NCBI GenBank assembly: GCA_964474445.1
Contig: CAYYSJ010000001.1
Span: 78,530-142,529 of the forward strand
Reading direction: 5' to 3'
DNA: 64,000 bases
Source of the DNA: an uncultured Gammaproteobacteria bacterium
Lineage (GTDB): Bacteria; Patescibacteriota; Microgenomatia; Levybacterales; UBA12049
Each line of letters begins with the position of its first letter. Positions within the stretch are counted from its first letter, which is position 1. The notes below the pieces were generated by a model. It was not told the origin of the DNA. It did not search any database and saw only the letters and a list, made by a program, of their open reading frames with translations. The position numbers were made by a program, and so were the translations under genes. Positions 1 through 64,000 of this stretch are shown one piece after another.

Positions 1-88
1 GACAGGACTTCCTGTTTTAAGAAAAAAGTCATCGTAGAGATAAAGCAAGCGGCCAGATGACAAGATAGGAGTTGGATGATATACTCAT

Positions 89-1303
89 GTGATGAGCAGT
101 GTCGCTTTATCTTCCCGAGGGAAAAACGCACCCGCCTCCCCTATTCGGAAATTGATCCCCTTTGCAGAAAAAGCAAAAGCAGAAGGTGTAAAAGTCTATC
201 ATTTAAATATTGGTGATCCTGATTTTGAAGCTCCACAGGAAATTCGTGATACGTTAAAAGCTATAGCGGCAAAAACAACACATATCCCCTACTCCCATTC
301 GAAAGGTGATAAAGATATGTTGGCATCATGGAGTACATACTTCTCCCAGATTGGAATTTCTGTGTCTTCTGAGGACATTGTAGTTACCAGTGGTGGAAGT
401 GAAGGACTTATTCTTACTGCATCAGTGATTATGGATGTTGGAGATGAATTCCTCGTTATGGAACCGTACTATGCAAACTATAAAGGATTTGCAAATTTAC
501 TTGGTTTAGGAATAGCCACGGTGGCACTTGATCGTTCCAAAGGATACCACCTCCCAACTGATGAGGACATAGAACGTGCAATTACACCAAAAACAAAAGC
601 AATCTTCTTCACAAATCCTAATAATCCAACAGGAACAGTCTTTACCAAAGAAGAAATAGAAAGAGTGTTAGCGATTGCAGAAAAGTATAACTTGTTTGTT
701 GTGAGTGATGAAACATATAGAGGTATGGCATTTGAGGGAAAAGAAAGCTTGTCTGTCCTGCATGTTGCAACAGATAGCCAAAAAGACCACATTATTGTTG
801 TTGATAGTCTTTCGAAAAGGCTTAATGTATGTGGTGCACGTATTGGTGCCATTATCTCCTACAATTCAGACATGATTGATGCTGTATATCGTACTGCTCA
901 AGCACGCCTGTCTGTTGCACTGATTGAGCAACAAATGGTAACACCAATGCTTTCTCATTCGCTTTCCTATGTTGCAGAATTGGCAAAACAGTATCAAGGG
1001 AGACGAGATGCATTTATCAATGCGCTTGAAAAAGAGTTAGGAATAACACTTCATCGTCCAGAAGGTGCATTTTATATTATGCTTCCCTTGCCAGTTGATG
1101 ATGCAGAGCATTTTGCAACATGGCTTTTAACAGATTTTCGAGACAACAACGAAACTGTTATGGTTGCACCAGGTGCAGGATTTTATGCAACCGAGGGGAA
1201 AGGGAAAAACGAAGTACGAGTTGCCTATGTTCTGAATGAAAACGATTTAGCGCGAGCTGCAGAAATTTTAGGAAAAGCAGTTAAGCAATATAATCAAAGA
1301 TAA
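89..1303 (+). CDS. PLP-dependent aminotransferase, class I/II (aspartate/aromatic aminotransferase-like)
   Basis: 404 aa; N-terminal SPIRK motif, SKRLNVCGARIG with PLP-lysine context; canonical fold-type I aminotransferase length. Confidence 0.9.
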   Translation: MMSSVALSSRGKNAPASPIRKLIPFAEKAKAEGVKVYHLNIGDPDFEAPQEIRDTLKAIAAKTTHIPYSHSKGDKDMLASWSTYFSQIGISVSSEDIVVTSGGSEGLILTASVIMDVGDEFLVMEPYYANYKGFANLLGLGIATVALDRSKGYHLPTDEDIERAITPKTKAIFFTNPNNPTGTVFTKEEIERVLAIAEKYNLFVVSDETYRGMAFEGKESLSVLHVATDSQKDHIIVVDSLSKRLNVCGARIGAIISYNSDMIDAVYRTAQARLSVALIEQQMVTPMLSHSLSYVAELAKQYQGRRDAFINALEKELGITLHRPEGAFYIMLPLPVDDAEHFATWLLTDFRDNNETVMVAPGAGFYATEGKGKNEVRVAYVLNENDLARAAEILGKAVKQYNQR

Positions 1304-1308
1304 TCTTT

Positions 1309-2328
1309 TTACTTTTTCTCTACGTGTTCTATAAGAAATTTTTTCAATATATCTACGCTATCAGCATCATACAGTGATATGGGAAACACACTCTTTTTCG
1401 TTTTCTTCAGTTCTTTGATTTTTTTTGCTGCATCTTCTTTACTCACTAAGTCTGTTTTTGTCAGAAGAACAATTTCAGGCTTTTTTAAAAGTTGTGCATT
1501 ATACTCTTTTAACTCTGCGCGAATCGTCTGGTAAACACTATAGACATCATCATTTTCAACAGAGATACAATGGACAAGTACTTGCGTTTTCTCAACATGT
1601 CGCAAGAATTGAATTCCAAGTCCACGTCCTTCGTGTGCTCCTTCGATAAGTCCTGGAATATCGGCTAACGTTGTAGTCTCAAGCATACCGATATTTGGCT
1701 CAAGGGTTGTGAATGGATAATTACCAATCTTTGGGTGAGCATTTGTGAGTATTGCCAAAAGTGAACTTTTTCCAGCGTTTGGAAGACCAATAAATCCAAC
1801 ATCGGCAATCAGTTTGAGTTCAAGATGAAATTCTTTTACCTCACCTGGTGTTCCTTGTTCAGCATAGTGAGGAGCTTGGTCTGTTGGGGTTTTAAACTCA
1901 TTATTCCCCCTTCCTCCTTTTCCTCCTTTTGCAACTAAGATTTTGTCTTCTTCACTTACTATCTCAAATTGCTCACCGCTTTCGTTATTGGTAACAAGGG
2001 TACCAATAGGAAGTTTTACAATAAGATCTTTTCCATTTTTCCCAAATAAGTTTTTCTTGCCTCCTGGGATGCCATCTTCTGCTTTTACTTCTTTTCGAAA
2101 TTGAAAATTCCTTAATCCTAAAATATCATCAATTCCCTGCAGGTACACATTTCCTCCATTACCCCCATTTCCTCCGTCTGGACCTCCCTTATAGTTTTTG
2201 GGCAAATGCCGGAAAGACACTTTTCCATCTCCCCCCTTGCCTGCTTTAATAGTAATCGTCACTGTATCAATCAACATATCTGCATTGTACCATACCTGAT
2301 GCGTGATAAATGAAGGTTTTTGATACAA
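1309..2328 (-). CDS. obg: GTPase Obg/CgtA
   Basis: Gly-rich Obg fold (GKGGDGKVSF, GGPDGGNGGNGGNVYL), G1 GLPNAGKSSLL, G2 FTTLEPNIG; true start probably internal Met (MLIDTVTITIKAG, about nt 2277). Confidence 0.9.
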   Translation of the reverse strand: MYQKPSFITHQVWYNADMLIDTVTITIKAGKGGDGKVSFRHLPKNYKGGPDGGNGGNGGNVYLQGIDDILGLRNFQFRKEVKAEDGIPGGKKNLFGKNGKDLIVKLPIGTLVTNNESGEQFEIVSEEDKILVAKGGKGGRGNNEFKTPTDQAPHYAEQGTPGEVKEFHLELKLIADVGFIGLPNAGKSSLLAILTNAHPKIGNYPFTTLEPNIGMLETTTLADIPGLIEGAHEGRGLGIQFLRHVEKTQVLVHCISVENDDVYSVYQTIRAELKEYNAQLLKKPEIVLLTKTDLVSKEDAAKKIKELKKTKKSVFPISLYDADSVDILKKFLIEHVEKK

Positions 2329-2335
2329 TAATAGA

Positions 2336-3304
2336 ATGAAGGGGTGGCTTACCTATTTCACGACGCTTTCTTGTCTAACTGCTCTTCTATGTATTGGTAT
2401 ATGGCTTTATCAACCACTTCTTATTCCCTTTCAGTCAGTACTCTCCTTTCCTATTCCGGTAGTTTTTGCATTACCAAACAATCATCAAGTTGCGACACTT
2501 GATTTATGGGAGCCTGGAAAACAAGTAACAAATATAACGGGTTCACAAGCTCCTCAAATCTCGGCATCTGCAGCATTAAGTTATGACTTAACAACAAACA
2601 CTTACCTTTTTGCAAAGGATGTACAGAAACGGCTTCCCATGGCTTCCCTCACCAAAATAATGACAGCAGTTATTGGGCTGGAGCATCTGAAAAATGATGA
2701 TCAATATATTGTCCGATCACAAAGTCTCGTAGGAAATAATGCAATGGGAGTTACCCCAGGGGAAGTGCTTGATCATACAGAGCTGCTGTATGGGCTTGTT
2801 TTGCCTTCTGGCAATGATGCCGCAGAAGTCTTTGCAGATAATTTCCCTGGTGGACGGGAAAAATTTATTGCTGCCATGAATGAAAAAGTAGCGGCGTTAG
2901 GCCTTTCTGACACCCACTACACGAATCCTTCAGGACTTGAAGGAGATGGAAATCAATATACAACTGCGTATGATTTGCTTGTCATCACTCGATATGCCCT
3001 TTCTCACTTTCCACTGTTTCGTACCGTTGTTGCAACATATACAACAGATGTACCTGCAACGGCTACTCACAAAGAATTTTACCTTACTAACGAGACAAAT
3101 CTTTTATCTAGTTATCCAGGTGTAAAGGGAGTAAAGGATGGCTATACTCCTGAGGCAGGATTATGTCTTGTAACCTATCTTGATTATGGAGGACATAAGG
3201 TTATTTCAGTTCTTTTAGGGAGCGATGATAGACGAGGTGAAATGAAAGAGATTTTGGATTATTCATTGAAAAAGCTTGGTATCAAACCACCTCTTCATGG
3301 ATAA
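2336..3304 (+). CDS. D-alanyl-D-alanine carboxypeptidase (serine-type, PBP5/DacA-like)
   Basis: SxxK (ASLTK), SGN (PSGND) motifs, N-terminal membrane/signal segment, Peptidase S11 architecture. Confidence 0.85.
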   Translation: MKGWLTYFTTLSCLTALLCIGIWLYQPLLIPFQSVLSFPIPVVFALPNNHQVATLDLWEPGKQVTNITGSQAPQISASAALSYDLTTNTYLFAKDVQKRLPMASLTKIMTAVIGLEHLKNDDQYIVRSQSLVGNNAMGVTPGEVLDHTELLYGLVLPSGNDAAEVFADNFPGGREKFIAAMNEKVAALGLSDTHYTNPSGLEGDGNQYTTAYDLLVITRYALSHFPLFRTVVATYTTDVPATATHKEFYLTNETNLLSSYPGVKGVKDGYTPEAGLCLVTYLDYGGHKVISVLLGSDDRRGEMKEILDYSLKKLGIKPPLHG

Positions 3305-3325
3305 CATGACTTTCCTCATTTTGTA

Positions 3326-3354
3326 TTGATCGCAAAAGCAATTTAAGGTACAAT
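3326..3354 (+). promoter_or_regulatory. sigma70-like promoter upstream of tRNA-Leu (TTGATC-17nt-TACAAT)
   Basis: -35 TTGATC and -10 TACAAT separated by 17 nt, about 9 nt upstream of tRNA 5' end. Confidence 0.35.
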
Positions 3355-3363
3355 ATACTCTAC

Positions 3364-3446
3364 GCCGCGGTGGTGGAATGGTATACACGAAGGCCTTAAG
3401 AGCCTTTGTCAGCAATGGCATGCGAGTCCGAGTCTCGCCCGCGGTA
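3364..3446 (+). tRNA. tRNA-Leu (anticodon TAA), long variable arm, no encoded CCA
   Basis: Acceptor GCCGCGG/CCGCGGT, D-arm GGTGGAATGGTA, anticodon stem AAGGC/GCCTT with loop CTTAAGA, long extra arm, T-arm GCGAG-TCCGAGT-CTCGC. Confidence 0.85.
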
Positions 3447-3520
3447 CTTTGTCCTTCTAGGTGGACAATATAAAACTAAAAATGAAAAAGTAAAGTTTAA
3501 AATTTTTAGTTTTTGCAGAA

Positions 3521-3594
3521 CGGGGAGTAGCTCAGTTGGCTAGAGCGCGCGGTTTGGGACCGTGAGGTCGGAGGTTCAAGTCCTCTCTCCCCGA
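3521..3594 (+). tRNA. tRNA-Pro (anticodon TGG), no encoded CCA
   Basis: Acceptor CGGGGAG/CTCCCCG, D-arm GCTCAGTTGGCTAGAGC, anticodon loop TTTGGGA, T-arm GGAGG-TTCAAGT-CCTCT. Confidence 0.85.
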
Positions 3595-3606
3595 CAAAAG
3601 AAGCCG

Positions 3607-4179
3607 TTAATTTTTCTTGATTTGCTTCCAGAGAAAAACTCCTAAAAGAATAAGATCAATAAAGCCAACAAGCGAGAAAAGGAATGTAAACACACCAAAT
3701 GCTCCAAGTCCATTCCAACCCATTATAGAACTTGTCCCTCCCCAATTTCCCATCATACCTTCTACACCTCCCTGTCCGTTTGAATAACAACCAGTAGCAT
3801 TTTTAGCAAGACGAATGTGCATTTGCTCCTCACCATTTTCTCCCATCAGTTGTTTCATAGCGTTATTCATTTGTATATGAGCATTAGTATTCCCGCCAAA
3901 ACTCTGATTCATCAGATACTCTCCAATTTTTTCGAAATCATCGTCTCTGAAATTTGTGCAGGAAACTTGTTTATTCTGGAGTTTTGTAAAAAGGTCTTTA
4001 CCTGTTTGAATATCTTGCAAATCTTGCTGTGTTGGGGTAATTGTTGGAGTTCCAGACAATCCTTGCATCATGGGAATTCCAGTAGAATCCATCATTTGTG
4101 CGTTACTTTTCCCAACAACAAGAAATAAGCAGAAAATACCTGCTAGAAGAAAAGTGCTTAGATATTTTTTCACTGACAT
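3607..4179 (-). CDS. Met/Gly-rich secreted protein with C-terminal TM anchor and basic tail; putative Cu-binding surface protein
   Basis: Likely start MSVKKYLSTFLLAG (signal peptide) immediately after copZ stop; Met-rich motifs (MMQG, MNNAMKQLMGENGEEQMH, GMMGNWGG) typical of periplasmic Cu(I) binders; C-terminal hydrophobic helix + KQIKKN. Confidence 0.5.
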   Translation of the reverse strand: MSVKKYLSTFLLAGIFCLFLVVGKSNAQMMDSTGIPMMQGLSGTPTITPTQQDLQDIQTGKDLFTKLQNKQVSCTNFRDDDFEKIGEYLMNQSFGGNTNAHIQMNNAMKQLMGENGEEQMHIRLAKNATGCYSNGQGGVEGMMGNWGGTSSIMGWNGLGAFGVFTFLFSLVGFIDLILLGVFLWKQIKKN

Positions 4180-4180
4180 A

Positions 4181-4402
4181 CTAATTTTTGACTGGCTGAG
4201 CAGTGTACCCAACCTTCTGTATAATAGACACTATCTTTTCTTCAGTCAATTTGTCAGTGTCAAAGGTCACTTCTGCTACTGCTTTTGCATAATGAGTATT
4301 TGATTGTTTTACCCCATCTATTTCTTCCAAAGCGTCATCTACCTCAAGCGTACAAGCCGTACAGTGCATTCCTGATATTTTGAATTTTTGTTTTGTTATC
4401 AT
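4181..4402 (-). CDS. copZ: copper chaperone CopZ (heavy-metal-associated domain)
   Basis: 73 aa, GMHCTACTLEV = GMxCxxC HMA motif. Confidence 0.85.
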   Translation of the reverse strand: MITKQKFKISGMHCTACTLEVDDALEEIDGVKQSNTHYAKAVAEVTFDTDKLTEEKIVSIIQKVGYTAQPVKN

Positions 4403-5433
4403 ATTACAACGTGCATAACTCCTCTATACATTCCCATACTACACATAAAAGGAATATCTTCTACTTGTTGTGGAGCTGTAAAAGCAATGGTAGCTGATGC
4501 TCCAAGAGGAACAACTTTTTGAATACCAAGACTTGGGATAGTAAATGATTGAGTACAACCCTGCCCACCAGTGTTTTTCAAATGGATAGTTATTGGTGAG
4601 CCTGCTTTAATGGTGAAATTATTTGGGTTGTACCCTGTTGCTGCAATGTCTATGCTTGCATCCTGTACAGGTGTACTATATGCATTACCTCCTATTGGAC
4701 CACAGATAGCAAAAACACACCAAAATCCTTTAGCCATATTCTCTATTGTCCATGAACTCCCTGTAAGGGCTACTGCATTATTAATATTAAAAATTGCCAA
4801 TAAAATAATGGCAATCGCAGCCAACTTCATAAAGCCTTGCTGAAACATATCACCAAGTTTTGTTGCAAAATAGCCGAGAACAAAAAATACAGGTGATGTC
4901 CCTAATACAAAAGCAAAGAGAATTGCTGCTCCAAGAAGAGGTTTGCCTGATGCAATGGCAAGTGCCATCATTGCTTGGGTTGTTCCACAAGGAATAAAGA
5001 CAGTGAATGCACCAAGAAGTGCTGGAGCGAACATAGTCTGGCTTTTGGATTGTTTTCTTATCAATCGAGTCAAAAAATGGGGAGGTTGAATAATAAAGTA
5101 GCGAAAGATGGGGTGAACATCAAGAATATTAAAAGCTGTACCAATCATAAATACTGCAACAGCAACTTGCAAAATAATTCGAGTACTCAGAGACAGTTGA
5201 AAGAAAGAGCCAAGTCCACCAAGCAGAAAGCCAAGAAGTGTATAGGCGGTAAGTTTCGTTACAAGGAATGCAAGAATAGGAAATGCATTCCCACCTTTAG
5301 TTTTTTCCTGGAGACGTTCCTCTTCTGCTTGAGCAAGAGTAGCTGCTAAAAGTCCTCCCTGTACTGCCATACACGTTAATCCTCCTGCTAATAACCCTGT
5401 GAGAAAAATGGCAAGTAAGTTAATGTTTCCCAT
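4399..5433 (-). CDS. membrane protein: DsbD_2-like Cys-containing TM domain fused to C-terminal cupredoxin-like domain
   Basis: 6-8 predicted TM helices with conserved Cys (LTCMAVQGG, IPCGTTQAMM); C-terminal beta-rich domain ending FMCSMGMYRGVMHVVI (Cys/Met/His cluster typical of cupredoxin_1-like Cu sites). Confidence 0.6.
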   Translation of the reverse strand: MGNINLLAIFLTGLLAGGLTCMAVQGGLLAATLAQAEEERLQEKTKGGNAFPILAFLVTKLTAYTLLGFLLGGLGSFFQLSLSTRIILQVAVAVFMIGTAFNILDVHPIFRYFIIQPPHFLTRLIRKQSKSQTMFAPALLGAFTVFIPCGTTQAMMALAIASGKPLLGAAILFAFVLGTSPVFFVLGYFATKLGDMFQQGFMKLAAIAIILLAIFNINNAVALTGSSWTIENMAKGFWCVFAICGPIGGNAYSTPVQDASIDIAATGYNPNNFTIKAGSPITIHLKNTGGQGCTQSFTIPSLGIQKVVPLGASATIAFTAPQQVEDIPFMCSMGMYRGVMHVVI

Positions 5434-5436
5434 AAT

Positions 5437-6600
5437 TTATACTTTACAACAATCCTCCATATCTTCTGGATCCATTTCCATCATTTTAAGCATTGCTGGT
5501 CCACCTGTTCGAAGAAATCGTATTGTTAAGATAACAGCTAAAATTGAGAAAATAATATTAAGCACACTTGTATAATTCCAAGAAATACCAGAGTTTATCA
5601 TGACAACATTTCTATTTGTTGGAATAATATGAAGATGAGAAAAAATAAATTCAATGATGTATCCTGCTGCTGCCATAGTGATATAAAAACTAACTAAGAT
5701 ATATGCCATCATCTTAAAACTATAGTATTTTCTGTAAATATTAAGAATTGGCAAGACAATAAGGTCTGCAAATATAAAGCTCACAACTCCTCCAAAACTA
5801 ATACCACCCTTCCATAACACTGCTGCAAGTGGGACGTTCCCAACAGAACATACAAAAGAAAGCATAGCTACAAGAGGTCCAACAAGTGGTCCTTCTATGT
5901 ATGCGAGTGTTGGATTATTCGTAAAGAAAAATGCTTGCCAAAAAGGCTCTGGTACAAATACGGCAAGTACTCCTGCAATACCAAAGCCAATCAGAATATC
6001 AATCCAGATGGAGGCAATATCCATAATGAAATAATGACTTATTGTGGTAAATCCTTTTTTACTAACAAGTCTTGACCAAAGACTACCTTCTGTCAGGCTC
6101 ATATTCATATCAGCATGTCCCTCCATTTTGCCAATCAAGCCTTTTTCTGCTTGTCGTCTTGCTTCCTTGACAAGTTTTCTTGAGAGAGTAAAGCGGAAAA
6201 TAAGAGCAAGAAGAATAACCATAATAATTCCCCCAAGAAATTCTGCACTAACAAATTGCCAACCCATAAATACCCACAGAATAACTCCTAATTCTATGAC
6301 TAAATTTGTAGAGGACAATTCAAAAACCATTGCATTTGTAAAGCTTGCACCTTTGCGAAAAATAGAACGAGCTAGGGCAATAGCAGCATAAGAACAAGAA
6401 CTTGAGGCAATTCCAAAAAGAGTTGCTAGGGTAACACTTCTAGGTGAATCGTCCCCAAGTGTTTCTGCCATTTTTGCATGAGAAACAACTGCCTGGACGA
6501 TACCAGAAAGAGCAAAGCCTAATATAAGAGGCCATAAAACGTCCCACAACATATAAAAGGACATAAGAAGTGATGTAAGAATGTTATGGAATAAATTCAT
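5437..6600 (-). CDS. permease, COG0701/ArsP-like family with C-terminal Cys-Cys
   Basis: 387 aa polytopic membrane protein, two-repeat permease architecture, C-terminal MEDCCKV metal-binding-like tail; operonic with csoR/copZ. Confidence 0.7.
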   Translation of the reverse strand: MNLFHNILTSLLMSFYMLWDVLWPLILGFALSGIVQAVVSHAKMAETLGDDSPRSVTLATLFGIASSSCSYAAIALARSIFRKGASFTNAMVFELSSTNLVIELGVILWVFMGWQFVSAEFLGGIIMVILLALIFRFTLSRKLVKEARRQAEKGLIGKMEGHADMNMSLTEGSLWSRLVSKKGFTTISHYFIMDIASIWIDILIGFGIAGVLAVFVPEPFWQAFFFTNNPTLAYIEGPLVGPLVAMLSFVCSVGNVPLAAVLWKGGISFGGVVSFIFADLIVLPILNIYRKYYSFKMMAYILVSFYITMAAAGYIIEFIFSHLHIIPTNRNVVMINSGISWNYTSVLNIIFSILAVILTIRFLRTGGPAMLKMMEMDPEDMEDCCKV

Positions 6601-6869
6601 TTATTTTTTTTGAATACAGTCATGATTTCTTCAATTGCTTCGTCGGTTTTACCTTTTTTCATCTTCTCAGAAGCACAAGTTCGTAAATGATGTTCAAGAA
6701 GTACATTGGCTGTTTCTTCAAGTCCACTATCTACAGCATTTAATTGTTGCAAGACATCTATGCAGTAAGTGTCGTTTTCAACCATCTTAATAACTTTCTC
6801 TAAATGTCCTTTAGCTATTTTAAGACGGTGTAGTATTCGTTCTTGTGTATCTTTTGGTCTATATGCCAT
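6597..6869 (-). CDS. csoR: CsoR/RcnR-family metal-sensing transcriptional repressor
   Basis: 90 aa, DUF156 fold; ligand residues C(YCIDV)...H(EHH)...C(RTCA) = CsoR W-X-Y-Z Cys-His-Cys pattern. Confidence 0.85.
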   Translation of the reverse strand: MAYRPKDTQERILHRLKIAKGHLEKVIKMVENDTYCIDVLQQLNAVDSGLEETANVLLEHHLRTCASEKMKKGKTDEAIEEIMTVFKKNK

Positions 6870-6893
6870 ATTTTAATCCTGAGTTTATCGAAG

Positions 6894-6916
6894 AATATCC
6901 TCCCCTAGAGGATATT
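6894..6916. promoter_or_regulatory. perfect 9-5-9 inverted repeat AATATCCTC-CCCTA-GAGGATATT upstream of csoR; candidate CsoR operator
   Basis: Palindrome 25-47 nt upstream of csoR ATG with C/G-tract centre as in known CsoR operators. Confidence 0.35.
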
Positions 6917-7108
6917 ATTAAATAATCAATATGGTCGTGTCAATACTTAATAAATGTAATCAGTGGCTAAAGTGTACGATGAATCTTTTAATTGATGTAT
7001 TTGCTCATCAAATTTAACTGGATTCCAATGTTGGAGGATGAATGCAACTAGCGGTTCAATATCTATCGCTTGTTCGCGATAAACTAAAGGCAGTTACTAA
7101 CCTATCTA

Positions 7109-7498
7109 TTATCTTTTCTTTAAGACTTTCCCTAAGAAAAATAAAGCAAGGCCTGCGGTAATTAAACCGCCTAGCACGATTTTTGTCTTATCAATTATGG
7201 GGACAAATTCTGCATGTTCACCAAGGATACGGATATATCCAAGTGGCTTAACTCCAATGCTTACTCCAATTCCCATACCACCTTGCTGTGGTCCAGGTTG
7301 TCCTGCAGTTCCAGCCTCTTTTTGTGGATTTATGCCTCCTCCGCCTCCACCTTTGATAGAAATCGATGCAACGGGAATAAGGGTAAGACCATTTTGTTTG
7401 ATAGGATCTCCTAAAATTGCCTTTATATTTGCACTCTTCTGAATTTGATCAACAATTTTTTGTATTAGCTCATCAGGTTTCATAAACTCATGATACAT
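7109..7498 (-). CDS. GerW/YtfJ-family (sporulation protein YtfJ-like) protein
   Basis: ILGDPIKQNGLTLIPVASISIKGGGGGG ... GGMGIGVSIGVKPLGYIRILGE matches the YtfJ/GerW pattern (IGDPVETPDGS...GFGFAAGG...GGGVSITPIAFL); C-terminal TM + KKR. Confidence 0.6.
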   Translation of the reverse strand: MYHEFMKPDELIQKIVDQIQKSANIKAILGDPIKQNGLTLIPVASISIKGGGGGGINPQKEAGTAGQPGPQQGGMGIGVSIGVKPLGYIRILGEHAEFVPIIDKTKIVLGGLITAGLALFFLGKVLKKR

Positions 7499-7591
7499 TT
7501 GTAGTACAAATCATTTGAAAGAATTATATGTAAAAATGTTTAGAAGGATATAGAAATATAATTGGATTCTATACTCGTTTCTTATTGATAT

Positions 7592-8251
7592 TTGATAGAA
7601 CATTGCCAAAATAAAGGCATGAGAAAACAAATCCGTTATAGTCCTCAAGATAAGATAAATAACCATAGAATTTATAGTCTTTATTTGCAAATTGGTGTGG
7701 ATGACGGATGGAGTAAGAAAGATAAATGGGAAAATTTTAAAACTTTGGTTGAAATAGCAGCCTTAACCAGGACTTCCCTTCAAGGGTCGGCCATTCTGGA
7801 TGTTGGTTGTGGCACTGGAGACATGGTGCAATTTTTAGAAAATAAAAACATTAAAGAATATGTTGGAGTTGATATATTTTCTCCTGCCATAGAAAAAGCA
7901 CAACAAAAATATCCTGATCAAAAATTTATTGCAGAAGATTTCCTTCGGCTTTCACTCAAAAAGAAGTTTGATTTTGTGTTTTGCTCGGGAGCTCTCACTA
8001 CTGTCCTTGAAACAGATAATTATGAAATTCTTCAACCATGGATTAGCAAAATGTGGAAGTTAGCAAAGATAGGTGTCGCTTTTAATTTTTTGGTTGATAA
8101 TAAAGCAAATGAAGACACATTATTCTTATATGATCCAGAACGAGTGATAGGTATTTGCAAAGAGATTGCCCCAGAAGCACATATCAAAACGTTAACAACA
8201 GATGCTGGGTCTGGGAATTCTTTACAAAAAATGCACATCTTTCTTTACTAA
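7592..8251 (+). CDS. class I SAM-dependent methyltransferase
   Basis: Motif I ILDVGCGTGDM, post-I acidic DIF, Rossmann MTase length. Confidence 0.8.
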   Translation: MIEHCQNKGMRKQIRYSPQDKINNHRIYSLYLQIGVDDGWSKKDKWENFKTLVEIAALTRTSLQGSAILDVGCGTGDMVQFLENKNIKEYVGVDIFSPAIEKAQQKYPDQKFIAEDFLRLSLKKKFDFVFCSGALTTVLETDNYEILQPWISKMWKLAKIGVAFNFLVDNKANEDTLFLYDPERVIGICKEIAPEAHIKTLTTDAGSGNSLQKMHIFLY

Positions 8252-8337
8252 CGTTTGAGTTAGACACATTGCAGCAGTTCAAGTAATCGGTATGGTAGAC
8301 ATATCTTAAAGAATCTATACGTTTTAGAAACGTTACG

Positions 8338-8913
8338 TTATTTTTTATGGTAGATACTTGGGATGTGTTCTCTCCCATATTTTAAGGTCTTTGCTATCCA
8401 AATAAGCTCTTCAAATCCACGTTTTATTCGTCTTACATACCCTTCATCTTTTATGTTTCCATTTTCATCAAATAAGTTCTGCACTTGAGGAAAATATACG
8501 TCAGAAAATGTCACTGCCATTCCCATTTCTCGAACCGTTGGTACCAATTCTTCTATTGCTCTTGCCCCACCAAAAATGCCGTTTGATACTCCAGCAAAGG
8601 CAACTGGTTTATGGATATAGTTTTCCAGTTCAGAATCAAGCATTCTTTTCAATGTTCCTGGGAACGAATGATTATATTCCGGCGTAACAATGAAAAATCC
8701 ATCAGCTCTCTTTGTAAGATCAGAATACCTTGGATCTTTATTTTCAGGATCATTCCCATCAAAAGGGAAATGATAGTCAAGTGGATCAACCAGCTCAACA
8801 GTAATTTCATCAATCGCTTCTCCTACATGTGTTACTAAATCAGCAACTTGTTTCGACTGACGATGGGGGCGAGATGTCCCAAGTAAAATAGGTATAAACA
8901 GTTTATCAGCCAT
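8338..8913 (-). CDS. NADPH-dependent FMN reductase (NAD(P)H-dependent oxidoreductase)
   Basis: Flavodoxin-like fold; LGTSRPHRQS FMN-phosphate loop, TPEYNHSFPGTLK signature of FMN_red family. Confidence 0.8.
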   Translation of the reverse strand: MADKLFIPILLGTSRPHRQSKQVADLVTHVGEAIDEITVELVDPLDYHFPFDGNDPENKDPRYSDLTKRADGFFIVTPEYNHSFPGTLKRMLDSELENYIHKPVAFAGVSNGIFGGARAIEELVPTVREMGMAVTFSDVYFPQVQNLFDENGNIKDEGYVRRIKRGFEELIWIAKTLKYGREHIPSIYHKK

Positions 8914-9030
8914 ATACTACCAGATACAGTTTACAGCGCTTTGCATGTGAAAGCAAATACACTTGTCTTATTCTCATTCTAAATATCCATATCCATTATG
9001 CATTGTGCCAATGCTTAATAAACCCATAAT

Positions 9031-9678
9031 ATGTTGCATATTATGTCTGAACGTATTAGTGATGCATGCAATGATGATTTTACGCATGAGTGTTGGGATG
9101 ATAAGGATAGGCGTCATCTGGCAATATTAGGAAAAAAAATTCTTTCTCAGGTATCCTGGGGGGAGCGTACACAACAGGTTGTATATTCTCAAGACAAAAA
9201 ATCAAGAGTTATTATCTTTGATTGGGATGCAATGCAATTCAGCTTACAAGAACATTCCTCTCTGTGGTTTGTGGGGTTTTTTGGAACTAAAATTGATAAT
9301 GTCACTGAGAAGACAAAAGCAATGCTTGAGGACGATGATAGAACCCTCACAAGTACCTCTCTTCGTGGAATACCAGGTCTTCTTGGCTATGCTTCCTATG
9401 AGATTCCTACTGGAGAATGGGTTAACCTTGTACTTGTTACTGATCCGTCAGTTATCAAAGCTATCTATGAGCAACCAGAACATAAGATTATTGCTTTGGA
9501 TCATTCACGGTCTTTTTACAAGAATATTCGGCTTCATAATGGAGTAACAAATGGGCTGTTAGACACGCCAGCGTCCTATACTTTTACAACGACCCGATAT
9601 ATTCAGTATCCAGAGGTTAATGCCCAACCTCAATATAGACTAAGAAGACATGGAGAAAATTTGCCAAAAGCAGCATAG
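9031..9678 (+). CDS. hypothetical protein
   Basis: 215-aa ORF, no recognizable motif; occupies otherwise empty space between convergent genes. Confidence 0.4.
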   Translation: MLHIMSERISDACNDDFTHECWDDKDRRHLAILGKKILSQVSWGERTQQVVYSQDKKSRVIIFDWDAMQFSLQEHSSLWFVGFFGTKIDNVTEKTKAMLEDDDRTLTSTSLRGIPGLLGYASYEIPTGEWVNLVLVTDPSVIKAIYEQPEHKIIALDHSRSFYKNIRLHNGVTNGLLDTPASYTFTTTRYIQYPEVNAQPQYRLRRHGENLPKAA

Positions 9679-9741
9679 AAAATTAGTTTGTTCCACCCCT
9701 GTCAAATTCTTGTTCAGAGTTTACAGGTGGACTCATTTGTT

Positions 9742-11475
9742 TCACTGCGCTCCAAATGTGAAAGCAAATACTTGTATGCCAGGTGTTTGGAATTCTAAAC
9801 GAAGAATATGTTCTGATACTTTCTCTTTTAGATCAATAAGGTTATATAGTCTATCAGTATCAACAGTTACTATTCCATTTTTGACATCATTTCCTGCATT
9901 TGCATCAGAAATATCTTTTCCATCGAGTAAGACTTTCACTGTCCCTGGCTGGTTCCCTGGTGGACGAAGAACTAAAAATACTTTTCCTGCAAAGAAATGA
10001 TAGACAAGGACTGAATTGTTTCCTGAAATAGCATTTTCATCCTGAATATTCCATGTCCCTCCAAAGCTAAATGAATGAAGTGTAGGATTTCCTAGTTCAA
10101 AGGTTTTACTGACAACCCCAGTGCTCCCTGTTGGATAGTAAAATTCCATTCGTTTTGCACCCACATATGTTTCTGGAGAAAGTCTGGTTGTTGGGGTAGT
10201 GTCTGGCATAGTATCAATGGATGTATTTACCTGTTTCCCTGCTTCTTTGAGTAATGCTTGAATAGCCATTTCTGTTTGGTCATATTCTCCTTCTCCAAAA
10301 TGAGTCCGTCTGATATTTCCTTGCGCATCAATAAGATATTCTGCAGGCCAATATTGATTAGAATAATTATTCCATGTTGCATAATTGTTATCCTGTGCAA
10401 CAGGATAGTGAATATTGTACATCTGTATTGCATTCAGCACATTCTGCGTTTCGTGTTCAAATGCAAATTCTGGTGTATGAACACCAATGACGATAAACCC
10501 TTTATCCTTGTATTTCTCATACCATGACGTGACATGAGGGAGTGTCCTAATACAGTTAATACAGGTATAGGTCCAGAAATCTACTAATACGACTTTTCCT
10601 TTGAGGTCGGAAATACTGAGTTGTTTATCTATATTTAACCATTTGGTAATGCCAACAAAATCAGGAGCTGGAAAATTTTGGTTAAAAAGTCCAGAACTAT
10701 CTGGAGTAGTTGTTTTTGGCATGTTTCCTTTTAACACATCAAGTTGTTTTTTCACTTCAGGGTTAGATTCAAATGCATTAAAGGAATTTGTAAATTGTGG
10801 AAACGTATTGAGAAGTTGTGCTTGCAGATAGGTATCATAATGTGTGTAGATCGCAAGAGCGGTTAAAAGCATCACAATCCCAAAAACCTGTTGGATTTTA
10901 CCCAGCTGGGAAGAAAGAAACCGGGTCTTTGAGAAAAGAACCTGTCCTACAAAAGCAAATAGAAATAACGGAATTCCAACACCTAAAATATATGCTCCTG
11001 TAATCGCAATAAGAGAAAGTGTTACTTGTCCTGTCGCAGCAAGTGTTGCAATAGCAGCAAGAATTGGTCCTGCACAAGGGCTCCATACAATTCCCAAAGA
11101 AAGTCCAGTAATAAAGCCAGCAGTGAAGTCATTGCTTGTTGTTCGTACCCCAAATAGTCCGGACAATCGGCTAATGAGTGCTTCTGTCACCTGGGAAAAC
11201 TGGGGAATAATCAAAGAAATTCCGAGCAAACCAATGACTACAACCGCAACCAGTCTTAAGATATTTGGATCCAAGTGAAATATTTTTACGATGCTTGAAA
11301 TAGCAAGGGTAAAAACGCCAAAGCTCAACATAATGCCAAGTGTAATCCCAAGAGGCCTTTGATGACTTTTTCCACTGACGCTGCTTGAAAAAATAATAGG
11401 AAGAATTGGCCAGATGCACGGCGCAAGTATCGTAACAAGACCTGATAAAAATGCAAAAAAAATCAAAAGTATCAT
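9742..11475 (-). CDS. DipZ-like thiol:disulfide interchange protein (CcdA membrane domain + thioredoxin-like domain + C-terminal beta domain)
   Basis: N-terminal CcdA/DsbD TM core (LAPCIWPILP, WSPCAGPILAAI), periplasmic redoxin with WTYTCINC (CxxC), extra C-terminal ~150 aa as in mycobacterial DipZ. Confidence 0.8.
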   Translation of the reverse strand: MILLIFFAFLSGLVTILAPCIWPILPIIFSSSVSGKSHQRPLGITLGIMLSFGVFTLAISSIVKIFHLDPNILRLVAVVVIGLLGISLIIPQFSQVTEALISRLSGLFGVRTTSNDFTAGFITGLSLGIVWSPCAGPILAAIATLAATGQVTLSLIAITGAYILGVGIPLFLFAFVGQVLFSKTRFLSSQLGKIQQVFGIVMLLTALAIYTHYDTYLQAQLLNTFPQFTNSFNAFESNPEVKKQLDVLKGNMPKTTTPDSSGLFNQNFPAPDFVGITKWLNIDKQLSISDLKGKVVLVDFWTYTCINCIRTLPHVTSWYEKYKDKGFIVIGVHTPEFAFEHETQNVLNAIQMYNIHYPVAQDNNYATWNNYSNQYWPAEYLIDAQGNIRRTHFGEGEYDQTEMAIQALLKEAGKQVNTSIDTMPDTTPTTRLSPETYVGAKRMEFYYPTGSTGVVSKTFELGNPTLHSFSFGGTWNIQDENAISGNNSVLVYHFFAGKVFLVLRPPGNQPGTVKVLLDGKDISDANAGNDVKNGIVTVDTDRLYNLIDLKEKVSEHILRLEFQTPGIQVFAFTFGAQ

Positions 11476-11530
11476 AGGTTAAGGTAATAAGTTCTGATGA
11501 GCCTCAGAAAGCAAGGCTCACCGCAAGTTA

Positions 11531-12019
11531 TTACTTTGCTACATGCCAGACTCCTCCGACACCATCACCTGTTGCATCACCTGGATTTTTATCACCCGTA
11601 TAATAGTACAAAGGATGATTATTCCATGTGTATTGTGTTGTGCCATCAGTTCGCGTGCTTGTTCCTAAGTGTGCTGAGAGTGTTGCTGGAACTGTCCCTG
11701 ACACCACAAATGGTGGCCATGCTTGTGCACAGTTACCATAGCAAGTACTTGCTGAGGTTGTATCTTTATCAAATATATACAACGTCATTCCTTTGGTATC
11801 TGTCAGGTTTGATTTTGCCATCATAACAGGACCGCCAGCCATCGTATTAGATGGGGTTGGTTTTTGGGCCATCATTTTGGCATCGTCTAATTGCTTTTGC
11901 ATAGCCATTTTGAAGGCTTCCATTTTCATCGTTGCTCGAGATCTTTCAAAATAAAATCCGCCTAAAGCACCAACAAGCAGAGCGACAATAACAAGGACAA
12001 CAACTGTTGTTTTATTCAT
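11531..12019 (-). CDS. secreted/lipoprotein, 'secreted repeat of unknown function' (YxYYxxD) family
   Basis: Signal anchor, CYGNCAQAWPP, HPLYYYTGDKNPGDATGDGVGGVWHV repeat signature (Lipoprotein_15-like). Confidence 0.6.
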   Translation of the reverse strand: MNKTTVVVLVIVALLVGALGGFYFERSRATMKMEAFKMAMQKQLDDAKMMAQKPTPSNTMAGGPVMMAKSNLTDTKGMTLYIFDKDTTSASTCYGNCAQAWPPFVVSGTVPATLSAHLGTSTRTDGTTQYTWNNHPLYYYTGDKNPGDATGDGVGGVWHVAK

Positions 12020-12034
12020 TTTTTCACCTCCCCT

Positions 12035-12397
12035 CTAATGTCTAATATAGGCATAAACAAAACCAATAAATTTTGAGAGCAACATAACGCAAAGTGCAAT
12101 AACAAGCCATATATCAAGATTTCCTGAGAGTGTTTCAATGCATACACTAATAAAAAGCGTTGTAATTCCTGCAAAATAAGCAAAGCGTGTTGCAATAAAT
12201 TTATGGAGTTGTTCCCGTTCATCTCCACGTGTTTCTTTCCAGACAAAACCTGCAAGCGCTAAAAATAAAATAATCAGCAAAGGCAGCATAAAGGGATGCA
12301 TCAGGTGGGGCATAAAAATCGTCATGGGTTTTACATAGAAAAGGAGTACTCCAATGAGGAGAATAGAGATGATTATTTCACCGATAAAATTATTTTT
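12035..12397 (-). CDS. small membrane protein (DUF2178-like), partner of XRE regulator
   Basis: 4 predicted TM helices; gene start overlaps stop of upstream HTH gene, a conserved XRE-DUF2178 pair arrangement. Confidence 0.5.
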   Translation of the reverse strand, partial: KNNFIGEIIISILLIGVLLFYVKPMTIFMPHLMHPFMLPLLIILFLALAGFVWKETRGDEREQLHKFIATRFAYFAGITTLFISVCIETLSGNLDIWLVIALCVMLLSKFIGFVYAYIRH

Positions 12398-12602
12398 CAT
12401 AAGTATAGGTAAAAATTTTTTCAACCGGTGTGTCAAAAAATTGTGCTATTTTTATTCCAAGCAGGAGTGATGGCATATAATTCCCTTTCTCAATTGCAAC
12501 AATTGTTTGTCGAGAAACACGTAATGCATTTGCCAACTCTTCTTGTGTGATTCCCTTTTGTTTGCGAAGATTCAGAACGGAATTGTGAAGTATTTCCTTC
12601 AT
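12390..12602 (-). CDS. XRE-family helix-turn-helix transcriptional regulator
   Basis: MKEILHNSVLNLRKQKGITQEELANALRVSRQTIVAIEKG = canonical Cro/C1 HTH; ORF-track start at 12713 likely too far upstream. Confidence 0.8.
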   Translation of the reverse strand: MKEILHNSVLNLRKQKGITQEELANALRVSRQTIVAIEKGNYMPSLLLGIKIAQFFDTPVEKIFTYTYEK

Positions 12603-12967
12603 ACAGCATAGAGATATCTTAAGCGTAAAACACAAATACGTAAATGTCAAGTACACTTTACATTTCAAATAAGTATCACTAAAGCAAAAAGAATATGCAT
12701 ATCCCCTACTCATAGATATTCTGCTTGATTCTTCCTAAAGTAATAGAAATAAAAATATGATATGGATTGATAGACGTAGAAGTACGTGTTAAGCCAACAT
12801 TAAGAAGCAGTTCAAGACGGTTTATTGCTCAAGGAGATACCCTTCATGAGTGGCCCATATATAAGCCTGGATTAGATGATGACCGGGATGAAATAGACCA
12901 CAAAAACAACTAAATCTCTCAGTGCTTTTCTTCTTTCTTTGGAAATATTTCACTACAATGAAAATTT

Positions 12968-12976
12968 TGGTATAAT
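12968..12976 (+). promoter_or_regulatory. extended -10 element (TGgTATAAT) upstream of tRNA-Gly/tRNA-Arg pair
   Basis: TGGTATAAT 10 nt upstream of tRNA-Gly 5' end. Confidence 0.3.
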
Positions 12977-12986
12977 AGTGGTTATT

Positions 12987-13061
12987 GCGGGTTTAGCTCA
13001 GTGGTAGAGCATCTGCTTTCCAAGCAGAGTGTCGTGGGTTCGAGTCCCATAACCCGCTCCC
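12987..13061 (+). tRNA. tRNA-Gly (anticodon TCC), CCA encoded
   Basis: Acceptor GCGGGTT/AACCCGC, anticodon stem TCTGC/GCAGA loop TTTCCAA, T-arm GGGTTCGAGTCCC, 3' TCCA. Confidence 0.9.
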
Positions 13062-13080
13062 AACGTATATTAAGCTACAC

Positions 13081-13156
13081 GCTCCCATAGCTCAGTGGAT
13101 AGAGCATATCGGTTCTAACGATGTGGCCGGGGGTTCGAATCCCTCTGGGAGCGCCA
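13081..13156 (+). tRNA. tRNA-Arg (anticodon TCT), CCA encoded
   Basis: Acceptor GCTCCCA/TGGGAGC, D-arm GCTCAGTGGATAGAGC, anticodon loop GTTCTAA, T-arm GGGGGTTCGAATCCCTC, 3' GCCA. Confidence 0.85.
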
Positions 13157-13364
13157 ACTGGTTTTTATTACCATTCGATTCCTCTTTTAGCTTGATAAAT
13201 TCAGCTAAATAATACTTCATTATTTAGGAGTATTTGATAGAAATTATTGGAAGGAAAGTAATGAAGGTTTAAAAACAAAAACCACTTATTTGATTTTCTC
13301 AATATCCTCATACACGATTTACACAATTTGTCTTTTGCACTATGAGAAACTAAAGAGCTTCTGT

Positions 13365-14804
13365 ATGAATTGGTTTATTTTGATTCTACTTAGCATGGCT
13401 CAGTTTATGGTCGTGCTTGATTTTTCTATAGTGAACGTTGCCCTTCCCACAATACAGCAAGAGCTTCACTTTTCTCAAGCAAATTTACAATGGATTGTTA
13501 CTGCATACGCTCTTACCTTTGGTGGATTGTTGCTTCTTGGAGGAGGACTTGCTGATTTATATGGAAGGAAACGGCTTTTTATTGTTGGTCTCCTGTTATT
13601 CAGCATTGTTTCATTTATTGGTGGAATTTCTCAGTCACAAATCATGCTTATTATTGCCCGTGGTGTACAAGGAATTGCAGCAGCTCTCATTATGCCATCT
13701 TCCATGGCGCTTATTACTTCTTTTTATACAGAACCCCATGCAAGACAGCGCGCATTATCAATTCTTGGGGCTGTTGGATCAAGCGGTTTTGCTTTAGGAG
13801 TACTTTTGGGTGGGTTACTTACTGTAACACTCGGATGGAGATGGGTACTGTTTGTTAATGTACCAATAGGAATTATAACAGCACTTCTTACATATCGATT
13901 TGTCCCTGAAACAATAAAGCAAAAGGCGCATATCGAACTAGATATTCCAGGGACACTTACAATAACATTGGGGCTTGCAACATTTATCTTTGCGATTACA
14001 ACAGGTGGAGAAGTTGGGTTTACCTCTCCCTTGGTACTCTTGTCTCTTGCTATTTCGGTTATCCTTTTAGGAAGTTTTGTATTTATTGAGCTAAAGAGTA
14101 AAAATCCGCTTGTTCCTTTTCATATTTTTACCCTACCCTCTGTCAGAGGTGCAAATATAAGTATGTTTTTATGGATGGGAGCATTTGGAACTGTGTTCCT
14201 TCTCCTTGCACAGTATTTACAAGATGTTCTGCACTATTCGGCTCTTGTAACAGGATTTATGTTTTTTCCAATGGGAGTCGTCACGTTTGTTATGTCAAGT
14301 TACTTTTCCTCAAAACTTATGGATAGATTTGGCACAAAGCCTGTTATTGTCAGTGGTTTTATTATCGCTGCAATCGGACTTCTTTTCCTGACATCTATTC
14401 CTGTTGATGGAACGTACTTACGAAATGTTCTTCCTGGCATGCTTCTTATTGCCCTTGGAGTGGGCGCAAGCTTTGTTGGCCTGTTAGTTGCTTCAGTTGC
14501 AGGTGTTCCACCGAATCAGCAAGGTCTTGCATCAGGCCTTATTAATACGTCAAGACAAATAGGAGCATCTGTCGGAATTGCAGCGCTTGTTGCTTTGGGA
14601 GATGCACAAACACGTGCAATCCATACCACACAAGCAGCTGCTTTTACTGATGGTATTCACTATGCGTTCCTTGGTGGATTTGTACTCGCAGTGATTAGTG
14701 TCTTGGCAAGCATTGTGTTTATAAAAGAAACAGAATGTAATGCAGCAGTAAAAAAAGTAGATACATCCCAACGAGTTGCTAATAGAGTTGTCTGTTTGCA
14801 ATAG
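13365..14804 (+). CDS. MFS transporter, DHA2 (EmrB/QacA) drug:H+ antiporter family
   Basis: 14 TM segments; motif A-like GGLADLYGRKR, start at MNWFILILLSMAQFMVVLDFSIVNVALP typical of DHA2 N-terminus. Confidence 0.8.
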   Translation: MNWFILILLSMAQFMVVLDFSIVNVALPTIQQELHFSQANLQWIVTAYALTFGGLLLLGGGLADLYGRKRLFIVGLLLFSIVSFIGGISQSQIMLIIARGVQGIAAALIMPSSMALITSFYTEPHARQRALSILGAVGSSGFALGVLLGGLLTVTLGWRWVLFVNVPIGIITALLTYRFVPETIKQKAHIELDIPGTLTITLGLATFIFAITTGGEVGFTSPLVLLSLAISVILLGSFVFIELKSKNPLVPFHIFTLPSVRGANISMFLWMGAFGTVFLLLAQYLQDVLHYSALVTGFMFFPMGVVTFVMSSYFSSKLMDRFGTKPVIVSGFIIAAIGLLFLTSIPVDGTYLRNVLPGMLLIALGVGASFVGLLVASVAGVPPNQQGLASGLINTSRQIGASVGIAALVALGDAQTRAIHTTQAAAFTDGIHYAFLGGFVLAVISVLASIVFIKETECNAAVKKVDTSQRVANRVVCLQ

Positions 14805-14810
14805 ATAACG

Positions 14811-15641
14811 CTATTTGAGAAAGTTAAGTAATTCTTTATTTATTTCCTCAGCATGGGTCCATGGAATACCATGTGATCCTCCTTTGAATACAACTAATTG
14901 ACTTCCCTTTACCGCCTCATGCATTCGTTTCCCTGTTGCTTCAAAAGGTAGAATTCTATCCGCATCCCCTTGAATGATTAACAAAGGAACAGTCATTTTG
15001 GGCAGGTCTTCTCGAAAATCAGTAAGCCACGTGGGAACACATGCGGCAGTTCCATATGCAGATGCCTCAACTGCAACATTCCAATTAGACCGAACAACTT
15101 CTTTGCTCACCAATTTATCCAACGTTTCATCCAGATTATAAAAATCTTTTAAAAAGCTTGTTTGATAAGCGGGACGATCTTTTTTAATTGCTTCGAGTAT
15201 GTTATCAAATACACTCTTGTCTACTCCTTCAGGGTTATCGTTTGTTTTTAATAGGAATGGTGGGATGGGAGAAATAACTACCGCTTTCTCAACTTTTTCT
15301 GACCCATAGGTACTTATATAGCGAGTTACTTCGCCTGTACCTATTGAATGACCAACTAATACAGCATTCCTCACATTGAGTTTCGTCATGATGGTATGAA
15401 GATCTGCAGCAAAGGTATCGTAATCATATCCTTTTGTTGGCTGACTCGATCTCCCAAAACCACGTCGATCATATGTAATGGTTCTAAAACCTGCCTTCAG
15501 GAGAGCTAAGACTTCTTTTTCCCATGCTGCACCACTTAAGGGAAAGCCGTGAATAAGAATCACAGGTTGGCCTTCACCATGATCTTCATAGTAAAGGTCT
15601 ATTGACTGGGAATTTTCTTCACCAACTGTAATATATCCCAT
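14811..15641 (-). CDS. alpha/beta hydrolase (non-heme haloperoxidase/esterase-like)
   Basis: HGFP oxyanion motif, GHSIG nucleophile elbow (G-H-S-x-G), 276 aa. Confidence 0.85.
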   Translation of the reverse strand: MGYITVGEENSQSIDLYYEDHGEGQPVILIHGFPLSGAAWEKEVLALLKAGFRTITYDRRGFGRSSQPTKGYDYDTFAADLHTIMTKLNVRNAVLVGHSIGTGEVTRYISTYGSEKVEKAVVISPIPPFLLKTNDNPEGVDKSVFDNILEAIKKDRPAYQTSFLKDFYNLDETLDKLVSKEVVRSNWNVAVEASAYGTAACVPTWLTDFREDLPKMTVPLLIIQGDADRILPFEATGKRMHEAVKGSQLVVFKGGSHGIPWTHAEEINKELLNFLK

Positions 15642-15778
15642 AACCCATCACATACACATAGTACTTTCTCAGTTGCAAAATAGACATGAATATCTAGTAG
15701 TAATCAGGTAACAGAAGGAAGCATTTTACCTGTTTCCTACAAACGTTTTCTTATCAAAATATATAGTATGGTTACGAC

Positions 15779-15985
15779 ATGGTAAAAAAATGTAGAGAAG
15801 GACTATGCCCGGGCCCACCTGAGTGCTTTTTAAAAGCATACTTGGAAAAGCCTGGTCCTACTCCACCGGGTTACGATGCAGACGATGTAAATGCTGCTCG
15901 TCGGATGAAAAAATGTGTTATCCGAGATAAATTAAAGGAACAATATCCTACCATTTTCGAAGAAGCTGACAGACTTAGATCGTAA
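15779..15985 (+). CDS. small Cys-containing hypothetical protein (68 aa)
   Basis: ORF with CxxxxCPGPPxC + downstream Cys; GC-richer than flanks; no clear SD; uncertain. Confidence 0.25.
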   Translation: MVKKCREGLCPGPPECFLKAYLEKPGPTPPGYDADDVNAARRMKKCVIRDKLKEQYPTIFEEADRLRS

Positions 15986-15991
15986 AACACG

Positions 15992-16348
15992 TTATTCTGG
16001 AGATTCAGTTGCCTCTGCGGCTATTTGTGATACCTTTAATTTATCTTTCAACTGAGCTGTGCGTTCCCACTGAGTTTGTATCTCATTATTTCTTTGTAGC
16101 ACTCTAGTAAAGGTATCTTTTGTATCTGCTTGAGAAGGAATTTCTCCTTGTATATTCTTTATAACACTCGCATTTGAACTTCCTGCTTTGGATAAAAACA
16201 CCATTCCAACAACAATACAAAGAAGAGATGGGAGTAAAAGAAGAGGAGTACCCCCAGTATCCAAGCTTTTAATGAAAAGATAGGCAAGATACAATCCTCC
16301 GACAGTAAGGATGAGCCCTAAAAAAGTTTTTAGTACTATTTGTATCAT
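15992..16348 (-). CDS. small membrane protein, hypothetical
   Basis: Two N-terminal TM helices then charged tail; fills gap upstream of deacetylase gene. Confidence 0.4.
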   Translation of the reverse strand: MIQIVLKTFLGLILTVGGLYLAYLFIKSLDTGGTPLLLLPSLLCIVVGMVFLSKAGSSNASVIKNIQGEIPSQADTKDTFTRVLQRNNEIQTQWERTAQLKDKLKVSQIAAEATESPE

Positions 16349-16363
16349 AGCAAAGAAGAAAAT

Positions 16364-17320
16364 TTAAATGCTCTCTAACCAACTAAGCAAGTATTTTCCT
16401 GTTCGGCCGCCGGGCCTTAATCGATAGAGAAAATATCTATTATTTTGCGGGTGATCAATACCTGGAATGGTTGATGTTGCAGAGGTGAATCCTGTTTGCC
16501 TGACGATATCTACTGCCTGTTGGTCAAATGCTCCAAATGGGTATGCAAAAGAGATAACTGGTTTGCGAATAATGTCTTCCAGCATTTTTTTGCTTTGAGC
16601 TATTTCATATTGAGCAGTAACAAGCTTTTGCCCTTTCAACCATACATGATGGACTGTATGTGCTCCAATTTCAACTAATCCATCATTTGCAATTTCAACA
16701 AGCTGGGAAGTCAGCAAATGGTTCGATCTATTTAAAAATCCTGCAATAACATACTGTGTTGCTTTTGCATGATATTTTTTTAGGATTGGGTAAGCATCTG
16801 TATAAAAATCTCTATAGCCATCATCGAATGTCAAAACAATCGGTTTTGGAGGAAGTTGGGTTTTTCCATCAAGTGCATCCGTTAACTCTGCATGGGTCAT
16901 AAAAGTATATCCTGCTTCCTGCAGTGTTTTGACTTCTTGTTCGAGTGTATAAGGAGTTGTATTGAGAGCAATTCGTTTCGTATCTCCTTTATCTTGCACA
17001 TACTCTACATAGTGGTACATAAGAATTGGAATATGAACACTTTCTGGGAGTTTTATTCCTTGTACAGAACCTGATATATGTGCTCCAAGTACCTTATTTT
17101 GTTGATTTACCGTTTGTTGAACATCTGAAGGGATAGCATTTTGCTGGGTTTCCATCGCCTCCTCACCAGTAAGTGAGGAATCATATGAGTTATTCTTGTT
17201 GTATAAGAAAAATCCAACGTTTGCTACAGCTAAGAGAACAGCAAGACTAAATAAGAAAGTAAGTTTTTTCGTAAACAATGAGTGTTTTCTTTTCTTGTGA
17301 TTAGTTTTTTTCTTAGCCAT
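16364..17320 (-). CDS. polysaccharide deacetylase (NodB-homology domain)
   Basis: N-terminal anchor; TFDDGYRDFYTDAYPILKKY (TFDDG motif 1), H-containing motif 2, paralog of 51073..51996. Confidence 0.8.
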   Translation of the reverse strand: MAKKKTNHKKRKHSLFTKKLTFLFSLAVLLAVANVGFFLYNKNNSYDSSLTGEEAMETQQNAIPSDVQQTVNQQNKVLGAHISGSVQGIKLPESVHIPILMYHYVEYVQDKGDTKRIALNTTPYTLEQEVKTLQEAGYTFMTHAELTDALDGKTQLPPKPIVLTFDDGYRDFYTDAYPILKKYHAKATQYVIAGFLNRSNHLLTSQLVEIANDGLVEIGAHTVHHVWLKGQKLVTAQYEIAQSKKMLEDIIRKPVISFAYPFGAFDQQAVDIVRQTGFTSATSTIPGIDHPQNNRYFLYRLRPGGRTGKYLLSWLESI

Positions 17321-17380
17321 ACATTATAGTATGAAGGAAATAAGAAAATAATCAAGAGTTTAGGACTTTTCAAAGGACTT

Positions 17381-19474
17381 CTAAAAAAGAAACAGTCTGA
17401 GTGCACGTAGTTTTTCTTTAATACTACCTTGTTTAAGAAACATAACTGCCAATTTTTCTCTGGAGGTCAAAAGACGAGAGAAAACATACAAAACAATACA
17501 CGCAATCAATGCATATAGCAGGAATAATCCATTGGTATGTGCATCTTTGTTCTGTGTACCCAAAACAGATTTCACGGTATCATGGGGAAGAACAGCTGGT
17601 GATGAAGGTTGACTTGTTGGGACAAACAGTGGAGCAAGCTGGAAATAGCTTGTGCTTGATGCACTCAGATTGGTATTCTGATTTCCTGTCGTTCCAGTAA
17701 CTGTTGCAACAGCTGAGTATGCTCCACTTGGTGCATTTTGGGACAGAACAATTCCTGTGGTGAGTTTTATACCTTTTCCTGCATCAATATCTCCCAAAGA
17801 AAATTCTGCACCTCCCATATTTTGTCCATCATGAAACAGAGTAAGTTGTAGGTGTGATCCATAGACTCTTCCTGTTCCAGAATTTTTTATTTTTACAAAA
17901 AATGTCACCGTATCCCCTGGTAATATATAGATGCCAACATTGTTTTTTTGTTCAATCCATAATTGTCCACCATCTTCTTTTGAACTTGACGTGTTAGAAG
18001 AGGAATTGTTTTGTTGCTGCGTTGGTTGTGGCGTAGAACTTGGTGATGGTGATGGCGTTGGTGTTGGGAAAAGGTTTGCTTGTCCAATATCTCCCCGTAC
18101 ATCCCCAAAAATATTAATAAACCCAAAGAATCCACGACTGTTTATAAAATCTGCATTAAGAAAATTTGTTATTGAAACAACAGAGTATGCATTACCTGTT
18201 GAGATATTTCCATTCCCTCCTTGAATTGTGTTATCTCCTGTATTTGCCTGGGAAGTAATACTGTTGGTAACAGTTGCATTATTTGTACTATGCTCAGCAA
18301 GTGAACACTCTGAACAAGGTAGTGAATTTTTTGCGTTGCTCTGCATTAGAGCAAAACTTTGTCCTCCTGTATGTGCAGAAAGATTTCCCCACCCGAGGAA
18401 TTTTCCGTTCCATGTACCAAATAGATTAATAAAGAGGTTGCCAAAGAATGCATTCCAAAATGTCGTATTTGTCACATTTGTTGTTTGGATAACACTTGTT
18501 GCATTTCCTGTTTTTATTGTTGCAGAATCTGTTGCAACAATACTGTTATTGCCTGTGTCTGTCGTGCTTATAATGGTGTTTGTCACGGATGCTGTATTTG
18601 TTGTTGCAATATCGGTCTTTGCGGAAGCAGAGCTATCCGGAGTATTTGCTATATTTGGAAGTAAAATATTGCCTGTCAGATTGCCATAAATATTGAGTGT
18701 TATTACGTGAATTGTTGAATCAATTAATGTGACATTTACGGTATTCATGAGGGACGTAACTGCATATGCATTTCCTGTATTAATGATAACCTGTCCACTT
18801 CCTGTTGCTGTATTACTTCCCGTATTTGCTGTTGTTGTCACTTGATTAGAAACAGCAGCAGTATTATTAATGTCTGCAACTTTTACGTTATACGTTGGGT
18901 TATTTGACGGGTCTTGGGAAATAATTTGTTTTGCAAGAGCAGTTGGATTGGAAAGATCAAGATTTCCTTGTTTATCGACAAACAAATTAATTGTTTGATA
19001 GACAACTTGAGAATTTACTGTCGTTGTATTAACGGTATTTGTCACAGACATTTCTGAGATACTCTTTCCTGTTTGTATTGTTGTGTCTGTAGGATTACTG
19101 GTTGGTGTTGGAGAAGCTGTCTTTGCAGAAGGAGTACTCTCTGATGCACTTTCTGTTGCTGATGGGGTGATTGTAATCGTATTTCCACCAGTATTTGCCT
19201 CTGATGTTGCGCTTGTTGTTGCTGTTGCACTGTTTGTTGCATTAATGGTCACCATTGGAGTAGGTGTTGGTGTATCAGAGATATTTTGTTTTTGTGTCTG
19301 GGTCGGGGATACACTTGAACTAGGACTGGGTGATGGTGTTGTACTTGGATCTGTTGTTGGAGTAGCTGTTACCGCTGAGGGCGTAGAGATTGGATTATCA
19401 GCAAAAACCTTCAGAGGCAATACGCTCTGAAATAAGAGGAAAATAATAATTACAATACTAAATATTTTTTTCAT
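17381..19474 (-). CDS. large cell-surface protein: signal peptide, T/S/P-rich linkers, >=3 copies of ~50-aa NTG-N...TGNA repeat, CARDB/DUF11-like domain, C-terminal TM anchor
   Basis: Likely start MKKIFSIVIIIFLLF (ORF-track start codon upstream appears to be GTG); repeats e.g. TNNATVTNSITSQANTGDNTIQGGNGNISTGNAYSVVSITNF; C-terminal LFLLYALIACIVLYVF + basic region. Confidence 0.7.
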   Translation of the reverse strand: MKKIFSIVIIIFLLFQSVLPLKVFADNPISTPSAVTATPTTDPSTTPSPSPSSSVSPTQTQKQNISDTPTPTPMVTINATNSATATTSATSEANTGGNTITITPSATESASESTPSAKTASPTPTSNPTDTTIQTGKSISEMSVTNTVNTTTVNSQVVYQTINLFVDKQGNLDLSNPTALAKQIISQDPSNNPTYNVKVADINNTAAVSNQVTTTANTGSNTATGSGQVIINTGNAYAVTSLMNTVNVTLIDSTIHVITLNIYGNLTGNILLPNIANTPDSSASAKTDIATTNTASVTNTIISTTDTGNNSIVATDSATIKTGNATSVIQTTNVTNTTFWNAFFGNLFINLFGTWNGKFLGWGNLSAHTGGQSFALMQSNAKNSLPCSECSLAEHSTNNATVTNSITSQANTGDNTIQGGNGNISTGNAYSVVSITNFLNADFINSRGFFGFINIFGDVRGDIGQANLFPTPTPSPSPSSTPQPTQQQNNSSSNTSSSKEDGGQLWIEQKNNVGIYILPGDTVTFFVKIKNSGTGRVYGSHLQLTLFHDGQNMGGAEFSLGDIDAGKGIKLTTGIVLSQNAPSGAYSAVATVTGTTGNQNTNLSASSTSYFQLAPLFVPTSQPSSPAVLPHDTVKSVLGTQNKDAHTNGLFLLYALIACIVLYVFSRLLTSREKLAVMFLKQGSIKEKLRALRLFLF

Positions 19475-19527
19475 TTTTATACTAAGGGGAGAGATCACTC
19501 CCTCCCCTTAAAAAAAAGAGAAAGGTA

Positions 19528-19986
19528 TTAATTACCTTCTCCTAAATCTGTTGTTTTTACAACTGTTGTATTAACAACATTGGATACAACTGATTCTGCG
19601 CCTGCATTTCCTGTTTGCACAGAACCACCATCAACTTCTCCTGCATTAACTGTATTCTTTCCAGTTGAAGCAGAGATCCCAACTAAATTCAGGACTAATC
19701 CTGCATTGTTAACAGTTACATCACTGCCGAAGAAACTTTTTGAATCTACGGAAGTAGTGTTAAGAATGTTTTCAACTTGTGCAACTGATATTGCATTTCC
19801 CGTTGTTACAGAACCTCCGTCAACAAAATCTCCATTAAGAGAATTATTGCCTGTGTCTGAAGTGGTAAGAACACCATTTACGACAACTCCTAGATTAGAA
19901 ACATTTGTTTCTGCAAATGCTGGAACGATTGTTCCAAGTACGAGTGCTGCTGATGCTGCTGCGACTGCTAATTTTTTTACGATCAT
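19528..19986 (-). CDS. secreted protein consisting of signal peptide plus two copies of the same NTG-N...TGNA repeat
   Basis: Strong SD (AAAGGAGGTGA); signal MIVKKLAVAAASAALVLGTIVPAFA; repeats ETNVSN...TGNNSLNG...TGNAISVAQVENILNTT and paralogous second copy. Confidence 0.65.
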   Translation of the reverse strand: MIVKKLAVAAASAALVLGTIVPAFAETNVSNLGVVVNGVLTTSDTGNNSLNGDFVDGGSVTTGNAISVAQVENILNTTSVDSKSFFGSDVTVNNAGLVLNLVGISASTGKNTVNAGEVDGGSVQTGNAGAESVVSNVVNTTVVKTTDLGEGN

Positions 19987-20019
19987 CTTTGATTCACCTC
20001 CTTTCTTTTAAATATTAAA

Positions 20020-20051
20020 AACCGACGTTTTCTGAAACTAGTACGTCGGTT
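20020..20051 (-). terminator. rho-independent terminator-like hairpin (9-bp stem AACCGACGT/ACGTCGGTT) followed by T-run on minus strand
   Basis: Perfect 9-bp inverted repeat with 14-nt loop; minus strand reads hairpin then TTTTAATATT, directly upstream of the SD of 19528..19986. Confidence 0.45.
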
Positions 20052-20226
20052 ACGAAAAATGAATAAAAAGTTCTATATACATATTGCTTTGTTGTTAACT
20101 TTTTCATTTACAATAAAAAAACACCAGAACACATATGTGTTTGGTGCCTCCGTTAACGGTCAGCAATTACTTTGTAATTATAAGTTATAGAATGTTATTG
20201 TTATCTTGTCAATAACCTAGGGAATA

Positions 20227-20403
20227 TTACTCTTCTACGAGACTAATTATAGGTTTGCGAATATTCTTCTCTGTAATTTGAGTTACTTGGTTATTTTGGA
20301 TAATGATCTCGATACTTCCCCAGCCATGAATACTATTGATAGATTGGGATAGTTCTTCGAGAATCTTTTGTGAAAGTTGCGGTGAGATTTTCTTTCCTGC
20401 CAT
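20227..20403 (-). CDS. YezD/DUF2292-like small protein (58 aa), not in ORF track
   Basis: MAGKKISPQLSQKILEELSQSINSIHGWGSIEIIIQNNQVTQITEKNIRKPIISLVEE; matches the YezD pattern (YGS-V-I-V-DG-V-QIE-TEK-R); weak SD. Confidence 0.45.
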   Translation of the reverse strand: MAGKKISPQLSQKILEELSQSINSIHGWGSIEIIIQNNQVTQITEKNIRKPIISLVEE

Positions 20404-20486
20404 ACTGACTTCAGGACAGGAAGAAGCTTACCTATGCTAATGCTTAATGCATAATTTGTCAAGCGTTAATAAGATAAATGAATACG

Positions 20487-20885
20487 CTACTTAGCTTGGA
20501 GCACATGAAAGAGACTATTAAAGAAAGATTGAATGTTATTCCAAAGGTTTTGAAGCTGAGGTGCACGGTGAGGATGTTCATCTCCCTTTATTGGGCTAGG
20601 AGATGAACTTGCCATTGGAGATGGAGAAAGCGTTGTTCCTGTTGCATCATTTGTTACCGATGATGTTTTGCCATTGTTTTGTATATGGTAATCTCCTGGC
20701 TGAGTACTATCAAAATTTTGCGTGTGCCCATTTACGTTGGTCTCAACATGAGTTGAAACACTTCCAGACCCATCAATTGAGGTATGTACGTCTACATCTG
20801 ATGAAGCGTTGCCTTCATGTATCTCTGCAAATGCAGGAGTGGTGAAAAGCAAAAAAACAGTTGTAAAAAGAAATAGGTATTTCAT
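20487..20885 (-). CDS. small secreted protein, hypothetical
   Basis: Signal peptide MKYLFLFTTVFLLFTTPAFA, S/T/H-rich mature region, no TM. Confidence 0.5.
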   Translation of the reverse strand: MKYLFLFTTVFLLFTTPAFAEIHEGNASSDVDVHTSIDGSGSVSTHVETNVNGHTQNFDSTQPGDYHIQNNGKTSSVTNDATGTTLSPSPMASSSPSPIKGDEHPHRAPQLQNLWNNIQSFFNSLFHVLQAK

Positions 20886-20919
20886 TGTTCGTTCATTCTA
20901 GCACCTTTATGCAAGAAAT

Positions 20920-20941
20920 TTGTCAATATGTGTATTGACAA
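20920..20941. promoter_or_regulatory. perfect 8-6-8 inverted repeat TTGTCAAT-atgtgt-ATTGACAA in divergent promoter region
   Basis: Between divergently transcribed 20487..20885 and 20997..21572; shares 9-mer TTGTCAATA with a second palindrome at ~20194..20216. Confidence 0.3.
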
Positions 20942-20996
20942 GTACCATATAAATTGTTATAAAAAATCAATCTCTGCCCCCCTGCCTCATAGTTTA

Positions 20997-21572
20997 ATGA
21001 AAATACAGACATATATTATTAGTGGTCTTGTCCTCGCATTGTTTCTCGCTTGTTTGGGGATTACCCATTCATTTGCTGTCGAGAATGTGCATGTAAGCAA
21101 TACTGCAACAGTTCAAAACTCCGTTACCACAACCTGTGGTACAGGAAACAATACTGTAACTGGCAATGGTACTATCAAAACAGGGAATGCAAATTGCCAA
21201 ACTGTTATCCAAAATGTTGTCAATACAAATATTGTTGTCACCTCCCCTACTCCTACACAGACACCGACATTGATACCGACGCTTACCATTACATCTTCTC
21301 CTACTCCTACCCCAACACCAGGACAGAACGGTTGCACAAGTAATTGTGGAGGGAATAATAGTGGTGGCAGCAACAATAACAGTGGAGGCTCATCAAATAA
21401 TTCATCTTCCAATACCCAATCTACTTCACCAGCTCAGGCTGTTTTGGGAACGAGTGACATGGCTGCAACAGGAACCTTTACTAATACACTTATGGCAATG
21501 TTTGCTTTTGTTGGTTTTGGGTTTTTGTTTGCAGGATCATACAATCTTCGAAAAGATCTCGTTAGCAAATAA
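20997..21572 (+). CDS. surface protein: signal peptide, one NTG-N...TGNA repeat, TPTPT linker, S/N/G-rich region, C-terminal TM anchor + basic tail
   Basis: Start at MKIQTYIISGLVLALFLACLGITHSFA; repeat ENVHVSNTATVQNSVTTTCGTGNNTVTGNGTIKTGNANCQTVIQNVVNTN; C-terminal LMAMFAFVGFGFLFAGSYNLRKDLVSK. Confidence 0.65.
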   Translation: MKIQTYIISGLVLALFLACLGITHSFAVENVHVSNTATVQNSVTTTCGTGNNTVTGNGTIKTGNANCQTVIQNVVNTNIVVTSPTPTQTPTLIPTLTITSSPTPTPTPGQNGCTSNCGGNNSGGSNNNSGGSSNNSSSNTQSTSPAQAVLGTSDMAATGTFTNTLMAMFAFVGFGFLFAGSYNLRKDLVSK

Positions 21573-21645
21573 CTAACTTTTCAAGACATACTTTTCTATT
21601 ACGCTTCCTTGACTCCTACAAAATATCTACCATTATAATAAAGGT

Positions 21646-22290
21646 ATGTTTCCCCTCTGGGACTCCATCCATACGAATAAATTTCCCCTGGTAAACATCA
21701 CGCTTATTATTGTTACCGGATACGTTTTTTTTAAAGAAATCTCAGCGGTAGACCCAAATGCATTTATCCAGCAGTACGCTCTTATTCCTTCCCTTGTAAG
21801 TCTTAGTAACTTCGCAACATTTTTTCCTTTTTTAACTGCAATATTCCTTCATGGAGGATGGCTTCATATTTTGTCCAATATGTGGTTTTTATGGGTATTT
21901 GGTGACGATGTAGAAGGATACTTCGGGCATTTTTTCTATCTTATTCTATATTTTCTTTCTGGGATTGCTGGAAATATTGTGCAATTTCTTCTTATGCCAC
22001 ACAGTAATATCCCTATGCTTGGAGCATCTGGTGCGATTGCCGGGGTATTGGGAGCATATTTTGTCTTGTTTCCCTACTCTAAAGTGAAAACGTTCCTTCC
22101 CATTTTTTTCTTTTTTACGATTGTTGATATTCCTGCTCCTTTTATGCTTGGTTACTGGTTTTTGTTGCAACTTGTTTCAGGTGCTGCTTCTCTACCGCTC
22201 ATGGGGGCAGTTGGAGGTGTCGCATTTTTTGCACATGTAACAGGTTTTCTCGTAGGTGCAATTGTAGGGACTTCATCGAAAGAAAGGTAA
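21646..22290 (+). CDS. rhomboid-family intramembrane serine protease
   Basis: 6 TM; HGGWLHILSNMWFLWVFG, catalytic GASGAIAG (Ser) and downstream His in TM6. Confidence 0.85.
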   Translation: MFPLWDSIHTNKFPLVNITLIIVTGYVFFKEISAVDPNAFIQQYALIPSLVSLSNFATFFPFLTAIFLHGGWLHILSNMWFLWVFGDDVEGYFGHFFYLILYFLSGIAGNIVQFLLMPHSNIPMLGASGAIAGVLGAYFVLFPYSKVKTFLPIFFFFTIVDIPAPFMLGYWFLLQLVSGAASLPLMGAVGGVAFFAHVTGFLVGAIVGTSSKER

Positions 22291-22372
22291 TAAAGTAAAG
22301 AATATAAGATATCCTGTATTTGGTAGATTTTTATTGTGACAACTTTGGTTCTATGGTATACTACCAAAGCGT

Positions 22373-22448
22373 GGTGGCCATAGCTCAATGGTAGAGCATC
22401 AGTTTGTGGAGCTGAGGGTTGCGGGTTCGAATCCCGTTGGCCACCCCA
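22373..22448 (+). tRNA. tRNA-His (anticodon GTG) with genomically encoded G-1 and CCA
   Basis: G(-1)+GTGGCCA/TGGCCAC, discriminator C73, anticodon loop TTGTGGA, T-arm GCGGGTTCGAATCCCGT. Confidence 0.9.
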
Positions 22449-22648
22449 ATAGTATTTAGATTATTTCATAAATCCTAACTTCATTCGGCAGTCAACTTCA
22501 ATTTTTTAACTTCAAAAGACACGTGAAATTATTATACTCCAAGACCAAGTTCAAATCTTTGGGATAGCATATATGCGTATAGAGTTTTTAAGTGTTGATC
22601 TTCGACGAAAAATGAAAATTTGGTATAATAAATATCATAAGAATCAAT

Positions 22649-23185
22649 ATGTCGACAATCCATTTTGAAGCTAAACTATTTAAAATCGGCTCATGGACAC
22701 TTCTCAGGCTGCCTAATGAAGCAAGCGCGAAGCTTCCCTCACGGGGCATGACAATGGTTGAGGGAACTATCAATGACTTCCACTTCCAAACTGAGCTCGA
22801 ACCAGATGGTAAAGGAAGCCACTGGTTTAGGGTAGATAAAAGTATACTCGAAGCCACCGGAGTGGATGCAGGTGATACTGTAACGCTGTCAGTTGAGTCG
22901 ACTAAAGAATGGCCGGAACCTGATATACCAGAAGATTTGGAGACTGCTCTTGCGGCTGACCCAAAAGCACACACTCTTTGGATGAGTATCACGCCAATGG
23001 CGCGCTGGGACTGGATCCGTTGGATACGATCAACCAAACAAGCGGAAACACGGAGACGACGGATCGAGGTAGCGTTCTCAAAGCTTAAGGCCGGAGAGCG
23101 AAGGCCATGTTGTTTTAATCGAAGTCTATGTACTGAGCCCTATGTATCGCATAATGGTGTGCTCCTTGACTCAATAACAAGCTAA
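22649..23185 (+). CDS. DUF1905 + YdeI/OmpD-associated (bacteriocin-protection-like) domain protein
   Basis: N-terminal SWTLLRLPNEASAKLPSRGMTMVEGTINDF (DUF1905), C-terminal WIRWIRSTKQAETRRRRIEVAFSKLKAG (YdeI-like). Confidence 0.7.
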   Translation: MSTIHFEAKLFKIGSWTLLRLPNEASAKLPSRGMTMVEGTINDFHFQTELEPDGKGSHWFRVDKSILEATGVDAGDTVTLSVESTKEWPEPDIPEDLETALAADPKAHTLWMSITPMARWDWIRWIRSTKQAETRRRRIEVAFSKLKAGERRPCCFNRSLCTEPYVSHNGVLLDSITS

Positions 23186-23302
23186 CGATTACAGTAATTT
23201 ACTTTTCATAAAGTTACAAAACGACTCCACTTGAAAATCTGTTTGATAAGCATTTTTGAAATAATTTTCTATTTTAAGAACGGGGTCTAATAGTGCGTGT
23301 TT

Positions 23303-25210
23303 TTACCGATACTGGGATATGATGTCGGAAACTGAGGTGAATTGTGCTTTTGGTTTGTCGCTGTTGTTAATGTCAAACATATCCAAATGTCCATAACCAC
23401 CATAGCTTTGTGCGTCAAATTGGTTTGCAAAATCTAAATGTGCTCCAATCATTGCATTCATTGCAGCTGTTGAGAATTTACTCATAAAGTCTGCGTTTTC
23501 TCCAAGGGGGTTACTGCCTGGATCAAAATTCCATTCTGTAATACCAACTGGAATATCAAATCCTAAATCGTTATGGACCCAACTTTTTACTTCTTGGGTA
23601 ACGGTGGTGTAAGTTTGTGCTTGTGCAGGTCCACAATTTCCTGAGCTATTAAATCCATCTGTTGCATTGTCACAAGGATACCAATGGAAACTTACGGCAT
23701 CTGGGTAAACGCCTGATGCTTTGACGCCATGTAAGAAATTTTGCATATAACAATCTCCTGGCTGTGCACCAGGAAGGGGTGCAGGTCCAGAATAGTAGCA
23801 ATCATTGCCTTGATCGTTATAAGTAACTGGGCCGATAAATTTTGCATTTGGATTGATTTTCCTAAGTTCAGTAACGAATTCATTCCAGCGGCTAAGATAT
23901 GTTTGAATATCCATATGGGTAACTACAGTGCCATTGTCGTTATATTCATCCAAATCTGGCTCATTGCCTATTTCATATAAGTTACATCTATTGCCAGCAT
24001 ATGCAACTACCCTCTTTGCAAAATCAAGATCTGTTTCTAACTTTCCGGTATCAATGTCAGTAATTCGTATGTGTGTTGAGCTTGGATCAGTATTATTTGC
24101 TGCATTTGTTCGGATATCCTTGAGTACGATCAGACACTGCATACCTGATTTTTTAATTGCTTGCAGTCTTGTTTCAAGCTCATATTGATAGGGTGCATAT
24201 GGCGTGACAGTCGTATATTGTGCCGTTGGCGTGTCATATTCATGAGAGTTTGGTTGAGATGGATTTACTATAGTCTGGCCAGTAGTTGGATCAATTTTTA
24301 TTTGAATTTGAGGATTTGTTCCAAGCGTTATCCTATGTCCATCGGACAGACTGTAATGGAAAATAAACATTCTCATGAGAGAAAAATGATTATTGAGCAA
24401 TGAAGGTTGGATGATATTATGAGGATCAGTGTCGAAATTATCTTCTGTATAATCCTGACTATCATTACTTCCAAATAAGTAAGATGATACATTATTTTTC
24501 CATAGTTGTTGACCAGGAAGTAGCCCAAGAGTTGTTGGTGGCACTGTCGTTGGTGTTGGTGTACTTGTTGGAATTACCGTTGGGTTTGGCGTTGGGGTTG
24601 CTGTTGGACTCACTGTTGGACTCACTGTTGGAGTTCCTGTTACTTGTACCCCACCGACCAGCATAACGTCATCAATATATATAGTTACGAGAGATGTATT
24701 TAGCCAGTTCTTCAGTTGTATTCCACCAATTGTTTGGCCACTTGGATTAAGCATTGACATTGGCACACTAATATGGACCCAGCCATTTGCCAATGTGTTT
24801 GTAACATTGTTTTGGGAGAGTTGTATCTCGTTAATCCAACTTCCCTGCGGATCAACAACGAGAATAGCAAAATCTTCAAGTGATTGTCCTTTCGTATTTA
24901 CATTCCAGTCAATAGAAGTATATTGATTGGATGTAATTGGTGTGTTTGCTATGAAGTTGATTGCCCCCCAGCCCTGGTATGCAATTGAGTATGAGCAGGG
25001 TGCAGAGGTGTATGTTGTTGTATCGCAGCTATTTCTGCTGGTAAACCCAAATGAATTATCAGTGAATCCACTCTCCACCCCATTGGTATACACCGGAACT
25101 GATGGTGTGGCAGCAAATACAGCACTAACTACTGGAGAAAAAATATTTTGTAGCAAGAGACCAATAATAAAAAGTATTGCTAAAGTAAATCTATGTTTTA
25201 AATACCTCAT
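23303..25210 (-). CDS. secreted glycoside hydrolase, clan GH-A (GH5/GH30/GH39-like) with N-terminal beta-sandwich domain and T/P-rich linker
   Basis: Signal peptide; linker TGTPTVSPTVSPTATPTPNPT; catalytic acid/base motif EIGNEPD (NEP) and nucleophile motif GITEWN typical of (beta/alpha)8 clan A hydrolases. Confidence 0.6.
   Translation of the reverse strand: MRYLKHRFTLAILFIIGLLLQNIFSPVVSAVFAATPSVPVYTNGVESGFTDNSFGFTSRNSCDTTTYTSAPCSYSIAYQGWGAINFIANTPITSNQYTSIDWNVNTKGQSLEDFAILVVDPQGSWINEIQLSQNNVTNTLANGWVHISVPMSMLNPSGQTIGGIQLKNWLNTSLVTIYIDDVMLVGGVQVTGTPTVSPTVSPTATPTPNPTVIPTSTPTPTTVPPTTLGLLPGQQLWKNNVSSYLFGSNDSQDYTEDNFDTDPHNIIQPSLLNNHFSLMRMFIFHYSLSDGHRITLGTNPQIQIKIDPTTGQTIVNPSQPNSHEYDTPTAQYTTVTPYAPYQYELETRLQAIKKSGMQCLIVLKDIRTNAANNTDPSSTHIRITDIDTGKLETDLDFAKRVVAYAGNRCNLYEIGNEPDLDEYNDNGTVVTHMDIQTYLSRWNEFVTELRKINPNAKFIGPVTYNDQGNDCYYSGPAPLPGAQPGDCYMQNFLHGVKASGVYPDAVSFHWYPCDNATDGFNSSGNCGPAQAQTYTTVTQEVKSWVHNDLGFDIPVGITEWNFDPGSNPLGENADFMSKFSTAAMNAMIGAHLDFANQFDAQSYGGYGHLDMFDINNSDKPKAQFTSVSDIISQYR
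24540..24650. repeat. coding tandem oligonucleotide repeats (ACTGTTGGACTC / GTTGGNGTT units) encoding T/P/V/S linker
   Basis: gttggcgttggggttgctgttggactcactgttggactcactgttggagtt within glycoside hydrolase gene; similar TPTPT-coding repeats at ~21240..21330. Confidence 0.6.
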
Positions 25211-25360
25211 ATCTTATAAAAGCGATTGTAACAGACATTATGTAGGATAAATGTAAGAAATAATGTAGCAGAATATAGTTAGTTTGAAAAGAGGATTATG
25301 AATGAGTAGGAGATTACCAAAATTTCTTAAATACTGAAGAATTACAGTGGAAGTATTTTC

Positions 25361-26047
25361 TTACCAAAGATAGGGAATTAATCGATATCTGACTTTTGTA
25401 CGGTATGCGTTATAACCAGATAAGTTCTTCTCTAAGTATTTTTCCTCCTCTAAAAGTCTCCAAATTATCCCAAAAACTAAAATAACAAAAAGAAATAAAC
25501 CTAACCATGAGCCAAGTGCTAGAGGAACTCCAAAAAGCATTATTAATGAACCGCTATACATTGGGTGCCTAATATATGAGTATAATCCTGTGGTAATAAC
25601 CTTCTGATTTTTTTCAACCTCAATCGTTGAAGCTGTATAGGTATTTTCCCTAAATACAATAAAAACAATTAGGAAACCAAGAACTATGAGAGCATTACCA
25701 ATAAATACTGCTACCGCAGGGGTACTGGACCAATTGAAACGGTGGTCTAACACGGAACATATGACATATGCGAGGATTATAATGAACGCAAATGTCATAA
25801 TTATTTTTTGTTTTTTATCCTTTTCTGCTAGTGGCCCTGCATTCATACGACGAGCGAGTAATGCTGGATCATATATTGCTAGATAAAGAGTAATTACGAG
25901 AATACTTAAGGAGAAAACAGTAATAAACAACCATCCTTGCCAATAGTTTATTGTTCCTGCTGGTATAAAAATAAGCGCTGCCATGGAAAAAGGCATCAAA
26001 AGGAGTTGTACTGTTGCCTTACGATAAAGTTCTGCTTTGGTGAACAT
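25361..26047 (-). CDS. isoprenylcysteine carboxyl methyltransferase (ICMT/PEMT) family membrane methyltransferase
   Basis: Multi-TM; C-terminal IRHPMYSGSLIMLFGVPLALGSW...EEKYLEKNLSGYNAYRTKVRYRLIP = ICMT SAM-binding signature. Confidence 0.7.
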   Translation of the reverse strand: MFTKAELYRKATVQLLLMPFSMAALIFIPAGTINYWQGWLFITVFSLSILVITLYLAIYDPALLARRMNAGPLAEKDKKQKIIMTFAFIIILAYVICSVLDHRFNWSSTPAVAVFIGNALIVLGFLIVFIVFRENTYTASTIEVEKNQKVITTGLYSYIRHPMYSGSLIMLFGVPLALGSWLGLFLFVILVFGIIWRLLEEEKYLEKNLSGYNAYRTKVRYRLIPYLW

Positions 26048-26101
26048 AAACGTATATCAAGATTTTTAAATCAGTATCCTTCGTTGAACAAGGCGTCGTT
26101 C

Positions 26102-27040
26102 CTATTGTAGTGTATTCTTTACCACTGCTGCTAGTGCTTTAATAAAAAGTGGTGATGTATTGAGAGACTCTGTTCGTGCAAAGGTAATGCCATGTTCCTC
26201 CGCCTGTTCTCTTGCTCCAATACCAACGTCATACAAGATTTCTAAATGATCAGCTAAAAATTGGACAGGTGCTATGAGGACGTGCGTTTCTCCTTTTTCT
26301 TCCAACTCTGGCATGATGTCTGCAAAGTCAGGCTTCAGCCACTCCTCTGGTGTGTGCCCTGCACTTTGATAACAAAACATCCACCTCTCCTTTGAAAGTC
26401 CAGATAACTTTGCAATCTCAGCAGCTGTTTCTTTGAGGTCATCAATATAACCAGGCTCTTTATCAATCACTCTTTTAGGCATACTGTGGGCTGAGAAAAG
26501 CACTTTGATTTTTTTACTTACCTCTTTTGGAAGATTATTGAGTGCTTCCATGACACGTTGTGCCATTGCCTGAAGAAAAAAAGGTTCTACATGCCAGTCT
26601 GTTGCAATTCTCAAGTCAAGGTTATCTCTTTTTAGTTTTGCTACTGCTTCTTGTAATTCACGAAGATAGCCACTCATAATAATTGGTGAATATTGTGGTG
26701 ACATAATAATACCCACTAATGTATCTATATCTTCTGGAAACTCCTTGACAACATCTTCAATAAAAGGGTCAGAAAAACGCATGCCTGCTTTTACAAAAAA
26801 GCGCGTTTCTTGCATATGCTGGTTCAATTCTTTTTCAAGTGCTGCTGCTTGGTCTTTGGTAATTTGAATGAGTGGAGAGCCACCTATAAGGTCATATCTT
26901 CTTTGAAATTCTGCAATATTTTCTGAATCAGCATCTTTTCCCCCGTATACATTCTTTAGGTATTGTGGCACATCAGCAAGTGTTTTTGGTGATCCATAGG
27001 TCATGAGGATAACGCCAATTTTTTTCTGTTGTTTTGCCAT
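26102..27040 (-). CDS. hemH: ferrochelatase (coproporphyrin ferrochelatase CpfC / HemH)
   Basis: IGVILMTYGSP N-terminus, RYDLIGGSPL, catalytic-His motif LFSAHSMP, collinear similarity to B. subtilis HemH. Confidence 0.85.
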   Translation of the reverse strand: MAKQQKKIGVILMTYGSPKTLADVPQYLKNVYGGKDADSENIAEFQRRYDLIGGSPLIQITKDQAAALEKELNQHMQETRFFVKAGMRFSDPFIEDVVKEFPEDIDTLVGIIMSPQYSPIIMSGYLRELQEAVAKLKRDNLDLRIATDWHVEPFFLQAMAQRVMEALNNLPKEVSKKIKVLFSAHSMPKRVIDKEPGYIDDLKETAAEIAKLSGLSKERWMFCYQSAGHTPEEWLKPDFADIMPELEEKGETHVLIAPVQFLADHLEILYDVGIGAREQAEEHGITFARTESLNTSPLFIKALAAVVKNTLQ

Positions 27041-27093
27041 AGAATCTTCTTTCCAGTATAACATAGATACCTTATAATGGTTGTAGCTTTTTT

Positions 27094-28014
27094 ATGAGAA
27101 ATATTATTATCGGGACTCGTGGAAGTCGTCTTGCTCTTATTCAAACAGATATTGTTAAAAAACAATTGGAGGAAATAGCTCCTGATATATCTATTGAAGT
27201 CCAGACAATTACGACAAAAGGAGATAAAAATTTAAACCCCGTACCTTTGGATAGTGTTGGAAAAGGATGGTTTACGAAGGAAATTGATAAAGCACTTTTG
27301 GAAGGAAGTATTGATATTGCTGTGCATAGTCTAAAAGACTTACCAGAAGTGTTACCAAAAGGACTTGTTATTGCTGCAATTCCACAAAGGGAGGATGCAC
27401 GAGAAGCACTGGTGTCTTATGGGAATGTATCATTTGAACATCTGAAAAAAGGAGCAGTTATAGGGACAGATAGCACGAGAAGAAAAGCACAGGTTCTTCA
27501 TAAGAGACCGGACCTTGTTGTTGAAAGTGTCAGAGGAAACGTCAATACCAGACTTGATAAGCTTGATAATGGTGACTATGATGCTCTTTTTCTTGCTGTT
27601 GCGGGACTCAAAAGGCTAGGTCTTGAACATCGTATTGCTGAGTATTTCTCAGTTGAAGATGTTATTCCCTCTCCTGGACAAGGAGCTTTGGCTGTTGTCA
27701 TAAAAGAGAGCAATGCTGATCTTTTTTCACTCCTTCAGCAACTGAACCATACAAACGCGCTTATTGCTATTTCAGCAGAACGAGCATTTTCAAAGGCTGT
27801 AGGAGGTGGATGTAAGTTACCTGTTGGAGTATATGCAGAATGCAAAGGGAACTCAATAACATTACATGGTGTCATTGGGTCCTTGGATGGGAAACATCTT
27901 GCCAAAGAGTCAATAGAAGGAAAGGTGTCCTCTTCAGTATCCCTTGCAAAAACTCTTGCAACACAACTGTTGCAAAAAGCCAAGCCTTGGTATAGTAAAC
28001 TTACTATTGAGTAA
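27094..28014 (+). CDS. hemC: hydroxymethylbilane synthase (porphobilinogen deaminase)
   Basis: IIIGTRGSRLALIQT, cofactor-binding GGGCKLPVG, 306 aa. Confidence 0.9.
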   Translation: MRNIIIGTRGSRLALIQTDIVKKQLEEIAPDISIEVQTITTKGDKNLNPVPLDSVGKGWFTKEIDKALLEGSIDIAVHSLKDLPEVLPKGLVIAAIPQREDAREALVSYGNVSFEHLKKGAVIGTDSTRRKAQVLHKRPDLVVESVRGNVNTRLDKLDNGDYDALFLAVAGLKRLGLEHRIAEYFSVEDVIPSPGQGALAVVIKESNADLFSLLQQLNHTNALIAISAERAFSKAVGGGCKLPVGVYAECKGNSITLHGVIGSLDGKHLAKESIEGKVSSSVSLAKTLATQLLQKAKPWYSKLTIE

Positions 28015-28021
28015 ATTACGT

Positions 28022-28777
28022 ATGGCGCAGTATATTGTTGTTACCCGTCCAATTAAGGAAAGTAGAGAATTAAAAAAGAAATTAGAAGAATTGGGATTAT
28101 CTGTTTTTTCTTTTCCGAGTATTCGTATTCATAAAACTGTTCTTACTACTGAAATCCAAAAACCACTAAAAAATCTTGCATCATTTGACTGGATTGTTTT
28201 TACGAGTCAAAACGGCGTTCGTTTTTTTATTGAAGCCCTGAACAAGTTAAGAATTGACATAGAAATTCTCCGAACAAAACGAATTGCGACTGTAGGTCCA
28301 AAAACAGCTGCAGAAGCAAAAAAATATCATCTTCCTGTTACCTTTATCCCTTCAGAATTTACAACAAAAGATTTAGCGCAACAGTTGGAACATATTGAAG
28401 GGAAAACAATACTACTACCACGAGCAAATATTGCAACACCAACTCTTACAGAATCGCTAAAGGCAAAAGGTGCATTGGTAACAAATATTGCAATCTACAT
28501 AACAGAATTTACTACTACTCAAACGAATGAATTTGAAACTCTCCTTGAACATAATGAAATACGATGTATCACATTTACCAGTCCATCCACTATTGAAGGT
28601 TTTTTGAAACATATACAAGGCATTCAAAAGAAAGCAGAAATTTTGTCTCTTCCTGTCTTATCAATTGGTCCTGTGACAACAGAAGCACTCAAAAAACATG
28701 ATTTTAAAAAGATTTATACAGCTGATGAATATACAATAGAAGGAATGTTTAGCAAACTAAAGGAAAGTATTTTATAA
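28022..28777 (+). CDS. hemD: uroporphyrinogen-III synthase
   Basis: HEM4 two-lobe architecture, position immediately after hemC (track ORF overlaps; Met at ~28022 used). Confidence 0.7.
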   Translation: MAQYIVVTRPIKESRELKKKLEELGLSVFSFPSIRIHKTVLTTEIQKPLKNLASFDWIVFTSQNGVRFFIEALNKLRIDIEILRTKRIATVGPKTAAEAKKYHLPVTFIPSEFTTKDLAQQLEHIEGKTILLPRANIATPTLTESLKAKGALVTNIAIYITEFTTTQTNEFETLLEHNEIRCITFTSPSTIEGFLKHIQGIQKKAEILSLPVLSIGPVTTEALKKHDFKKIYTADEYTIEGMFSKLKESIL

Positions 28778-28784
28778 TAAGCAT

Positions 28785-29438
28785 ATGACAAGTCACAGTT
28801 ATATCTTTTTTTCTGTTCAACACTCCTTTTATGAGTTATCAGACTCTAAGAAGGAGAAATATAAAAAAGAGTTTATCAAAGCATTGAAAGATGAAAAGCA
28901 CGTCTTGTGGTATACCTATGCAACACTTGGCCTAAAGACAAATACCACGATGATGCTATGGTTTCAGTCAGAAACAATTGATGCTATACAACTTTTTCTT
29001 AATAAACTTGTGCATACAAAATTAGGTGAACATTTAGTTATTACCTATACGCTTTTTGGCATGACACGCCCTACACAATATTCAGATAAGTCAACACGAC
29101 ATCTACATACTGAGCGAAAAGGTGGGAAATACCTTGTTATCTATCCTTTTACCAAAACAACTGAATGGTACATGCTTGATTTTGAAACCAGAAGAAAATT
29201 AATGGGGGGGCACGTCATGATAGGAAAAAAATATCCGCAAATAGAACAAGTCCTGTTATATTCCTATGGCATAGATGACAGTGAGTTTATTGTGAGTTAT
29301 GAAATGGATGACCTATCAGCATTCCAAAGCCTTGTCATGGAACTTCGATCGAATAAAGTCAGGGAATATACGCTAAAAGATACTCCTATTTTTACCTGTA
29401 TATATAAAACACCTGAGGAAGTTGTAACATTTTTATGA
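28785..29438 (+). CDS. hemQ: coproheme decarboxylase HemQ/ChdC (chlorite-dismutase-like)
   Basis: YLVIYPFTKTTEWYMLDFETRRKLMGGHVMIGKKY and IVSYEMDDLSAFQSLVMELR align with B. subtilis HemQ core. Confidence 0.75.
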   Translation: MTSHSYIFFSVQHSFYELSDSKKEKYKKEFIKALKDEKHVLWYTYATLGLKTNTTMMLWFQSETIDAIQLFLNKLVHTKLGEHLVITYTLFGMTRPTQYSDKSTRHLHTERKGGKYLVIYPFTKTTEWYMLDFETRRKLMGGHVMIGKKYPQIEQVLLYSYGIDDSEFIVSYEMDDLSAFQSLVMELRSNKVREYTLKDTPIFTCIYKTPEEVVTFL

Positions 29439-30454
29439 ACGCAACATTTTTAGACGCATGTTTCGGCAAAAAAACACCTTATACTCCCGTGTGGTATATG
29501 CGTCAAGCAGGCAGGTATCTTCCGCAATACCGTGAGCTAAAGGGAGAAAAAAATATTTTAGATATTGTTCGTACTCCAGAACTCGCAGTACAAATTGCAT
29601 TACAACCTGTTGATATATTAGGTGTTGATGCAGCAATTTTATATGCTGATATTATGATTCCTCTTCTTGGTATAGGTGTTGATTTAGAAATTGTTGAGAG
29701 TATTGGTCCCGTAATAAAAAATCCCATTCAAAATCAGCGTGGTGTTGAAACATTACGGATGCTTGAACCAGAACAGGATATCCCCTATCTTCTCGAAACA
29801 ATTTCAATGTTAAAAAATGAGCTAAAAGAGAAAGTACCCCTTATTGGTTTTTCAGCAGCTCCATTTACTCTTGCGAGTTATTTACTTGAGGGTAAACCTT
29901 CTCGAGATTTTTTGAAAACAAAATCATTTATGTATTCCAATCCTACTGCTTGGCATATGCTCCTTGATAAATTAAGTGATATTAGTATCATCTACTTGCG
30001 GTCTCAAATTACAGCAGGTGTTCAAGCAATACAGCTTTTTGATAGTTGGGTTGGCTGTCTCTCTGAAGAAGATTACAAAACGTTTGTCTTTCCCTATTCT
30101 AAGCGAATTTTCGACAACCTTCAAACATCTTCCGTCCCGCGTATTCATTTTGGTACGAATACAGCAGGAATGCTCAAGACGTTTTCATCAGTTGATTGTG
30201 AGGTTGTTGGTGTTGACTGGAGAATGCCACTTAATAGAGCATGGGAAGAAATTGGATTTGAAAAAGCAATACAGGGAAATCTTGACCCTGCATTACTACT
30301 GAACGATTTCTCAATTATTAAAAAACAAGTTGATCATATCTTTGTGTCACTGCCAAAAAAAGAAGGGTATATTTTTAACGTAGGACATGGAATATTGCCA
30401 GGAACTCCAGTCGAAAACGTCTTGCGCTTAACAGAGTACGTTCATAGCAAATAA
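29435..30454 (+). CDS. hemE: uroporphyrinogen decarboxylase
   Basis: PVWYMRQAGRYLPQYRELK N-terminal signature, 339 aa. Confidence 0.9.
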   Translation: MNATFLDACFGKKTPYTPVWYMRQAGRYLPQYRELKGEKNILDIVRTPELAVQIALQPVDILGVDAAILYADIMIPLLGIGVDLEIVESIGPVIKNPIQNQRGVETLRMLEPEQDIPYLLETISMLKNELKEKVPLIGFSAAPFTLASYLLEGKPSRDFLKTKSFMYSNPTAWHMLLDKLSDISIIYLRSQITAGVQAIQLFDSWVGCLSEEDYKTFVFPYSKRIFDNLQTSSVPRIHFGTNTAGMLKTFSSVDCEVVGVDWRMPLNRAWEEIGFEKAIQGNLDPALLLNDFSIIKKQVDHIFVSLPKKEGYIFNVGHGILPGTPVENVLRLTEYVHSK

Positions 30455-30462
30455 TAATTTTC

Positions 30463-31290
30463 ATGATAGTTACTGCAATTATTGCATTTCGAGAGTTTTT
30501 AGAAGCATTTCTTTTGGTAGGTGTTTTTCTTGGAATGGACAAGAAATTCCATTTAGGAAAGCGGAAAGAAATATTTTTTGCTACTGCCTTAGGAGTTAGT
30601 ATCTCACTGATGCTTCCTCTTATTGTTTTCCTTTTTGCGGGTTCTCTGCATCACATATTCTCAGAGAAAAATACAGATACCTTTGAAGGATATCTTTTAG
30701 TGTTTTCAGGATTTTTTCTGTCATATGTTATTTTTTCTCTTCATGAATTTATGAAATATGGCAAAAAAGAAACTATTCAGAAAGCAAACAAAAAGATGCA
30801 ACAAGAAATTTTTGATTTATCTCTTTTTTTGACTATTGTATTTTTTATCGCTCGTGAAGGATTTGAAGTAGCACTACTTACTGCAACAACTTCTCTTTTT
30901 TCTGTTTTTTGGACAAATGGAGAAGGTTTGTTGCTTGGATTTATGGCTGCTGCATGTATTGGTGTTGCAACATCCTTAACATATATCAATGTATCAATAA
31001 AGAAAATATTTACCTATACAGAATATTTTATTGTTATTATTGGAGCAGCAATGGTCAAGAATGGGATGAGCCTGTTACTTCAAAACTATTTACATATCCA
31101 CATGGAGAAGTTTTTACCATTACCGTTACAGTTTTTACCAAGTGATACGACAATTCTAGGACATATAATTAATAATATTTTTGGTTTACAACAGGAAGTG
31201 GGACTGATTCAGCTAGCTATTATGGGGATGTATGTCCTCCTGATATGGTCACTTTTTAAGGTCAAGAGATTACAAGTAAAACAAAATTAA
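30463..31290 (+). CDS. FTR1/EfeU-family high-affinity iron permease
   Basis: 7 TM; two RExxE motifs (REFLEA in TM1, REGFEV in TM4) diagnostic of FTR1 family. Confidence 0.65.
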   Translation: MIVTAIIAFREFLEAFLLVGVFLGMDKKFHLGKRKEIFFATALGVSISLMLPLIVFLFAGSLHHIFSEKNTDTFEGYLLVFSGFFLSYVIFSLHEFMKYGKKETIQKANKKMQQEIFDLSLFLTIVFFIAREGFEVALLTATTSLFSVFWTNGEGLLLGFMAAACIGVATSLTYINVSIKKIFTYTEYFIVIIGAAMVKNGMSLLLQNYLHIHMEKFLPLPLQFLPSDTTILGHIINNIFGLQQEVGLIQLAIMGMYVLLIWSLFKVKRLQVKQN

Positions 31291-31299
31291 TTAGTCCAC

Positions 31300-31746
31300 C
31301 TACTTAGTGACTTTTTTTGTTGCATAAATTCCCCAGAAAAGAGAGAAAAGAGCTATAAGAAAATTAACAGCCATGATATAGGAATAGACATCTTTTTGTG
31401 TAGGAATAAAAATAGCACCTGCGATAACAGCCTCAAGTATGACAAAGCCTGCTAAAGAAGAAACAAAAATCCATAATCTATCTTTTTGTACAAGCGCTCG
31501 AATAAAGAAAACTATTGCTCCAAAAAGTAAAAGAAAGCCAATAATAATATGAAGAGCAAGAGGTATTTGCGTCCAGGCAAATTTCCATAATTGCCCTCCT
31601 TTTTGCCCATCAGGAAAATGGATAAAAATATTTGCAAATTCACCAAGAAGATATTGGATAGTTAAACCAACGATCAGTCCCGCAGCTTGAGGTCTTAGAG
31701 AGGAAGGAGAAGCATACGAATTAGCCATACCATACATATCATACAA
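31300..31746 (-). CDS. membrane protein, hypothetical (4 TM)
   Basis: 148 aa, four hydrophobic helices, no motif recognized. Confidence 0.45.
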   Translation of the reverse strand: MYDMYGMANSYASPSSLRPQAAGLIVGLTIQYLLGEFANIFIHFPDGQKGGQLWKFAWTQIPLALHIIIGFLLLFGAIVFFIRALVQKDRLWIFVSSLAGFVILEAVIAGAIFIPTQKDVYSYIMAVNFLIALFSLFWGIYATKKVTK

Positions 31747-31833
31747 TATATTGTGTAAGAGTAAAGTAATCTCTTGAAGAACAATTCAGTAAGATGAATA
31801 CTCTCCTTAATTTAGCAATTAGCTGATTATGTA

Positions 31834-33099
31834 TCAATGGTTAGGGAAGTTAATTTTTTCTATGAGAGAAGGATTAAAAAAGTAATTTTTATTTTCATAT
31901 ACTATTAATTTAAATCCAACTTTTTTGTTGATACCTATCATAGCGTCATAAAGCCTCTTACTATCCTTATTTTTATCTTTAGACTCAAGCTGGATTAAAA
32001 GAGTTTCTTGGGATACTCCGTTTGAACTGTCTGAAGTAAAAAGAGCCGAACATAGTGAATATTGGATTGAATCAAGTGGAATAGTATAGTCTTTGTTATC
32101 AATAGAAAGCTTACCTGTTTTTCTATCAAATACAATTGATTTCACCTGTTTTATTGGGTTTGCCATCTGCAAATGCAAAAGCTTTGCGAATAGATAAGTA
32201 GTCACTACAGCAAGAATTGTTAGGGGAAGAATAAGAAGTGGAAAAAGGTGTTTCATTGTGGTCAGATATGTGTTAATGAGTGACAAATTACTCTGTAATG
32301 ACTTTCCTACAACAACCAACCCTAATCGGGTATTATCTTTCATCAGTGGCTTTCTCATGATGAGAAAATTTTCATTTGTTCTGGTATCAGTAACAAGTTG
32401 TGACTCAGTCTGCTGATATTCATTATATAAATAGCTTGTGTCTAAAAAGGTTGGGATTCTCCCGTTACTTAAAAGGACATGATTTGTCTGATCAATGATT
32501 TCAAATGATACGTCATAGTCTATTGTACGGACATCAATTTGTTGTGCAGAAATACTTTTCCCATCAAAAGATAACCCTTTTGTTAACGTATCCATGTTTG
32601 CCATGAGTTTGGAGTCAATGGTACTTATATTTGCATCCTGTGGATTGTAATAAGCAACAATAACGGTTGCAGCAACATTATCAGAATATTTTGTCTTTCT
32701 ACTTAACACTCTCCATACTTCATTCACAGGGGTACGAAATGTTGTAGGCTGGTTATATGCTGCAAGTGTTTTCTGATCTGTTGTGTCCAGAAGTCCATTT
32801 ATTGGGTTTGAACGAGCAAGGATAAACCCATCGTTTGTAATAACATATAGAGGAAATGGCCCTGATGAGTTGGGATATGGCATTAAGGGATCAGAGTTAA
32901 AAAGTTGAGTACTCCATTTTCCATTCGTATACATGAGATCCTTTGCTGCTTGATTTGCTATATATTGTAGGTTTTGTTTGGTATTTGTATAAGTTAAACT
33001 TGTCAAAAGATTATTACTAATAGAAACCAATAGGATGTAAAATCCTGTTAGGAAAAGGAACCAGACAGCAAATAAGAAGGCAAAACCTTTGCTATTCAT
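31834..33099 (-). CDS. bitopic/dual-TM membrane protein with large extracytoplasmic domain and C-terminal OmpR/PhoB-like winged-helix domain
   Basis: Start at MNSKGFAFLFAVWFLFLTGFYILLV (TM1), ~260-aa external domain, TM2 (LFPLLILPLTILAVVTTYLFAKLL), then VFDRKTGKLSIDNKDYTIPLDSIQYSLCSALF...LYDAMIGINKKVG...LIVYENKNYFF resembling trans_reg_C. Confidence 0.5.
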   Translation of the reverse strand: MNSKGFAFLFAVWFLFLTGFYILLVSISNNLLTSLTYTNTKQNLQYIANQAAKDLMYTNGKWSTQLFNSDPLMPYPNSSGPFPLYVITNDGFILARSNPINGLLDTTDQKTLAAYNQPTTFRTPVNEVWRVLSRKTKYSDNVAATVIVAYYNPQDANISTIDSKLMANMDTLTKGLSFDGKSISAQQIDVRTIDYDVSFEIIDQTNHVLLSNGRIPTFLDTSYLYNEYQQTESQLVTDTRTNENFLIMRKPLMKDNTRLGLVVVGKSLQSNLSLINTYLTTMKHLFPLLILPLTILAVVTTYLFAKLLHLQMANPIKQVKSIVFDRKTGKLSIDNKDYTIPLDSIQYSLCSALFTSDSSNGVSQETLLIQLESKDKNKDSKRLYDAMIGINKKVGFKLIVYENKNYFFNPSLIEKINFPNH

Positions 33100-33355
33100 G
33101 ACACCATTATAGCAAAGATGGTATTTGTGTACAGCTATTCTTGAGATAGATGAAGATTTTGGAGATATTGCAAGGCCGGTTTCCAAATAACAGGATATTG
33201 CCAGACAGAGATATTTTTGTTCGTATTATGCACCGTTGTTATTCCTAATACGTATTTAGCAGGGATTATTTCAAAGTAGAAGTATAGGATAGCCATTCCT
33301 ACTAGCAGTAGCATAAAAAGCTTTGTATGAAATTTATTGATATGTGTTGCCATAC

Positions 33356-35281
33356 CTATAATTCAACTGGATACATTTCAGCTGAAAGATGTTTTTCTCG
33401 ACCAAGCCCAAAGTAGATATCTGCAGTATCCGTATTGCGAGAAAGGAATTTAAAGAGTTCGTATCGAAGTTTGGCAAACAGAGTATGTGTGTGTCCTTTG
33501 AGTGTTCGTTCCTGGATAATATCAAATACCCAATCGTTATGGTTATGACTAATATTGAGTTTCTTTAAGTGAGCAAGCTCTTCTAGTTGCCCTTCTACGT
33601 TCGGATTTTCCATGAAGCCAAATCGGATAACAACACTCGTTATTGTCCCTTTTGTTTTACTTTGGAATAAATTCGTAACAATATATCTTTCTTCAGAGGT
33701 TAATATAGGTTCTTTTACTAATTCAACGGTAAGGAAAATAATATTTTCTGGCAGTATGCCGTAGCGATCCAAGAATAATTGCTTTAGTGTAGGAAGAGTA
33801 TCTTTACTACTTCGAATCGCTTTTGGTGTCATAATCATGATGGTTCGAGGAATAAAGTATTTCTCACTTTTTTTCAGTTTAATAAGGTCTTGTAAGGATG
33901 TGGCAGGGTATTCGTTGAATGCTTTTGCAATTTTTTCTCTTCCCCACTTCCATGTTTGCATAATGAAGAGAATACCAAGTCCAATTCCAAGAGGAATATA
34001 TCCTCCCTCAATGATCTTCAAGGAATTTGAAATCATGAATGATGCATCGATTATAATAAGTGGTACAAACACAGCATATGCAAGAGCAGGTTTCCATTTC
34101 CAATAGTGAACAGCTACCTGAATCATTGAGAGTGATGTCACCAACATAACTCCAGAAACTGCAAGTCCATACGCAGAGGCAAGTCGATTACTTGACTGGA
34201 AAATAACGACCAAGCTTACACAACCAACATAGAGTGCCCAGTTGATAAAAGGAACATATATTTGTCCTTCATGTTTGTGGTGCGTATGGGTTACTTTAAA
34301 GAACGGGAATAACTTGAGTGATATCGCTTGTGAAGCAAGAGAAAAACCTCCAGAAATAAGCGCTTGAGAAGCAATAATGGTTGCCAATGTTGAAATAATA
34401 ACCATTGGATAGATCATGACACTCGGTATCATGCTAAAGAAAATATTCCCGTTGATGACAGCATTACCACTTAAAAGATATGCTCCTTGTCCAAAATAAT
34501 TGATGAGAAGGGACGGGAAGACGATACTAAACCAACTTAATCGAATAGGAAGAGCGCCAAAGTGTCCCATATCAGCATACATTGCTTCTCCTCCGGTAAT
34601 AACAAGCATCACTGCTCCAAGCGTCAACAGAACATCAAGAAATGTGTGATGAAGTAAAAAGTAAAAAGCATAGTATGGATTTATTGAAAGAAAAATCTGG
34701 GGAGTATGGAGAATGCTTACGGTGCCAAAAAAGAAAATTGAAGCAAACCACACGATTACAATTGGTCCAAAGAGACTTCCAACTTTTGATGTCCCTTTAC
34801 TTTGAATAGCAAATAGTCCCGTGAGAATAATAATGGTAAGAGGAACAACATAGGGAGAAAAGGTATTGGTTGCAACGGTAAGTCCTTCAATAGAAGAAAT
34901 AACACTGATTGCAGGTGTTATAATCCCATCACCAAATAATAGCCCGGCAGCAATAATAAGGAGTACTGAGAGAATCACTTTACTTTTTGATCTTATTTTT
35001 TCAATAAGACTGTACAGTGCAAACACTCCTCCTTCCCCTTTGTTATCTGCTTTTAGAACAAAAACAACGTATTTAAATGCAATTAATAGTGTTAAGGACC
35101 ATACGACAAGACTTATTGCTCCGAGAACATCCAAACGACTTAATGTTGCTTTTCCGTGCCCGAAGAAGATTTCGTTGATTGCGTACAACGGTGAAGTTCC
35201 AATATCCCCATACACAATACCAAGTGCGGCGAGTGATAGGAATAGTGTAGTCTTTTTATCTGGAATTTTGCTATGACTCAT
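33356..35281 (-). CDS. kup: KUP/HAK/KT potassium uptake transporter
   Basis: LGIVYGDIGTSPLYAINEIF signature, 12 TM + C-terminal cytoplasmic domain, 641 aa. Confidence 0.9.
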   Translation of the reverse strand: MSHSKIPDKKTTLFLSLAALGIVYGDIGTSPLYAINEIFFGHGKATLSRLDVLGAISLVVWSLTLLIAFKYVVFVLKADNKGEGGVFALYSLIEKIRSKSKVILSVLLIIAAGLLFGDGIITPAISVISSIEGLTVATNTFSPYVVPLTIIILTGLFAIQSKGTSKVGSLFGPIVIVWFASIFFFGTVSILHTPQIFLSINPYYAFYFLLHHTFLDVLLTLGAVMLVITGGEAMYADMGHFGALPIRLSWFSIVFPSLLINYFGQGAYLLSGNAVINGNIFFSMIPSVMIYPMVIISTLATIIASQALISGGFSLASQAISLKLFPFFKVTHTHHKHEGQIYVPFINWALYVGCVSLVVIFQSSNRLASAYGLAVSGVMLVTSLSMIQVAVHYWKWKPALAYAVFVPLIIIDASFMISNSLKIIEGGYIPLGIGLGILFIMQTWKWGREKIAKAFNEYPATSLQDLIKLKKSEKYFIPRTIMIMTPKAIRSSKDTLPTLKQLFLDRYGILPENIIFLTVELVKEPILTSEERYIVTNLFQSKTKGTITSVVIRFGFMENPNVEGQLEELAHLKKLNISHNHNDWVFDIIQERTLKGHTHTLFAKLRYELFKFLSRNTDTADIYFGLGREKHLSAEMYPVEL

Positions 35282-35423
35282 TAAAAATGTTTAATGACTC
35301 ATCAGTGAGTCATTAACAATAACCAATTTTATGTAAGAATATGAAAAAAATCAAGAAGTATTTTTTAACAAATTACCGTAAATAGTCTGCCAAGGCTTAC
35401 TAATACAATAATTTTTGATATAA

Positions 35424-36416
35424 TTGACAAATGTCACTGCTATGATAAGCCAACCTGTTAATCGAAAAATTGTGGAGAGACTGATAAGAGAATTTGGCTC
35501 GGATACCCTTTCTTATTTTCACCTTCAGCATGATAGGCAATATTTTTTTTCTCCTAGTGGGAAATCATGTCTTTCCTATAAAATAGTTAAGAATGTTGCA
35601 GTGGTTGGCGGAGATCCCGTAGGAGTGGCTACTGAGGTACCACTACTTTTAGAAACATTTCTTTCATATACTGCTTCCTGGCATATACTCCCATTATTTG
35701 TTGGTCTCAGTGAAAAATATGCCTCTGTGGTGCAAAAAACAAATATGAAGCTTGCAAAAATTGGCGAAGAGGCAATTATTGATGTACAAACGTTTGATGT
35801 AAATAATCTAAAAAAGAAAGTGCGACGAGCTGTAAGACATGCAGAGGGATCAGGGGTGGAGATATGTTTTTTTACTACAACTACTCTTCCCTTTCGTCTT
35901 AGACAACAAATAGAGGAAATTTCTTTTGACTGGATTAAAGAAAAAGGTGGAAAAGAAAAAGGATTTTCAATGACACTAAAACGATTACCTGAAGAGAATG
36001 ATCGTGATTGTATCTTTGCCGTTGCACTAAAAGATGGGGATGTCTTAGGATATCTGTACTTTGTTCCTTGTTATGGTGCAAATAGTGTCTCATTAGATCA
36101 TATTCGTAGTAAAACCAATACATATAACGGACTTCATGAATTTCTTATTATAAAATCAGCTGAATACTTCAAGAAAAATAATATCCAAAAAATGAGCTTG
36201 AATTTTGCAACATTTGCAAACGTTATTCAAACATCAAAGTCAAAATTACATATTAGACGAAGAGTGATGCTTTTGCTAATGAAACTATACAAGTGCGATA
36301 CACTTCGTTCTTTTAACAACAAATTTAAACCCTTTTGGGAGAATCGCTATGTTGCATACTCTTCCCTCTTATACTTGCCGAATTATCTTTTTGCGGTTAT
36401 CGAAGCAGAACGATAA
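35424..36416 (+). CDS. DUF2156 protein (stand-alone aminoacyl-phosphatidylglycerol synthase C-terminal domain, MprF-like)
   Basis: Soluble 330 aa with GNAT-like tandem fold features of LPG_synthase_C; no TM flippase domain. Confidence 0.65.
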   Translation: MTNVTAMISQPVNRKIVERLIREFGSDTLSYFHLQHDRQYFFSPSGKSCLSYKIVKNVAVVGGDPVGVATEVPLLLETFLSYTASWHILPLFVGLSEKYASVVQKTNMKLAKIGEEAIIDVQTFDVNNLKKKVRRAVRHAEGSGVEICFFTTTTLPFRLRQQIEEISFDWIKEKGGKEKGFSMTLKRLPEENDRDCIFAVALKDGDVLGYLYFVPCYGANSVSLDHIRSKTNTYNGLHEFLIIKSAEYFKKNNIQKMSLNFATFANVIQTSKSKLHIRRRVMLLLMKLYKCDTLRSFNNKFKPFWENRYVAYSSLLYLPNYLFAVIEAER

Positions 36417-36571
36417 ATGAAAAAGTCGCGATACATTTTAAACGGTAGGTAAGAAATGTATGCCAAGTGATTTTAAGGGAGTAAGATATTTGCGCCCAAA
36501 GCTGCGCCAACTCTTGTTGTAGCACATAATAGTAGAGGATCAGCCTTATTTTAACAATGAGAGTTTTCTGT

Positions 36572-36958
36572 CTATAAATCAGCATCACAAATGTGCTGTG
36601 TCACAGTTAACTCTCTCTGCGTCTTAGTAACTTGTCTTCGAGCATGAAAAAATAAAGGAATTTCTAATGTTCCTCCAAATAAACAGCCAATACCTAAGGA
36701 AATCTCAAAAGCATCTCTTCGTGCTATCCCAGTTGTTATGCCACCTATTCCTCCCGCCCATAGGAGAAAACTTGTTCCAAGGACTCCATAAGACCCTACT
36801 TTTTGATAGTTATTTGTTGACTGTATTGCTCTTGTTGCTGATTCTTTATCTTGGTACGTTCTCTTTGTTATTGTTGTTACCTCAACTTCTCCCGCTTGAT
36901 CTATTCTTCTTGCCGAAAGCCTGTTTTTTGTTCTTCCTTCTGTATATTCAACACTCAT
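36572..36958 (-). CDS. hypothetical membrane-associated protein
   Basis: 128 aa; one hydrophobic/Gly-rich segment (VLGTSFLLWAGGIGGITTGIARRD). Confidence 0.35.
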   Translation of the reverse strand: MSVEYTEGRTKNRLSARRIDQAGEVEVTTITKRTYQDKESATRAIQSTNNYQKVGSYGVLGTSFLLWAGGIGGITTGIARRDAFEISLGIGCLFGGTLEIPLFFHARRQVTKTQRELTVTQHICDADL

Positions 36959-37022
36959 TACATAACAGTATGAAGCAATAAAAAAGGTTGTATAAAAGTG
37001 AAGTAATAATTAAGAAAGACCT

Positions 37023-38213
37023 TTAGGAGACAAAGTATCCTTTGGAAAAGTAAGCAAGTAGGAAAAAAAGTGCGATGAGACTGATGCAGATATAGACTGC
37101 TTTGAGAATCCTTGAATTATGAAGTGCTAAAGCTAAAAATGTAGGGAATAACACAAGAACATATCGGGGAAGTGCAGTAAATGTCCCTGATTGTGTTGCG
37201 ATAAGAAAGGTAAAAAGACAAAATAGAATGTACCTCTTTTGAATTCCCTTTTTCCACGCATACCACAAAAACACTGCTCCAAAGAAAAACGAAGAAAATT
37301 CCAGGAATGATATCCACCATTCAAAATGTGTGTAGGGAACGGTGAAAAGAATTCGTATATATCGAATAAGTGTTTGGGGGAAAAAGATAATTGTTCCTAG
37401 CTTTCGCCCATTGACGGCAAGTTGTTGTGCATGGACAAAATATAAGCTATCATGCCATCGCCATAAGGAGTAAAGCATGACAAGGAGCAAGCCACTTGGC
37501 ATAATGATAAGAGGCATCCATGTCTGCCACCTCCCTTTCCATGTCTGAGAACGAAAAGCGAGAAGTTGTTTCCTGTTTTCTTGGATATAAAAATAAGCAG
37601 TAATTGGAATCATGCACACTCCAACAATGCGAGTAAGGCTGAGAAGTAGTGTAGCAATGGAAGCTGAAAAATAACTCTTCTCCCGAAGGAGTAGAAATGT
37701 CAAAAAGGTAAAGAAAAGGAATGTTCCTTCTGAATAAAAGCTTCCAAAGAAAAAGGATGTAGGAAATACAAGGAGAAAAATTATCGTAGCGTAAATGGTG
37801 TTATCAGAATAATCGTAATGCAACAGCTTATAGAGAAGAAGTAATGCCCCAAGAAATATTGCATTACTGACAAGAAAGGCAAGGGTAAACTCCTTGAGCC
37901 CCATAAATGGCCCACTACCAAGTAAAACATACGGAATACGAATAAGATATGGGTACACAGGGAAAAACCTTCCATCTGCGCCATCTCGATAATTTCCATC
38001 CCCAGCAATCGTTAAATAATGAACACCGTCAAAATTTGCCCATGGATACCCAAAAATACTCTGTACAGGGAAATAAGGACGTGTGTATGCCCAGATAGTA
38101 TATTGATCAGAACCTGGATTGTTTGGAATGTGATTCTGACTAAATATGAGCGGTGTGAAAAGAAAAAGTCTCCAAACGACAAATATAAAAATAATTTTCC
38201 AGTACCATTTCAT
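37023..38213 (-). CDS. polytopic membrane protein, GT-C-type glycosyl/mannosyltransferase-like
   Basis: ~10 TM, N-terminal loop with conserved acidic/aromatic residues (WAYTRPYF, FDGVHYLTIAGDGNYRDGADG) like PMT_2/PIG-V-type transferases. Confidence 0.45.
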   Translation of the reverse strand: MKWYWKIIFIFVVWRLFLFTPLIFSQNHIPNNPGSDQYTIWAYTRPYFPVQSIFGYPWANFDGVHYLTIAGDGNYRDGADGRFFPVYPYLIRIPYVLLGSGPFMGLKEFTLAFLVSNAIFLGALLLLYKLLHYDYSDNTIYATIIFLLVFPTSFFFGSFYSEGTFLFFTFLTFLLLREKSYFSASIATLLLSLTRIVGVCMIPITAYFYIQENRKQLLAFRSQTWKGRWQTWMPLIIMPSGLLLVMLYSLWRWHDSLYFVHAQQLAVNGRKLGTIIFFPQTLIRYIRILFTVPYTHFEWWISFLEFSSFFFGAVFLWYAWKKGIQKRYILFCLFTFLIATQSGTFTALPRYVLVLFPTFLALALHNSRILKAVYICISLIALFFLLAYFSKGYFVS

Positions 38214-38258
38214 GAGAAAATTGTACCTTAAATGTTTAAAAAAAATAAGAGGATAAGG

Positions 38259-39797
38259 TTACAGCTCTACAGCGTGCGCTTGAGATGATGTCTCGTGTCC
38301 ATGTTGTCCACTTTTTGCTTCTTTGACAAACAGTGCAGCAATACCGCCAACTGTCATAAACACTGCTGCAATCTTAAAAACTACTGAATATGCTAGAACA
38401 TTTGCTCTTATCAGCATAAGACCAAAAATTTTTTTCATGAGCATTGGGTCAGGTATGGTAACAATAGAATGTTGTTGAAGTGCAATGAGATTTGCATTGA
38501 CACTATTGGTAAGAATTGTTGCAAAGATAGCAACACCAAACGCACCAGATAAGTTCCTTGCTAAGGCTAAGATTGATGAGGCAATACCTACTTCTTGCAG
38601 TGGGACAGTTGATGTTGCGGCATTGGTTAACGGAGCAAGTCCGATACCAAGCCCTGCAGCAAAGAGTCCAAGCCTCCATGTTATATCCCAAAACGTCCAT
38701 TTCACATCAATGCCAGTAAAAGAGAGAAGCATGACTGCTGCAAAAAACATGCCCGTTGCTATAACCCAACGTGGTTGAAAAACTCTGGAAAGACGAGCGC
38801 CGCTTTGTGCTGCGAACATAAGACAAATTGCCATTGGAATATAAAGGTATCCAGATTTTGTTACCGAATATCCAAGAAAATTCTGTGTGAAAAGAGGAAG
38901 CAGAAAGATTGCTCCAACCATTCCTAAAAAGGAGATAAATGAGGTGATAATTGCTGCTGAGAATGCAGGGATTTTGAAAAAACGTAAATCAACCACTGGC
39001 TCTTTTTGTTCCTTTTCAACCCAAAGAAAAAGAACAAGTGATACCACTGAAACTATATAGGAAAGGATACTTTGCCCACTTCCCCATCCCCAACTTTGTC
39101 CTTGATCCAATACTAAAACCATCGTTCCCAAACTAACACCTAACAACAAGGACCCCCAGATATCAAAATCTTTCAAACCTTTAATTTTTTGGACAGGTTC
39201 AGTAATAAATCGCATAGCCATCAGTGTTCCTAGAATTCCCAATGGGACATTCACATAAAATACTGATCTCCACCCAAATAAATCAACCAGTGGCCCTCCA
39301 AGAAGTGGTCCAAAGACAATAGCTGCTGCGAAAATCCCAGACCAAATACCCATTGCTTGTGCCCGTTGCTGTTTATCCTCAAAGGTAAAGGCAATGATAG
39401 AAAGAGCAATTGGATAATCAATACTTACAGTGACTGCTTGCAGGACACGGAAAATAACCATGGATGGTAAGTTAAATGATAATCCTGCCAGCATAGATGT
39501 TAGCGTAAATCCGACAATACCAAAGATATATAGTGGCTTTCTTCCAATAAGGTCACCTAATTTCCCAAAAACAGGGACAAAAATTGCATTGGCGATAATG
39601 TAGGCGGTTGAAATCCAACTGGCTTGGCTAACTGTAATACCAAAATCAGAAATAATTTTTGGGAGTGCTAAATTGACAATTGTTCCATCTAATCGACCAA
39701 GGAATGACGCAATCATTAGAGTAAGTAACACAAGCCATTGATGCGTTTCAAATCCTTTTCTTGCTGGAGGAGGTGGTAGTTTGGATTGTTTTGTCAT
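38259..39797 (-). CDS. MFS transporter, DHA2 (EmrB/QacA) family
   Basis: 14 TM; LALPKIISDFGITVSQASWISTAYIIANAIFVPVFGKLGDLIGRKP DHA2 N-terminal signature. Confidence 0.85.
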   Translation of the reverse strand: MTKQSKLPPPPARKGFETHQWLVLLTLMIASFLGRLDGTIVNLALPKIISDFGITVSQASWISTAYIIANAIFVPVFGKLGDLIGRKPLYIFGIVGFTLTSMLAGLSFNLPSMVIFRVLQAVTVSIDYPIALSIIAFTFEDKQQRAQAMGIWSGIFAAAIVFGPLLGGPLVDLFGWRSVFYVNVPLGILGTLMAMRFITEPVQKIKGLKDFDIWGSLLLGVSLGTMVLVLDQGQSWGWGSGQSILSYIVSVVSLVLFLWVEKEQKEPVVDLRFFKIPAFSAAIITSFISFLGMVGAIFLLPLFTQNFLGYSVTKSGYLYIPMAICLMFAAQSGARLSRVFQPRWVIATGMFFAAVMLLSFTGIDVKWTFWDITWRLGLFAAGLGIGLAPLTNAATSTVPLQEVGIASSILALARNLSGAFGVAIFATILTNSVNANLIALQQHSIVTIPDPMLMKKIFGLMLIRANVLAYSVVFKIAAVFMTVGGIAALFVKEAKSGQHGHETSSQAHAVEL

Positions 39798-39883
39798 GGT
39801 TTCTATGTATTACTAAGTGATGCAGAGAAATCTTTTGTATGGAGGAGATCCTTTTCTGCACTCAAAATGATAGTTTAAGTCAT

Positions 39884-40522
39884 TTAATTGGTATCCGTGT
39901 ATATTACCATTTTTGCTGACATGCCATTTCTGATTTGCGGATAATCTGTTGCATGGAATCGTGCATATACAACAAATTGCTGTGTTGGGCGCTCGGAAGA
40001 AATAGAAAATGCGACTTGTGTTTGCTTAGCAGAAGGAGAAATTTCATCAACATATCCCCAGAATGTTCTCCCTGGTAAAGCATCAACAGTAAAGGAGACA
40101 GCTTGTCCAACCCTAATGTCTGAAAGACCTTTATTCTCATCAATTGTTCCTGCAACCCGCATATCAACAGGATTGATCATTTGAACAACAGGAGTTGTTG
40201 CATTGACAAGACTACCAATTTGATTATTTGCCATAATAATAAGTCCCGCTGTATCTGCGTAAAGTGTTTGACTTCCAACAGTTGCGAGAGGATCTCCTTT
40301 TTTAACCATTTGATTCTCGTACACATTTGTCTCAAGAAGTTTCCCCGTACTGGCCGGTGCAACTGCAATAATTGGTGCCTGAATAAGTGAATCATCAATA
40401 AAGACCCTTCCCTGTCGTATCTGATAAAAGTAATATCCAAGTACTGTTAGGAGTATGACGAAAGCGACGAGAAGTGGACGAAAAACTGATGGATTTTTTA
40501 GTTTTGAAAAAAGGTTTTTCAT
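39884..40522 (-). CDS. HlyD/EmrA-family membrane fusion protein (short form)
   Basis: N-terminal anchor, biotinyl-like hairpin (VKKGDPLATV), beta-barrel domain; adjacent to MFS pump. Confidence 0.75.
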   Translation of the reverse strand: MKNLFSKLKNPSVFRPLLVAFVILLTVLGYYFYQIRQGRVFIDDSLIQAPIIAVAPASTGKLLETNVYENQMVKKGDPLATVGSQTLYADTAGLIIMANNQIGSLVNATTPVVQMINPVDMRVAGTIDENKGLSDIRVGQAVSFTVDALPGRTFWGYVDEISPSAKQTQVAFSISSERPTQQFVVYARFHATDYPQIRNGMSAKMVIYTDTN

Positions 40523-41556
40523 AAGAATGAATAATGCTCCTTTGCAACTTTCTCAGAATTTAGAATAATTTTATTATCAAGTGATAATCCCGCTGTCACT
40601 TCTGTCATATCCCCATGAGTTTTCCCAGTCGTGACTGACTTTAATACAGGTTTATTATTTTCTAAAACCCATACATTATTATGGTTGAGAATTGCCCAGG
40701 TAGGAACCATAAGCGACGTGCTTTGATTGTTACTTCTTATCGTGACTGAACCTGTTTGTCCTAAGAGAGACGCTGTGAGTCCTGAAGCTTGAATATCCAC
40801 CTGATAGACATCTTCACCTGTTGAAAGGGTCATTTTTTGTGGGTAAATTCTCTTAACTATGCCTGAGTAGGTATTTGCCACTCCATCGATATAAATTGTT
40901 GCTTCCCCTCCGACACTTACAAAATCAATGTCTGTTGCTCTCACATTTGCTCGAAAGACTTTTGTCGTTGGATCAGCAACAGAAAAAGAAGTTAATGGAG
41001 TGACATTGACATTAGGTGTTGTGATATCTTCATGGGTAATAATGCCACTAATAGGGGAAGTAAGGAATGCTTGTTCTTGAGCGATCTTTTGAATTTCTAC
41101 AGTAAGTTTTGTTTGATCTAAGGTATTCATTGCTGTTTGGAGTTGACGTCGTGCTGCAATACTGAGTCCTGTATCGTTTAAATCCCGATTTCCATTAAAG
41201 TCGTTTATTGTGTCAAAGCTCATTTGTTGGATTTGTGCAGTTTTGACAGCTGTTTGTAAGTTATCAACAATAGTACGCTGGTCAAGCGCTGCAATTGTTT
41301 GCCCTATCCCGACACTGTCCCCTTCCTTAAAGGGAAGATAAACAATTTGTCCTGCTATTTGAAAATGAAGTGTTGCTTCCTTTTCCGAATGGATACTACC
41401 TGTTGCCGTTATATTCTGTGATACTGATTTGACTGCAACACTTTGTGCCTGGATTGGTGCAACAATTGTCCCTGCTGCTGCTACCACTCCAACAGTCACT
41501 CCAAGTGTCAGGAGTGCTACAAAAAGTAGTAATAGTGAAAATTGTTTATTTTTCAT
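40519..41556 (-). CDS. efflux periplasmic adaptor (membrane fusion protein), paralog of 60363..61424
   Basis: Signal anchor, lipoyl-like GDSVGIGQTIAALD, coiled-coil, beta-barrel; ~80% identity over ~85 aa with the MacA-like MFP at 60.4 kb. Confidence 0.75.
   Translation of the reverse strand: MKNKQFSLLLLFVALLTLGVTVGVVAAAGTIVAPIQAQSVAVKSVSQNITATGSIHSEKEATLHFQIAGQIVYLPFKEGDSVGIGQTIAALDQRTIVDNLQTAVKTAQIQQMSFDTINDFNGNRDLNDTGLSIAARRQLQTAMNTLDQTKLTVEIQKIAQEQAFLTSPISGIITHEDITTPNVNVTPLTSFSVADPTTKVFRANVRATDIDFVSVGGEATIYIDGVANTYSGIVKRIYPQKMTLSTGEDVYQVDIQASGLTASLLGQTGSVTIRSNNQSTSLMVPTWAILNHNNVWVLENNKPVLKSVTTGKTHGDMTEVTAGLSLDNKIILNSEKVAKEHYSFL
41030..41290. repeat. ~260-bp dispersed repeat (copy A) inside MFP gene, ~80-85% identical to 60880..61140
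   Basis: e.g. TTATCAACAATAGTACGCTGGTCAAGCGCTGCAAT vs TTATCAACAATAGTACGTTGGTCGAGTGCCGCAAT; ACTGAGTCCTGTATC shared. Confidence 0.6.
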
Positions 41557-41980
41557 CTAATTTCTCCATTGCCATTACTAGTGTATCAAATATTCGCGAT
41601 AAATCATCCTTGTCTTTTTCTGAAAGATATGCAAGTATCTTTTCCATGTTTTTTGCGCGCTCTTTCATTGCACCTATTAATAGTTCCTCACCTTTTGGCG
41701 TAAGATGAAGAAGCACTAGTCGTCGATCATCTTTATCTGTTTGTCTTTTAACAAAGGAAAGTTTTACTAGTTTTTCAACAATTGTTGTTGCTGATGGCAA
41801 CTCAACTTTTAAGTATTCCGCAAGTGATTTCATAGGTGTTCCAGGGTTTTGCTTAATATAATGAAGTGTGTGAAGTTGAACCATGCTTAAGTTCATCATG
41901 TCTGTTTGCAAAGACATTTGTTCCTTCATGCATCGTAAAAAGGTAAATACTTTTTCTATAAGAGAGTTTGTTTTATTCAT
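41546..41980 (-). CDS. MarR-family transcriptional regulator
   Basis: Winged HTH LSMVQLHTLHYIKQNPGTPMKSLAEYLKVELPSATTIVEKLVKLSFVKRQTDKDDRRLVLLHLTPKGEEL. Confidence 0.85.
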   Translation of the reverse strand: MNKTNSLIEKVFTFLRCMKEQMSLQTDMMNLSMVQLHTLHYIKQNPGTPMKSLAEYLKVELPSATTIVEKLVKLSFVKRQTDKDDRRLVLLHLTPKGEELLIGAMKERAKNMEKILAYLSEKDKDDLSRIFDTLVMAMEKLDEK

Positions 41981-42005
41981 AAATAGTTAATAAGTCTAAC
42001 TATTT
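41981..42005. promoter_or_regulatory. perfect 9-7-9 inverted repeat AAATAGTTA-ataagtc-TAACTATTT abutting marR start; candidate MarR operator
   Basis: Palindrome in the marR/rnhB divergent intergenic region, immediately 5' of marR start codon. Confidence 0.35.
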
Positions 42006-42053
42006 ACTATTATAATTACATCAGAGCAAGATGTCAAGCATACAAGGAAAGGT

Positions 42054-42707
42054 TTGGTGTATACTCACCGTATGATTGTTCCTGATATCCTTCTTGAAGA
42101 ATCATTATGGCAAAAAGGTTTTCTGCATGTTGCAGGGGTTGATGAGGCTGGAAAAGGTCCACTGGCTGGGCCAGTAACAGCAGGTGCCGTTATGATTCAC
42201 ACTTCATCACAAATAGTTACAAGTGTACGGGATAGTAAGCTCATGACATCTAAACAACGAGAAAAAGCATTTGCTGAAATTTGTCAAAAGTCTTCAAGTT
42301 ATGGAATTGGCATTGTTGAGGCAGAGGAGATAGATACTCTGGGTATTGACGTGGCAGTGCAAAAAGCAATGATCATGGCGCTTACAATGTTAGAAAAAAA
42401 TTTTGGGACTTCCCTTTCTTTTGTTTTGGTTGATGGCTCAAAAACAAAAATACTTCCTTTATTCCAATCTCAGCGAATAAAAAAAGGCGGACTGTATCAC
42501 TATTCTATTGCTGCAGGCTCTATTTTGGCAAAAGTAACACGAGATAGAATGATGCATGAAGTTGCTAAAGTATACCCTCTCTACGGCTTTGATAGGCACG
42601 TTGGATATGGGACAAAAAGACATATAGATATCATCAATCAGTATGGTCCTTGCCCAATTCATCGAAAATCATTTGAACCAATAAAAAGCATTGTGCAAAA
42701 GCACTAA
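42054..42707 (+). CDS. rnhB: ribonuclease HII
   Basis: VAGVDEAGKGPLAGPV (DEAG catalytic motif), VLVDG, 217 aa. Confidence 0.9.
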   Translation: MVYTHRMIVPDILLEESLWQKGFLHVAGVDEAGKGPLAGPVTAGAVMIHTSSQIVTSVRDSKLMTSKQREKAFAEICQKSSSYGIGIVEAEEIDTLGIDVAVQKAMIMALTMLEKNFGTSLSFVLVDGSKTKILPLFQSQRIKKGGLYHYSIAAGSILAKVTRDRMMHEVAKVYPLYGFDRHVGYGTKRHIDIINQYGPCPIHRKSFEPIKSIVQKH

Positions 42708-42757
42708 CTTCTTGCTTGTTTCTACAGGTCATTTTTTAATGATTTCCAAAAAATGTA

Positions 42758-43426
42758 TTGGAAATTATGCATGAAATTCGCATTCATAACGCATTGCATG
42801 TGAATAGTGGTAGTAAGAGAATACATACTAAGATTGCCATTGTGGCAGTTTATATCACTATGAAAATTGGATTAATTGCATCATTGAGAGGAAAAGATTC
42901 ATACCACTTGCATTACAAAACAATTATTGACCATCTTACAAAAAAAGGTCATGAAGTTGAGCATATGCTCCATATGTTTGAAAAAGATGTACTGGCAATG
43001 GATTCTGTAATAAGAGAAAAGTTCTTTCAGGATTTTTATAACCGTTTGGAACATACGGATCTTGTTATTGCTGAATGCTCTTTCCCAAGCATGAATGTCG
43101 GGTACGGTGTTGCTTACCTAATACAAAGAGGAAAATCTGTAATTGTCATGTATTTGCATGGAACTGATGGATACAAATTTGGTGTTTCTACCTTTACTGG
43201 GAGTTTAGATAATGTTACCGTGAACGCATACCGTGACGATACGTTGAAAGAAACGCTTGACTATGCAGTGAGTACTATGGCCCTTAAGCTTGACAAACGT
43301 TTTACCATTATTTTCCCTGCTCATTTAATGAATAGATTGGAAGATATATCTAGAAAGAAAAAAATTCCCAAAGCAGTATACATACGAAATCTTATAGAAA
43401 AGCAACTTGCAAAAGAACGCTCCTAA
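42758..43426 (+). CDS. fusion protein: nucleoside 2-deoxyribosyltransferase-like (catalytically degenerate) domain + C-terminal ribbon-helix-helix
   Basis: DLVIAECSFPSMNVGYGVAYLIQRGKSVIV resembles NDT/Rcl motif (ADLVIAN...SGTAFEIGYAYALGKPV) but lacks the catalytic Glu; C-terminal KRFTIIFPAHLMNRLEDISRKKKIPKAVYIRNLIEKQL = CopG/Arc-type RHH; likely start at MKIGLIAS (~42860). Confidence 0.45.
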   Translation: MEIMHEIRIHNALHVNSGSKRIHTKIAIVAVYITMKIGLIASLRGKDSYHLHYKTIIDHLTKKGHEVEHMLHMFEKDVLAMDSVIREKFFQDFYNRLEHTDLVIAECSFPSMNVGYGVAYLIQRGKSVIVMYLHGTDGYKFGVSTFTGSLDNVTVNAYRDDTLKETLDYAVSTMALKLDKRFTIIFPAHLMNRLEDISRKKKIPKAVYIRNLIEKQLAKERS

Positions 43427-43548
43427 TAATCTTTGTTACATAATCTCTCTATTGTTCACAACGTTTTATATAAAACAAGTGCGGAGAGAATAAGCTTCTA
43501 TGGGTTCACGCTCTCGAGGAAAATACGTTGGTTGTATTATAAAAATAT

Positions 43549-43950
43549 CTATATTTTCCCTAGCCTTTTCCTATATTCACTTTCAGCTGCCTCATCTATA
43601 ATCCGAACCTCTCTCTCCACTTGTTCAAGCATCTGAGGTGGAAGACCAGATTGCTGTGCAAGCGTTACTTTAACTTGCGCGAGTAAATGAAGTCCTTGAT
43701 CAGGAGGGAATGATGGGTTATGATATGCTTCAGTCAAAGCTCCAAGTAGGTCGCCACTGTTCATAAGATGTATTACTCTATCTTGACTTCCTTCATATTG
43801 TCCACGCCTCATTCGCTCTGTAAAACGTGCTTTAGCGCCTCCTAAAGTTTCTTTCAAGCCTTCTATAATCATGAAATGCTTATAGCAATTTTCTATTGTC
43901 TGCGCAAGATAGAAAGATGTTAGAGAAATGTCAGGAGTAATGAAAATCAT
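43549..43950 (-). CDS. hypothetical protein (GC-elevated block)
   Basis: 133-aa ORF; overlaps by ~20 nt with upstream ORF 43931..44278 in another frame (possible frameshifted single gene). Confidence 0.4.
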   Translation of the reverse strand: MIFITPDISLTSFYLAQTIENCYKHFMIIEGLKETLGGAKARFTERMRRGQYEGSQDRVIHLMNSGDLLGALTEAYHNPSFPPDQGLHLLAQVKVTLAQQSGLPPQMLEQVEREVRIIDEAAESEYRKRLGKI

Positions 43951-44278
43951 CTGTAGGTAAGGTAACTGTCGTTACTGGGGCTATTATTCCTATACGACTT
44001 GATTCTTCTCCTACTTCGCGTTCTGTTGAATCAAGTTGTGTTTTTGATTCCGCACTTTTGAAATTAAGTAGTCCCTCTGTATATCCATACCCATGCGGAA
44101 ATTTTTTCGAACCAGAATATGGGGATCTTTGTGCCCTATCGATGGGTTGCATCACCCTCCTTTTCCTTTGCCAATTACTGTCTGCAGACGGCAGTTCTCC
44201 GCAACTTTCAGGGTTTCTATTCATTTGGAACAAGTTATCAGAATTCATGAGGAGTATCAATATGGATAGGATGTGCAT
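43931..44278 (-). CDS. hypothetical protein
   Basis: 115-aa ORF, no motif; see above. Confidence 0.3.
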   Translation of the reverse strand: MHILSILILLMNSDNLFQMNRNPESCGELPSADSNWQRKRRVMQPIDRAQRSPYSGSKKFPHGYGYTEGLLNFKSAESKTQLDSTEREVGEESSRIGIIAPVTTVTLPTDDFHYS

Positions 44279-44385
44279 ATTTACAGATAAATTCTCATAA
44301 ATAAAGATTGCTTCATTTTTAAAAGTACTTATTAAAAAATGTAGTATTTGAAGAAAAAGTATTATATAATAGATATATTATATCT

Positions 44386-44679
44386 ATGGATAATTGCAGT
44401 GTAGCAAAAACATTAAGAGTGATTGGAAGTAAGTGGACAATGCTTATTCTCCACAATCTTTTTGAAGGCAAAAAGCGGTTTGGAGAGTTGCAGCGGGCAC
44501 TGGAGGGGATTAGTCCAAAAACACTCTCTCAAAGACTGCAAGAACTTGAACAAGAAGGCGTTATTAACAAAAAAGTCTTTGCAGAAGTGCCACTCCACGT
44601 TGAATATACACTGACGGAAAAAGGGAAATCTCTGGGTGAAATTTTTGACAAAATGGCTGAATGGGGAGAAAAAAGTTAG
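44386..44679 (+). CDS. HxlR-family winged-helix transcriptional regulator
   Basis: CSVAKTLRVIGSKWTMLILHNLFEGKKRFGELQRALEGISPKTLSQRLQELEQEGVI = HxlR signature. Confidence 0.85.
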   Translation: MDNCSVAKTLRVIGSKWTMLILHNLFEGKKRFGELQRALEGISPKTLSQRLQELEQEGVINKKVFAEVPLHVEYTLTEKGKSLGEIFDKMAEWGEKS

Positions 44680-44963
44680 GAAAGACGAGGATTCTGAACT
44701 CCTAACATTCCTCTTGTTGGTTTTAATGTCGTTGGCTTTGGAGATACTTCATTTGGTGCTGCACTTTCATGAAGATAATGCTCAAGGTCTAAAATTGCTT
44801 GTTGTACTTTACCCACACCATGGACAACATGTGTATCCCTTCTGAAGCGTTCCTCTGCTTGAGGTAATACGCTTGTTTTTAAATACATTAATCGTTGACG
44901 TGCAGCTTCTTGTAATGCTAGTTGACCTGACAGTAGTCTTTGTTCCTTAACCATACTCAACAT
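44676..44963 (-). CDS. hypothetical protein
   Basis: 95-aa ORF convergent with hxlR; coding status uncertain. Confidence 0.3.
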   Translation of the reverse strand: MLSMVKEQRLLSGQLALQEAARQRLMYLKTSVLPQAEERFRRDTHVVHGVGKVQQAILDLEHYLHESAAPNEVSPKPTTLKPTRGMLGVQNPRLS

Positions 44964-45095
44964 AATTATATATGTGCTTGCTGTCTTGTCAAGATTTTTT
45001 TTTGTAAATTTTTTCTAAAACTGCATTGTAAGTCTTTCACGCCTCTTAAACGATTATTTCTTTTATCTTATTTACAGAAATTACCATATGGTGGT

Positions 45096-45767
45096 ATGAA
45101 GGATAATAAGAAAACACAACCTGAAGAACGTCCAATTGACCCGAGTCGTGATGCTCAAGATATTTTTGGTGATATCAGTGGGATGACTGGAGTAACAACT
45201 GGAAATCCAAAAGCTGTTAGCGCCGAACCAACTGATGACGTCAACAATCTTGATCTTGAATATGAACCAGGAGGGGTGCAAGATGTTAAAGAATCTCCAA
45301 AAGGAAGTCTTGGGGTACCAAAAGAAAGCTACAGCGAAAGAATATATAACAAAAAAATTGAGCAAGGTATGTCCACCACCTACGAAGATATATCTAATGT
45401 AGTTGCATCTGATACATCTGAGGAAGAATCTCCAACTCCAAAAGCCACAAAATCAGCCGTTACAGAACAAGGTGCTGAAACAGTTGTAGCTAATGAAAAT
45501 GCTATTACCAATACCTCTGAATTTGAAGAAGGGACAAATGAAGACCCGTTGACAACCGAGCAAGGAGAATTTGCAGCACAAGAGAGTCCAGCCGAGGCTG
45601 GAGAACAATCCGTGAGTGGTGATATGCCAACTCCTGATAGTGATGATGACACTCTCGCCAATGCACAAGCAGTTGGAACTCAAACAGAGGAAGATCCTGA
45701 ACATCCGGAAGAATTAGATATAGGACGAGATATTGATGAAGCAGAAGAATATGAGCGAACTCATTAA
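45096..45767 (+). CDS. highly acidic, low-complexity (D/E/T/P-rich) protein, hypothetical
   Basis: Start at MKDNKKTQPEERPIDP; ~220 aa with very high Asp/Glu content, predicted disordered. Confidence 0.5.
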   Translation: MKDNKKTQPEERPIDPSRDAQDIFGDISGMTGVTTGNPKAVSAEPTDDVNNLDLEYEPGGVQDVKESPKGSLGVPKESYSERIYNKKIEQGMSTTYEDISNVVASDTSEEESPTPKATKSAVTEQGAETVVANENAITNTSEFEEGTNEDPLTTEQGEFAAQESPAEAGEQSVSGDMPTPDSDDDTLANAQAVGTQTEEDPEHPEELDIGRDIDEAEEYERTH

Positions 45768-46417
45768 CCTATTTTTGACTCCCTTTGTGTCAGTGCTGCA
45801 AGCGTATTCATTGGTCTTAACTTTGTAGGAAGTGTTCGTACAACTCCTGATACATGTCCTATGAGGTCAAATATGTTTCTCTTAGATGAGTCAGAAGGAG
45901 GAAATGTTCCATCATACAAAAGTGTAGGATTACCTGCTAGTGTTCGCAGAGTTCTACGCATAGTACTCCCCTTTTCTGATCGTCTCTCCGGCCATCCAAG
46001 TCTATCACCCATGCTAACTACTTTGTATGCAATATTCTCAGTCGCCACGGCTTGTGAACCACTGTGCACAAATACGCTTTTTCTTCTTTCGGCAATACGA
46101 CCAAACCTTTCCTCAACTGTCCTAAGATGTGTTACTGTTTTCTGAAGTGGTTGCAGGAGATCAGAATTGCTTAAACCTAGCTCTGACCACTCTAATCGTT
46201 GCTGCATGCGCTTGAGATCAGCTTTTGCTGTCTCTTGAGCGATTAAAGCAGAGAGATATGCTCTTTGTTTCTTACTGAGATGGAATATCTTATCAACATC
46301 ATAGTTTTTCCTTGCAAAAAATGCTCTCATGTCTCTTGCAAATAAATCAGCTTCGAGTTTTGTACGCTCTTGTAACTCTCGCTTCATAGATATCGTTATG
46401 GTAATGTATGCAAGCAA
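45764..46417 (-). CDS. hypothetical protein
   Basis: 217 aa, no recognizable motif; in-frame with upstream ORF 46448..46723 across one stop codon. Confidence 0.45.
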   Translation of the reverse strand: MLAYITITISMKRELQERTKLEADLFARDMRAFFARKNYDVDKIFHLSKKQRAYLSALIAQETAKADLKRMQQRLEWSELGLSNSDLLQPLQKTVTHLRTVEERFGRIAERRKSVFVHSGSQAVATENIAYKVVSMGDRLGWPERRSEKGSTMRRTLRTLAGNPTLLYDGTFPPSDSSKRNIFDLIGHVSGVVRTLPTKLRPMNTLAALTQRESKIG

Positions 46418-46447
46418 GGAGACGGTGGGAAGTTTGTAAGAAGGATG

Positions 46448-46723
46448 TTATGATCTACGAAACCACCTATATCGAAGCATTGGATAAATTGATGGATTGT
46501 TGAGAAATTGTATTGTAGATTCTCCAGCTGGGGTAAAAAATGTTCTTCTGCCTGCTATACGACATATTTGCTTAGAAGCTTGGTAGAGAGCTTGTTCGTC
46601 AGTATGAGTCTGATTGCCTACTTTAAAAATATCAACAAACCCTGTTTGGGGCTTTTCCTTACGTTTTAAAAATTTGGGCAGTTCCACGCCGGGGAGTTTA
46701 CCAATTACAGCAATTATATGCAA
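46448..46723 (-). CDS. hypothetical protein
   Basis: 91-aa ORF; same frame as 45764..46417, separated by a single stop. Confidence 0.3.
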   Translation of the reverse strand: MHIIAVIGKLPGVELPKFLKRKEKPQTGFVDIFKVGNQTHTDEQALYQASKQICRIAGRRTFFTPAGESTIQFLNNPSIYPMLRYRWFRRS

Positions 46724-46727
46724 GCAA

Positions 46728-47585
46728 TCACTTGACCGGCTTAGCTACAACAATAAGACGTTTCCAGGTCGTACCAGGAGGCCAACAGGTTTGTAAAACA
46801 ATTTTCTCGTCCGTATCTTTTTGTGCATTCACAAGAAGTGATACATCATTTGCATCAAGAATCTTGGTATCTGTTACTTTGTAGTTATAGCGGTAGTTGT
46901 TAAAGAATAAATCAATATCATCTCCTACATTTAAGTCTTTCAGTAAATAAAAAACAGCGTTATACCTTCCAACATTCCAAAAACTATCCGTTGAGTGAGC
47001 AAAGTAGAATGATGTGCCTTTCATGCCAGGAAAGACTGTTCCTTTCGCATGAGCAATTCCCTGTTTCAATGCAGCTAAATATTCTGATTCATTACTTGAG
47101 TCAACGTTGATAATCACTCGAGAGCTTGCTCCAATTTTTGGAATAACGATACTAAACAATGTATCTGGAGGGGTAATGATTTCTGAGGTGGTTGTTTTCA
47201 GATTGCCAAGAGGACTTTTTGTTTGTGGCGAGGCAACAACATACTGTACTCCTCGAATAGTGTCGATGTGAAATTTGATTTCATAAAAAAGTGCAGGGCC
47301 AATAGTCATGCCTATTCCAAAAAGCGCAAAAAGAATAAGGAAGTTTCCGATAGATTTCAAAATAAGCAATCTTCGATACACGTTACTTTGTAACATTTCT
47401 TGAAACGAAAGTGCTTCTCCTTGTTGAATGGTCTGTTCTGCTTGTACCGTATAGGTGGAAGAGGTAGGTTGAGACGAAGAAGTATACTCTGTCTTTTCCC
47501 CTTTTCTTCTCTGCATAGTCATGAATATATTGTACCAAAAAGAGAAAAAGGATGGATTTAAAAAATTAGATTTGAGGTTAATCAT
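46728..47585 (-). CDS. sortase-family transpeptidase (membrane-anchored)
   Basis: N-terminal TM anchor; catalytic His (FYFAHSTDS), F..L..L..GD.I.L...Y.Y.V pattern, TLxTC-type Cys motif KIVLQTCWPPG and downstream Arg (TTWKRLIVVAKPV). Confidence 0.6.
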   Translation of the reverse strand: MINLKSNFLNPSFFSFWYNIFMTMQRRKGEKTEYTSSSQPTSSTYTVQAEQTIQQGEALSFQEMLQSNVYRRLLILKSIGNFLILFALFGIGMTIGPALFYEIKFHIDTIRGVQYVVASPQTKSPLGNLKTTTSEIITPPDTLFSIVIPKIGASSRVIINVDSSNESEYLAALKQGIAHAKGTVFPGMKGTSFYFAHSTDSFWNVGRYNAVFYLLKDLNVGDDIDLFFNNYRYNYKVTDTKILDANDVSLLVNAQKDTDEKIVLQTCWPPGTTWKRLIVVAKPVK

Positions 47586-47599
47586 ATCACCAGGATCCT

Positions 47600-48742
47600 C
47601 TAGCCAACTGTGAGAGATTGAGGCAAAACAATAGAAAATGTAGAGCCCTTTCCCTTTTGGCTCTTAACCAAAATTTCCCCTTTATAATGTTCAACAATTT
47701 CTTTTGCTAAGTGAAGTCCTAATCCAAGACCGGTACCAAATTTTTTTGCTTCATCTTCACGGTAAAATTTCTCAAAGATGTTTGCTTGGTTTTTTTTTGC
47801 TATCCCTATGCCCTTGTCTTGTACAGAAATGGTAACAGTATCTTTGTCTTTTTTAATGGAAACAATAACAGTTTTATGCTTAGGGGAATATTTTATGGCA
47901 TTTAGTAAAAGGTTTGTGATAAGTTGTTTCAGTCTTGCTTTATCAACATGTATAAGCTGAAGATGAGCTCTTTTCTCAAAAACTATTTTATGATCATGAT
48001 TTGTTACTTGGACAGCGTCAATAACTTCTTGGAGAAATTCATCTATATATATCGTGTCTGTATTATGAAATGGTAATTTTCCAATTGCGATTCTGGAAGT
48101 ATCTAAGATATCTTGCAGTAAGCGCGATAACATATCAACTTGTGAAAGAGCGTTCGTTATAATAGGTGCTAATTCACTGTCTCCTCTTTTTGATAGTTTC
48201 ATTTGCAGAAGTTGCAGATAGGCTTTTATACTTGCTATAGGGGTTTTTAATTCGTGTCCAGCTAGGCTCAGGAATTCTTCTCGTTTTTTTTCTATTTCAA
48301 TTTGTTGAGTAATATCAACAACAATTTTTGAAAACCCTTTGAGTTTATTATCATTTCCCCATAACGCAGTAACAATACATCGAATAAAAATCTTCTTTTT
48401 ATTTTTGTTCACTGTTTCTGTTATATGTTCATATTGACCTTTTTTGATAGCAATCTCTATATCTTTTTGTAAATGGCCACTTTTGACCATTTCAGGAAAA
48501 AGCATTGCAAGAGACTTCCCTACAGCCTCTTTTGCTGTATATCCAAAGAGATATTGGGCTGCTAAATTCCAACTTGTAATGACTCCTTTTGTATCTAAAG
48601 TAAAAATCGCATAGTCTTGTATACGCTGAAGCATGAGCATAAACAAATCAGTATAATTTTTTTGTATCACGCTTTCTCCTGTCAAAACGATAGGAGAAGA
48701 ATGAGCTCCGGGGAATGTAAGTGAATCTAGTGCTTTAAACAT
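47600..48742 (-). CDS. PAS-domain sensor histidine kinase (cytoplasmic, orphan)
   Basis: PAS (ITSWNLAAQYLFGYTAKEAVG), HisKA H-box AGHELKTPIASI, HATPase N/G1/G2 boxes (NAIKYS, DKGIGI, GTGLGLGL). Confidence 0.85.
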   Translation of the reverse strand: MFKALDSLTFPGAHSSPIVLTGESVIQKNYTDLFMLMLQRIQDYAIFTLDTKGVITSWNLAAQYLFGYTAKEAVGKSLAMLFPEMVKSGHLQKDIEIAIKKGQYEHITETVNKNKKKIFIRCIVTALWGNDNKLKGFSKIVVDITQQIEIEKKREEFLSLAGHELKTPIASIKAYLQLLQMKLSKRGDSELAPIITNALSQVDMLSRLLQDILDTSRIAIGKLPFHNTDTIYIDEFLQEVIDAVQVTNHDHKIVFEKRAHLQLIHVDKARLKQLITNLLLNAIKYSPKHKTVIVSIKKDKDTVTISVQDKGIGIAKKNQANIFEKFYREDEAKKFGTGLGLGLHLAKEIVEHYKGEILVKSQKGKGSTFSIVLPQSLTVG

Positions 48743-49147
48743 AGCTCCAACACAAGCTTTATATAACCATTACTGTGATTCCATTAAATAGTTGTAATAA
48801 TAGCGTAATAGGGTTTTAACTGAAGATGAGGAAAATTGAGGACTATTTCCTAGTTATTACCAGTTCTCCCTGTTTCAGGTTCCTGAGGTCGTTCTCTCTC
48901 TGGTCTATGGCCGTTTCTTCTATCTGGATCTTCTATTGGCGTGGGTGGTAATTGTGGCAAGGTCGGACCATCTTTACCAGGAATTCCTAATGGATTATGA
49001 GGATCTGATGGATCAGACTGGGCAATTAATCTTGGATATTTGTTTACTTTTTGGGTAACAATTTTTTCAAGACGCGTTACCATAATTCTTTTATTATCTG
49101 GATCATATGCTATATACGGAGGATAGTCAATGTGGATAGAGTACTTA

Positions 49148-50971
49148 TCAGTTTGACCTTCCAGAACGAACTCGATCTATTTTTGTCAGATATTTCTTTC
49201 GAGGACGTAAGTTGTGTGGTGTCACCTCTAACAATTCATCATCTTCCAAAAAGTCTAAGTATTGCTCAAGGCTCATGATAAGTGGAGGTGTAAGAATAGT
49301 CTTTACTCCTTCACCTTTTGAGCGCATATTGGTTTGTTTTTTCTCCTTGGTAACATTAATTTCTATATCATCTTGCCTATTTTGGAGTCCAACAATCATT
49401 CCTTCATACACTTCTACCCCTGGATCAATAAACGTAATGCCTCGTTCTTGTGCATTGCCAAGACCATATGCAAGTGCCTGGCCACCTTCTGAGGCAATAA
49501 GGACACCATTTCGTAATTTCTCAAGGTTTGGTGTGAGTTGTTGATATCCACTAAGCATCGTATTAACAACAGCTGTTCCCTTTGTGAGGGTAAGCAAGTC
49601 GCTTCTCACACCAAGAAGGTTTTTTGAAGGGATAGAGTACTCAAGGCGGGTATTCCCTTTGCCATCCTGCTCCATGTTAGACATAGCGCCTTTTCTCTGC
49701 CCTAATTCTTGAGTAATTGCGCCGACATATTCATCAGGAACATCAATAATAACATCCTCAACAGGTTCCATCTCCACTCCATCAACAATTTTTGTAATAA
49801 CCTGTGGTCTTCCGACTTCAAATTCATATCCCTCTCGACGTAGTGTTTCAATAAGGACAGATAAGTGTAGTTCTCCACGCCCGGATAGAATAAATCTATC
49901 CCCTACATTTTCAAGTCGTAAGGCAACATTTGTTTCAAGTTCTTTTTCCAGCCTTTCAAGAATTTGTCTAGATGTAGTAAATTTGCCTTCCCTTCCGGCA
50001 AAAGGAGAGGTATTTGGCCCAATAGCAATTTTAATTGTAGGTTCCTCAACACTAATTCTAGGTAATGCATCAGGAGAGGCAGGATCTGCAATCGTATCAC
50101 CAATTGTTGCATCAGCAATACCGGTAATATCCACTATTTCGCCTGGTTCGACTTCATCAACATCAATTTTTTTCAAGCCATACGTAATGGCAAGGCTATC
50201 AATACGTGCTGTTTTTGTACCGGATTCATGTAAAAGTGTTACTGCTGATCCTTTTTTTGCAAATCCTCTTTTAATTCGTCCTATCACATGCTTTCCTTTA
50301 TGTGAATCGTAATCGAGTGATGTCACAAGCATTTGGAAAGGGCCTTCTTCAGTTGTTGGAGCTGGAATGTATGCAATAATTTTTTCAAAGAGAGGAGTGA
50401 GAGAATCAGATGCGAGAGCTTCTTCTACAGTAAGTCCTGCCTTTCCTTCACGACCGATGGCATATACAATGGGAAATTCTAAGTGTTCGACATCCGTTGC
50501 TAATTCCAAAAATAAATCATTTGTTCGCTCAATTGTATGAGGAATATTTGCGAGTTGTTTATCTATTTTATTAATAACGACAATAATTTTTAGTCCTAAT
50601 TCGAGTGCTTTTTTTAATACGAATTTTGTTTGAGGCATTGGTCCTTCTTGTGCGTCAATAATAAGGAGTGCGCCATCTGCCATATTCAAGGTTCGCTCGA
50701 CTTCTCCTGAAAAGTCTGCATGGCCAGGAGTATCAATAATATTAATTTTTTTATCCTTATAGGAAATGCCGGTATTTTTTGCAAGAATTGTAATGCCTCG
50801 CTCTCGCTCCAGAGGATTTGAATCCAGAATCGTTGTCTGCTGCATAACTTCTTCATTCTCACGAAATGTATGTGATTGTTTGAGTAAAAAGTCCACTAAT
50901 GTTGTTTTCCCATGGTCAACATGAGCAATAACTGCAACATTTCTAATATTTTCCGGTGTTGTTGGATTCAT
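49148..50971 (-). CDS. typA: translational GTPase TypA/BipA
   Basis: IRNVAVIAHVDHGKTTLVDFLLKQSHTF, DTPGHADFSGEVER, 607 aa with BipA C-terminal domain. Confidence 0.9.
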   Translation of the reverse strand: MNPTTPENIRNVAVIAHVDHGKTTLVDFLLKQSHTFRENEEVMQQTTILDSNPLERERGITILAKNTGISYKDKKINIIDTPGHADFSGEVERTLNMADGALLIIDAQEGPMPQTKFVLKKALELGLKIIVVINKIDKQLANIPHTIERTNDLFLELATDVEHLEFPIVYAIGREGKAGLTVEEALASDSLTPLFEKIIAYIPAPTTEEGPFQMLVTSLDYDSHKGKHVIGRIKRGFAKKGSAVTLLHESGTKTARIDSLAITYGLKKIDVDEVEPGEIVDITGIADATIGDTIADPASPDALPRISVEEPTIKIAIGPNTSPFAGREGKFTTSRQILERLEKELETNVALRLENVGDRFILSGRGELHLSVLIETLRREGYEFEVGRPQVITKIVDGVEMEPVEDVIIDVPDEYVGAITQELGQRKGAMSNMEQDGKGNTRLEYSIPSKNLLGVRSDLLTLTKGTAVVNTMLSGYQQLTPNLEKLRNGVLIASEGGQALAYGLGNAQERGITFIDPGVEVYEGMIVGLQNRQDDIEINVTKEKKQTNMRSKGEGVKTILTPPLIMSLEQYLDFLEDDELLEVTPHNLRPRKKYLTKIDRVRSGRSN

Positions 50972-51072
50972 AATTTTAAAAAAAGCGCGAATCGATGCGC
51001 TCTTTCACTATTATACCACATTGTGGGCTTCTTCAAAAACATACCAAAATCTGGTATAGTGTGATTGCTCCC

Positions 51073-51996
51073 ATGAAACGAAATAGAACATTTCCATATG
51101 TACTTTTTGGGCTTTGTCTCCTTGCTGCATTTTCCTTAGGAATCATCCACAGGTCTCAAGACAAGCATGTCATTGCTGCTACACAAATGAAAAAGCCAGA
51201 CCCTATTTCCTACTGTACTGGGAATAATAGCTGTCAGAAAGGATCGTTAAGTATTTTCTCCAAGCCAAAACAAACGCAGGTTGCAGGAGCCTCCGATACT
51301 CATCCAAATGGATTCTGTTTACAGGTCCCTGTTTTGTTGTATCATCATGTGCAACCTCAATCTGTTGCACAGCAAAAAGGGCAAACCTCATTAAATGTAG
51401 ACAATGGTATTTTTGACCAACAAATGGGATATCTAGCTGCAAAAGGATATCAGACGATCAGTGCAGAACAATTAATTAATGCACTAGTTGCTCATACAAA
51501 ACTTCCTGCCAATAGTGTCGTTATTACTCTTGATGATGCATACTTAGATAATTACATCTATGCATATCCTATTTTTCAAAAATACCACCTCACAGCAAAC
51601 CTCATGATTCCAACAGGTCTTTTGGGTAATACCTCTGGGACAAACTCATATTTTAGCTGGGATCAATTAAAAGAAATGGTTGGAAGTGGGATAGTCTTTG
51701 CCTATAACCATACATGGTCTCATTTTGCGATGGGTGCTGGTCCACGAGAAAAGGATATTTTTGAAATTACGACAGCACAACAACAATTAAAAGACCATTT
51801 GGGGAAAGCGTATCCTCTCTTTGTTTATCCTTACGGATCTGGTCAGACAGTAGGATGGGTGCAAAATCTCGTCAAACAAAATGGTTTTCTTGCTGCATTT
51901 TCAACTCTTGGAGGAAGATTTCAGTGTGAAGGAAATATTTTTGTTCTTCCAAGAATTCATGTCGGAAATGCTCCTCTATCTGCTTACGGCATATAG
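51073..51996 (+). CDS. polysaccharide deacetylase (NodB-homology domain), secreted/anchored
   Basis: Start at MKRNRTFPYVLFGLCLLAAF; ITLDDAYLDNYIYAYPIFQKYHL (TFDD-like motif), H-motifs; paralog of 16364..17320. Confidence 0.75.
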   Translation: MKRNRTFPYVLFGLCLLAAFSLGIIHRSQDKHVIAATQMKKPDPISYCTGNNSCQKGSLSIFSKPKQTQVAGASDTHPNGFCLQVPVLLYHHVQPQSVAQQKGQTSLNVDNGIFDQQMGYLAAKGYQTISAEQLINALVAHTKLPANSVVITLDDAYLDNYIYAYPIFQKYHLTANLMIPTGLLGNTSGTNSYFSWDQLKEMVGSGIVFAYNHTWSHFAMGAGPREKDIFEITTAQQQLKDHLGKAYPLFVYPYGSGQTVGWVQNLVKQNGFLAAFSTLGGRFQCEGNIFVLPRIHVGNAPLSAYGI

Positions 51997-52169
51997 TAGA
52001 TTGTTTCCTTGCCATCTTTGCCCCTCTTTGTTTACACCTTAAGCTTTATCTAATTCTAAAATCCTCTTTAGAAACAATAAACTTCTTCACTCCAAAAAAT
52101 CTTGATAAGCATGCAATATGGATTGGTCTATTGTTGATAATACCTTAAGATAAACCTTCGACAAGTAAT

Positions 52170-53522
52170 ATGAACTATTTGCAAGTAAATAGATCAACAC
52201 AGCAACTCATTCATTCTCACCTAGAGGTAGTAAGCCAATATATTCATAGCAGGTCATCGACAGTAGATGAAGCTATAGAAGAAATAGAAAAGAAAATGCT
52301 TCAAACCGTAGATAAGGAAATTGTGATGCTTATCATGCAAATAGTGCAAAAAAATAAAGAAAAAATCAATTTACCTAAAATAAAAAATAAGAAGAAGAAA
52401 AAATGGAATAACTCGTTTGATGTTCGATACTATGTTTCTCATATCATAAGTGAAATTATTCTTATAGGAGGTCTTCTCTATGAAGCTGAAATGCTTGGCA
52501 TTGTTCTTGATGTTGTAGAAGCAAAGCGCATTACTCGGTCGGAGTTATTTATAGAAGATATGTGTAAAGATATGTTAGAAGAATTTGCTAGGAAATATGG
52601 ATATCAGCAAGATTTTCTTTTTTCAGGGGTAATTATTCCTGAAAAGATTGATGTATACAATATCATTGCACAAACCATACAGGGTAAACCACAGAAATTA
52701 AAGCGCTCTCTTTTTGGGGTAGGTGGTCTCCGCTATGATACATCATACAATTATGTTCATGACATAAAAACATTTGTGTATACAAAAATTCTTATTGATC
52801 GTCGATATTACCCTGGTATATGGATATTTTATTTATTATCGCAATTACCCCTTGGAGAAATTCCTATATTGAAACCAACCTCTCAATTTTATTCTGAAAA
52901 ATTATTATTTTTGCAAAAAGAAATTCAAAGAATACAAAAAAAAGAATACAAATCTGTTACTATTCTTTGTAGCACAGAACTGCCCGATGCTATTTCTTAT
53001 TGGTCTTTCCTGCATTATGGCACACAAAAATATTTAGAACTTCCTTTAGCATTTCATTCTCCTTCTGATATTTTTGGGATGATGAAAAAAATTTTTGAAG
53101 ATAGAGCAGAAATTTCTTCCATGCTACCAATGATAGAAAAAAAACTTTCTTACTATTGGACATTTAATTCTATTCTCCATCTGCCATGGACAAATAAGCT
53201 CTCATACCTTTCACATCATCTCATAGGGAAAATACGAAATGAACAAGGAATGCATTGTATTCGTTATGGTGTTGGTCTTAAAAAAAGGAGTATTGAAATT
53301 AGGGAATATATGGTAGCAAAAGAGTCACATGTGCAACGCCTATACCAACTGAGATTTTACTTCAAAAGTCAATACTATAAGGGTGGGTATTCTTCATATT
53401 TTTTACAGCACCATGCGCTTCTTTGGAGACATATTGAAGATTATGGTTTTTTTGCTTCATTTCTCCCAGTTTTACAATGTAAAAATCCAAGACAGAAATT
53501 GCTCCAATTACTCTCTGCTTGA
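52170..53522 (+). CDS. hypothetical protein (450 aa), AT-rich orphan
   Basis: Long uninterrupted ORF, Lys-rich tract KIKNKKKKKW, no recognizable catalytic motif. Confidence 0.5.
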   Translation: MNYLQVNRSTQQLIHSHLEVVSQYIHSRSSTVDEAIEEIEKKMLQTVDKEIVMLIMQIVQKNKEKINLPKIKNKKKKKWNNSFDVRYYVSHIISEIILIGGLLYEAEMLGIVLDVVEAKRITRSELFIEDMCKDMLEEFARKYGYQQDFLFSGVIIPEKIDVYNIIAQTIQGKPQKLKRSLFGVGGLRYDTSYNYVHDIKTFVYTKILIDRRYYPGIWIFYLLSQLPLGEIPILKPTSQFYSEKLLFLQKEIQRIQKKEYKSVTILCSTELPDAISYWSFLHYGTQKYLELPLAFHSPSDIFGMMKKIFEDRAEISSMLPMIEKKLSYYWTFNSILHLPWTNKLSYLSHHLIGKIRNEQGMHCIRYGVGLKKRSIEIREYMVAKESHVQRLYQLRFYFKSQYYKGGYSSYFLQHHALLWRHIEDYGFFASFLPVLQCKNPRQKLLQLLSA

Positions 53523-53599
53523 TGCTCATGGCTGCTGCATTGTCTAGTTGCCTCTTTTTTAGTAACTTTTAAGAAATTAATCATAAAGGAGGTGATAAT

Positions 53600-53773
53600 A
53601 TGGTTTTTGAAGCAAAACACAGTCCTGCAGATATTGTCTCTGGAAGTGCTGTCTTAGACATTGGTCGGCTGAGAGTTCCTGCAGTTCCACGAATCCATGG
53701 TGTATATGCATTAACAGGTCCTAATCCTGATGGTACAGGCAGACCAGCGCCTCGAGGAGGTACTTACAAATAG
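53600..53773 (+). CDS. small protein (57 aa) with strong Shine-Dalgarno, not in ORF track
   Basis: AAAGGAGGTGataatATG; MVFEAKHSPADIVSGSAVLDIGRLRVPAVPRIHGVYALTGPNPDGTGRPAPRGGTYK; local GC ~48% vs AT-rich flanks. Confidence 0.4.
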   Translation: MVFEAKHSPADIVSGSAVLDIGRLRVPAVPRIHGVYALTGPNPDGTGRPAPRGGTYK

Positions 53774-53850
53774 TGGTTTTGTTAAACATAACAAGGCATG
53801 TTTCTATTTTGATATAGTGATATGCCTTGTCTATTTATATGAAATCTTTT

Positions 53851-53868
53851 ATAGTACGAGTGTACTAT
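53851..53868. promoter_or_regulatory. inverted repeat ATAGTAC-GAGT-GTACTAT overlapping dinB start; candidate LexA/SOS box (RGTAC-N4-GTWC-like)
   Basis: Perfect 7-bp arms; core AGTACgagtGTACT fits the cyanobacterial/Gram-positive-type LexA consensus RGTACNNNDGTWCB. Confidence 0.35.
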
Positions 53869-55105
53869 GGAAAAGATCATCCTTCATATAGATTTTGATT
53901 CTTTCTTTGCTTCAGTTGAACAACAATGTAATCCCTCTCTTCGTAACAGGCCTGTTGGAGTCACTGCTGCACATAGTCGGACTGCGATTATTGCTGCAAG
54001 TCGTGAAGCAAAAAGATTCGGAGTACGAGGTGGTAGTAATGCAAGGGAAGGCTTGCAGCTTTGCCCTCACCTTATTTTGATCCCAGCTCATTTTGTGCAG
54101 TATTTTGAAGTGTCAAAAAAATTCCTAATTATTTGTAAGCGTTACTCTCCTTTCATAGAAGTATTTTCTATAGATGAGTTATTTATGGATGTCACTCAGA
54201 CTGCTTCTCTTTTTGGTGGAGTAGATTCCCTGATGCAACATCTCAAAGAAGATATTGCAAAAGAAATTGGTGCGTATATTACTGTCTCCATTGGAGTATC
54301 TCACAACAAAATGCTTGCAAAAATGGCATCTGGTCTTGATAAACCAAATGGGATAACAAAAATTACAAGAGAAAACATTGATGAAATATATAGAAAAGCA
54401 GCATTAACTGATGTTTGTGGGATTGGATGGGCTATTTCGGAAAGACTGATGCGTATGGGGATTCGTACCTTACTGCATCTTCGGGCAGTCCCTTTTACAA
54501 CGCTCGTAGCAGAATTTGGACCCCATGAAGCACAGTTTCTACAGAATGTTGCGTATGCAAAAGACGAAACAGAAGTTGTCTCGTTTGGAAAAGCTCTAAC
54601 AACAAAGTCAGTGGGAAGAAATTATGCACTTCCAAACAACGAATATGACAAGACAAAAATTTTACAAACTATTTTTGAGCTGTGTGAAGAAGTTACCTTA
54701 AAATTACGTCGTTTAGAGAAAAAAACACGGCTTGTTGGCATGTTTTTGAGAGGAAACACCAATACAGGGGTACGAAAAACAATTCCTTTTTATCTTGATA
54801 CCGGGAAAGAGATGTTTTACGCACTCCTGGGTGAAACTCCAAAACTTTCAGAAAATCTTTCTTATGTAAGACAAGTCTCTGTATGGGCAGCCTCCTTGGA
54901 AGACGCTTCTTGTGTTACCCGTTCACTCTTTGATGTAAGTGGACAAAAAGAATATCTGACAAAAGCAATAGATACTCTTAACGAAAAATTTGGAGATCAC
55001 ACAATTCGAAACGGCTTTCTACTTACAGCACCAAAATTAACAACTGTTCCAAATGGGTTCTTAGCAGATAGATGGGATAGGTTACAACTCGCAAAAAGCT
55101 ATTAA
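53867..55105 (+). CDS. dinB: DNA polymerase IV (Y-family)
   Basis: ILHIDFDSFFASVEQ catalytic N-terminus, SIDELFMDVT, full Y-family palm/finger/thumb/little-finger length. Confidence 0.9.
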   Translation: MEKIILHIDFDSFFASVEQQCNPSLRNRPVGVTAAHSRTAIIAASREAKRFGVRGGSNAREGLQLCPHLILIPAHFVQYFEVSKKFLIICKRYSPFIEVFSIDELFMDVTQTASLFGGVDSLMQHLKEDIAKEIGAYITVSIGVSHNKMLAKMASGLDKPNGITKITRENIDEIYRKAALTDVCGIGWAISERLMRMGIRTLLHLRAVPFTTLVAEFGPHEAQFLQNVAYAKDETEVVSFGKALTTKSVGRNYALPNNEYDKTKILQTIFELCEEVTLKLRRLEKKTRLVGMFLRGNTNTGVRKTIPFYLDTGKEMFYALLGETPKLSENLSYVRQVSVWAASLEDASCVTRSLFDVSGQKEYLTKAIDTLNEKFGDHTIRNGFLLTAPKLTTVPNGFLADRWDRLQLAKSY

Positions 55106-55112
55106 GTTGTAC

Positions 55113-55937
55113 TTATTCTTCATGATGATTGTGGTTTGCTAAAAATGCAGTTTCTTCTAAAATAGCTTGTTGTTTATCATCCGGAATACCCACTTCCAAT
55201 AGCATATGAGGGTTTTTGTGAAGCTCTTTGCACAAGACTACTTGTTTTTCCAATAATTGTTGTTTTTGAGCTGTTGAGAGAGTTGTAAGAGCAGTAATAG
55301 GATACATTTTTTCTTTTTCTACTATTTCTCGTAAACTTTTTCCTTCTGGATAACTCCAACTAATAACATCCATTCCCACACATTGGGCATATGCTATTGC
55401 ATCACTTGTTGCTTTTGTATTGGTAATAATTAGTGCCTTTGTAAAATGGTATCGTTCCTTAAGATCATCAAATCTGGATTTTGTGTAGAGCGATACATGC
55501 ACATCCGTTGTCGTTCCCGGACCATTATGGAATTTCGCTTCAACTAACATTTTTTCAGAGTCTTTTTCTGCAATAACATCGATTTCATGAGTTACACAAC
55601 TTCCCTGTAAGATCATACGGGTTTGGGTTGTGTACCCTTCTGTTTCCAAAAGACGTGCATAATAGTCTTCAAAAGGATATCCTGTTGGCCCAAGATCCAT
55701 AAGAGATTGTTTCAGGCTATATTTTGCCTTTGCGTATTTTGCAGGGGTTTTATCCAAAAATTCTAAGACGTGGTGATAAATTTCAGAAGTTGGAATGTTG
55801 TCATACAGTTTTTCTTGTACGTGTGAAAGCGTCTCTTGGTGAAGTTCTGGAGGAACACCCGCCCTTTTTATTGATCTGAGTAGTTTGCCTTCTGAAAATG
55901 CTTCTTTTTCCCCGTTTGCCTTGACAACAATAACCAT
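55113..55937 (-). CDS. ATP-cone domain fused to Mrr-like (PD-(D/E)xK) restriction-endonuclease-like domain
   Basis: N-terminal VVKANGEKEAFSEGKLLRSIKRAG (ATP-cone); C-terminal IDVIAEKDSEKMLVEAKFHN (D...EAK = Mrr_cat motif). Confidence 0.6.
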   Translation of the reverse strand: MVIVVKANGEKEAFSEGKLLRSIKRAGVPPELHQETLSHVQEKLYDNIPTSEIYHHVLEFLDKTPAKYAKAKYSLKQSLMDLGPTGYPFEDYYARLLETEGYTTQTRMILQGSCVTHEIDVIAEKDSEKMLVEAKFHNGPGTTTDVHVSLYTKSRFDDLKERYHFTKALIITNTKATSDAIAYAQCVGMDVISWSYPEGKSLREIVEKEKMYPITALTTLSTAQKQQLLEKQVVLCKELHKNPHMLLEVGIPDDKQQAILEETAFLANHNHHEE

Positions 55938-55977
55938 ATTCTATTTGTAGCATGTTACATATCAGAAATAAAGTGTA

Positions 55978-58392
55978 TTAATGAAAAAATCGTGGAGGAG
56001 TAAAATGATGGCTCTTTTGTAGTGGATGAAGCGGTAACCCCTTTTTTGTAAATAGCACAAAGTCTTGATATTCATATACGAGAAGATAATGAGGGTCTTG
56101 ACTGAGTGTTTGAACAAATTCTTTTTGTGCTTCTAGGGAAGGTTGTGCAAATTGATCATTCAATAAAAATACAATAACATCTGCTTCATCCATACCAAGT
56201 GGGATTGTATATATCCGTTGTCTATGAGAAAGATGTGATCCAACATTATTTGTTGCTGCAACACTATATCGTCGAGGAATTGTTTGTAGAAAGTCATCAA
56301 CCTCTTGTCGATATAATAATTGGCGTGTGTACATTTCATGGTCCATCGTTTTGGCTCCTGGAAGAGGGCCATACCAATATGCAGCACTAATACTTGTTAT
56401 GAGGAGGAGAAGTCCGAGGGTAAAGTGGGAAAGCTTTGGGAATTTCTTCATGAGAAAAGCAGTACCATACAGTGCTGAAAGGAAGATAAATGGAATGGTA
56501 ATTGACGCATAGTGAAAGTAAATGTTATGGAGCTGATTATTTTGTGAAAGAAGGCTGACTGCTAAGTCTGGTCCTGCAAATAGTAAAAAGAGAGGTGAAA
56601 AAAGAGATAAAAATGCAAATGGAAAAAAGAGTTCAAACAGATACCACAGTCGTCCATGCTGGAAAACAAGAGAAAGAATTTTTATTGGCGATAGGAAAAT
56701 ATTTTTAATAATTCCTCCTGGTGTTGTTCCAAAATCAGAGTAATAAGAAAGGGCAAAATGCTTGCCACCGTGAGCAAGAGGAATAGCTTTAAAAAATAAA
56801 AAGTAAAAGAGGCTAAAAGAAAAAATACTGAGCAATGCACCCCACAATTTTTGTTTTTTAACAATAAATAAAAGACCAAACATCCCACTAATAAGCCATA
56901 CTTCTTCTTTTGTGGTTCCAGCAAGTAGTAAGAGGATGATTACAACAATAAAGCGCCTTTTCATCATGAAATACCATGCGGCAAGAAACAGTGGAACAGC
57001 TAGTGTTATTGCATGAAAATCAAATAAATTAGCATGGTCAATTGCTGGATTGATAAGGTAGGCAATGGCAAAAATAAGAGAAAGGCTTTTTTGTTTTAGA
57101 AGGGATAAGGCAATTAGATATACAAAAAGTGCACCACTTGCAAGTGCAAGTGTCTGAATAAGAAGGAGCATTCGCGGATCTTGCCAAATATAATAAAGGG
57201 GTGAAAGAAAAACCAACATGAAATCTGCGTGAAATGCCAAGCGGGAGATGATATTTGTCCCATCAGGATTGGTAAGTTGAAAAATTCTTCCATGAATAGT
57301 ATTCCAAATAGTTTGATCCATGTTTCCTAAATCAAACCTCCCTGTGTAAAAGTTGACATACCGCAAGAAGCTTGTGACTGAAAAATAGAATGCGTAGATT
57401 GTTATTGAAAGGAAAAGGAAAATCTCATAAACATATGTTTTTGAGAAAATGATGATCTTCTTTATCCATGGCTTTTGTGCCAATCGTAACCATATCGATG
57501 CTATAAGAAGAAAGCACAGCTCAGAAAAAATAAGCATAATTCTTGCGATAATAGCTCCCTGTGCTGCCTGAACAAGCGGAAGATATCGTGTCAGTCCTAT
57601 TGTCATCAAGCCCTCCCTGACACCAAGTCCCATTGGGGTAATAAATGAAAGATATCCAATAATATAGGTAAATACAAAAAATGCTGAAAGGGAAAGAATA
57701 TGCGGGAAATATAAAATTGAAAATGTGCTTACCGCATAATATGTTCCTATACCAAAGAAGAGAAATGAAATAGACATTAAGATAAATAACTGAAGCATTT
57801 TTTTAAGAGAAAATTGTAGAAATAATTTCCCTAGCAAAGGAATATGCCCAAAAGTATAGGGAGACAATAAAAACGCTGCTGTAGATAATAAGATTGTAAC
57901 AACACAAAGAGAAACAACAATACGCCCAAGAGGAAACGAGAAATGCAAAAGACCATAAAAAAGAAAGTTTGTTGAAAGAAGTGAAAAGGTTATACAGCTT
58001 ACGATAAGGAAAAGTATTTCAGATACTAATAAGTGTGCCATTGTTTTGGAAGATACCTGGTGCTTTTCATAGCTTTGAACTCGTCCAACAAATGACCAAA
58101 TATTACCAGGGATATACCGTTTTACTTCAGACATGCTCCACAAATAGATTGTCTCAGCAAATGGGACATCTATCCCCTTTTCTTTAGTAAGCTCTCTCCA
58201 AAAAAGAATTCTAAAAACAAAATAAAGAAAAAAAGAGAACACTGATAAAACAATGAAAGGATAATGTAGTTGCGTTATCTGAATGAGTGTCTCATGTTTT
58301 TGCAAAAGAATTTTTCCCACAAAAAAAAGTGCAAGAAGAGAAAGCGGCCAACCGATAATAAATTTTGCTAACGATATAAGACGAGACTTCAT
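55978..58392 (-). CDS. large polytopic membrane protein: N-terminal UPF0104/lysyl-PG-synthase-TM (flippase-like) region fused to DUF2079 GT-C-like domain
   Basis: 804 aa, >20 TM; N-terminal RYIPGNIWSFVGRVQ region like MprF flippase domain; central NFYTGRFDLGNMDQTIWNTIHGRIF...SRLAFHADFMLVFLSPLYYIW like DUF2079. Confidence 0.5.
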   Translation of the reverse strand: MKSRLISLAKFIIGWPLSLLALFFVGKILLQKHETLIQITQLHYPFIVLSVFSFFLYFVFRILFWRELTKEKGIDVPFAETIYLWSMSEVKRYIPGNIWSFVGRVQSYEKHQVSSKTMAHLLVSEILFLIVSCITFSLLSTNFLFYGLLHFSFPLGRIVVSLCVVTILLSTAAFLLSPYTFGHIPLLGKLFLQFSLKKMLQLFILMSISFLFFGIGTYYAVSTFSILYFPHILSLSAFFVFTYIIGYLSFITPMGLGVREGLMTIGLTRYLPLVQAAQGAIIARIMLIFSELCFLLIASIWLRLAQKPWIKKIIIFSKTYVYEIFLFLSITIYAFYFSVTSFLRYVNFYTGRFDLGNMDQTIWNTIHGRIFQLTNPDGTNIISRLAFHADFMLVFLSPLYYIWQDPRMLLLIQTLALASGALFVYLIALSLLKQKSLSLIFAIAYLINPAIDHANLFDFHAITLAVPLFLAAWYFMMKRRFIVVIILLLLAGTTKEEVWLISGMFGLLFIVKKQKLWGALLSIFSFSLFYFLFFKAIPLAHGGKHFALSYYSDFGTTPGGIIKNIFLSPIKILSLVFQHGRLWYLFELFFPFAFLSLFSPLFLLFAGPDLAVSLLSQNNQLHNIYFHYASITIPFIFLSALYGTAFLMKKFPKLSHFTLGLLLLITSISAAYWYGPLPGAKTMDHEMYTRQLLYRQEVDDFLQTIPRRYSVAATNNVGSHLSHRQRIYTIPLGMDEADVIVFLLNDQFAQPSLEAQKEFVQTLSQDPHYLLVYEYQDFVLFTKKGLPLHPLQKSHHFTPPRFFH

Positions 58393-58491
58393 GGGCTTAC
58401 TATTGGTCTTACTGTTGCAGTGGTAGTGGAGATGGATAGATGCATACGATGAACCTATTATAACAAAAAGCGATGAAGCATCTCAAACAGA

Positions 58492-59682
58492 TTATTCATA
58501 TCGTAATGCTTCAATTGGTGACAGCTTAGATGCTTTAATAGCTGGTGCAACGCCAAAGACAACACCTACTGCGACAGAAAAAAAGAAAGCTAAAAAGACA
58601 GACCACGGAGTAACGGTTGAAACAAAAATTTGAGCAATAATCAAAGAAACACCAATCCCAAGGATAATGCCAATAATTCCTCCTGTTAGAGAAAGAATAA
58701 TAGCTTCCAAGAGGAATTGCGCAAGAATGTCCCTTCGTTTTGCTCCTAATGCTTTTCGAAGGCCTATTTCCTTTGTACGTTCAGTGACCGATACGAGCAT
58801 AATATTTGCAACACCGATCCCTCCTACAAGAAGTGAAATAGATGCAACTCCTCCAAGTGCAATGGACAGTACATTGGTAATATTGGTAATTGTTGACAAC
58901 GCACTTTCCTGAGACTGTACATTGAAGTCATCTTCAGTAAGCCTTTTCAGCAGTATTGCTTTTGTTTGTTGTTTGACAAAAGAAACTAGTTCTGGTCGTT
59001 TTGCAGATAAATAGATGACATTGACATTCGTAATGTTAAATTCTTTCTGTGCAACACTAACAGGAATCGTTACCGCATTATCTTGGTCAAGACCAAAAAC
59101 AGATCCTCTTTTTGCCAAGAGACCAATAACAAGGTATCGACTTGAGCCTATGGTAATTGTTTTACCAAGAGGATCTTCGTTGGGAAACAATTTTGAAACA
59201 ACAGTTGCTCCCAAAAGTGCAACTTTTGATCCGTTATTTTCCTGTGCTTGTGAAAAGGTAGCTCCTTTGGTGACTTTTACATTGATAATTTCATTATAGT
59301 TATAGCTTACTCCACCGACTACAACACCCTTATCTACTTTATTCTGGTATTTTACTGTCGTATTTTTTTGTACGAGCGGTGAAACGTTTGCAACATTTTT
59401 TAGTCGAAATGACAGTAGTTTTGAGTCTGAAAGCAACAACTTGTTTGCAACAATCCCTCCAGGTGTTCTTGCACCTCCTTCACGTCCAGGAATGACAAAA
59501 AGAAGATTAGAGCCAAGACTAGAGACTTGAGTTGTGATGTAGGATTGTAACCCTGAACCAAGAGAAACAAGAAGAATAATTGCAAAAACGCCAATAATAA
59601 TACCAAGTGTTGTGAGAATACTTCTTAGTTTATTAACAATAAGTGATTTCCAGGCAAGTTTTAATAATTCTTCAATATCCAT
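58492..59682 (-). CDS. ABC transporter permease, FtsX/MacB-like
   Basis: N-terminal TM, large periplasmic domain, C-terminal 3-TM FtsX domain (GIGVANIMLVSVTERTKEIGLRKALGA). Confidence 0.85.
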   Translation of the reverse strand: MDIEELLKLAWKSLIVNKLRSILTTLGIIIGVFAIILLVSLGSGLQSYITTQVSSLGSNLLFVIPGREGGARTPGGIVANKLLLSDSKLLSFRLKNVANVSPLVQKNTTVKYQNKVDKGVVVGGVSYNYNEIINVKVTKGATFSQAQENNGSKVALLGATVVSKLFPNEDPLGKTITIGSSRYLVIGLLAKRGSVFGLDQDNAVTIPVSVAQKEFNITNVNVIYLSAKRPELVSFVKQQTKAILLKRLTEDDFNVQSQESALSTITNITNVLSIALGGVASISLLVGGIGVANIMLVSVTERTKEIGLRKALGAKRRDILAQFLLEAIILSLTGGIIGIILGIGVSLIIAQIFVSTVTPWSVFLAFFFSVAVGVVFGVAPAIKASKLSPIEALRYE

Positions 59683-59688
59683 AACACA

Positions 59689-60366
59689 TTACCGTACTAT
59701 TTTCCCGTCTTTGAAGTGAATAATTCTCTTTGCTTGTCTTGCAATATCTGGTTCATGAGTAATAAGGACAACAGTTTTCCCTTCTTTATTCAGTGATTTT
59801 AAAATATTCATCACATCATTACCTGATTTTGTATCCAAATTTCCTGTTGGTTCATCTGCTAAGATGATTGCAGGATTATTCATTAGTGCACGGGCAATTG
59901 CAACACGTTGTTGTTGTCCACCAGATAATTGATTAGGATGATTGTATAGTCTTTCAGCAAGGCCCACCTGTGTTAATAACATCTTTGCTCTTTCTTCGCG
60001 GGATTTTTTATCTAGTCCTGCATAGATTGCTGGAAGGATAACATTTTCAAGGGCTGATGAGCGATTGAGTAAGTTAAAAGATTGAAAAACAAACCCAATT
60101 TCTTTGTTCCTTATATAGGCTAATGTATCTTCTGAAAGCCCGGTTGTTCTTTTGCCACTCAACACATACGTTCCTGAGGTAGGTACGTCCAACAATCCCA
60201 AAATATTCATCATTGTGGATTTTCCCGAACCCGAAGGACCTGTTATCGCAATAAAGTCACCTTCATATACGGAAAGCGAGACCCCTTGTAACACGGTTGT
60301 AACAACATCAATGGTTCGATATTCTTTGGTAATATTTTTTAATTCTATAATAGGTTGTTTGTTCAT
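59689..60366 (-). CDS. ABC transporter ATP-binding protein (MacB/LolD-type)
   Basis: Walker [10 protein letters not shown], signature [15 protein letters not shown], Walker [12 protein letters not shown]. Confidence 0.9.
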
Positions 60367-61424
60367 TTTCCAGAAGCTTGTTTTTCGGCTTGTGTTGGGT
60401 CTAGAGCAACTTCATCTCCGGCAGTAAGACCTGAGGATACCTCTGCATCTGTGTCGTTTTGTAATCCAAGTATCACTTTCTGTTTCCTAAATGTGTTCCC
60501 TACTTTTTTGTAGATATAGTCATTATTGACAACACTTGAAAGTGGTACGCTAACGACATTGGCCTTTTCGTTTAGAATAATTTCAGCGTTTGCATTCATA
60601 CCAACGCGGTATCGTTGCAGAGAATCTGTAGGTAAGGCTGTCTCAACAGTAAAAGCGGTTCCCCCATTCGTTGTTGTGTGGCTGACAAAATCGATATTCG
60701 TTACATTCTGCGTCAGTGATTGGTCTGGGTATGCATCGAAGAGTATTTTTACTTTTTGACCTTGTTGTACTTTCCCAATATCTGCTTGGTCTACATCCAT
60801 ATCAAAAACAACGGAAGCGGGGTCAACAACAGTATATGTGGTTGTCAGTGCGGCAACAACCCCTGGGGTATCGATATCAACTCTTGTCAGAATTCCATCG
60901 ATTGGAGAGATAAGAAATGCTTGTTCTTTTGCAAGATTCTGCACTTCTACAGCAATTTTTGCTTGGTCTAGCGTGTTTATTGCTGTCTGAAGCTGACGCC
61001 TTGCTGCTATACTGAGTCCTGTATCACTCAAATCTCTATTCCCGTTAAAGTCATTAACACTATCAAAGCTTATTTGCTGATTTTGCGCTGCTTTTACTGC
61101 AGTTTGTAAATTATCAACAATAGTACGTTGGTCGAGTGCCGCAATGGTTTGGTTTTTCTTTATAAAGTCTCCTTTTTTCGCACCAATATAGACAACTTTT
61201 CCTGTGACCGGAAAAGTAAGGTTTACCATGGATTTTCCCGTAACAGATCCACTCACTGAGAGAGATTGCGTAAGGTTTTGTCTGGTTATTTTTTGCGTTG
61301 CAATAGGTGGTTGAGGTTTAGGCCATACAATGTATCCAATAATAAGAAGGGCAATAACTGCTCCACTTATTCTTTTATGATTCCACGCCAATAAAAACAG
61401 TTTTTTTACTATTTTCATAACCAT
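60363..61424 (-). CDS. efflux periplasmic adaptor subunit (MacA-like membrane fusion protein)
   Basis: Signal anchor, lipoyl-like GDFIKKNQTIAALD, coiled-coil, beta-barrel; operonic with ABC ATPase/FtsX permease. Confidence 0.8.
   Translation of the reverse strand: MVMKIVKKLFLLAWNHKRISGAVIALLIIGYIVWPKPQPPIATQKITRQNLTQSLSVSGSVTGKSMVNLTFPVTGKVVYIGAKKGDFIKKNQTIAALDQRTIVDNLQTAVKAAQNQQISFDSVNDFNGNRDLSDTGLSIAARRQLQTAINTLDQAKIAVEVQNLAKEQAFLISPIDGILTRVDIDTPGVVAALTTTYTVVDPASVVFDMDVDQADIGKVQQGQKVKILFDAYPDQSLTQNVTNIDFVSHTTTNGGTAFTVETALPTDSLQRYRVGMNANAEIILNEKANVVSVPLSSVVNNDYIYKKVGNTFRKQKVILGLQNDTDAEVSSGLTAGDEVALDPTQAEKQASGK
60880..61140. repeat. ~260-bp dispersed repeat (copy B) inside MacA-like MFP gene
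   Basis: See copy A; encodes the coiled-coil hairpin segment of both adaptors. Confidence 0.6.
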
Positions 61425-61525
61425 GATTTAGTATAAGCAATTTACTAAGTACTGTATAGTAGTTTTCTTTTCAAAAAGAAAAATTGATTGCTAAAGATGA
61501 ACTAGTTTGATACAATTTACCCGTT

Positions 61526-61599
61526 GCACCTGTAGCTCAGTGGATTAGAGCATTTCGCTTCGGACGAAAGGGTCGGGGGTTCGAGTCCCTCCAGGTGCG
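61526..61599 (+). tRNA. tRNA-Arg (anticodon TCG), no encoded CCA
   Basis: Acceptor GCACCTG/CAGGTGC, D-arm GCTCAGTGGATTAGAGC, anticodon stem TTTCG/CGAAA loop CTTCGGA, T-arm GGGGGTTCGAGTCCCTC. Confidence 0.85.
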
Positions 61600-61733
61600 C
61601 ATTTACAATTACTCTAGCCACACATTCTCATCCTCTTCCTTTTTCGCTTGACACATGTTTCATAAAGTGTTAGCATAGTTTTACTCCGAGTGCTAATATC
61701 TCAACGGCAGTCTTGGTGTTAGGATAACAAGTA

Positions 61734-62696
61734 ATGGTTCAGTTTCAATCGCAGTCTCACAATGATAATCAGCTTCTTGATGCATATTCTCGAGCAGTAG
61801 TTAGTGTTATTCAAAAAGTTGGTCCTTCTGTTGTTCAAATTAAACATGTGCGTAAGGATAACCCTTTAGAACCCCAAGGACTGGGATCTGGAGTTATCAT
61901 TACTCCTGACGGATTTGTCCTCACAAACAATCATGTGGTTGAAGGAGCAACGGAATTTGAAATAACACTCACAACAGGGAAAACATATAAAGCAAATTTA
62001 GTTGGAAAAGATCCATCAACGGATCTTGCTGTTGTAAGACTTCCAGATAATGGACTTCCCTTTGCAGAGCTTGGGAATTCAGAGGATGTACAAGTTGGGC
62101 AACTCGTCATTGCAATAGGTAATCCTTTCGGCTTCCAAAGTACGGTTTCAACTGGTGTTGTTTCCGCTCTTGGACGAAGTATGAGAAGTACTGATGGAAG
62201 GATCATGGATAATATTATTCAGACTGACGTTTCTCTTAATCCAGGAAATTCTGGCGGTCCATTGGTCGATAGCCAAGGAAAAGTTATTGGCATTAATACT
62301 GCCATGGTTGCAATGGCACAGGGCATTGGTCTTGCAGTTCCAAGCAGTACTGCATCATGGGTTGTGAGTGAACTTATTTTAGTGGGTAAAGTCAGAAGAA
62401 CAATCCTTGGAATAACAGCAAAACCCGCATCGATTCCAGTACAAATCCAAAAAATTTTAAAACTTCCTCTCCCAACAGCAGTTGAAATTATGACTGTAAA
62501 AAAAGGTTCACTTGCTGATAAAGCAAAGCTTGAAATTGGTGATTTAATTATTACGATTAATGATAAACCTGTTTCAGATGTTGATGGGGTTAATAGAGAG
62601 ATAGGTCAAAAGATACAGACAACTCTTTCGCTAACAATTCTTCGTAACTATCATTTGAAAGATATATTCATAAAGACAAATAACTCAACTCGTTAA
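61734..62696 (+). CDS. HtrA/DegP-family trypsin-like serine protease with C-terminal PDZ domain
   Basis: Catalytic triad context TNNHVV (His), D, GNSGGPLV (Ser); PDZ-like C-terminus. Confidence 0.85.
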   Translation: MVQFQSQSHNDNQLLDAYSRAVVSVIQKVGPSVVQIKHVRKDNPLEPQGLGSGVIITPDGFVLTNNHVVEGATEFEITLTTGKTYKANLVGKDPSTDLAVVRLPDNGLPFAELGNSEDVQVGQLVIAIGNPFGFQSTVSTGVVSALGRSMRSTDGRIMDNIIQTDVSLNPGNSGGPLVDSQGKVIGINTAMVAMAQGIGLAVPSSTASWVVSELILVGKVRRTILGITAKPASIPVQIQKILKLPLPTAVEIMTVKKGSLADKAKLEIGDLIITINDKPVSDVDGVNREIGQKIQTTLSLTILRNYHLKDIFIKTNNSTR

Positions 62697-62703
62697 TATC
62701 ACC

Positions 62704-62958
62704 TCATTTTTTCTTTGATTTCCTTTTTTGAGTAGATTTCACATGTTCTTTTTTCTCTAGGAGTGCTTGCCACTCTGCCTTCGTAACATCAGGCCTTAGG
62801 GTTAAGTCGGGATTTAATCCACCAGGAATATCATCAGGATCGGGAATAATTTCATCCATCCCTACTGCGAGATTTTGTTCAATATCATCAGTAGCTTTCG
62901 GATCTATACTCATAATTTCTTTTTTGTTAATATGAGCAATTCCTTTTCGTTTTACCAT
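62704..62958 (-). CDS. small basic hypothetical protein
   Basis: 84 aa, acidic middle and Lys-rich C-terminus; coding uncertain. Confidence 0.3.
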   Translation of the reverse strand: MVKRKGIAHINKKEIMSIDPKATDDIEQNLAVGMDEIIPDPDDIPGGLNPDLTLRPDVTKAEWQALLEKKEHVKSTQKRKSKKK

Positions 62959-63002
62959 AGGTAACGATTGTTATACTTACCGTTCTTTTTTTGTTTCTAT
63001 TT

Positions 63003-63563
63003 TTATTTTGTAGCTTTCCCGCCTTTCATACCGGCTGCAGCATAATTTGGAGTGTACACACTTTTCTTAGTATTTGCTGTTGTGGGCATATAGGGTAGGA
63101 GTACAAATTCGTCTGCATGATGCTTTTCCATAATATCTCGAGCTTTTTTTCCCGTTTGTCCATCCACTTGCACACCGAGTAATACTCCGCCTTCTTCGAC
63201 TTGTCTTGAATAACTTCGTGCTTGATTCTTAGAGAGCCCAGAATCAACAAGCGCTCCAAGCAATCCTCCTGCAACTGCTCCAAGAGTGAGCCCACTAAGG
63301 ATTGTTAACGGGCCGATGATTAAGATGCCAGTTCCTGGCAAAACAATTGGTGTAACTACAAGAAGAAGGCCGGCAAGCCCACCAAGCAAGCCACCTGTAA
63401 TAATCGTTTCTCTTTCCATTTCTTTTTGCCGGTATCTTTTCAGATTGTCTTCTCGTGCTGCGACAGAAATCTCATCGCTCACAAATCTAGCATTGCCCAA
63501 CTGAAACAGTGCAGCATCTGCATCTTCTTGTTTCTGGAAAATCCCAAGTAATACGTATTTCAT
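63003..63563 (-). CDS. general-stress-protein-like membrane protein (YflT/DUF1269-like)
   Basis: N-terminal MKYVLLGIFQKQEDADAALFQL (YflT-like), central Gly-rich TM hairpin, C-terminal charged region. Confidence 0.5.
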   Translation of the reverse strand: MKYVLLGIFQKQEDADAALFQLGNARFVSDEISVAAREDNLKRYRQKEMERETIITGGLLGGLAGLLLVVTPIVLPGTGILIIGPLTILSGLTLGAVAGGLLGALVDSGLSKNQARSYSRQVEEGGVLLGVQVDGQTGKKARDIMEKHHADEFVLLPYMPTTANTKKSVYTPNYAAAGMKGGKATK

Positions 63564-63684
63564 CTCTTTCGCCTTCCTTGTGATAATTGTATCCTCGTTC
63601 CTAAAATCCTCTTTACAAGTATGACAGGTGTAAGGGATACGTAAATATTAAAAAGGAATTTGAGGAGCATGATATACTTTTTAT

Positions 63685-64000
63685 ATGCAGGTTATAAAAC
63701 AAATCAAGAAGAGATATATTGGTCTATTTCTTTTTCTTTGTGTAATGTTACTCGTTGGTGTTTTTTATCACCACCAAATAGACTATGAATTCTCACAAGC
63801 CCTCCTTACCCAACAACATACCGTGGAATCAGCAGCAGCCTTTTCTCCTTTGCCTCAAATCCATCATGTATTTATTATTCTTGAAGAGAATAAAGATTGG
63901 CAAAGTATTTACCATAATCCCCAGGCACCATTTATCAATTCCTTTCTTTTAACACAAGGAGCATATGCTCAAAATTATCATAATGTCCCTCCGACACTTG
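63685..64000 (+). CDS. 5' part of a membrane-anchored/secreted protein (possible phosphoesterase-family), continues past window end
   Basis: MQVIKQIKKRYIGLFLFLCVMLLVGVFYHH signal anchor, then VFIILEENKDW...PFINSFLLTQGAYAQNYHNV; truncated by window. Confidence 0.35.
   Translation, partial: MQVIKQIKKRYIGLFLFLCVMLLVGVFYHHQIDYEFSQALLTQQHTVESAAAFSPLPQIHHVFIILEENKDWQSIYHNPQAPFINSFLLTQGAYAQNYHNVPPTL

Follow-up and report, generated by a model that had tools for sequence, protein, structure and literature searches.

How a cell might rid itself of copper with a CsoR-controlled operon that encodes no CopA-type ATPase is the question raised by five tightly packed minus-strand genes (3607-6916) in the 64,000-nucleotide stretch of DNA analysed here, which we call the window and whose host genome probably belongs to the Levybacteria/Microgenomates (Patescibacteria). 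An initial annotation had read these genes as csoR, a COG0701-type permease, a DsbD_2/cupredoxin fusion, copZ and a Met-rich anchored protein, preceded by a perfect 9-5-9 palindrome, and had proposed that they form an ATPase-independent copper route. The layout was borne out in full (Table 1), with all five open reading frames and the palindrome recovered at the coordinates given below, junctions of -4 nt (csoR/permease), +3 nt (permease/fusion), -4 nt (fusion/copZ) and +1 nt (copZ/Met-rich gene), and Pfam matches to all four of the proposed domain types (DUF156, permease, DsbD_2/cupredoxin and HMA). The 4-nt overlap of csoR and the permease gene amounts to translational coupling. A TTG start at 4212 for the Met-rich gene finds support neither in its homologues nor in an independent gene call (L001).

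Table 1. Features of the copper operon and its upstream region
Feature	Coordinates	Strand	Basis
csoR, 90 aa	6597-6869	minus	PF02583, E 2e-24
ArsP_1-superfamily permease, 387 aa	5437-6600	minus	PF03773, E 6e-69
DsbD_2::cupredoxin fusion, 344 aa	4399-5433	minus	PF13386, E 3e-31; PF13473, E 5e-12
copZ, 73 aa	4181-4402	minus	PF00403, E 1e-14; GMHCTAC
Met-rich anchored protein, 190 aa from ATG	3607-4179	minus	family alignment; no Pfam/NCBIfam match
Putative CsoR operator, perfect 9-5-9 palindrome	6894-6916	none	conserved box upstream of csoR
Sigma-70-like promoter	6914-6943	minus	consensus match only

CsoR and its putative operator

The regulator scores 86 bits against the CsoR domain model (cut-off 22.8), and its residues 11-86 align without gaps to M. 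tuberculosis CsoR (2HH7, E 1e-17). The two proteins agree at every one of the five residues of the Cu(I) fingerprint Y35/C36/H61/C65/E81; by this alignment C36, H61 and C65 are the ligands and Y35 and E81 the second shell. The palindrome (AATATCCTC-CCCTA-GAGGATATT) ends 24 nt before the csoR ATG and overlaps the -10 hexamer of a promoter composed of -35 TTGACA (6943-6938), an 18-nt spacer and -10 AATAAT (6919-6914), the top-scoring site within 3300-7300 with 11 of 12 matches, a consensus match that does not imply function. Perfect palindromes with 9-nt arms are not rare in the window (seven against 2.6 expected), so the significance of this one comes from its position and conservation. Of 49 orthologous regions, 32 carry the box TATCCyC-N3-7-GrGGATA ahead of csoR, and in the window the box has a single exact match, where 0.32 would be expected. 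Taken together, the fingerprint aligned to 2HH7 and the conserved operator box uphold the proposal that the operon is under CsoR control.

The fusion protein, CopZ and a Met-rich surface protein

The fusion is built from a six-helix DsbD_2 membrane domain, a linker and a C-terminal cupredoxin domain, and in 43 homologues its Cys residues are invariant at C21 (TM1) and C149 (TM4, within the Pro-Cys motif IPCGTTQ) of the membrane domain and at C239/C244 of the linker, as are the cupredoxin-domain ligands C293, C331, M333 and M335. The cupredoxin assignment held in the Pfam search (PF13473) and also at the level of fold, where the top Foldseek match was 4F2E (E 3e-7, TM-score 0.82). The best sequence match of this domain was CupA (E 5.7e-5), with C293 and C331-S-M333-G-M335 aligning to CupA Cys74 and Cys111-x-Met113-x-Met115. 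In our structure model the cupredoxin domain has a pLDDT of 70-88, and the membrane part is of only moderate confidence (mean pLDDT 68.5). By alignment and model, then, the domain is a predicted CupA-type Cu(I) domain with a Cys...Cys-x-Met-x-Met ligand set, and the positive-inside count (12.5 vs 1.5 K+R) places it on the outside, so that it is predicted to face outward. The suggestion that it might carry a type-1-like or redox copper site found no support, as its ligands are of the CupA type: a type-1 (blue) site (His, Cys, His, Met) does not fit the Cys N-terminal ligand and the C-x-M-x-M loop, and His341 of the window fusion is not conserved in the family, where the consensus is GVINV. The membrane part scores 109 bits against DsbD_2 (PF13386) and 22.2 bits against DsbD_TM (PF02683, cut-off 27.1). 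Homologues of the fusion are named 'sulfite exporter TauE/SafE family protein' in databases, and a separate canonical DsbD_TM-thioredoxin fusion is encoded at 9742-11475.

CopZ, which carries the HMA motif GMxCxxC as GMHCTAC, is on sequence grounds a cytoplasmic HMA-type Cu(I) chaperone; its NCBIfam matches of 48-64 bits lie under the exception-model cut-offs. The last gene of the operon encodes a protein with a signal peptide, a Met-rich N-terminus, a three-helix bundle, a Gly/Met-rich linker and a C-terminal transmembrane anchor, with C74, H101, H121 and C131 invariant and several Met residues conserved in the family alignment, and with an AF2 core modelled at pLDDT >90. It found no match in Pfam or NCBIfam and no fold match in the PDB, and we describe it as a new surface family. 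Its gene comes immediately after csoR in L014 and L087, follows copZ in L019 and an HMBD-type ATPase in L083, and lies near an ArsP_1 permease in L085.

The permease and the slot of CopA

The earlier claim that CopA is absent in and next to the window stands for the sequence inspected, which comprises the 64-kb window and an adjoining 3.6 kb out of a contig of 420,821 bp: the P-type ATPase motif DKTGT is missing from all six frames of the window, none of the window's large open reading frames is an ATPase, and neither an ATPase nor the motif occurs in the 3.6 kb past its left edge (taken from L091). Comparison of gene neighbourhoods, which the initial annotation had called for, revealed conserved synteny, with the fusion gene followed by copZ at each of the 78 related loci for which downstream sequence was available, including loci without another exporter nearby. 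Fusion gene and copZ together form the core of a cassette that is widespread among Patescibacteria, with the usual order csoR-(Met-rich protein)-(cupA)-copA-DsbD_2::CupA-like fusion-copZ. In 45 of 80 related loci the gene immediately preceding the fusion encodes an ATPase with DKTGT and CPC motifs and an N-terminal HMA-type domain, and in at least eight loci it encodes a membrane-anchored, DsbA-like CPFC protein. Related loci also contain true CupA orthologues (39-49% identical), of which the window has none. The window operon is a minority variant of this cassette, with an ArsP_1-superfamily permease in place of cupA-copA. An ArsP_1 permease occupies the same slot in L002, in L017 and in the 201-kb contig of P0133, and lies one gene removed from it in L043, and no ATPase was found within the flanks examined of these loci. 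Compared with L002, csoR and the permease (98% and 90% identical) are more similar than the fusion and copZ (73% and 69%), suggesting that the former two move together as a module.

Across 37 homologues the permease has a single invariant Cys in each half, C69 (SSSCS) and C251 (SFVCSVGNVP), together with an invariant MEGHAxMxM loop (159-167) and MLKMM (370-374). The window protein ends in DCCKV, and tails in the subfamily end in CC in Patescibacteria and are His/Met-rich in Ktedonobacteria. The Cys-Ser-Cys motif that defines ArsP, SO_0444 and SaoE (bioRxiv 10.1101/2022.07.06.499078) is absent from these 37 sequences, which have SSSCS with its single Cys instead, NCBIfam scores were 65 bits for SO_0444 (cut-off 300) and 53 for SaoE (cut-off 325), and no ars genes were found around the permease in the window, arguing against its being an ArsP orthologue in an arsenic setting. 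With scores so far under the cut-offs and no such motif, the substrate has to be read from context and motifs only. The neighbours of the window's permease gene are csoR, copZ and the genes for the DsbD_2 fusion, an FMN reductase, a methyltransferase and tRNAs. Ktedonobacter sp. SOSP1-52 has a 71%-identical permease whose gene is flanked by a CopA-type ATPase gene on one side and by two csoR-family genes on the other, and a Dictyobacter orthologue has no copper context among its neighbours. Moreover, the superfamily holds a precedent for metal efflux in SO_0444, which by fitness assays and complementation confers Cu/Zn tolerance (PMC3219624). We therefore propose that the permease may be a secondary Cu(I) exporter with cytoplasmic Met/His and Cys-Cys motifs, with the counterpoint that driving a positively charged ion out of the cell, against a membrane potential that is negative inside, would require antiport.

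A proposed copper route, its alternatives and known systems

Our preferred reading, to which we give a probability of about 0.6, is a CsoR-repressed detoxification operon for Cu(I), and probably also Ag(I), in which the permease replaces cupA-copA and is assisted by the fusion and the Met-rich protein. Cu(I) would bind C36, H61 and C65 of CsoR and thereby release the palindrome over the -10 hexamer, where ligands and operator are seen directly and derepression is what they suggest. CopZ, as its family membership implies, would buffer Cu(I) in the cytoplasm, and the permease would take up the ion with its Met/His loop and Cys-Cys tail, both cytoplasmic, and export it through a site formed by C69 and C251 at the expense of the proton-motive force and not of ATP. 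CopZ might in turn hand Cu(I) to the fusion, which would accept it at the Cys pair C21/C149 in the membrane and relay it through C239/C244 to the outward CupA-type binuclear site, and the Met-rich anchored protein might bind the expelled ion at the cell surface, limiting re-entry. CsoR-regulated membrane proteins combining HMA and DsbD_2 domains had been inferred before in gut Firmicutes (PMC4938975). The position of the permease in the slot of CopA points to pump-free copper expulsion, short of proof, and to that extent the ATPase-independent route of the initial annotation is plausible. The idea that the gene set as such makes up an ATPase-free system finds no support, given CopA in 45 of the 80 loci and a related metagenome-assembled genome (JBBSGT01) in which a CopA-type cassette (L003) and one of the permease type (L043) occur together; the permease may thus supplement CopA and not substitute for it, and ATPase independence of the organism is at most a possibility.

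The DsbD_2 domain can also be seen as a CcdA/ScsB-like thiol-disulfide electron conduit instead of a copper channel, with reducing equivalents from the cytoplasm passing through C21/C149 and C239/C244 to keep C293/C331 reduced for Cu(I) arriving from the real exporter, be it CopA or the permease; the fusion could likewise be a surface cupric reductase or a disulfide-repair factor under copper stress. We consider this possible, though less likely than not. The domain belongs to the DsbD clan and shares with CcdA and DsbD the invariant Cys residues of TM1 and TM4, where the TM4 residue is part of a Pro-Cys motif, and the succession of three invariant Cys pairs in the fusion recalls the beta-gamma-alpha cascade by which DsbD works. 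ScsB/ScsC, a copper-tolerance pair of enterobacteria, offers a precedent, the predicted topology exposes the Cys ligands to the oxidising exterior, and the DsbA-like CPFC genes upstream of the fusion favour a redox role. In addition, CupA is able in vitro to reduce Cu(II) by way of its Cys residues (PMC7558416, PMC5646241). However, the sub-cut-off DsbD_TM score beside a strong DsbD_2 match, the DsbD_TM-thioredoxin fusion encoded separately in this genome, the lack of a thioredoxin-fold partner in the operon and the direct fusion of HMA to DsbD_2 in the Firmicutes relatives (PMC4938975) all argue against it, as does the universal adjacency of copZ, which is easier to account for by a Cu(I) donor than by a redox function.

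It is also conceivable, although we think it doubtful, that the operon serves accessory copper buffering, with bulk Cu(I) export by a CopA encoded elsewhere and the permease moving other cargo such as a Cu-thiolate, a low-molecular-weight thiol, or Zn, Cd or Ag. Both cassettes in JBBSGT01, the portion of the contig inspected and the Dictyobacter orthologue without copper neighbours are consistent with this, as are reports that copA is common in Patescibacteria genomes assembled from metagenomes (PMC8672522) and that relatives of SO_0444 respond to Zn and Cd besides Cu (PMC3219624, PMC10092412). Against it, the permease gene is coupled to csoR exactly in the slot of copA, the two are shared with L002 as a module, and the sensor has the Cu(I)-specific C-H-C fingerprint. 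Met, His and Cys are the residues that typically bind Cu(I) and Ag(I), and the motifs of the permease fit these ions. A function outside copper altogether, whether a CstR-like persulfide/sulfite system or ArsP-type organoarsenical efflux, is in our estimate very improbable. The regulator possesses the His61 of Cu(I)-sensing CsoR when aligned to 2HH7, and CstR is not known to have an equivalent His. Such a function would be in keeping with the TauE/SafE name of the fusion homologues, the ArsP_1 match of the permease and the sulfur modules in which CsoR-family regulators have TauE neighbours (PMC6305408), but domains of the HMA and CupA types bind Cu(I), a CPC-type CopA stands in the same operon of relatives, no ars, rhodanese or persulfide dioxygenase genes were found near the operon, and the permease is without the Cys-Ser-Cys motif of ArsP, SO_0444 and SaoE.

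Similar to SO_0444 of Shewanella oneidensis, SaoE and ArsP, the permease is an ArsP_1-family protein of a metal-regulated operon with membrane-embedded Cys in both halves; it differs from them in SSSCS, the MEGHAxMxM loop and the CC or His/Met tails of its subfamily, and in a CsoR regulator where theirs are of the MerR or ArsR type. Residues 257-344 of the fusion share the cupredoxin fold and ligand set of S. pneumoniae CupA and the CopA metal-binding domain (4F2E, 2MRY, 4F2F). The two domains are only about 26% identical, however. CupA, which is under CopY, has a single helix, at its N-terminus, and acts on the cytoplasmic side of the membrane; the domain described here follows a six-helix DsbD_2 part, is predicted outside, is regulated by CsoR and has no partner CopA with a cupredoxin metal-binding domain in the window. 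With DsbD, CcdA and ScsB the fusion shares its clan, the TM1 and TM4 Cys, a predicted N-out/C-out six-helix topology and an outward Cys-bearing domain, yet it matches DsbD_2 and not DsbD_TM, and its outer domain is a copper-type cupredoxin instead of a thioredoxin fold. CusF, PcoE and CopM are Met-rich periplasmic copper binders, and like them the Met-rich protein is secreted, Met/His-rich and encoded with copper exporters; a three-helix bundle without likeness to a solved structure, two invariant Cys and a C-terminal anchor set it apart. The COG2836 proteins of the gut-Firmicutes CsoR meta-regulon likewise join DsbD_2 to a soft-metal-binding domain under a CsoR box (PMC4938975), in their case HMA, which in the window is a separate gene, the fusion having a C-terminal CupA-type domain predicted outside. 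Finally, with the copZA and csoR-copA-copZ operons of M. tuberculosis, B. subtilis, L. monocytogenes and S. lividans the window operon has in common CopZ, a CsoR whose Cu(I) site is of the C-H-C type and, at the promoter, a palindromic operator with a GC core, and where those encode a P1B ATPase it has instead an ArsP_1 permease, the fusion and the Met-rich protein.

Operon layout, regulator and operator

The five genes are tightly packed on the minus strand in the order that the initial annotation had given (see table), csoR and the permease gene, like the fusion gene and copZ, overlap by 4 nt, gaps of 3 nt and 1 nt separate permease from fusion and copZ from the Met-rich gene, and the domains it had named were recovered with Pfam models (Trns_repr_metal, ArsP_1, DsbD_2, Cupredoxin_1 and HMA). 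For the Met-rich gene a TTG start at 4212 was rejected in favor of the ATG at 4179, on the basis of homologue N-termini and an independent gene call. Leu and Pro tRNA genes are convergent with the operon at its 3' end, and tRNA pairs bracket a segment of about 9.4 kb that holds it; around this segment we found neither an integrase nor an att-like or integration-site repeat of the tRNA ends. Recent horizontal transfer was rejected on composition, with GC and GC3 within or near the range of the window, although the flanks of the cassette in the related locus L002 differ from those seen here.

CsoR residues 11-86 align without gaps to M. tuberculosis CsoR (PDB ID 2HH7), and Tyr35, Cys36, His61, Cys65 and Glu81 are all identical, a sequence fingerprint that is of the Cu(I)-sensing type and not of the RcnR, FrmR or CstR pattern. 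A CstR/TauE sulfur system was rejected on His61 of this fingerprint together with the Cu(I) domains of the operon. The perfect 9-5-9 palindrome reported just upstream of csoR is indeed present, AATATCCTC-CCCTA-GAGGATATT, 24 nt before the start codon. Rarity alone does not make it significant, as the window holds 7 perfect palindromes with 9-nt arms against 2.6 expected from random sequences of its composition. We consider it meaningful because it overlaps the -10 hexamer of the region's best promoter-like site, because a box TATCCyC-N3-7-GrGGATA lies upstream of csoR in 32/49 orthologous regions, and because the palindrome is the only exact match to this box in the window (0.32 expected). A weak CsoR-box-like site inside the DsbD_TM fusion gene is probably a chance occurrence.

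Coordinates and context of features in the window and in related loci (L numbers denote the loci or contigs compared)
Feature	Sequence	Position (nt)	Strand	Remarks
csoR	window	6597-6869	minus	90 aa; Pfam Trns_repr_metal, E 2e-24
Permease	window	5437-6600	minus	387 aa; Pfam ArsP_1, E 6e-69
Membrane/cupredoxin fusion	window	4399-5433	minus	344 aa; DsbD_2, E 3e-31; Cupredoxin_1, E 5e-12
copZ	window	4181-4402	minus	73 aa; Pfam HMA, E 1e-14
Met-rich protein	window	3607-4179	minus	190 aa; no Pfam or NCBIfam match
Palindrome	window	6894-6916		perfect, 9-5-9
Best promoter-like site	window	6943..6914		TTGACA-18-AATAAT
Weak CsoR-box-like site	window	10389-10407		2 mismatches
DsbD_TM fusion	window	9742-11475	minus	577 aa; DsbD_TM, Redoxin/AhpC-TSA thioredoxin-fold and Thioredoxin_10; CcdA-ResA-like; 2.9 kb upstream of csoR, same strand
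tRNA pair Leu/Pro	window	3364-3447, 3521-3595		
tRNA pair Gly/Arg	window	12987-13156		
Stand-alone 119-aa CupA-like protein	L003	3017-3376		upstream of copA
Stand-alone 119-aa CupA-like protein	L026	2175-2534		upstream of copA
Stand-alone 119-aa CupA-like protein	L012	5382-5741		upstream of copA
Stand-alone 119-aa CupA-like protein	13 other loci			upstream of copA
DsbA-like CPFC protein	L007, L008, L010, L019, L021, L033, L043, L046			membrane-anchored; directly upstream of fusion
Small type-1-like cupredoxin	L024	7570-7998		upstream of fusion
Small type-1-like cupredoxin	L060	7574-7993		upstream of fusion
Met-rich homologue	L014, L087			directly after csoR
Met-rich homologue	L019			directly after copZ
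Met-rich homologue	L083			after HMBD-type P1B ATPase
Met-rich homologue	L085			two genes from ArsP_1 permease
Met-rich homologue	L088/L089			near YHS-ATPase and Zip transporter
Unannotated ~175-aa protein	L085	6548-7069		directly after Met-rich gene; precedes ArsP_1 permease
Unannotated ~175-aa protein	L087	5561-6088		directly after Met-rich gene; precedes cupA-copA

The permease in the CopA position

That the window lacks a CopA-type ATPase, as first proposed, held on closer inspection: in six-frame translation the whole 64 kb contains no DKTGT motif, the largest ORFs encode a DUF2079 membrane protein, a Kup transporter, BipA, MFS transporters and others, and no P-type ATPase was found in the 3.6 kb that an overlapping Logan contig (L091) adds beyond the left end. 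Homologues of the fusion number more than 6,000, the named ones mostly as "sulfite exporter TauE/SafE family protein" and mainly from Patescibacteria. We compared 80 loci from one-genome-per-species contigs, nearly all of Levy-, Gottesman-, Roizman- or Woesebacteria or unclassified Patescibacteria, some of these labels apparently being placeholders. The gene after the fusion is copZ in all 78 loci with downstream sequence, and directly upstream on the same strand 45/80 carry a CopA (730-840 aa, DKTGT, CPC, N-terminal HMA), itself usually preceded by csoR. Other genes found upstream of the fusion encode a DsbA-like CPFC protein (at least 8 loci), CDF, an RND pump, type-1-like cupredoxins and other Met-rich proteins, and the fullest form (L087) reads csoR, Met-rich protein, 175-aa unknown, CupA-like protein, CopA, fusion and CopZ. 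In 16 loci csoR-copA is accompanied by a 119-aa protein whose single N-terminal helix is followed by Lys/Arg and which shares 39-49% identity with the CupA soluble domain, all of whose ligands (C...CGMxM) it keeps; by sequence these look like true CupA orthologues outside the streptococci. The small cupredoxins of L024 and L060 instead have the classical type-1-like motif H...YYCS..H....GM, so that the cassettes include cupredoxins of the CupA as well as the blue-copper type.

An ArsP_1 permease occupies the CopA position only in the window, in L002, L017 and L043 (where a DsbA-like gene is intercalated between permease and fusion) and in the 201-kb P0133 contig, and within the available flanks of these four related loci no ATPase was found. 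Contigs of matching length in the fusion and permease searches suggest three further cases. As a caution, one related MAG, JBBSGT01, has both a CopA-type (L003) and a permease-type (L043) cassette. Identity to L002 is 98% for CsoR and 90% for the permease, falling to 73% for the fusion and 69% for CopZ, and nucleotide homology starts at the csoR start codon and stops inside copZ (window 4260-6871 versus L002 6563-9189). This makes the cassette a modular one, with flanks that differ between the two genomes, and the pattern points to recombination between putative csoR-permease and fusion-copZ modules.

The permease is about 70% identical to those of cultured Ktedonobacteria (Ktedonobacter, Dictyobacter). 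Among 37 sequences one Cys per half is invariant (C69 in SSSCS and C251 in SFVCSVGNVP), as are the loop MEGHAxMxM (159-167) and MLKMM (370-374), while the tail varies, ending in DCCKV in Patescibacteria and being His/Met-rich in Ktedonobacteria. A positive-inside reading would place the Met/His loop and the tail in the cytoplasm, a position suited to capturing Cu(I) there. The orthologue of Ktedonobacter sp. SOSP1-52 is flanked on one side by a CopA-type ATPase and on the other by two genes of the csoR family; that of Dictyobacter has no copper neighbours. It was necessary to ask whether the permease is instead an ArsP orthologue in an arsenic context, or an orthologue of SO_0444 or SaoE; scores, motif and context all speak against this, with NCBIfam giving 65 bits for SO_0444 (cut-off 300) and 53 bits for SaoE (cut-off 325), and with the Cys-Ser-Cys motif that characterises SO_0444/SaoE (bioRxiv 10.1101/2022.07.06.499078) being absent from the window permease. 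SO_0444 does show that the ArsP_1 superfamily can give Cu/Zn tolerance without an ATPase (PMC3219624; also PMC10092412). With the rest of the CsoR-controlled cassette conserved, the gene-for-gene exchange of cupA-copA for a permease supports a secondary Cu(I) exporter strongly on comparative grounds.

The fusion and the Met-rich protein

The C-terminal domain of the fusion does match cupredoxin models, as had been predicted, and the best match by sequence among solved structures is CupA, the Cu(I) chaperone of S. pneumoniae (2MRY/4F2E, E 5.7e-5), followed by a Cupredoxin_1 protein from B. anthracis and the metal-binding cupredoxin domain of pneumococcal CopA. The AlphaFold2 model (mean pLDDT 68.5, 70-88 within the cupredoxin domain) has 4F2E as its top Foldseek match (E 3e-7, target TM-score 0.82). 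Cys293 aligns with CupA Cys74, and Cys331-Ser-Met333-Gly-Met335 with CupA Cys111-x-Met113-x-Met115; all four ligand residues are invariant in 43 fusion homologues, and His341 of the window protein is not conserved. The binuclear Cu(I) cluster of CupA uses exactly these ligands (PMC7558416). A type-1 copper site was therefore rejected on ligand identity and conservation, and the type-1-like site of the initial annotation gives way to a CupA-type ligand set.

The DsbD_2 part has six hydrophobic helices with invariant C21 in helix 1 and C149 (IPCGTTQ) in helix 4, and the linker that leads to the cupredoxin domain contains two further invariant Cys (C239 and C244). In the 43-sequence alignment loops 1, 3 and 5 carry a mean of 12.5 Lys+Arg against 1.5 for the N-terminus, loops 2 and 4 and the linker after helix 6, and the hydrophobicity of residues 232-250 is too low for a transmembrane segment. 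The predicted topology is thus N-out/C-out, such that the CupA-type domain should face outward; the accepted CcdA/DsbD orientation agrees with this, and CupA itself differs. The chief rival to a copper path sees in the fusion an electron conduit like CcdA/ScsB that would keep the outer Cys ligands reduced, for which its DsbD clan membership and its Cys pairs in series can be cited, as can the DsbA-like genes that recur beside it and that hint at a thiol-redox link reminiscent of ScsB/ScsC. However, the DsbD_TM score of the fusion falls below threshold, the window encodes a separate canonical DsbD_TM-thioredoxin protein, copZ adjacency is universal among the related loci, and the Firmicutes CsoR meta-regulon includes HMA-DsbD_2 fusions (PMC4938975). 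On these features we somewhat prefer the putative copper relay over the conduit.

The Met-rich protein consists of a signal peptide ending in AQ, a Met-rich N-terminus, a three-helix bundle (residues 45-132, model pLDDT above 90) with invariant C74, H101, H121 and C131 and conserved Met, a Gly/Met-rich linker and a C-terminal membrane helix, which in longer relatives is followed by a SHOCT domain. A fold search of the PDB returned no solved structure resembling the bundle. A word-indexed search gave 95 relatives, the few named ones being Patescibacteria, and when 1.84 billion representatives of 50%-identity clusters were searched with a profile, 1,330 matched with E <= 0.001, of which 668 had E <= 1e-10. 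Two of the homologue loci adjoin conjugation-type genes (TraG-like, PrgI, T4SS pilin), suggesting that mobile elements carry them. In two unrelated loci the gene immediately after the Met-rich one encodes an unannotated protein of about 175 aa, perhaps a conserved partner, which the window lacks.

Proposed copper relay and relation to known systems

Directly established are the sensor fingerprint with its operator, the identity of the domains, the conservation of the ligands and the presence of the permease in the CopA slot. Beyond these, we propose that Cu(I) would derepress the operon, that CopZ would buffer Cu(I) and feed the membrane proteins, that the permease may export Cu(I) by antiport, that the fusion may pass Cu(I) from CopZ along its three Cys pairs and on to the binuclear site outside, and that the Met-rich protein would hold copper at the cell surface. 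That the five genes form a complete ATP-independent relay, from CopZ through the permease and the Cys-pair DsbD_2 domain to an outward CupA-type site and a Met-rich surface protein, we put at about one chance in four. In such a relay the DsbD_2 Cys pair would serve as a copper path in place of an electron path in an energy-poor, cell-wall-bounded host, a DsbD-clan protein would have exchanged the role of thiol-disulfide carrier for that of metal-thiolate carrier, and these genomes would not need CopA for copper tolerance. Cytoplasmic copper efflux has, to our knowledge, been assigned to P1B ATPases in almost every bacterium studied. Patescibacteria have small genomes and limited energy metabolism, and a pump-free copper defence would bear on their physiology. 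In the literature we found no description of a DsbD_2::cupredoxin fusion, a permease-for-CopA swap or the Met-rich family, nor of the cassette in work on a DsbD_2/cupredoxin/TauE copper link or on Patescibacteria copper resistance. The interest of the locus lies in a natural substitution experiment, in the prospect that the large mis-named fusion family would be reassigned to copper handling, and in two uncharacterised copper-linked families, of which the Met-rich one, not covered by any Pfam model and comprising at least 1,330 clusters, gains a candidate role as surface copper binder.

Compared with known systems, the permease is a member of the ArsP_1 superfamily, yet falls in none of its three named families. 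CupA is said in a review to occur only in a few streptococci (PMC7558416), and its range would be widened here to Patescibacteria, both as stand-alone orthologues and as a predicted outward-facing domain joined to a DsbD-clan membrane protein. Unlike in S. pneumoniae, the CopA partners of the Patescibacteria CupA-like proteins carry HMA-type and not cupredoxin-type N-terminal domains. The cupredoxin domain of the fusion probably works like CupA, yet it is not CupA by architecture or predicted location; similarly, the operon would work like a CsoR cop operon and belongs there by regulator and chaperone, but lacks the P1B ATPase that defines the canonical form.

Follow-up and report, generated by a model that had tools for sequence, protein, structure and literature searches.

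An unnamed Asn/Gly/Ala-rich module shared by neighbouring secreted and anchored proteins of a Patescibacteria bacterium

Among described surface systems, curli pair an anchored CsgB with CsgA, and SlaB of Sulfolobales is a membrane-anchored stalk. Many S-layer genes are expressed strongly and separately and have a terminator of their own and a 5' leader that is long and structured. In Patescibacteria a bioRxiv survey has found S-layers to be prevalent (10.1101/2024.05.28.596244), and PMC11623550 describes the cultivated members as obligate episymbionts. The locus considered here, from an uncultured ultra-small bacterium of this group, has four neighbouring module genes; it resembles the curli pairing in having anchored paralogues (A and C) and a free one (B), but Curlin_rpt and csgEFG-like genes are absent from it.

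The shared module and the genes that carry it

The initial annotation had placed a common repeat in three genes, at 17381..19474, 19528..19986 and 20997..21572, here A, B and C. We built an HMM from 300 homologue module units, with no sequence in training from the window (the whole 64,000-nt stretch analysed), and searched the 1092 six-frame ORFs of the window with it. Only A, B and C matched, which upholds the coordinates; the copy numbers of two in B and one in C came out the same, while the "3+" given for A resolved into three full modules and one split copy. The features are as follows, with bit scores from the window-free HMM.

17381..19474, minus strand: gene A, an ORF of 697 aa from the ATG at 19474
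19169..19246, minus strand: A module 1, first arm (aa 77-102, HMM positions 2-27; 20.8 bits for the split copy)
19022..19087, minus strand: A module 1, second arm (aa 130-151, HMM positions 30-51)
18725..18877, minus strand: A module 2 (aa 200-250), 51.0 bits, pLDDT >90
18458..18613, minus strand: A module 3 (aa 288-339), 38.5 bits
18146..18295, minus strand: A module 4 (aa 394-443), 57.6 bits
17636..17962, minus strand: Ig-like beta-sandwich domain of A, DUF11/CARDB-like (aa 505-613)
17558..17566, minus strand: VLG box of A (V637 L638 G639), 7-10 residues before the TM helix
17465..17536, minus strand: C-terminal TM helix of A (aa 647-670), a helix in the model, with the basic tail continuing to the stop codon
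19528..19986, minus strand: gene B, 152 aa, signal peptide and two modules
19753..19911, minus strand: B module 1 (aa 26-78), 42.6 bits
19561..19722, minus strand: B module 2 (aa 89-142), 42.7 bits
20997..21572, plus strand: gene C, 191 aa, ATG at 20997
21084..21233, plus strand: C module (aa 30-79), 44.4 bits

Full modules thus scored 38-58 bits each, whereas the highest score among 600 residue-shuffles of A, B and C was 6.2 bits, and the module is therefore not compositional low complexity. The proteins are indeed rich in N, T, S, G and P and do contain true low-complexity linkers, so that a merely compositional pattern, or a chance similarity of neighbouring ORFs, was a natural candidate; the shuffles refute it, and the invariant positions kept among homologues only 35-45% identical, the high confidence of the modules in the AlphaFold model of A and a coherent coevolution ladder leave it a negligible probability. 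The repeat is real and positionally conserved, as first supposed.

The module is 52 residues long and Asn/Gly/Ala-rich, with conserved Asn positions; its first arm reads NxAxVxNxVxTxA-N-TG-x-N and its second I-x-TG-N-A-x-A-x-S-x-V-x-N-V-V-N-T-N. Across 14 B homologues (35-70% identity) its positions are conserved, and N, TG-N, TG-A and N are invariant.

Gene A encodes a signal peptide, a T/P/S-rich stretch and four modules, each followed by a spacer (motif h-x-h-I-N-h-F-G-x-W-x-G), so that the true unit is about 90-100 aa; then come a T/P linker, the Ig domain, the VLG box and the TM helix. The cytoplasmic tail that ends the protein, about 27 aa, is basic and amphipathic and is conserved among close homologues. 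The halves of module 1 are separated by a 27-aa T/P/S insert, and this split recurs in most long homologues, with about 25-200 aa inserted at the hairpin tip. Of 134 A-like proteins, 87 have VLG no more than 45 aa upstream of a C-terminal TM, versus 1.6% of background segments. The predicted TM helix holds A in the membrane. B (about 127 residues and 13 kDa when mature) has no anchor. C has a single module, with a Cys pair, between its signal peptide and a stalk rich in T/P and N/S/G, and ends in a sorting signal of the sortase type; a promoter-like TTGACA-17-TATAAA inside the longer ORF from 20928 makes the ATG at 20997 its likelier start.

No match to the module was found in Pfam-A, NCBIfam, PHROGs or any PDB sequence, which bears out the claim that it belongs to no named family. 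It occurs in about 2008 protein clusters (50% identity; E<=1e-3) with two dominant architectures, matching A and B. Homologues that bear names are all "hypothetical protein", from the Patescibacteria group, Ca. Levybacteria or Beckwithbacteria/Levyibacteriota; full-length homologues of A number 184 (E<=1e-5), the best 43-46% identical, and all are unnamed. On these sequence searches the module is previously unnamed and widespread within the Patescibacteria lineage. B-like proteins of 146-172 aa with two modules recur widely, and 4-5 HMM stretches are usual in A-like proteins; the cluster was said to be copy-number-variable, which holds between paralogue classes but not within each class, where the number is fixed across genomes.

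Predicted fold of the module

Mean-field DCA over 878 modules gave an antiparallel ladder with i+j of about 62 (coupled columns 9-52, 13-50, 15-48, 17-46, 22-40, 24-39, 26-37 and 28-32). Together with AlphaFold this indicates that the module is one long kinked beta-hairpin with its two TG motifs facing each other, rather than a beta-solenoid, one of the folds initially proposed. The hairpin tip is predicted to be a variable loop that tolerates large insertions, and one face is predicted to carry conserved small and Asn residues, the opposite face being variable.

In the AlphaFold2 model of A (mean pLDDT 79.5) the modules exceed 90 and the inter-unit linkers fall below 50-56; strands are 11-20 residues long, and the helix at 647-670 is followed by helices at 672-696. 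Prediction of the 152-aa protein B, which had been suggested as a check, yielded a poor model (pLDDT 50). DCA contacts 48-73 and 56/57-74 reach from the module into the A spacer; the conserved face may therefore be buried in A by its own spacer strands, and if so would not be available for B binding. The Cys pairs of C-like proteins also sit on the ladder: Cys47 and Cys67 of C occupy module columns 19 and 44, whose sum of 63 is in the ladder register, consistent with a cross-hairpin disulfide.

A conserved cassette and its predicted expression signals

Across related loci (given L numbers below) the genes recur in a conserved order: C-like gene, sortase, small secreted protein, DUF2292, B and A. 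The further features are these.

20487..20885, minus strand: small secreted protein, 132 aa, first gene of the cassette strand
20227..20403, minus strand: DUF2292 (YezD-like) protein, 58 aa, PF10055 at 28.5 bits against a cutoff of 22
21441..21569, plus strand: C sorting signal VLG-TSD-MAATG, then hydrophobic aa 165-180 and the basic tail NLRKDLVSK
46728..47585, minus strand: sortase gene, Pfam Sortase E=5e-19, 25 kb from the cluster
20184..20212, minus strand: promoter-like site for B (TTGACA, 17-nt spacer, TATAAC), directly after the DUF2292 stop codon
20145..20165, minus strand: invariant 21-nt leader element UGCUGACCGUUAACGGAGGCA, predicted hairpin P1
20114..20148, minus strand: intrinsic-terminator-like hairpin T1 and U run, its 5' arm overlapping the 3' arm of P1
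20017..20050, minus strand: second leader hairpin ACCGACGU...ACGUCGGU and U run, just before the B ribosome-binding site
20001..19997, minus strand: B ribosome-binding site GGAGG
19510..19543, minus strand: terminator-like hairpin that includes the B stop codon, then U8
19482..19511, minus strand: GC-rich 13-bp intercistronic hairpin, ending 7 nt before the A start codon

All loci examined have B immediately before A, and the order small secreted gene, DUF2292, B, A holds in L003, L006, L007, L042, L063, L132 and L133. L003 and L063 have a C-like gene and a sortase upstream of the cassette. In L132 and L133 the place before the sortase is taken by other VLG-tailed proteins, and L004, L008, L009 and L010 show a permuted arrangement. 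The cassette lies outside variable regions, with housekeeping genes (tgt and queA, for example) around it. In some loci it has SpaA/SdrD-like and fn3 surface proteins nearby.

The small secreted protein and the YezD-like gene, named as neighbours at the outset, proved to be conserved partners across related loci, whereas for the rhomboid protease named with them no counterpart was found in any of 17 related loci. Orthologues of the small secreted protein occur in L003, L006, L007, L042, L063, L129 and L132-L134. The family carries the module second arm directly after the signal peptide, at the mature N-terminus (HMM positions 37-53; E=1.8e-7 in L042, 7e-6 in L063, 3e-4 in L133), so by homology this protein joins A, B and C as a fourth paralogue, though a partial one; in the window the stretch concerned (aa 20-35, EIHEGNASSDVDVHT) is a degenerate copy with a weak half-module match (E=0.14). 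The DUF2292 gene, always between the small secreted gene and B, encodes a highly conserved core, GWGSVEIxIQDxxVTQITEKNIKKP, and no signal peptide.

That the proteins are secreted or anchored at the surface is borne out by signal peptides with AxA-type cleavage sites in all four (A, B, C and the small secreted protein), and the C-terminal hydrophobic anchors ascribed to A and C are a TM helix in A and the hydrophobic stretch of the sorting signal in C. C is alone among window ORFs in having a TM stretch behind an [LM][PA]x[TAS]G signal, and a composite VLG..LA[AD]TG or LPGTG signal also occurs on sortase-adjoining proteins in L004, L008, L010 and L132. Given the VLG...MAATG-hydrophobic-basic signal of C, the sortase of this genome most likely links it to the cell wall and is its probable processing enzyme; it could not be assigned among the sortase classes scored (C, D, E, F and GN). 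The proposed check for sortase co-occurrence found a sortase gene beside the cassette in eight other loci, with the C-like gene immediately upstream of it in L003, L004, L009 and L063. The sortase is not adjacent to the cassette in the window, L006, L007, L131 or L134.

The promoter and terminator calls are consensus matches, and the promoter-like hexamers before B are conserved in an alignment of five loci. The leader element, always between DUF2292 and B, is exact in L003, L006, L007, L009, L035, L042, L063 and L129, with one-base variants in L132 and L133; its 16-mer is unique in the window (0 expected by chance) and it has no match in Rfam. RNAalifold folds it as a hairpin with variation only at unpaired positions, and the T1 3' arms of other loci are compensatory, including A-U to G-C in L133, where a hairpin similar to ACCGACGU...ACGUCGGU is also present. 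The B-A intercistronic hairpin (-21 kcal/mol, z = -4.3) has an equivalent in 11 of 11 loci examined, at -21 to -39 kcal/mol, with pairing kept in differing sequences.

A coat or fibril reading and its alternatives

We infer the function of the module proteins from their genes. The explanation that we favour, tentatively and at somewhat less than even odds, is a system that forms a coat or fibrils on the cell surface, with the module displayed by anchored paralogues and B as its free, major subunit. A would extend outward from the membrane as Ig-like DUF11 domain, T/P linker and four bead-like module-plus-spacer units, and C, wall-linked by sortase, would present its single module at the end of a long stalk of T/P and N/S/G composition. 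These would serve as bases, to which the free two-module B would bind, and to itself, via module-module contacts of the conserved face, building a surface coat or fibrils; such homotypic assembly is purely our conjecture. The DUF2292 protein is cytoplasmic and possibly a factor reading the B leader, and the very stable B-A hairpin should damp A expression. Its own promoter, a leader hairpin competing with a terminator, its own terminator and that damping hairpin suggest that B is probably the major subunit. B is small for a coat protein. The initial annotation proposed an adhesin or S-layer-like system, and each has a version among the alternatives.

A rather unlikely alternative is that A, B and C are independent host-cell adhesins, alternative binders whose variable face and insert-tolerant tip bind ligands. 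Orthologues are only about 40% identical and differ strongly at just these places, stalk, anchor, Ig-like domain and T/P linkers are typical of bacterial adhesins, and both the SpaA/SdrD-like and fn3 neighbours and the episymbiotic lifestyle would fit. However, B lacks an anchor and cannot on its own tether a cell. Stoichiometric assembly is favoured by the strict B-then-A adjacency, fixed module numbers and dedicated regulatory RNA structures, and the housekeeping surroundings are not those of a variable region. Improbable to a greater degree is a two-component S-layer, with A as a SlaB-like membrane-anchored stalk and B, with or without C, as a regular outer lattice. The structured leader and own terminator make B look separately and strongly expressed, and the surveyed prevalence of S-layers agrees; but mature B is far below known lattice-forming S-layer proteins in size, and domain searches found no SLH, CWB2 or other S-layer anchoring domain. 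Least likely of these is a fibre of stacked beta-arches, either a functional amyloid like curli or a beta-solenoid, which A or C would nucleate and of which B would be the subunit. To its credit are the module's composition, conserved Asn and one small-residue face, the likeness of the anchored and free pair to CsgB and CsgA, and the fact that constant i+j coevolution alone cannot separate an H-bonded hairpin from a beta-arch; yet Curlin_rpt was not matched, hhalign of the module profile against CsgA (an approximate sequence) gave no match, the model has strands of 11-20 residues and low-confidence linkers between units, and neither window nor related loci hold csgEFG-like genes.

If the coat or fibril reading is true, this would be a lineage-wide surface system of Patescibacteria (the Levybacteria/Microgenomates part). 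Its logic would be similar to that of the chaplins, anchored paralogues with a free major subunit: a new protein family inside a familiar kind of system.

A repeat module shared by three proteins

The 52-residue Asn/Thr/Gly module, which consists of a first and a second arm with a TG motif in each, is carried in the window by three proteins, called here A, B and C. Their genes lie with those of a small secreted protein, a YezD-like cytoplasmic protein (DUF2292) and a rhomboid protein, and a sortase gene is found further along; the GC content of the window is 34-41%.

Genes of the cluster and the sortase gene
20487..20885, minus strand: small secreted protein, 132 aa
20227..20403, minus strand: DUF2292 protein, 58 aa
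19528..19986, minus strand: B, 152 aa
17381..19474, minus strand: A, 697 aa
20997..21572, plus strand: C, 191 aa, divergent from the four minus-strand genes
21646..22290, plus strand: rhomboid gene, next after C
46728..47585, minus strand: sortase (Pfam Sortase, E = 5e-19), 25 kb from the cluster

We built a specificity HMM from 300 module units of homologues, with the window sequence left out, and ran it against 1092 six-frame ORFs. Only A (20.8, 51.0, 38.5 and 57.6 bits), B (42.6 and 42.7 bits) and C (44.4 bits) were matched, whereas 600 shuffles of the three proteins gave a top score of 6.2 bits, and the module that the initial annotation had described in these genes is therefore real and specific. 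There are three full modules and one split module in A, the latter interrupted by a 27-residue T/P/S insert, two modules in B and one in C. Every module of A has behind it a spacer of 35-50 residues with a motif of its own (approximately h-x-h-I-N-h-F-G-x-W-x-G-x-I), so that the actual period, module and spacer together, is about 90-100 residues.

Searches of Pfam-A, NCBIfam and PHROGs returned no match to the module of A, B or C, and Pfam left it unmatched in 14 B homologues, 10 long homologues and 10 tandem-array homologues as well. PDB sequence searches with A and with the module profile were empty, and one with a DUF2292 profile gave nothing for the module. That the repeat belongs to no named family, as first supposed, thus holds for all four of these resources, and the module family was not found described in the literature on surface proteins and S-layers of Patescibacteria (CPR) or on DUF2292.

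When a profile of 24 module units was searched against 1.84 billion representative proteins, 2008 clusters were obtained at E ≤ 1e-3, 1073 at E ≤ 1e-10 and 84 at E ≤ 1e-30. Two architectures dominate, one A-like (650-1200 aa, 4-6 module stretches) and one B-like (146-172 aa, exactly two modules), and rarer than both are proteins, some of them very acidic, in which 4-9 modules follow one another in a tight tandem array. Like A, the A-like proteins have a split first module, and what is inserted at the hairpin tip measures from about 25 to about 200 residues. Three proteins of this search (P0022, P0113 and P0152) have a signal peptide and 4-5 tightly packed modules, with neither spacers, DUF11 nor anchor; some tandem-array proteins are acidic to an extreme degree, and loops such as DEDVEGGEITTGDADA in them might bind cations.

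With A as the query, 184 proteins were found at E ≤ 1e-5, the top non-self identity being 43-46%, and a homologue search with the module alignment added 4 new proteins. Where a source names a match to A, the name is "hypothetical protein", in entries labelled Patescibacteria group bacterium, Candidatus Levybacteria and, once, Saccharimonadales. At the level of genome loci (L-numbers below denote related loci in other genomes), the sources were Ca. Beckwithbacteria and Levyibacteriota MAGs, and the cassette of genes around A and B is also carried by three MAGs (L003, L004 and L007) labelled uncultured Gammaproteobacteria or Pseudomonadales. Since L007 is syntenic over 16 kb, in identical gene order, with the Levyibacteriota contig L006, these labels are probably wrong.

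An AlphaFold2 model of A from a 90-sequence alignment had a mean pLDDT of 79.5, with values above 90 in the modules; B alone, from a 14-sequence alignment, gave a pLDDT of 50 and an unusable model. Each unit of the A model runs from a 19-residue strand through a TGxN turn to two short strands around a variable tip, and on through a TGNA turn to an 11-residue strand, a short one and three spacer strands. In the same model residues 505-613 fold into a beta-sandwich, and a TM helix at 647-670 is followed by short helices. Mean-field direct coupling analysis of 878 unique modules (effective number about 800) gave a clean antiparallel ladder with i+j of about 62 (column pairs 9-52, 11-52, 13-50, 15-48, 17-46, 22-40, 24-39, 26-37 and 28-32), which was reproduced on 783 module-plus-spacer units. 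The ladder argues that the module is one long two-armed hairpin, or arch, in which the two TG motifs would face each other and the tip would be an insertion-tolerant loop. Cysteines at columns 19 and 44 of C, and at 19 and 42 of the C-like protein of L063, both lie on the ladder and would fit a cross-hairpin disulfide.

A beta-solenoid or beta-roll, the fold that the initial annotation had suggested from the spacing of the TG motifs, is a continuous helix of regular, short-strand coils. The A model shows instead strands of 11-20 residues, in units parted by linkers with pLDDT below 50-56, and a fold search with it yielded no structural relative of the repeat region and no beta-helix protein. 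Together with the antiparallel ladder, this model speaks against a solenoid; hairpin domains, predicted to sit like beads on flexible linkers, agree better with both.

Anchors, the VLG box and the conserved gene neighbourhood

All four extracytoplasmic proteins have classical signal peptides, ending in VFA, AFA, SFA and AFA. A has a C-terminal TM helix and, behind it, a basic cytoplasmic tail (about 27 aa) whose sequence close homologues share; outward from the membrane follow an Ig-like domain, a T/P linker and the four modules. The Ig-like domain (aa 505-613) has the beta-sandwich fold expected of DUF11/CARDB. A itself is without a match to Pfam PF01345 (DUF11) at E ≤ 1; in 7 of 10 long homologues the corresponding region matches it, at E values between 1e-5 and 1e-22. 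B is without an anchor.

The C-terminus of C reads ...VLGTSD-MAATG-TFTNT-LMAMFAFVGFGFLFAG-SYNLRKDLVSK (whole end ...AQAVLGTSDMAATGTFTNTLMAMFAFVGFGFLFAGSYNLRKDLVSK; peptide spanning the sorting signal ...AVLGTSDMAATGTF...), that is, a LAXTG-like pentapeptide with M in place of L as its first residue, a hydrophobic stretch and a basic tail. No other ORF of the window has such a sortase-type signal, and in the relatives of C the pentapeptide is LAATG, LADTG, LAGTG or LPGTG. Given this tripartite signal and the sortase encoded in the genome, C is a putative sortase substrate. None of the NCBIfam sorting-signal models matched A or C, and none of the scored sortase classes (C, D, E, F, GN) fits the sortases. 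A was also considered as a sortase substrate and was rejected: its counterpart peptide (...KSVLGTQNKDAHTNG...) has a VLG box and no pentapeptide, its cytoplasmic tail is conserved, and [LM][PA]xTG precedes the TM segment in 1 of 134 A-like proteins.

In many surface proteins of Patescibacteria the VLG box (x-V-L-G-[ATSE]) is found 8-42 residues ahead of a C-terminal TM anchor, where it is about 40-fold enriched; in 87 of the 134 A-like proteins VLG lies about 15 residues upstream of the TM helix, against a frequency of 1.6% in control segments. It occurs with and without a following LPXTG/LAXTG pentapeptide, and in proteins encoded next to sortases, including an unrelated SpaA-like protein, VLG directly precedes LAATG, LADTG, LAGTG or LPGTG.

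VLG boxes in the window and VLG-box proteins elsewhere
17558..17566: VLG box of A
21441..21449: VLG box of C
L132:717-4007: VLG-box protein
L133:9241-12564: VLG-box protein
L008:9470-10135: VLG-box protein
L010:4167-4853: VLG-box protein
L004:2902-3366: VLG-box protein

Elsewhere in the window, a 133-aa ORF at 7112..7510 on the minus strand ends in ...RILGEHAEF...KIVLGGLITAGLALFFLGKVLKKR, with an ILG/VLG motif, a TM stretch and a basic tail, and may be another protein with a VLG-type anchor. We also observed that the signal peptide of B-like proteins (residues 1-25; window 19912..19986, minus strand) is unusually conserved: 12 positions of KKLA..GASAALLL.SAVPAFA are at least 90% conserved, against mature parts that are only about 40% identical. 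It loosely recalls signals of the TasA/SipW type, and no NCBIfam model matched it.

B lies directly upstream of A wherever the interval is visible (the window, L002, L004-L010, L035, L042 and L131-L134), and the order small secreted protein, DUF2292, B, A recurs in L003, L006, L007, L042, L063, L132 and L133. Co-occurrence with a sortase, which had been proposed as a check on the cluster, was confirmed in eight related loci (L003, L004, L008, L009, L010, L063, L132 and L133), where a sortase gene lies within about 3 kb, usually preceded by a gene for a C-like or other VLG-tailed, T/P-rich protein. In the fullest form the cassette reads C-like, sortase, small secreted protein, DUF2292, B, A, and compared with it the window has C turned around and the sortase 25 kb away. 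The cassette of L006 and L007 is flanked by tgt-queA on one side and ClpB on the other, and secretion machinery is absent from its vicinity.

The rhomboid protein, named at first as a neighbour, did not hold up as a component of the system. It is a generic rhomboid domain that scores 19.3 bits against TIGR03902 (rhombosortase), for which the cutoff is 84, and falls below the GlpG cutoff as well, so that a rhombosortase/GlyGly-CTERM system was rejected. A homologue was present in none of 17 related loci, and its adjacency to C therefore looks local to the window genome; it occupies the position after C at which related loci have the sortase after the C-like gene.

Half-modules extend the family within the cassette. 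In the small secreted family, HMM positions 37-53 of the module are matched right after the signal peptide, as TITTGNANAQSSVRNEVN in L042 (E = 1.8e-7) and in L063 (7e-6) and L133 (3e-4); the half-module of the window's own small secreted protein is degenerate (E = 0.14). The C-like proteins of L003 and L004 start with the second arm alone. The DUF2292 gene matches PF10055 at 28.5 bits (cutoff 22), and its assignment as an OscA equivalog was rejected at 20.5 bits against a cutoff of 85.

Several further genes stand near the cassette. Just downstream of the A-like gene of L010 is a TasA/camelysin-like protein (Peptidase_M73; L010:8322-8921), followed by a protein in which a SGSMSPT signal-peptidase-like motif is fused to a lamin-tail domain (L010:8976-10544), a possible tasA-sipW-like pair. 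Both the window (23303..25210, minus strand) and L008 (L008:3527-4852) encode a GH39/GH5-like glycoside hydrolase that is secreted and has a T/P linker; its presence may be fortuitous or may point to surface glycans. On the strand of A, 60 nt downstream of it, comes the gene for a polysaccharide deacetylase with a TM segment at its N-terminus (16364..17320, minus strand), and then that for a membrane protein of 118 aa (15992..16348, minus strand); neither was seen in the other loci.

RNA structures in the B leader and between B and A

Two noncoding intervals of the cassette carry predicted RNA structures.

20114..20212, minus strand: B leader, between the DUF2292 gene and B
19482..19543, minus strand: terminator-like hairpin and intercistronic hairpin, between B and A

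The B leader is made up of a promoter-like TTGACA-17-TATAAC, an invariant 21-nt element (UGCUGACCGUUAACGGAGGCA) and a terminator-like hairpin, T1, with a U run; a second hairpin with a U run lies just before the ribosome-binding site of B. The 16-mer core of the element is unique in the window, where none is expected by chance, and was found exactly in eight other loci and with one substitution in two more. Wherever the flank is long enough the 21-nt element stands between DUF2292 and B (11 loci). A metagenome scan for the 16-mer gave matches of which about 115 of 120 were due to chance or unrelated, for example those from one human-gut species. RNAalifold folds the element into a 7-bp hairpin, P1, with variation only at unpaired positions or at the closing pair. 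The 3' arm of P1 overlaps the 5' arm of T1. Where this 5' arm varies, the opposite arm of T1 varies with it, as in L133, where A-U is replaced by G-C. Against Rfam, the segment 20114..20165 had no match at gathering thresholds, and in E-value mode only chance-level ones (E ≥ 0.39). A leader peptide was rejected, as the 8-codon ORF of the window is not conserved in other loci. From this layout, the B leader may be an attenuator, a riboswitch-like leader or a short sRNA.

A terminator-like hairpin with U8 spans the stop codon of B, and a GC-rich hairpin of 13 bp comes next and ends 7 nt before the ATG of A. The intercistronic hairpin was present in 11 of 11 loci tested (the window, L002, L006-L010 and L131-L134), with energies of -21 to -39 kcal/mol and z-scores of -3.7 to -7.4, and it pairs a purine arm with a pyrimidine arm, the sequences differing between loci while the pairing is kept by covariation. 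The 705-aa database version of A has its GTG start inside this hairpin. In fimbrial operons such as pap, a layout of this kind usually makes the product of the first gene much more abundant, and by analogy we infer that B is the major and A the minor component.

A possible surface assembly and its relation to known systems

The observations on the family and its predicted fold, on anchors and synteny and on RNA structures lead us tentatively to a surface assembly with chaplin-like logic as the likeliest account, in which anchored paralogues are combined with a free B. The module would be displayed by A at the membrane and by C, with the help of sortase, at the wall; the free two-module B, in greater abundance, would associate with both via a conserved face, and the half-module proteins may serve as caps or primers. 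The stoichiometry and any role of DUF2292 are as conjectural as the assembly itself.

Four other accounts of the repeat were weighed, along with a bolder form of the assembly. The three proteins could be independent adhesins for host attachment, a somewhat unlikely account that we nevertheless take seriously: stalk-and-anchor architectures agree with it, and the invariant order of B and A and the hairpin between them would sit more easily with proteins that act together. A two-component S-layer, to which the pair of an inferred major B and a minor A would lend itself, is decidedly improbable. Compositional low complexity, which the Asn/Thr/Gly-rich composition might bring to mind, has a negligible probability, being refuted by the scores of the window-free HMM against the shuffles.

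A curli-like amyloid solenoid could draw on real resemblances to CsgA/CsgB, namely imperfect repeats with conserved Asn, Gly and Ala in a strand-turn-strand arrangement and a paralogue pair that could serve as base and major subunit. The unit, however, is 52 aa here against about 19-23 aa with S-X5-Q-X-G-X-G-N-X-A-X3-Q in curli, and the prediction is for bead-like hairpin domains rather than a continuous solenoid, in a sortase-bearing host. Curlin_rpt (PF07012) was found by hmmscan neither in A, B, C, 14 B homologues and 10 tandem-array homologues at E ≤ 1 nor in 10 long homologues at E ≤ 0.01; no CsgE/F/G genes were among the annotated neighbours in the window and 10 loci; and hhalign of the module profile with CsgA gave a probability of 0.05%. 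A relationship to curli was rejected on these grounds, and we regard a curli-like solenoid as very unlikely. The bolder form of the assembly, itself unlikely, is a previously unknown self-assembling surface polymer, near-universal in one large CPR branch, with an RNA switch and a VLG sorting element. Hairpin modules would join by strand or face complementation, with A and C as bases, B as the repeating subunit and, as primers or caps, the proteins that have the second arm only, namely the small secreted one and those of C-like type in L003 and L004. Expression of B would be set by a new cis-acting RNA switch that the always-adjacent DUF2292 protein may read and in which the 21-nt hairpin competes with the terminator, and the VLG box would be a new protein-sorting element in these bacteria.

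Patescibacteria make up a large share of bacterial diversity and are mostly uncultured, and to our knowledge almost nothing is known of the composition of their cell surface, the site of their presumed symbiotic life. The surface-protein set described here is conserved lineage-wide, in about 2000 clusters all annotated "hypothetical", and its shared module, absent from Pfam, NCBIfam and PDB, has a confident structure prediction, which is of relevance to CPR cell biology and to protein domain discovery. The division of labour that the sequences suggest, with one membrane-anchored, one wall-anchored and one free paralogue, is testable, and the family offers a starting point for raising antibodies, for labelling in cryo-ET and for expression in heterologous hosts. 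Three leads come with it: the invariant RNA element with its attenuator layout, the conserved intercistronic hairpin and the VLG motif with C-terminal anchors. If DUF2292 reads the B-leader switch, this would be the first function for DUF2292; if the set is one of ordinary adhesins, the gain shrinks to a new domain family.

The chaplins of Streptomyces (ChpA-H), which go with class E sortases, are paralogues that share one small secreted domain, a hydrophobic stretch of about 40 aa; some carry extra copies and a C-terminal LAXTG-type wall-anchoring signal, and the short anchor-less ones are secreted and assemble on the surface. Our proteins are likewise anchored and anchor-less paralogues with a common domain, and the MAATG of C and the signals of its relatives are LAXTG-like. 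In contrast to the chaplin domain, the module is a 52-aa Asn/Thr/Gly-rich hairpin with no sequence relationship to it; the largest paralogue, A, is TM-anchored rather than sortase-anchored and carries a DUF11 domain, and the cassette adds DUF2292 and RNA structures. Pfam found neither a chaplin domain nor a family of any other kind in the module region of A, B and C. The likeness is one of system logic only.

C shares with the LPXTG/LAXTG surface proteins of Gram-positive bacteria its tripartite signal and a sortase in the genome, which in eight loci is beside the cassette, but its pentapeptide starts with M and is preceded by a VLG box. DUF11 (PF01345)/CARDB covers the C-terminal domain of A only, and the N-terminal module is unrelated to it. 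In pap/fim operons the small-subunit gene comes first and a stable stem-loop or leaky terminator precedes the minor or anchoring genes, a layout that sets a high ratio of subunit to anchor; the order B, hairpin, A resembles these in operon layout only, as the cassette is without chaperone-usher machinery or a pilin fold. Surface proteins built from repeats and anchored by sortase or a TM helix are already familiar as a general kind; what is new is the module, as a domain family, and the cassette, as a combination.
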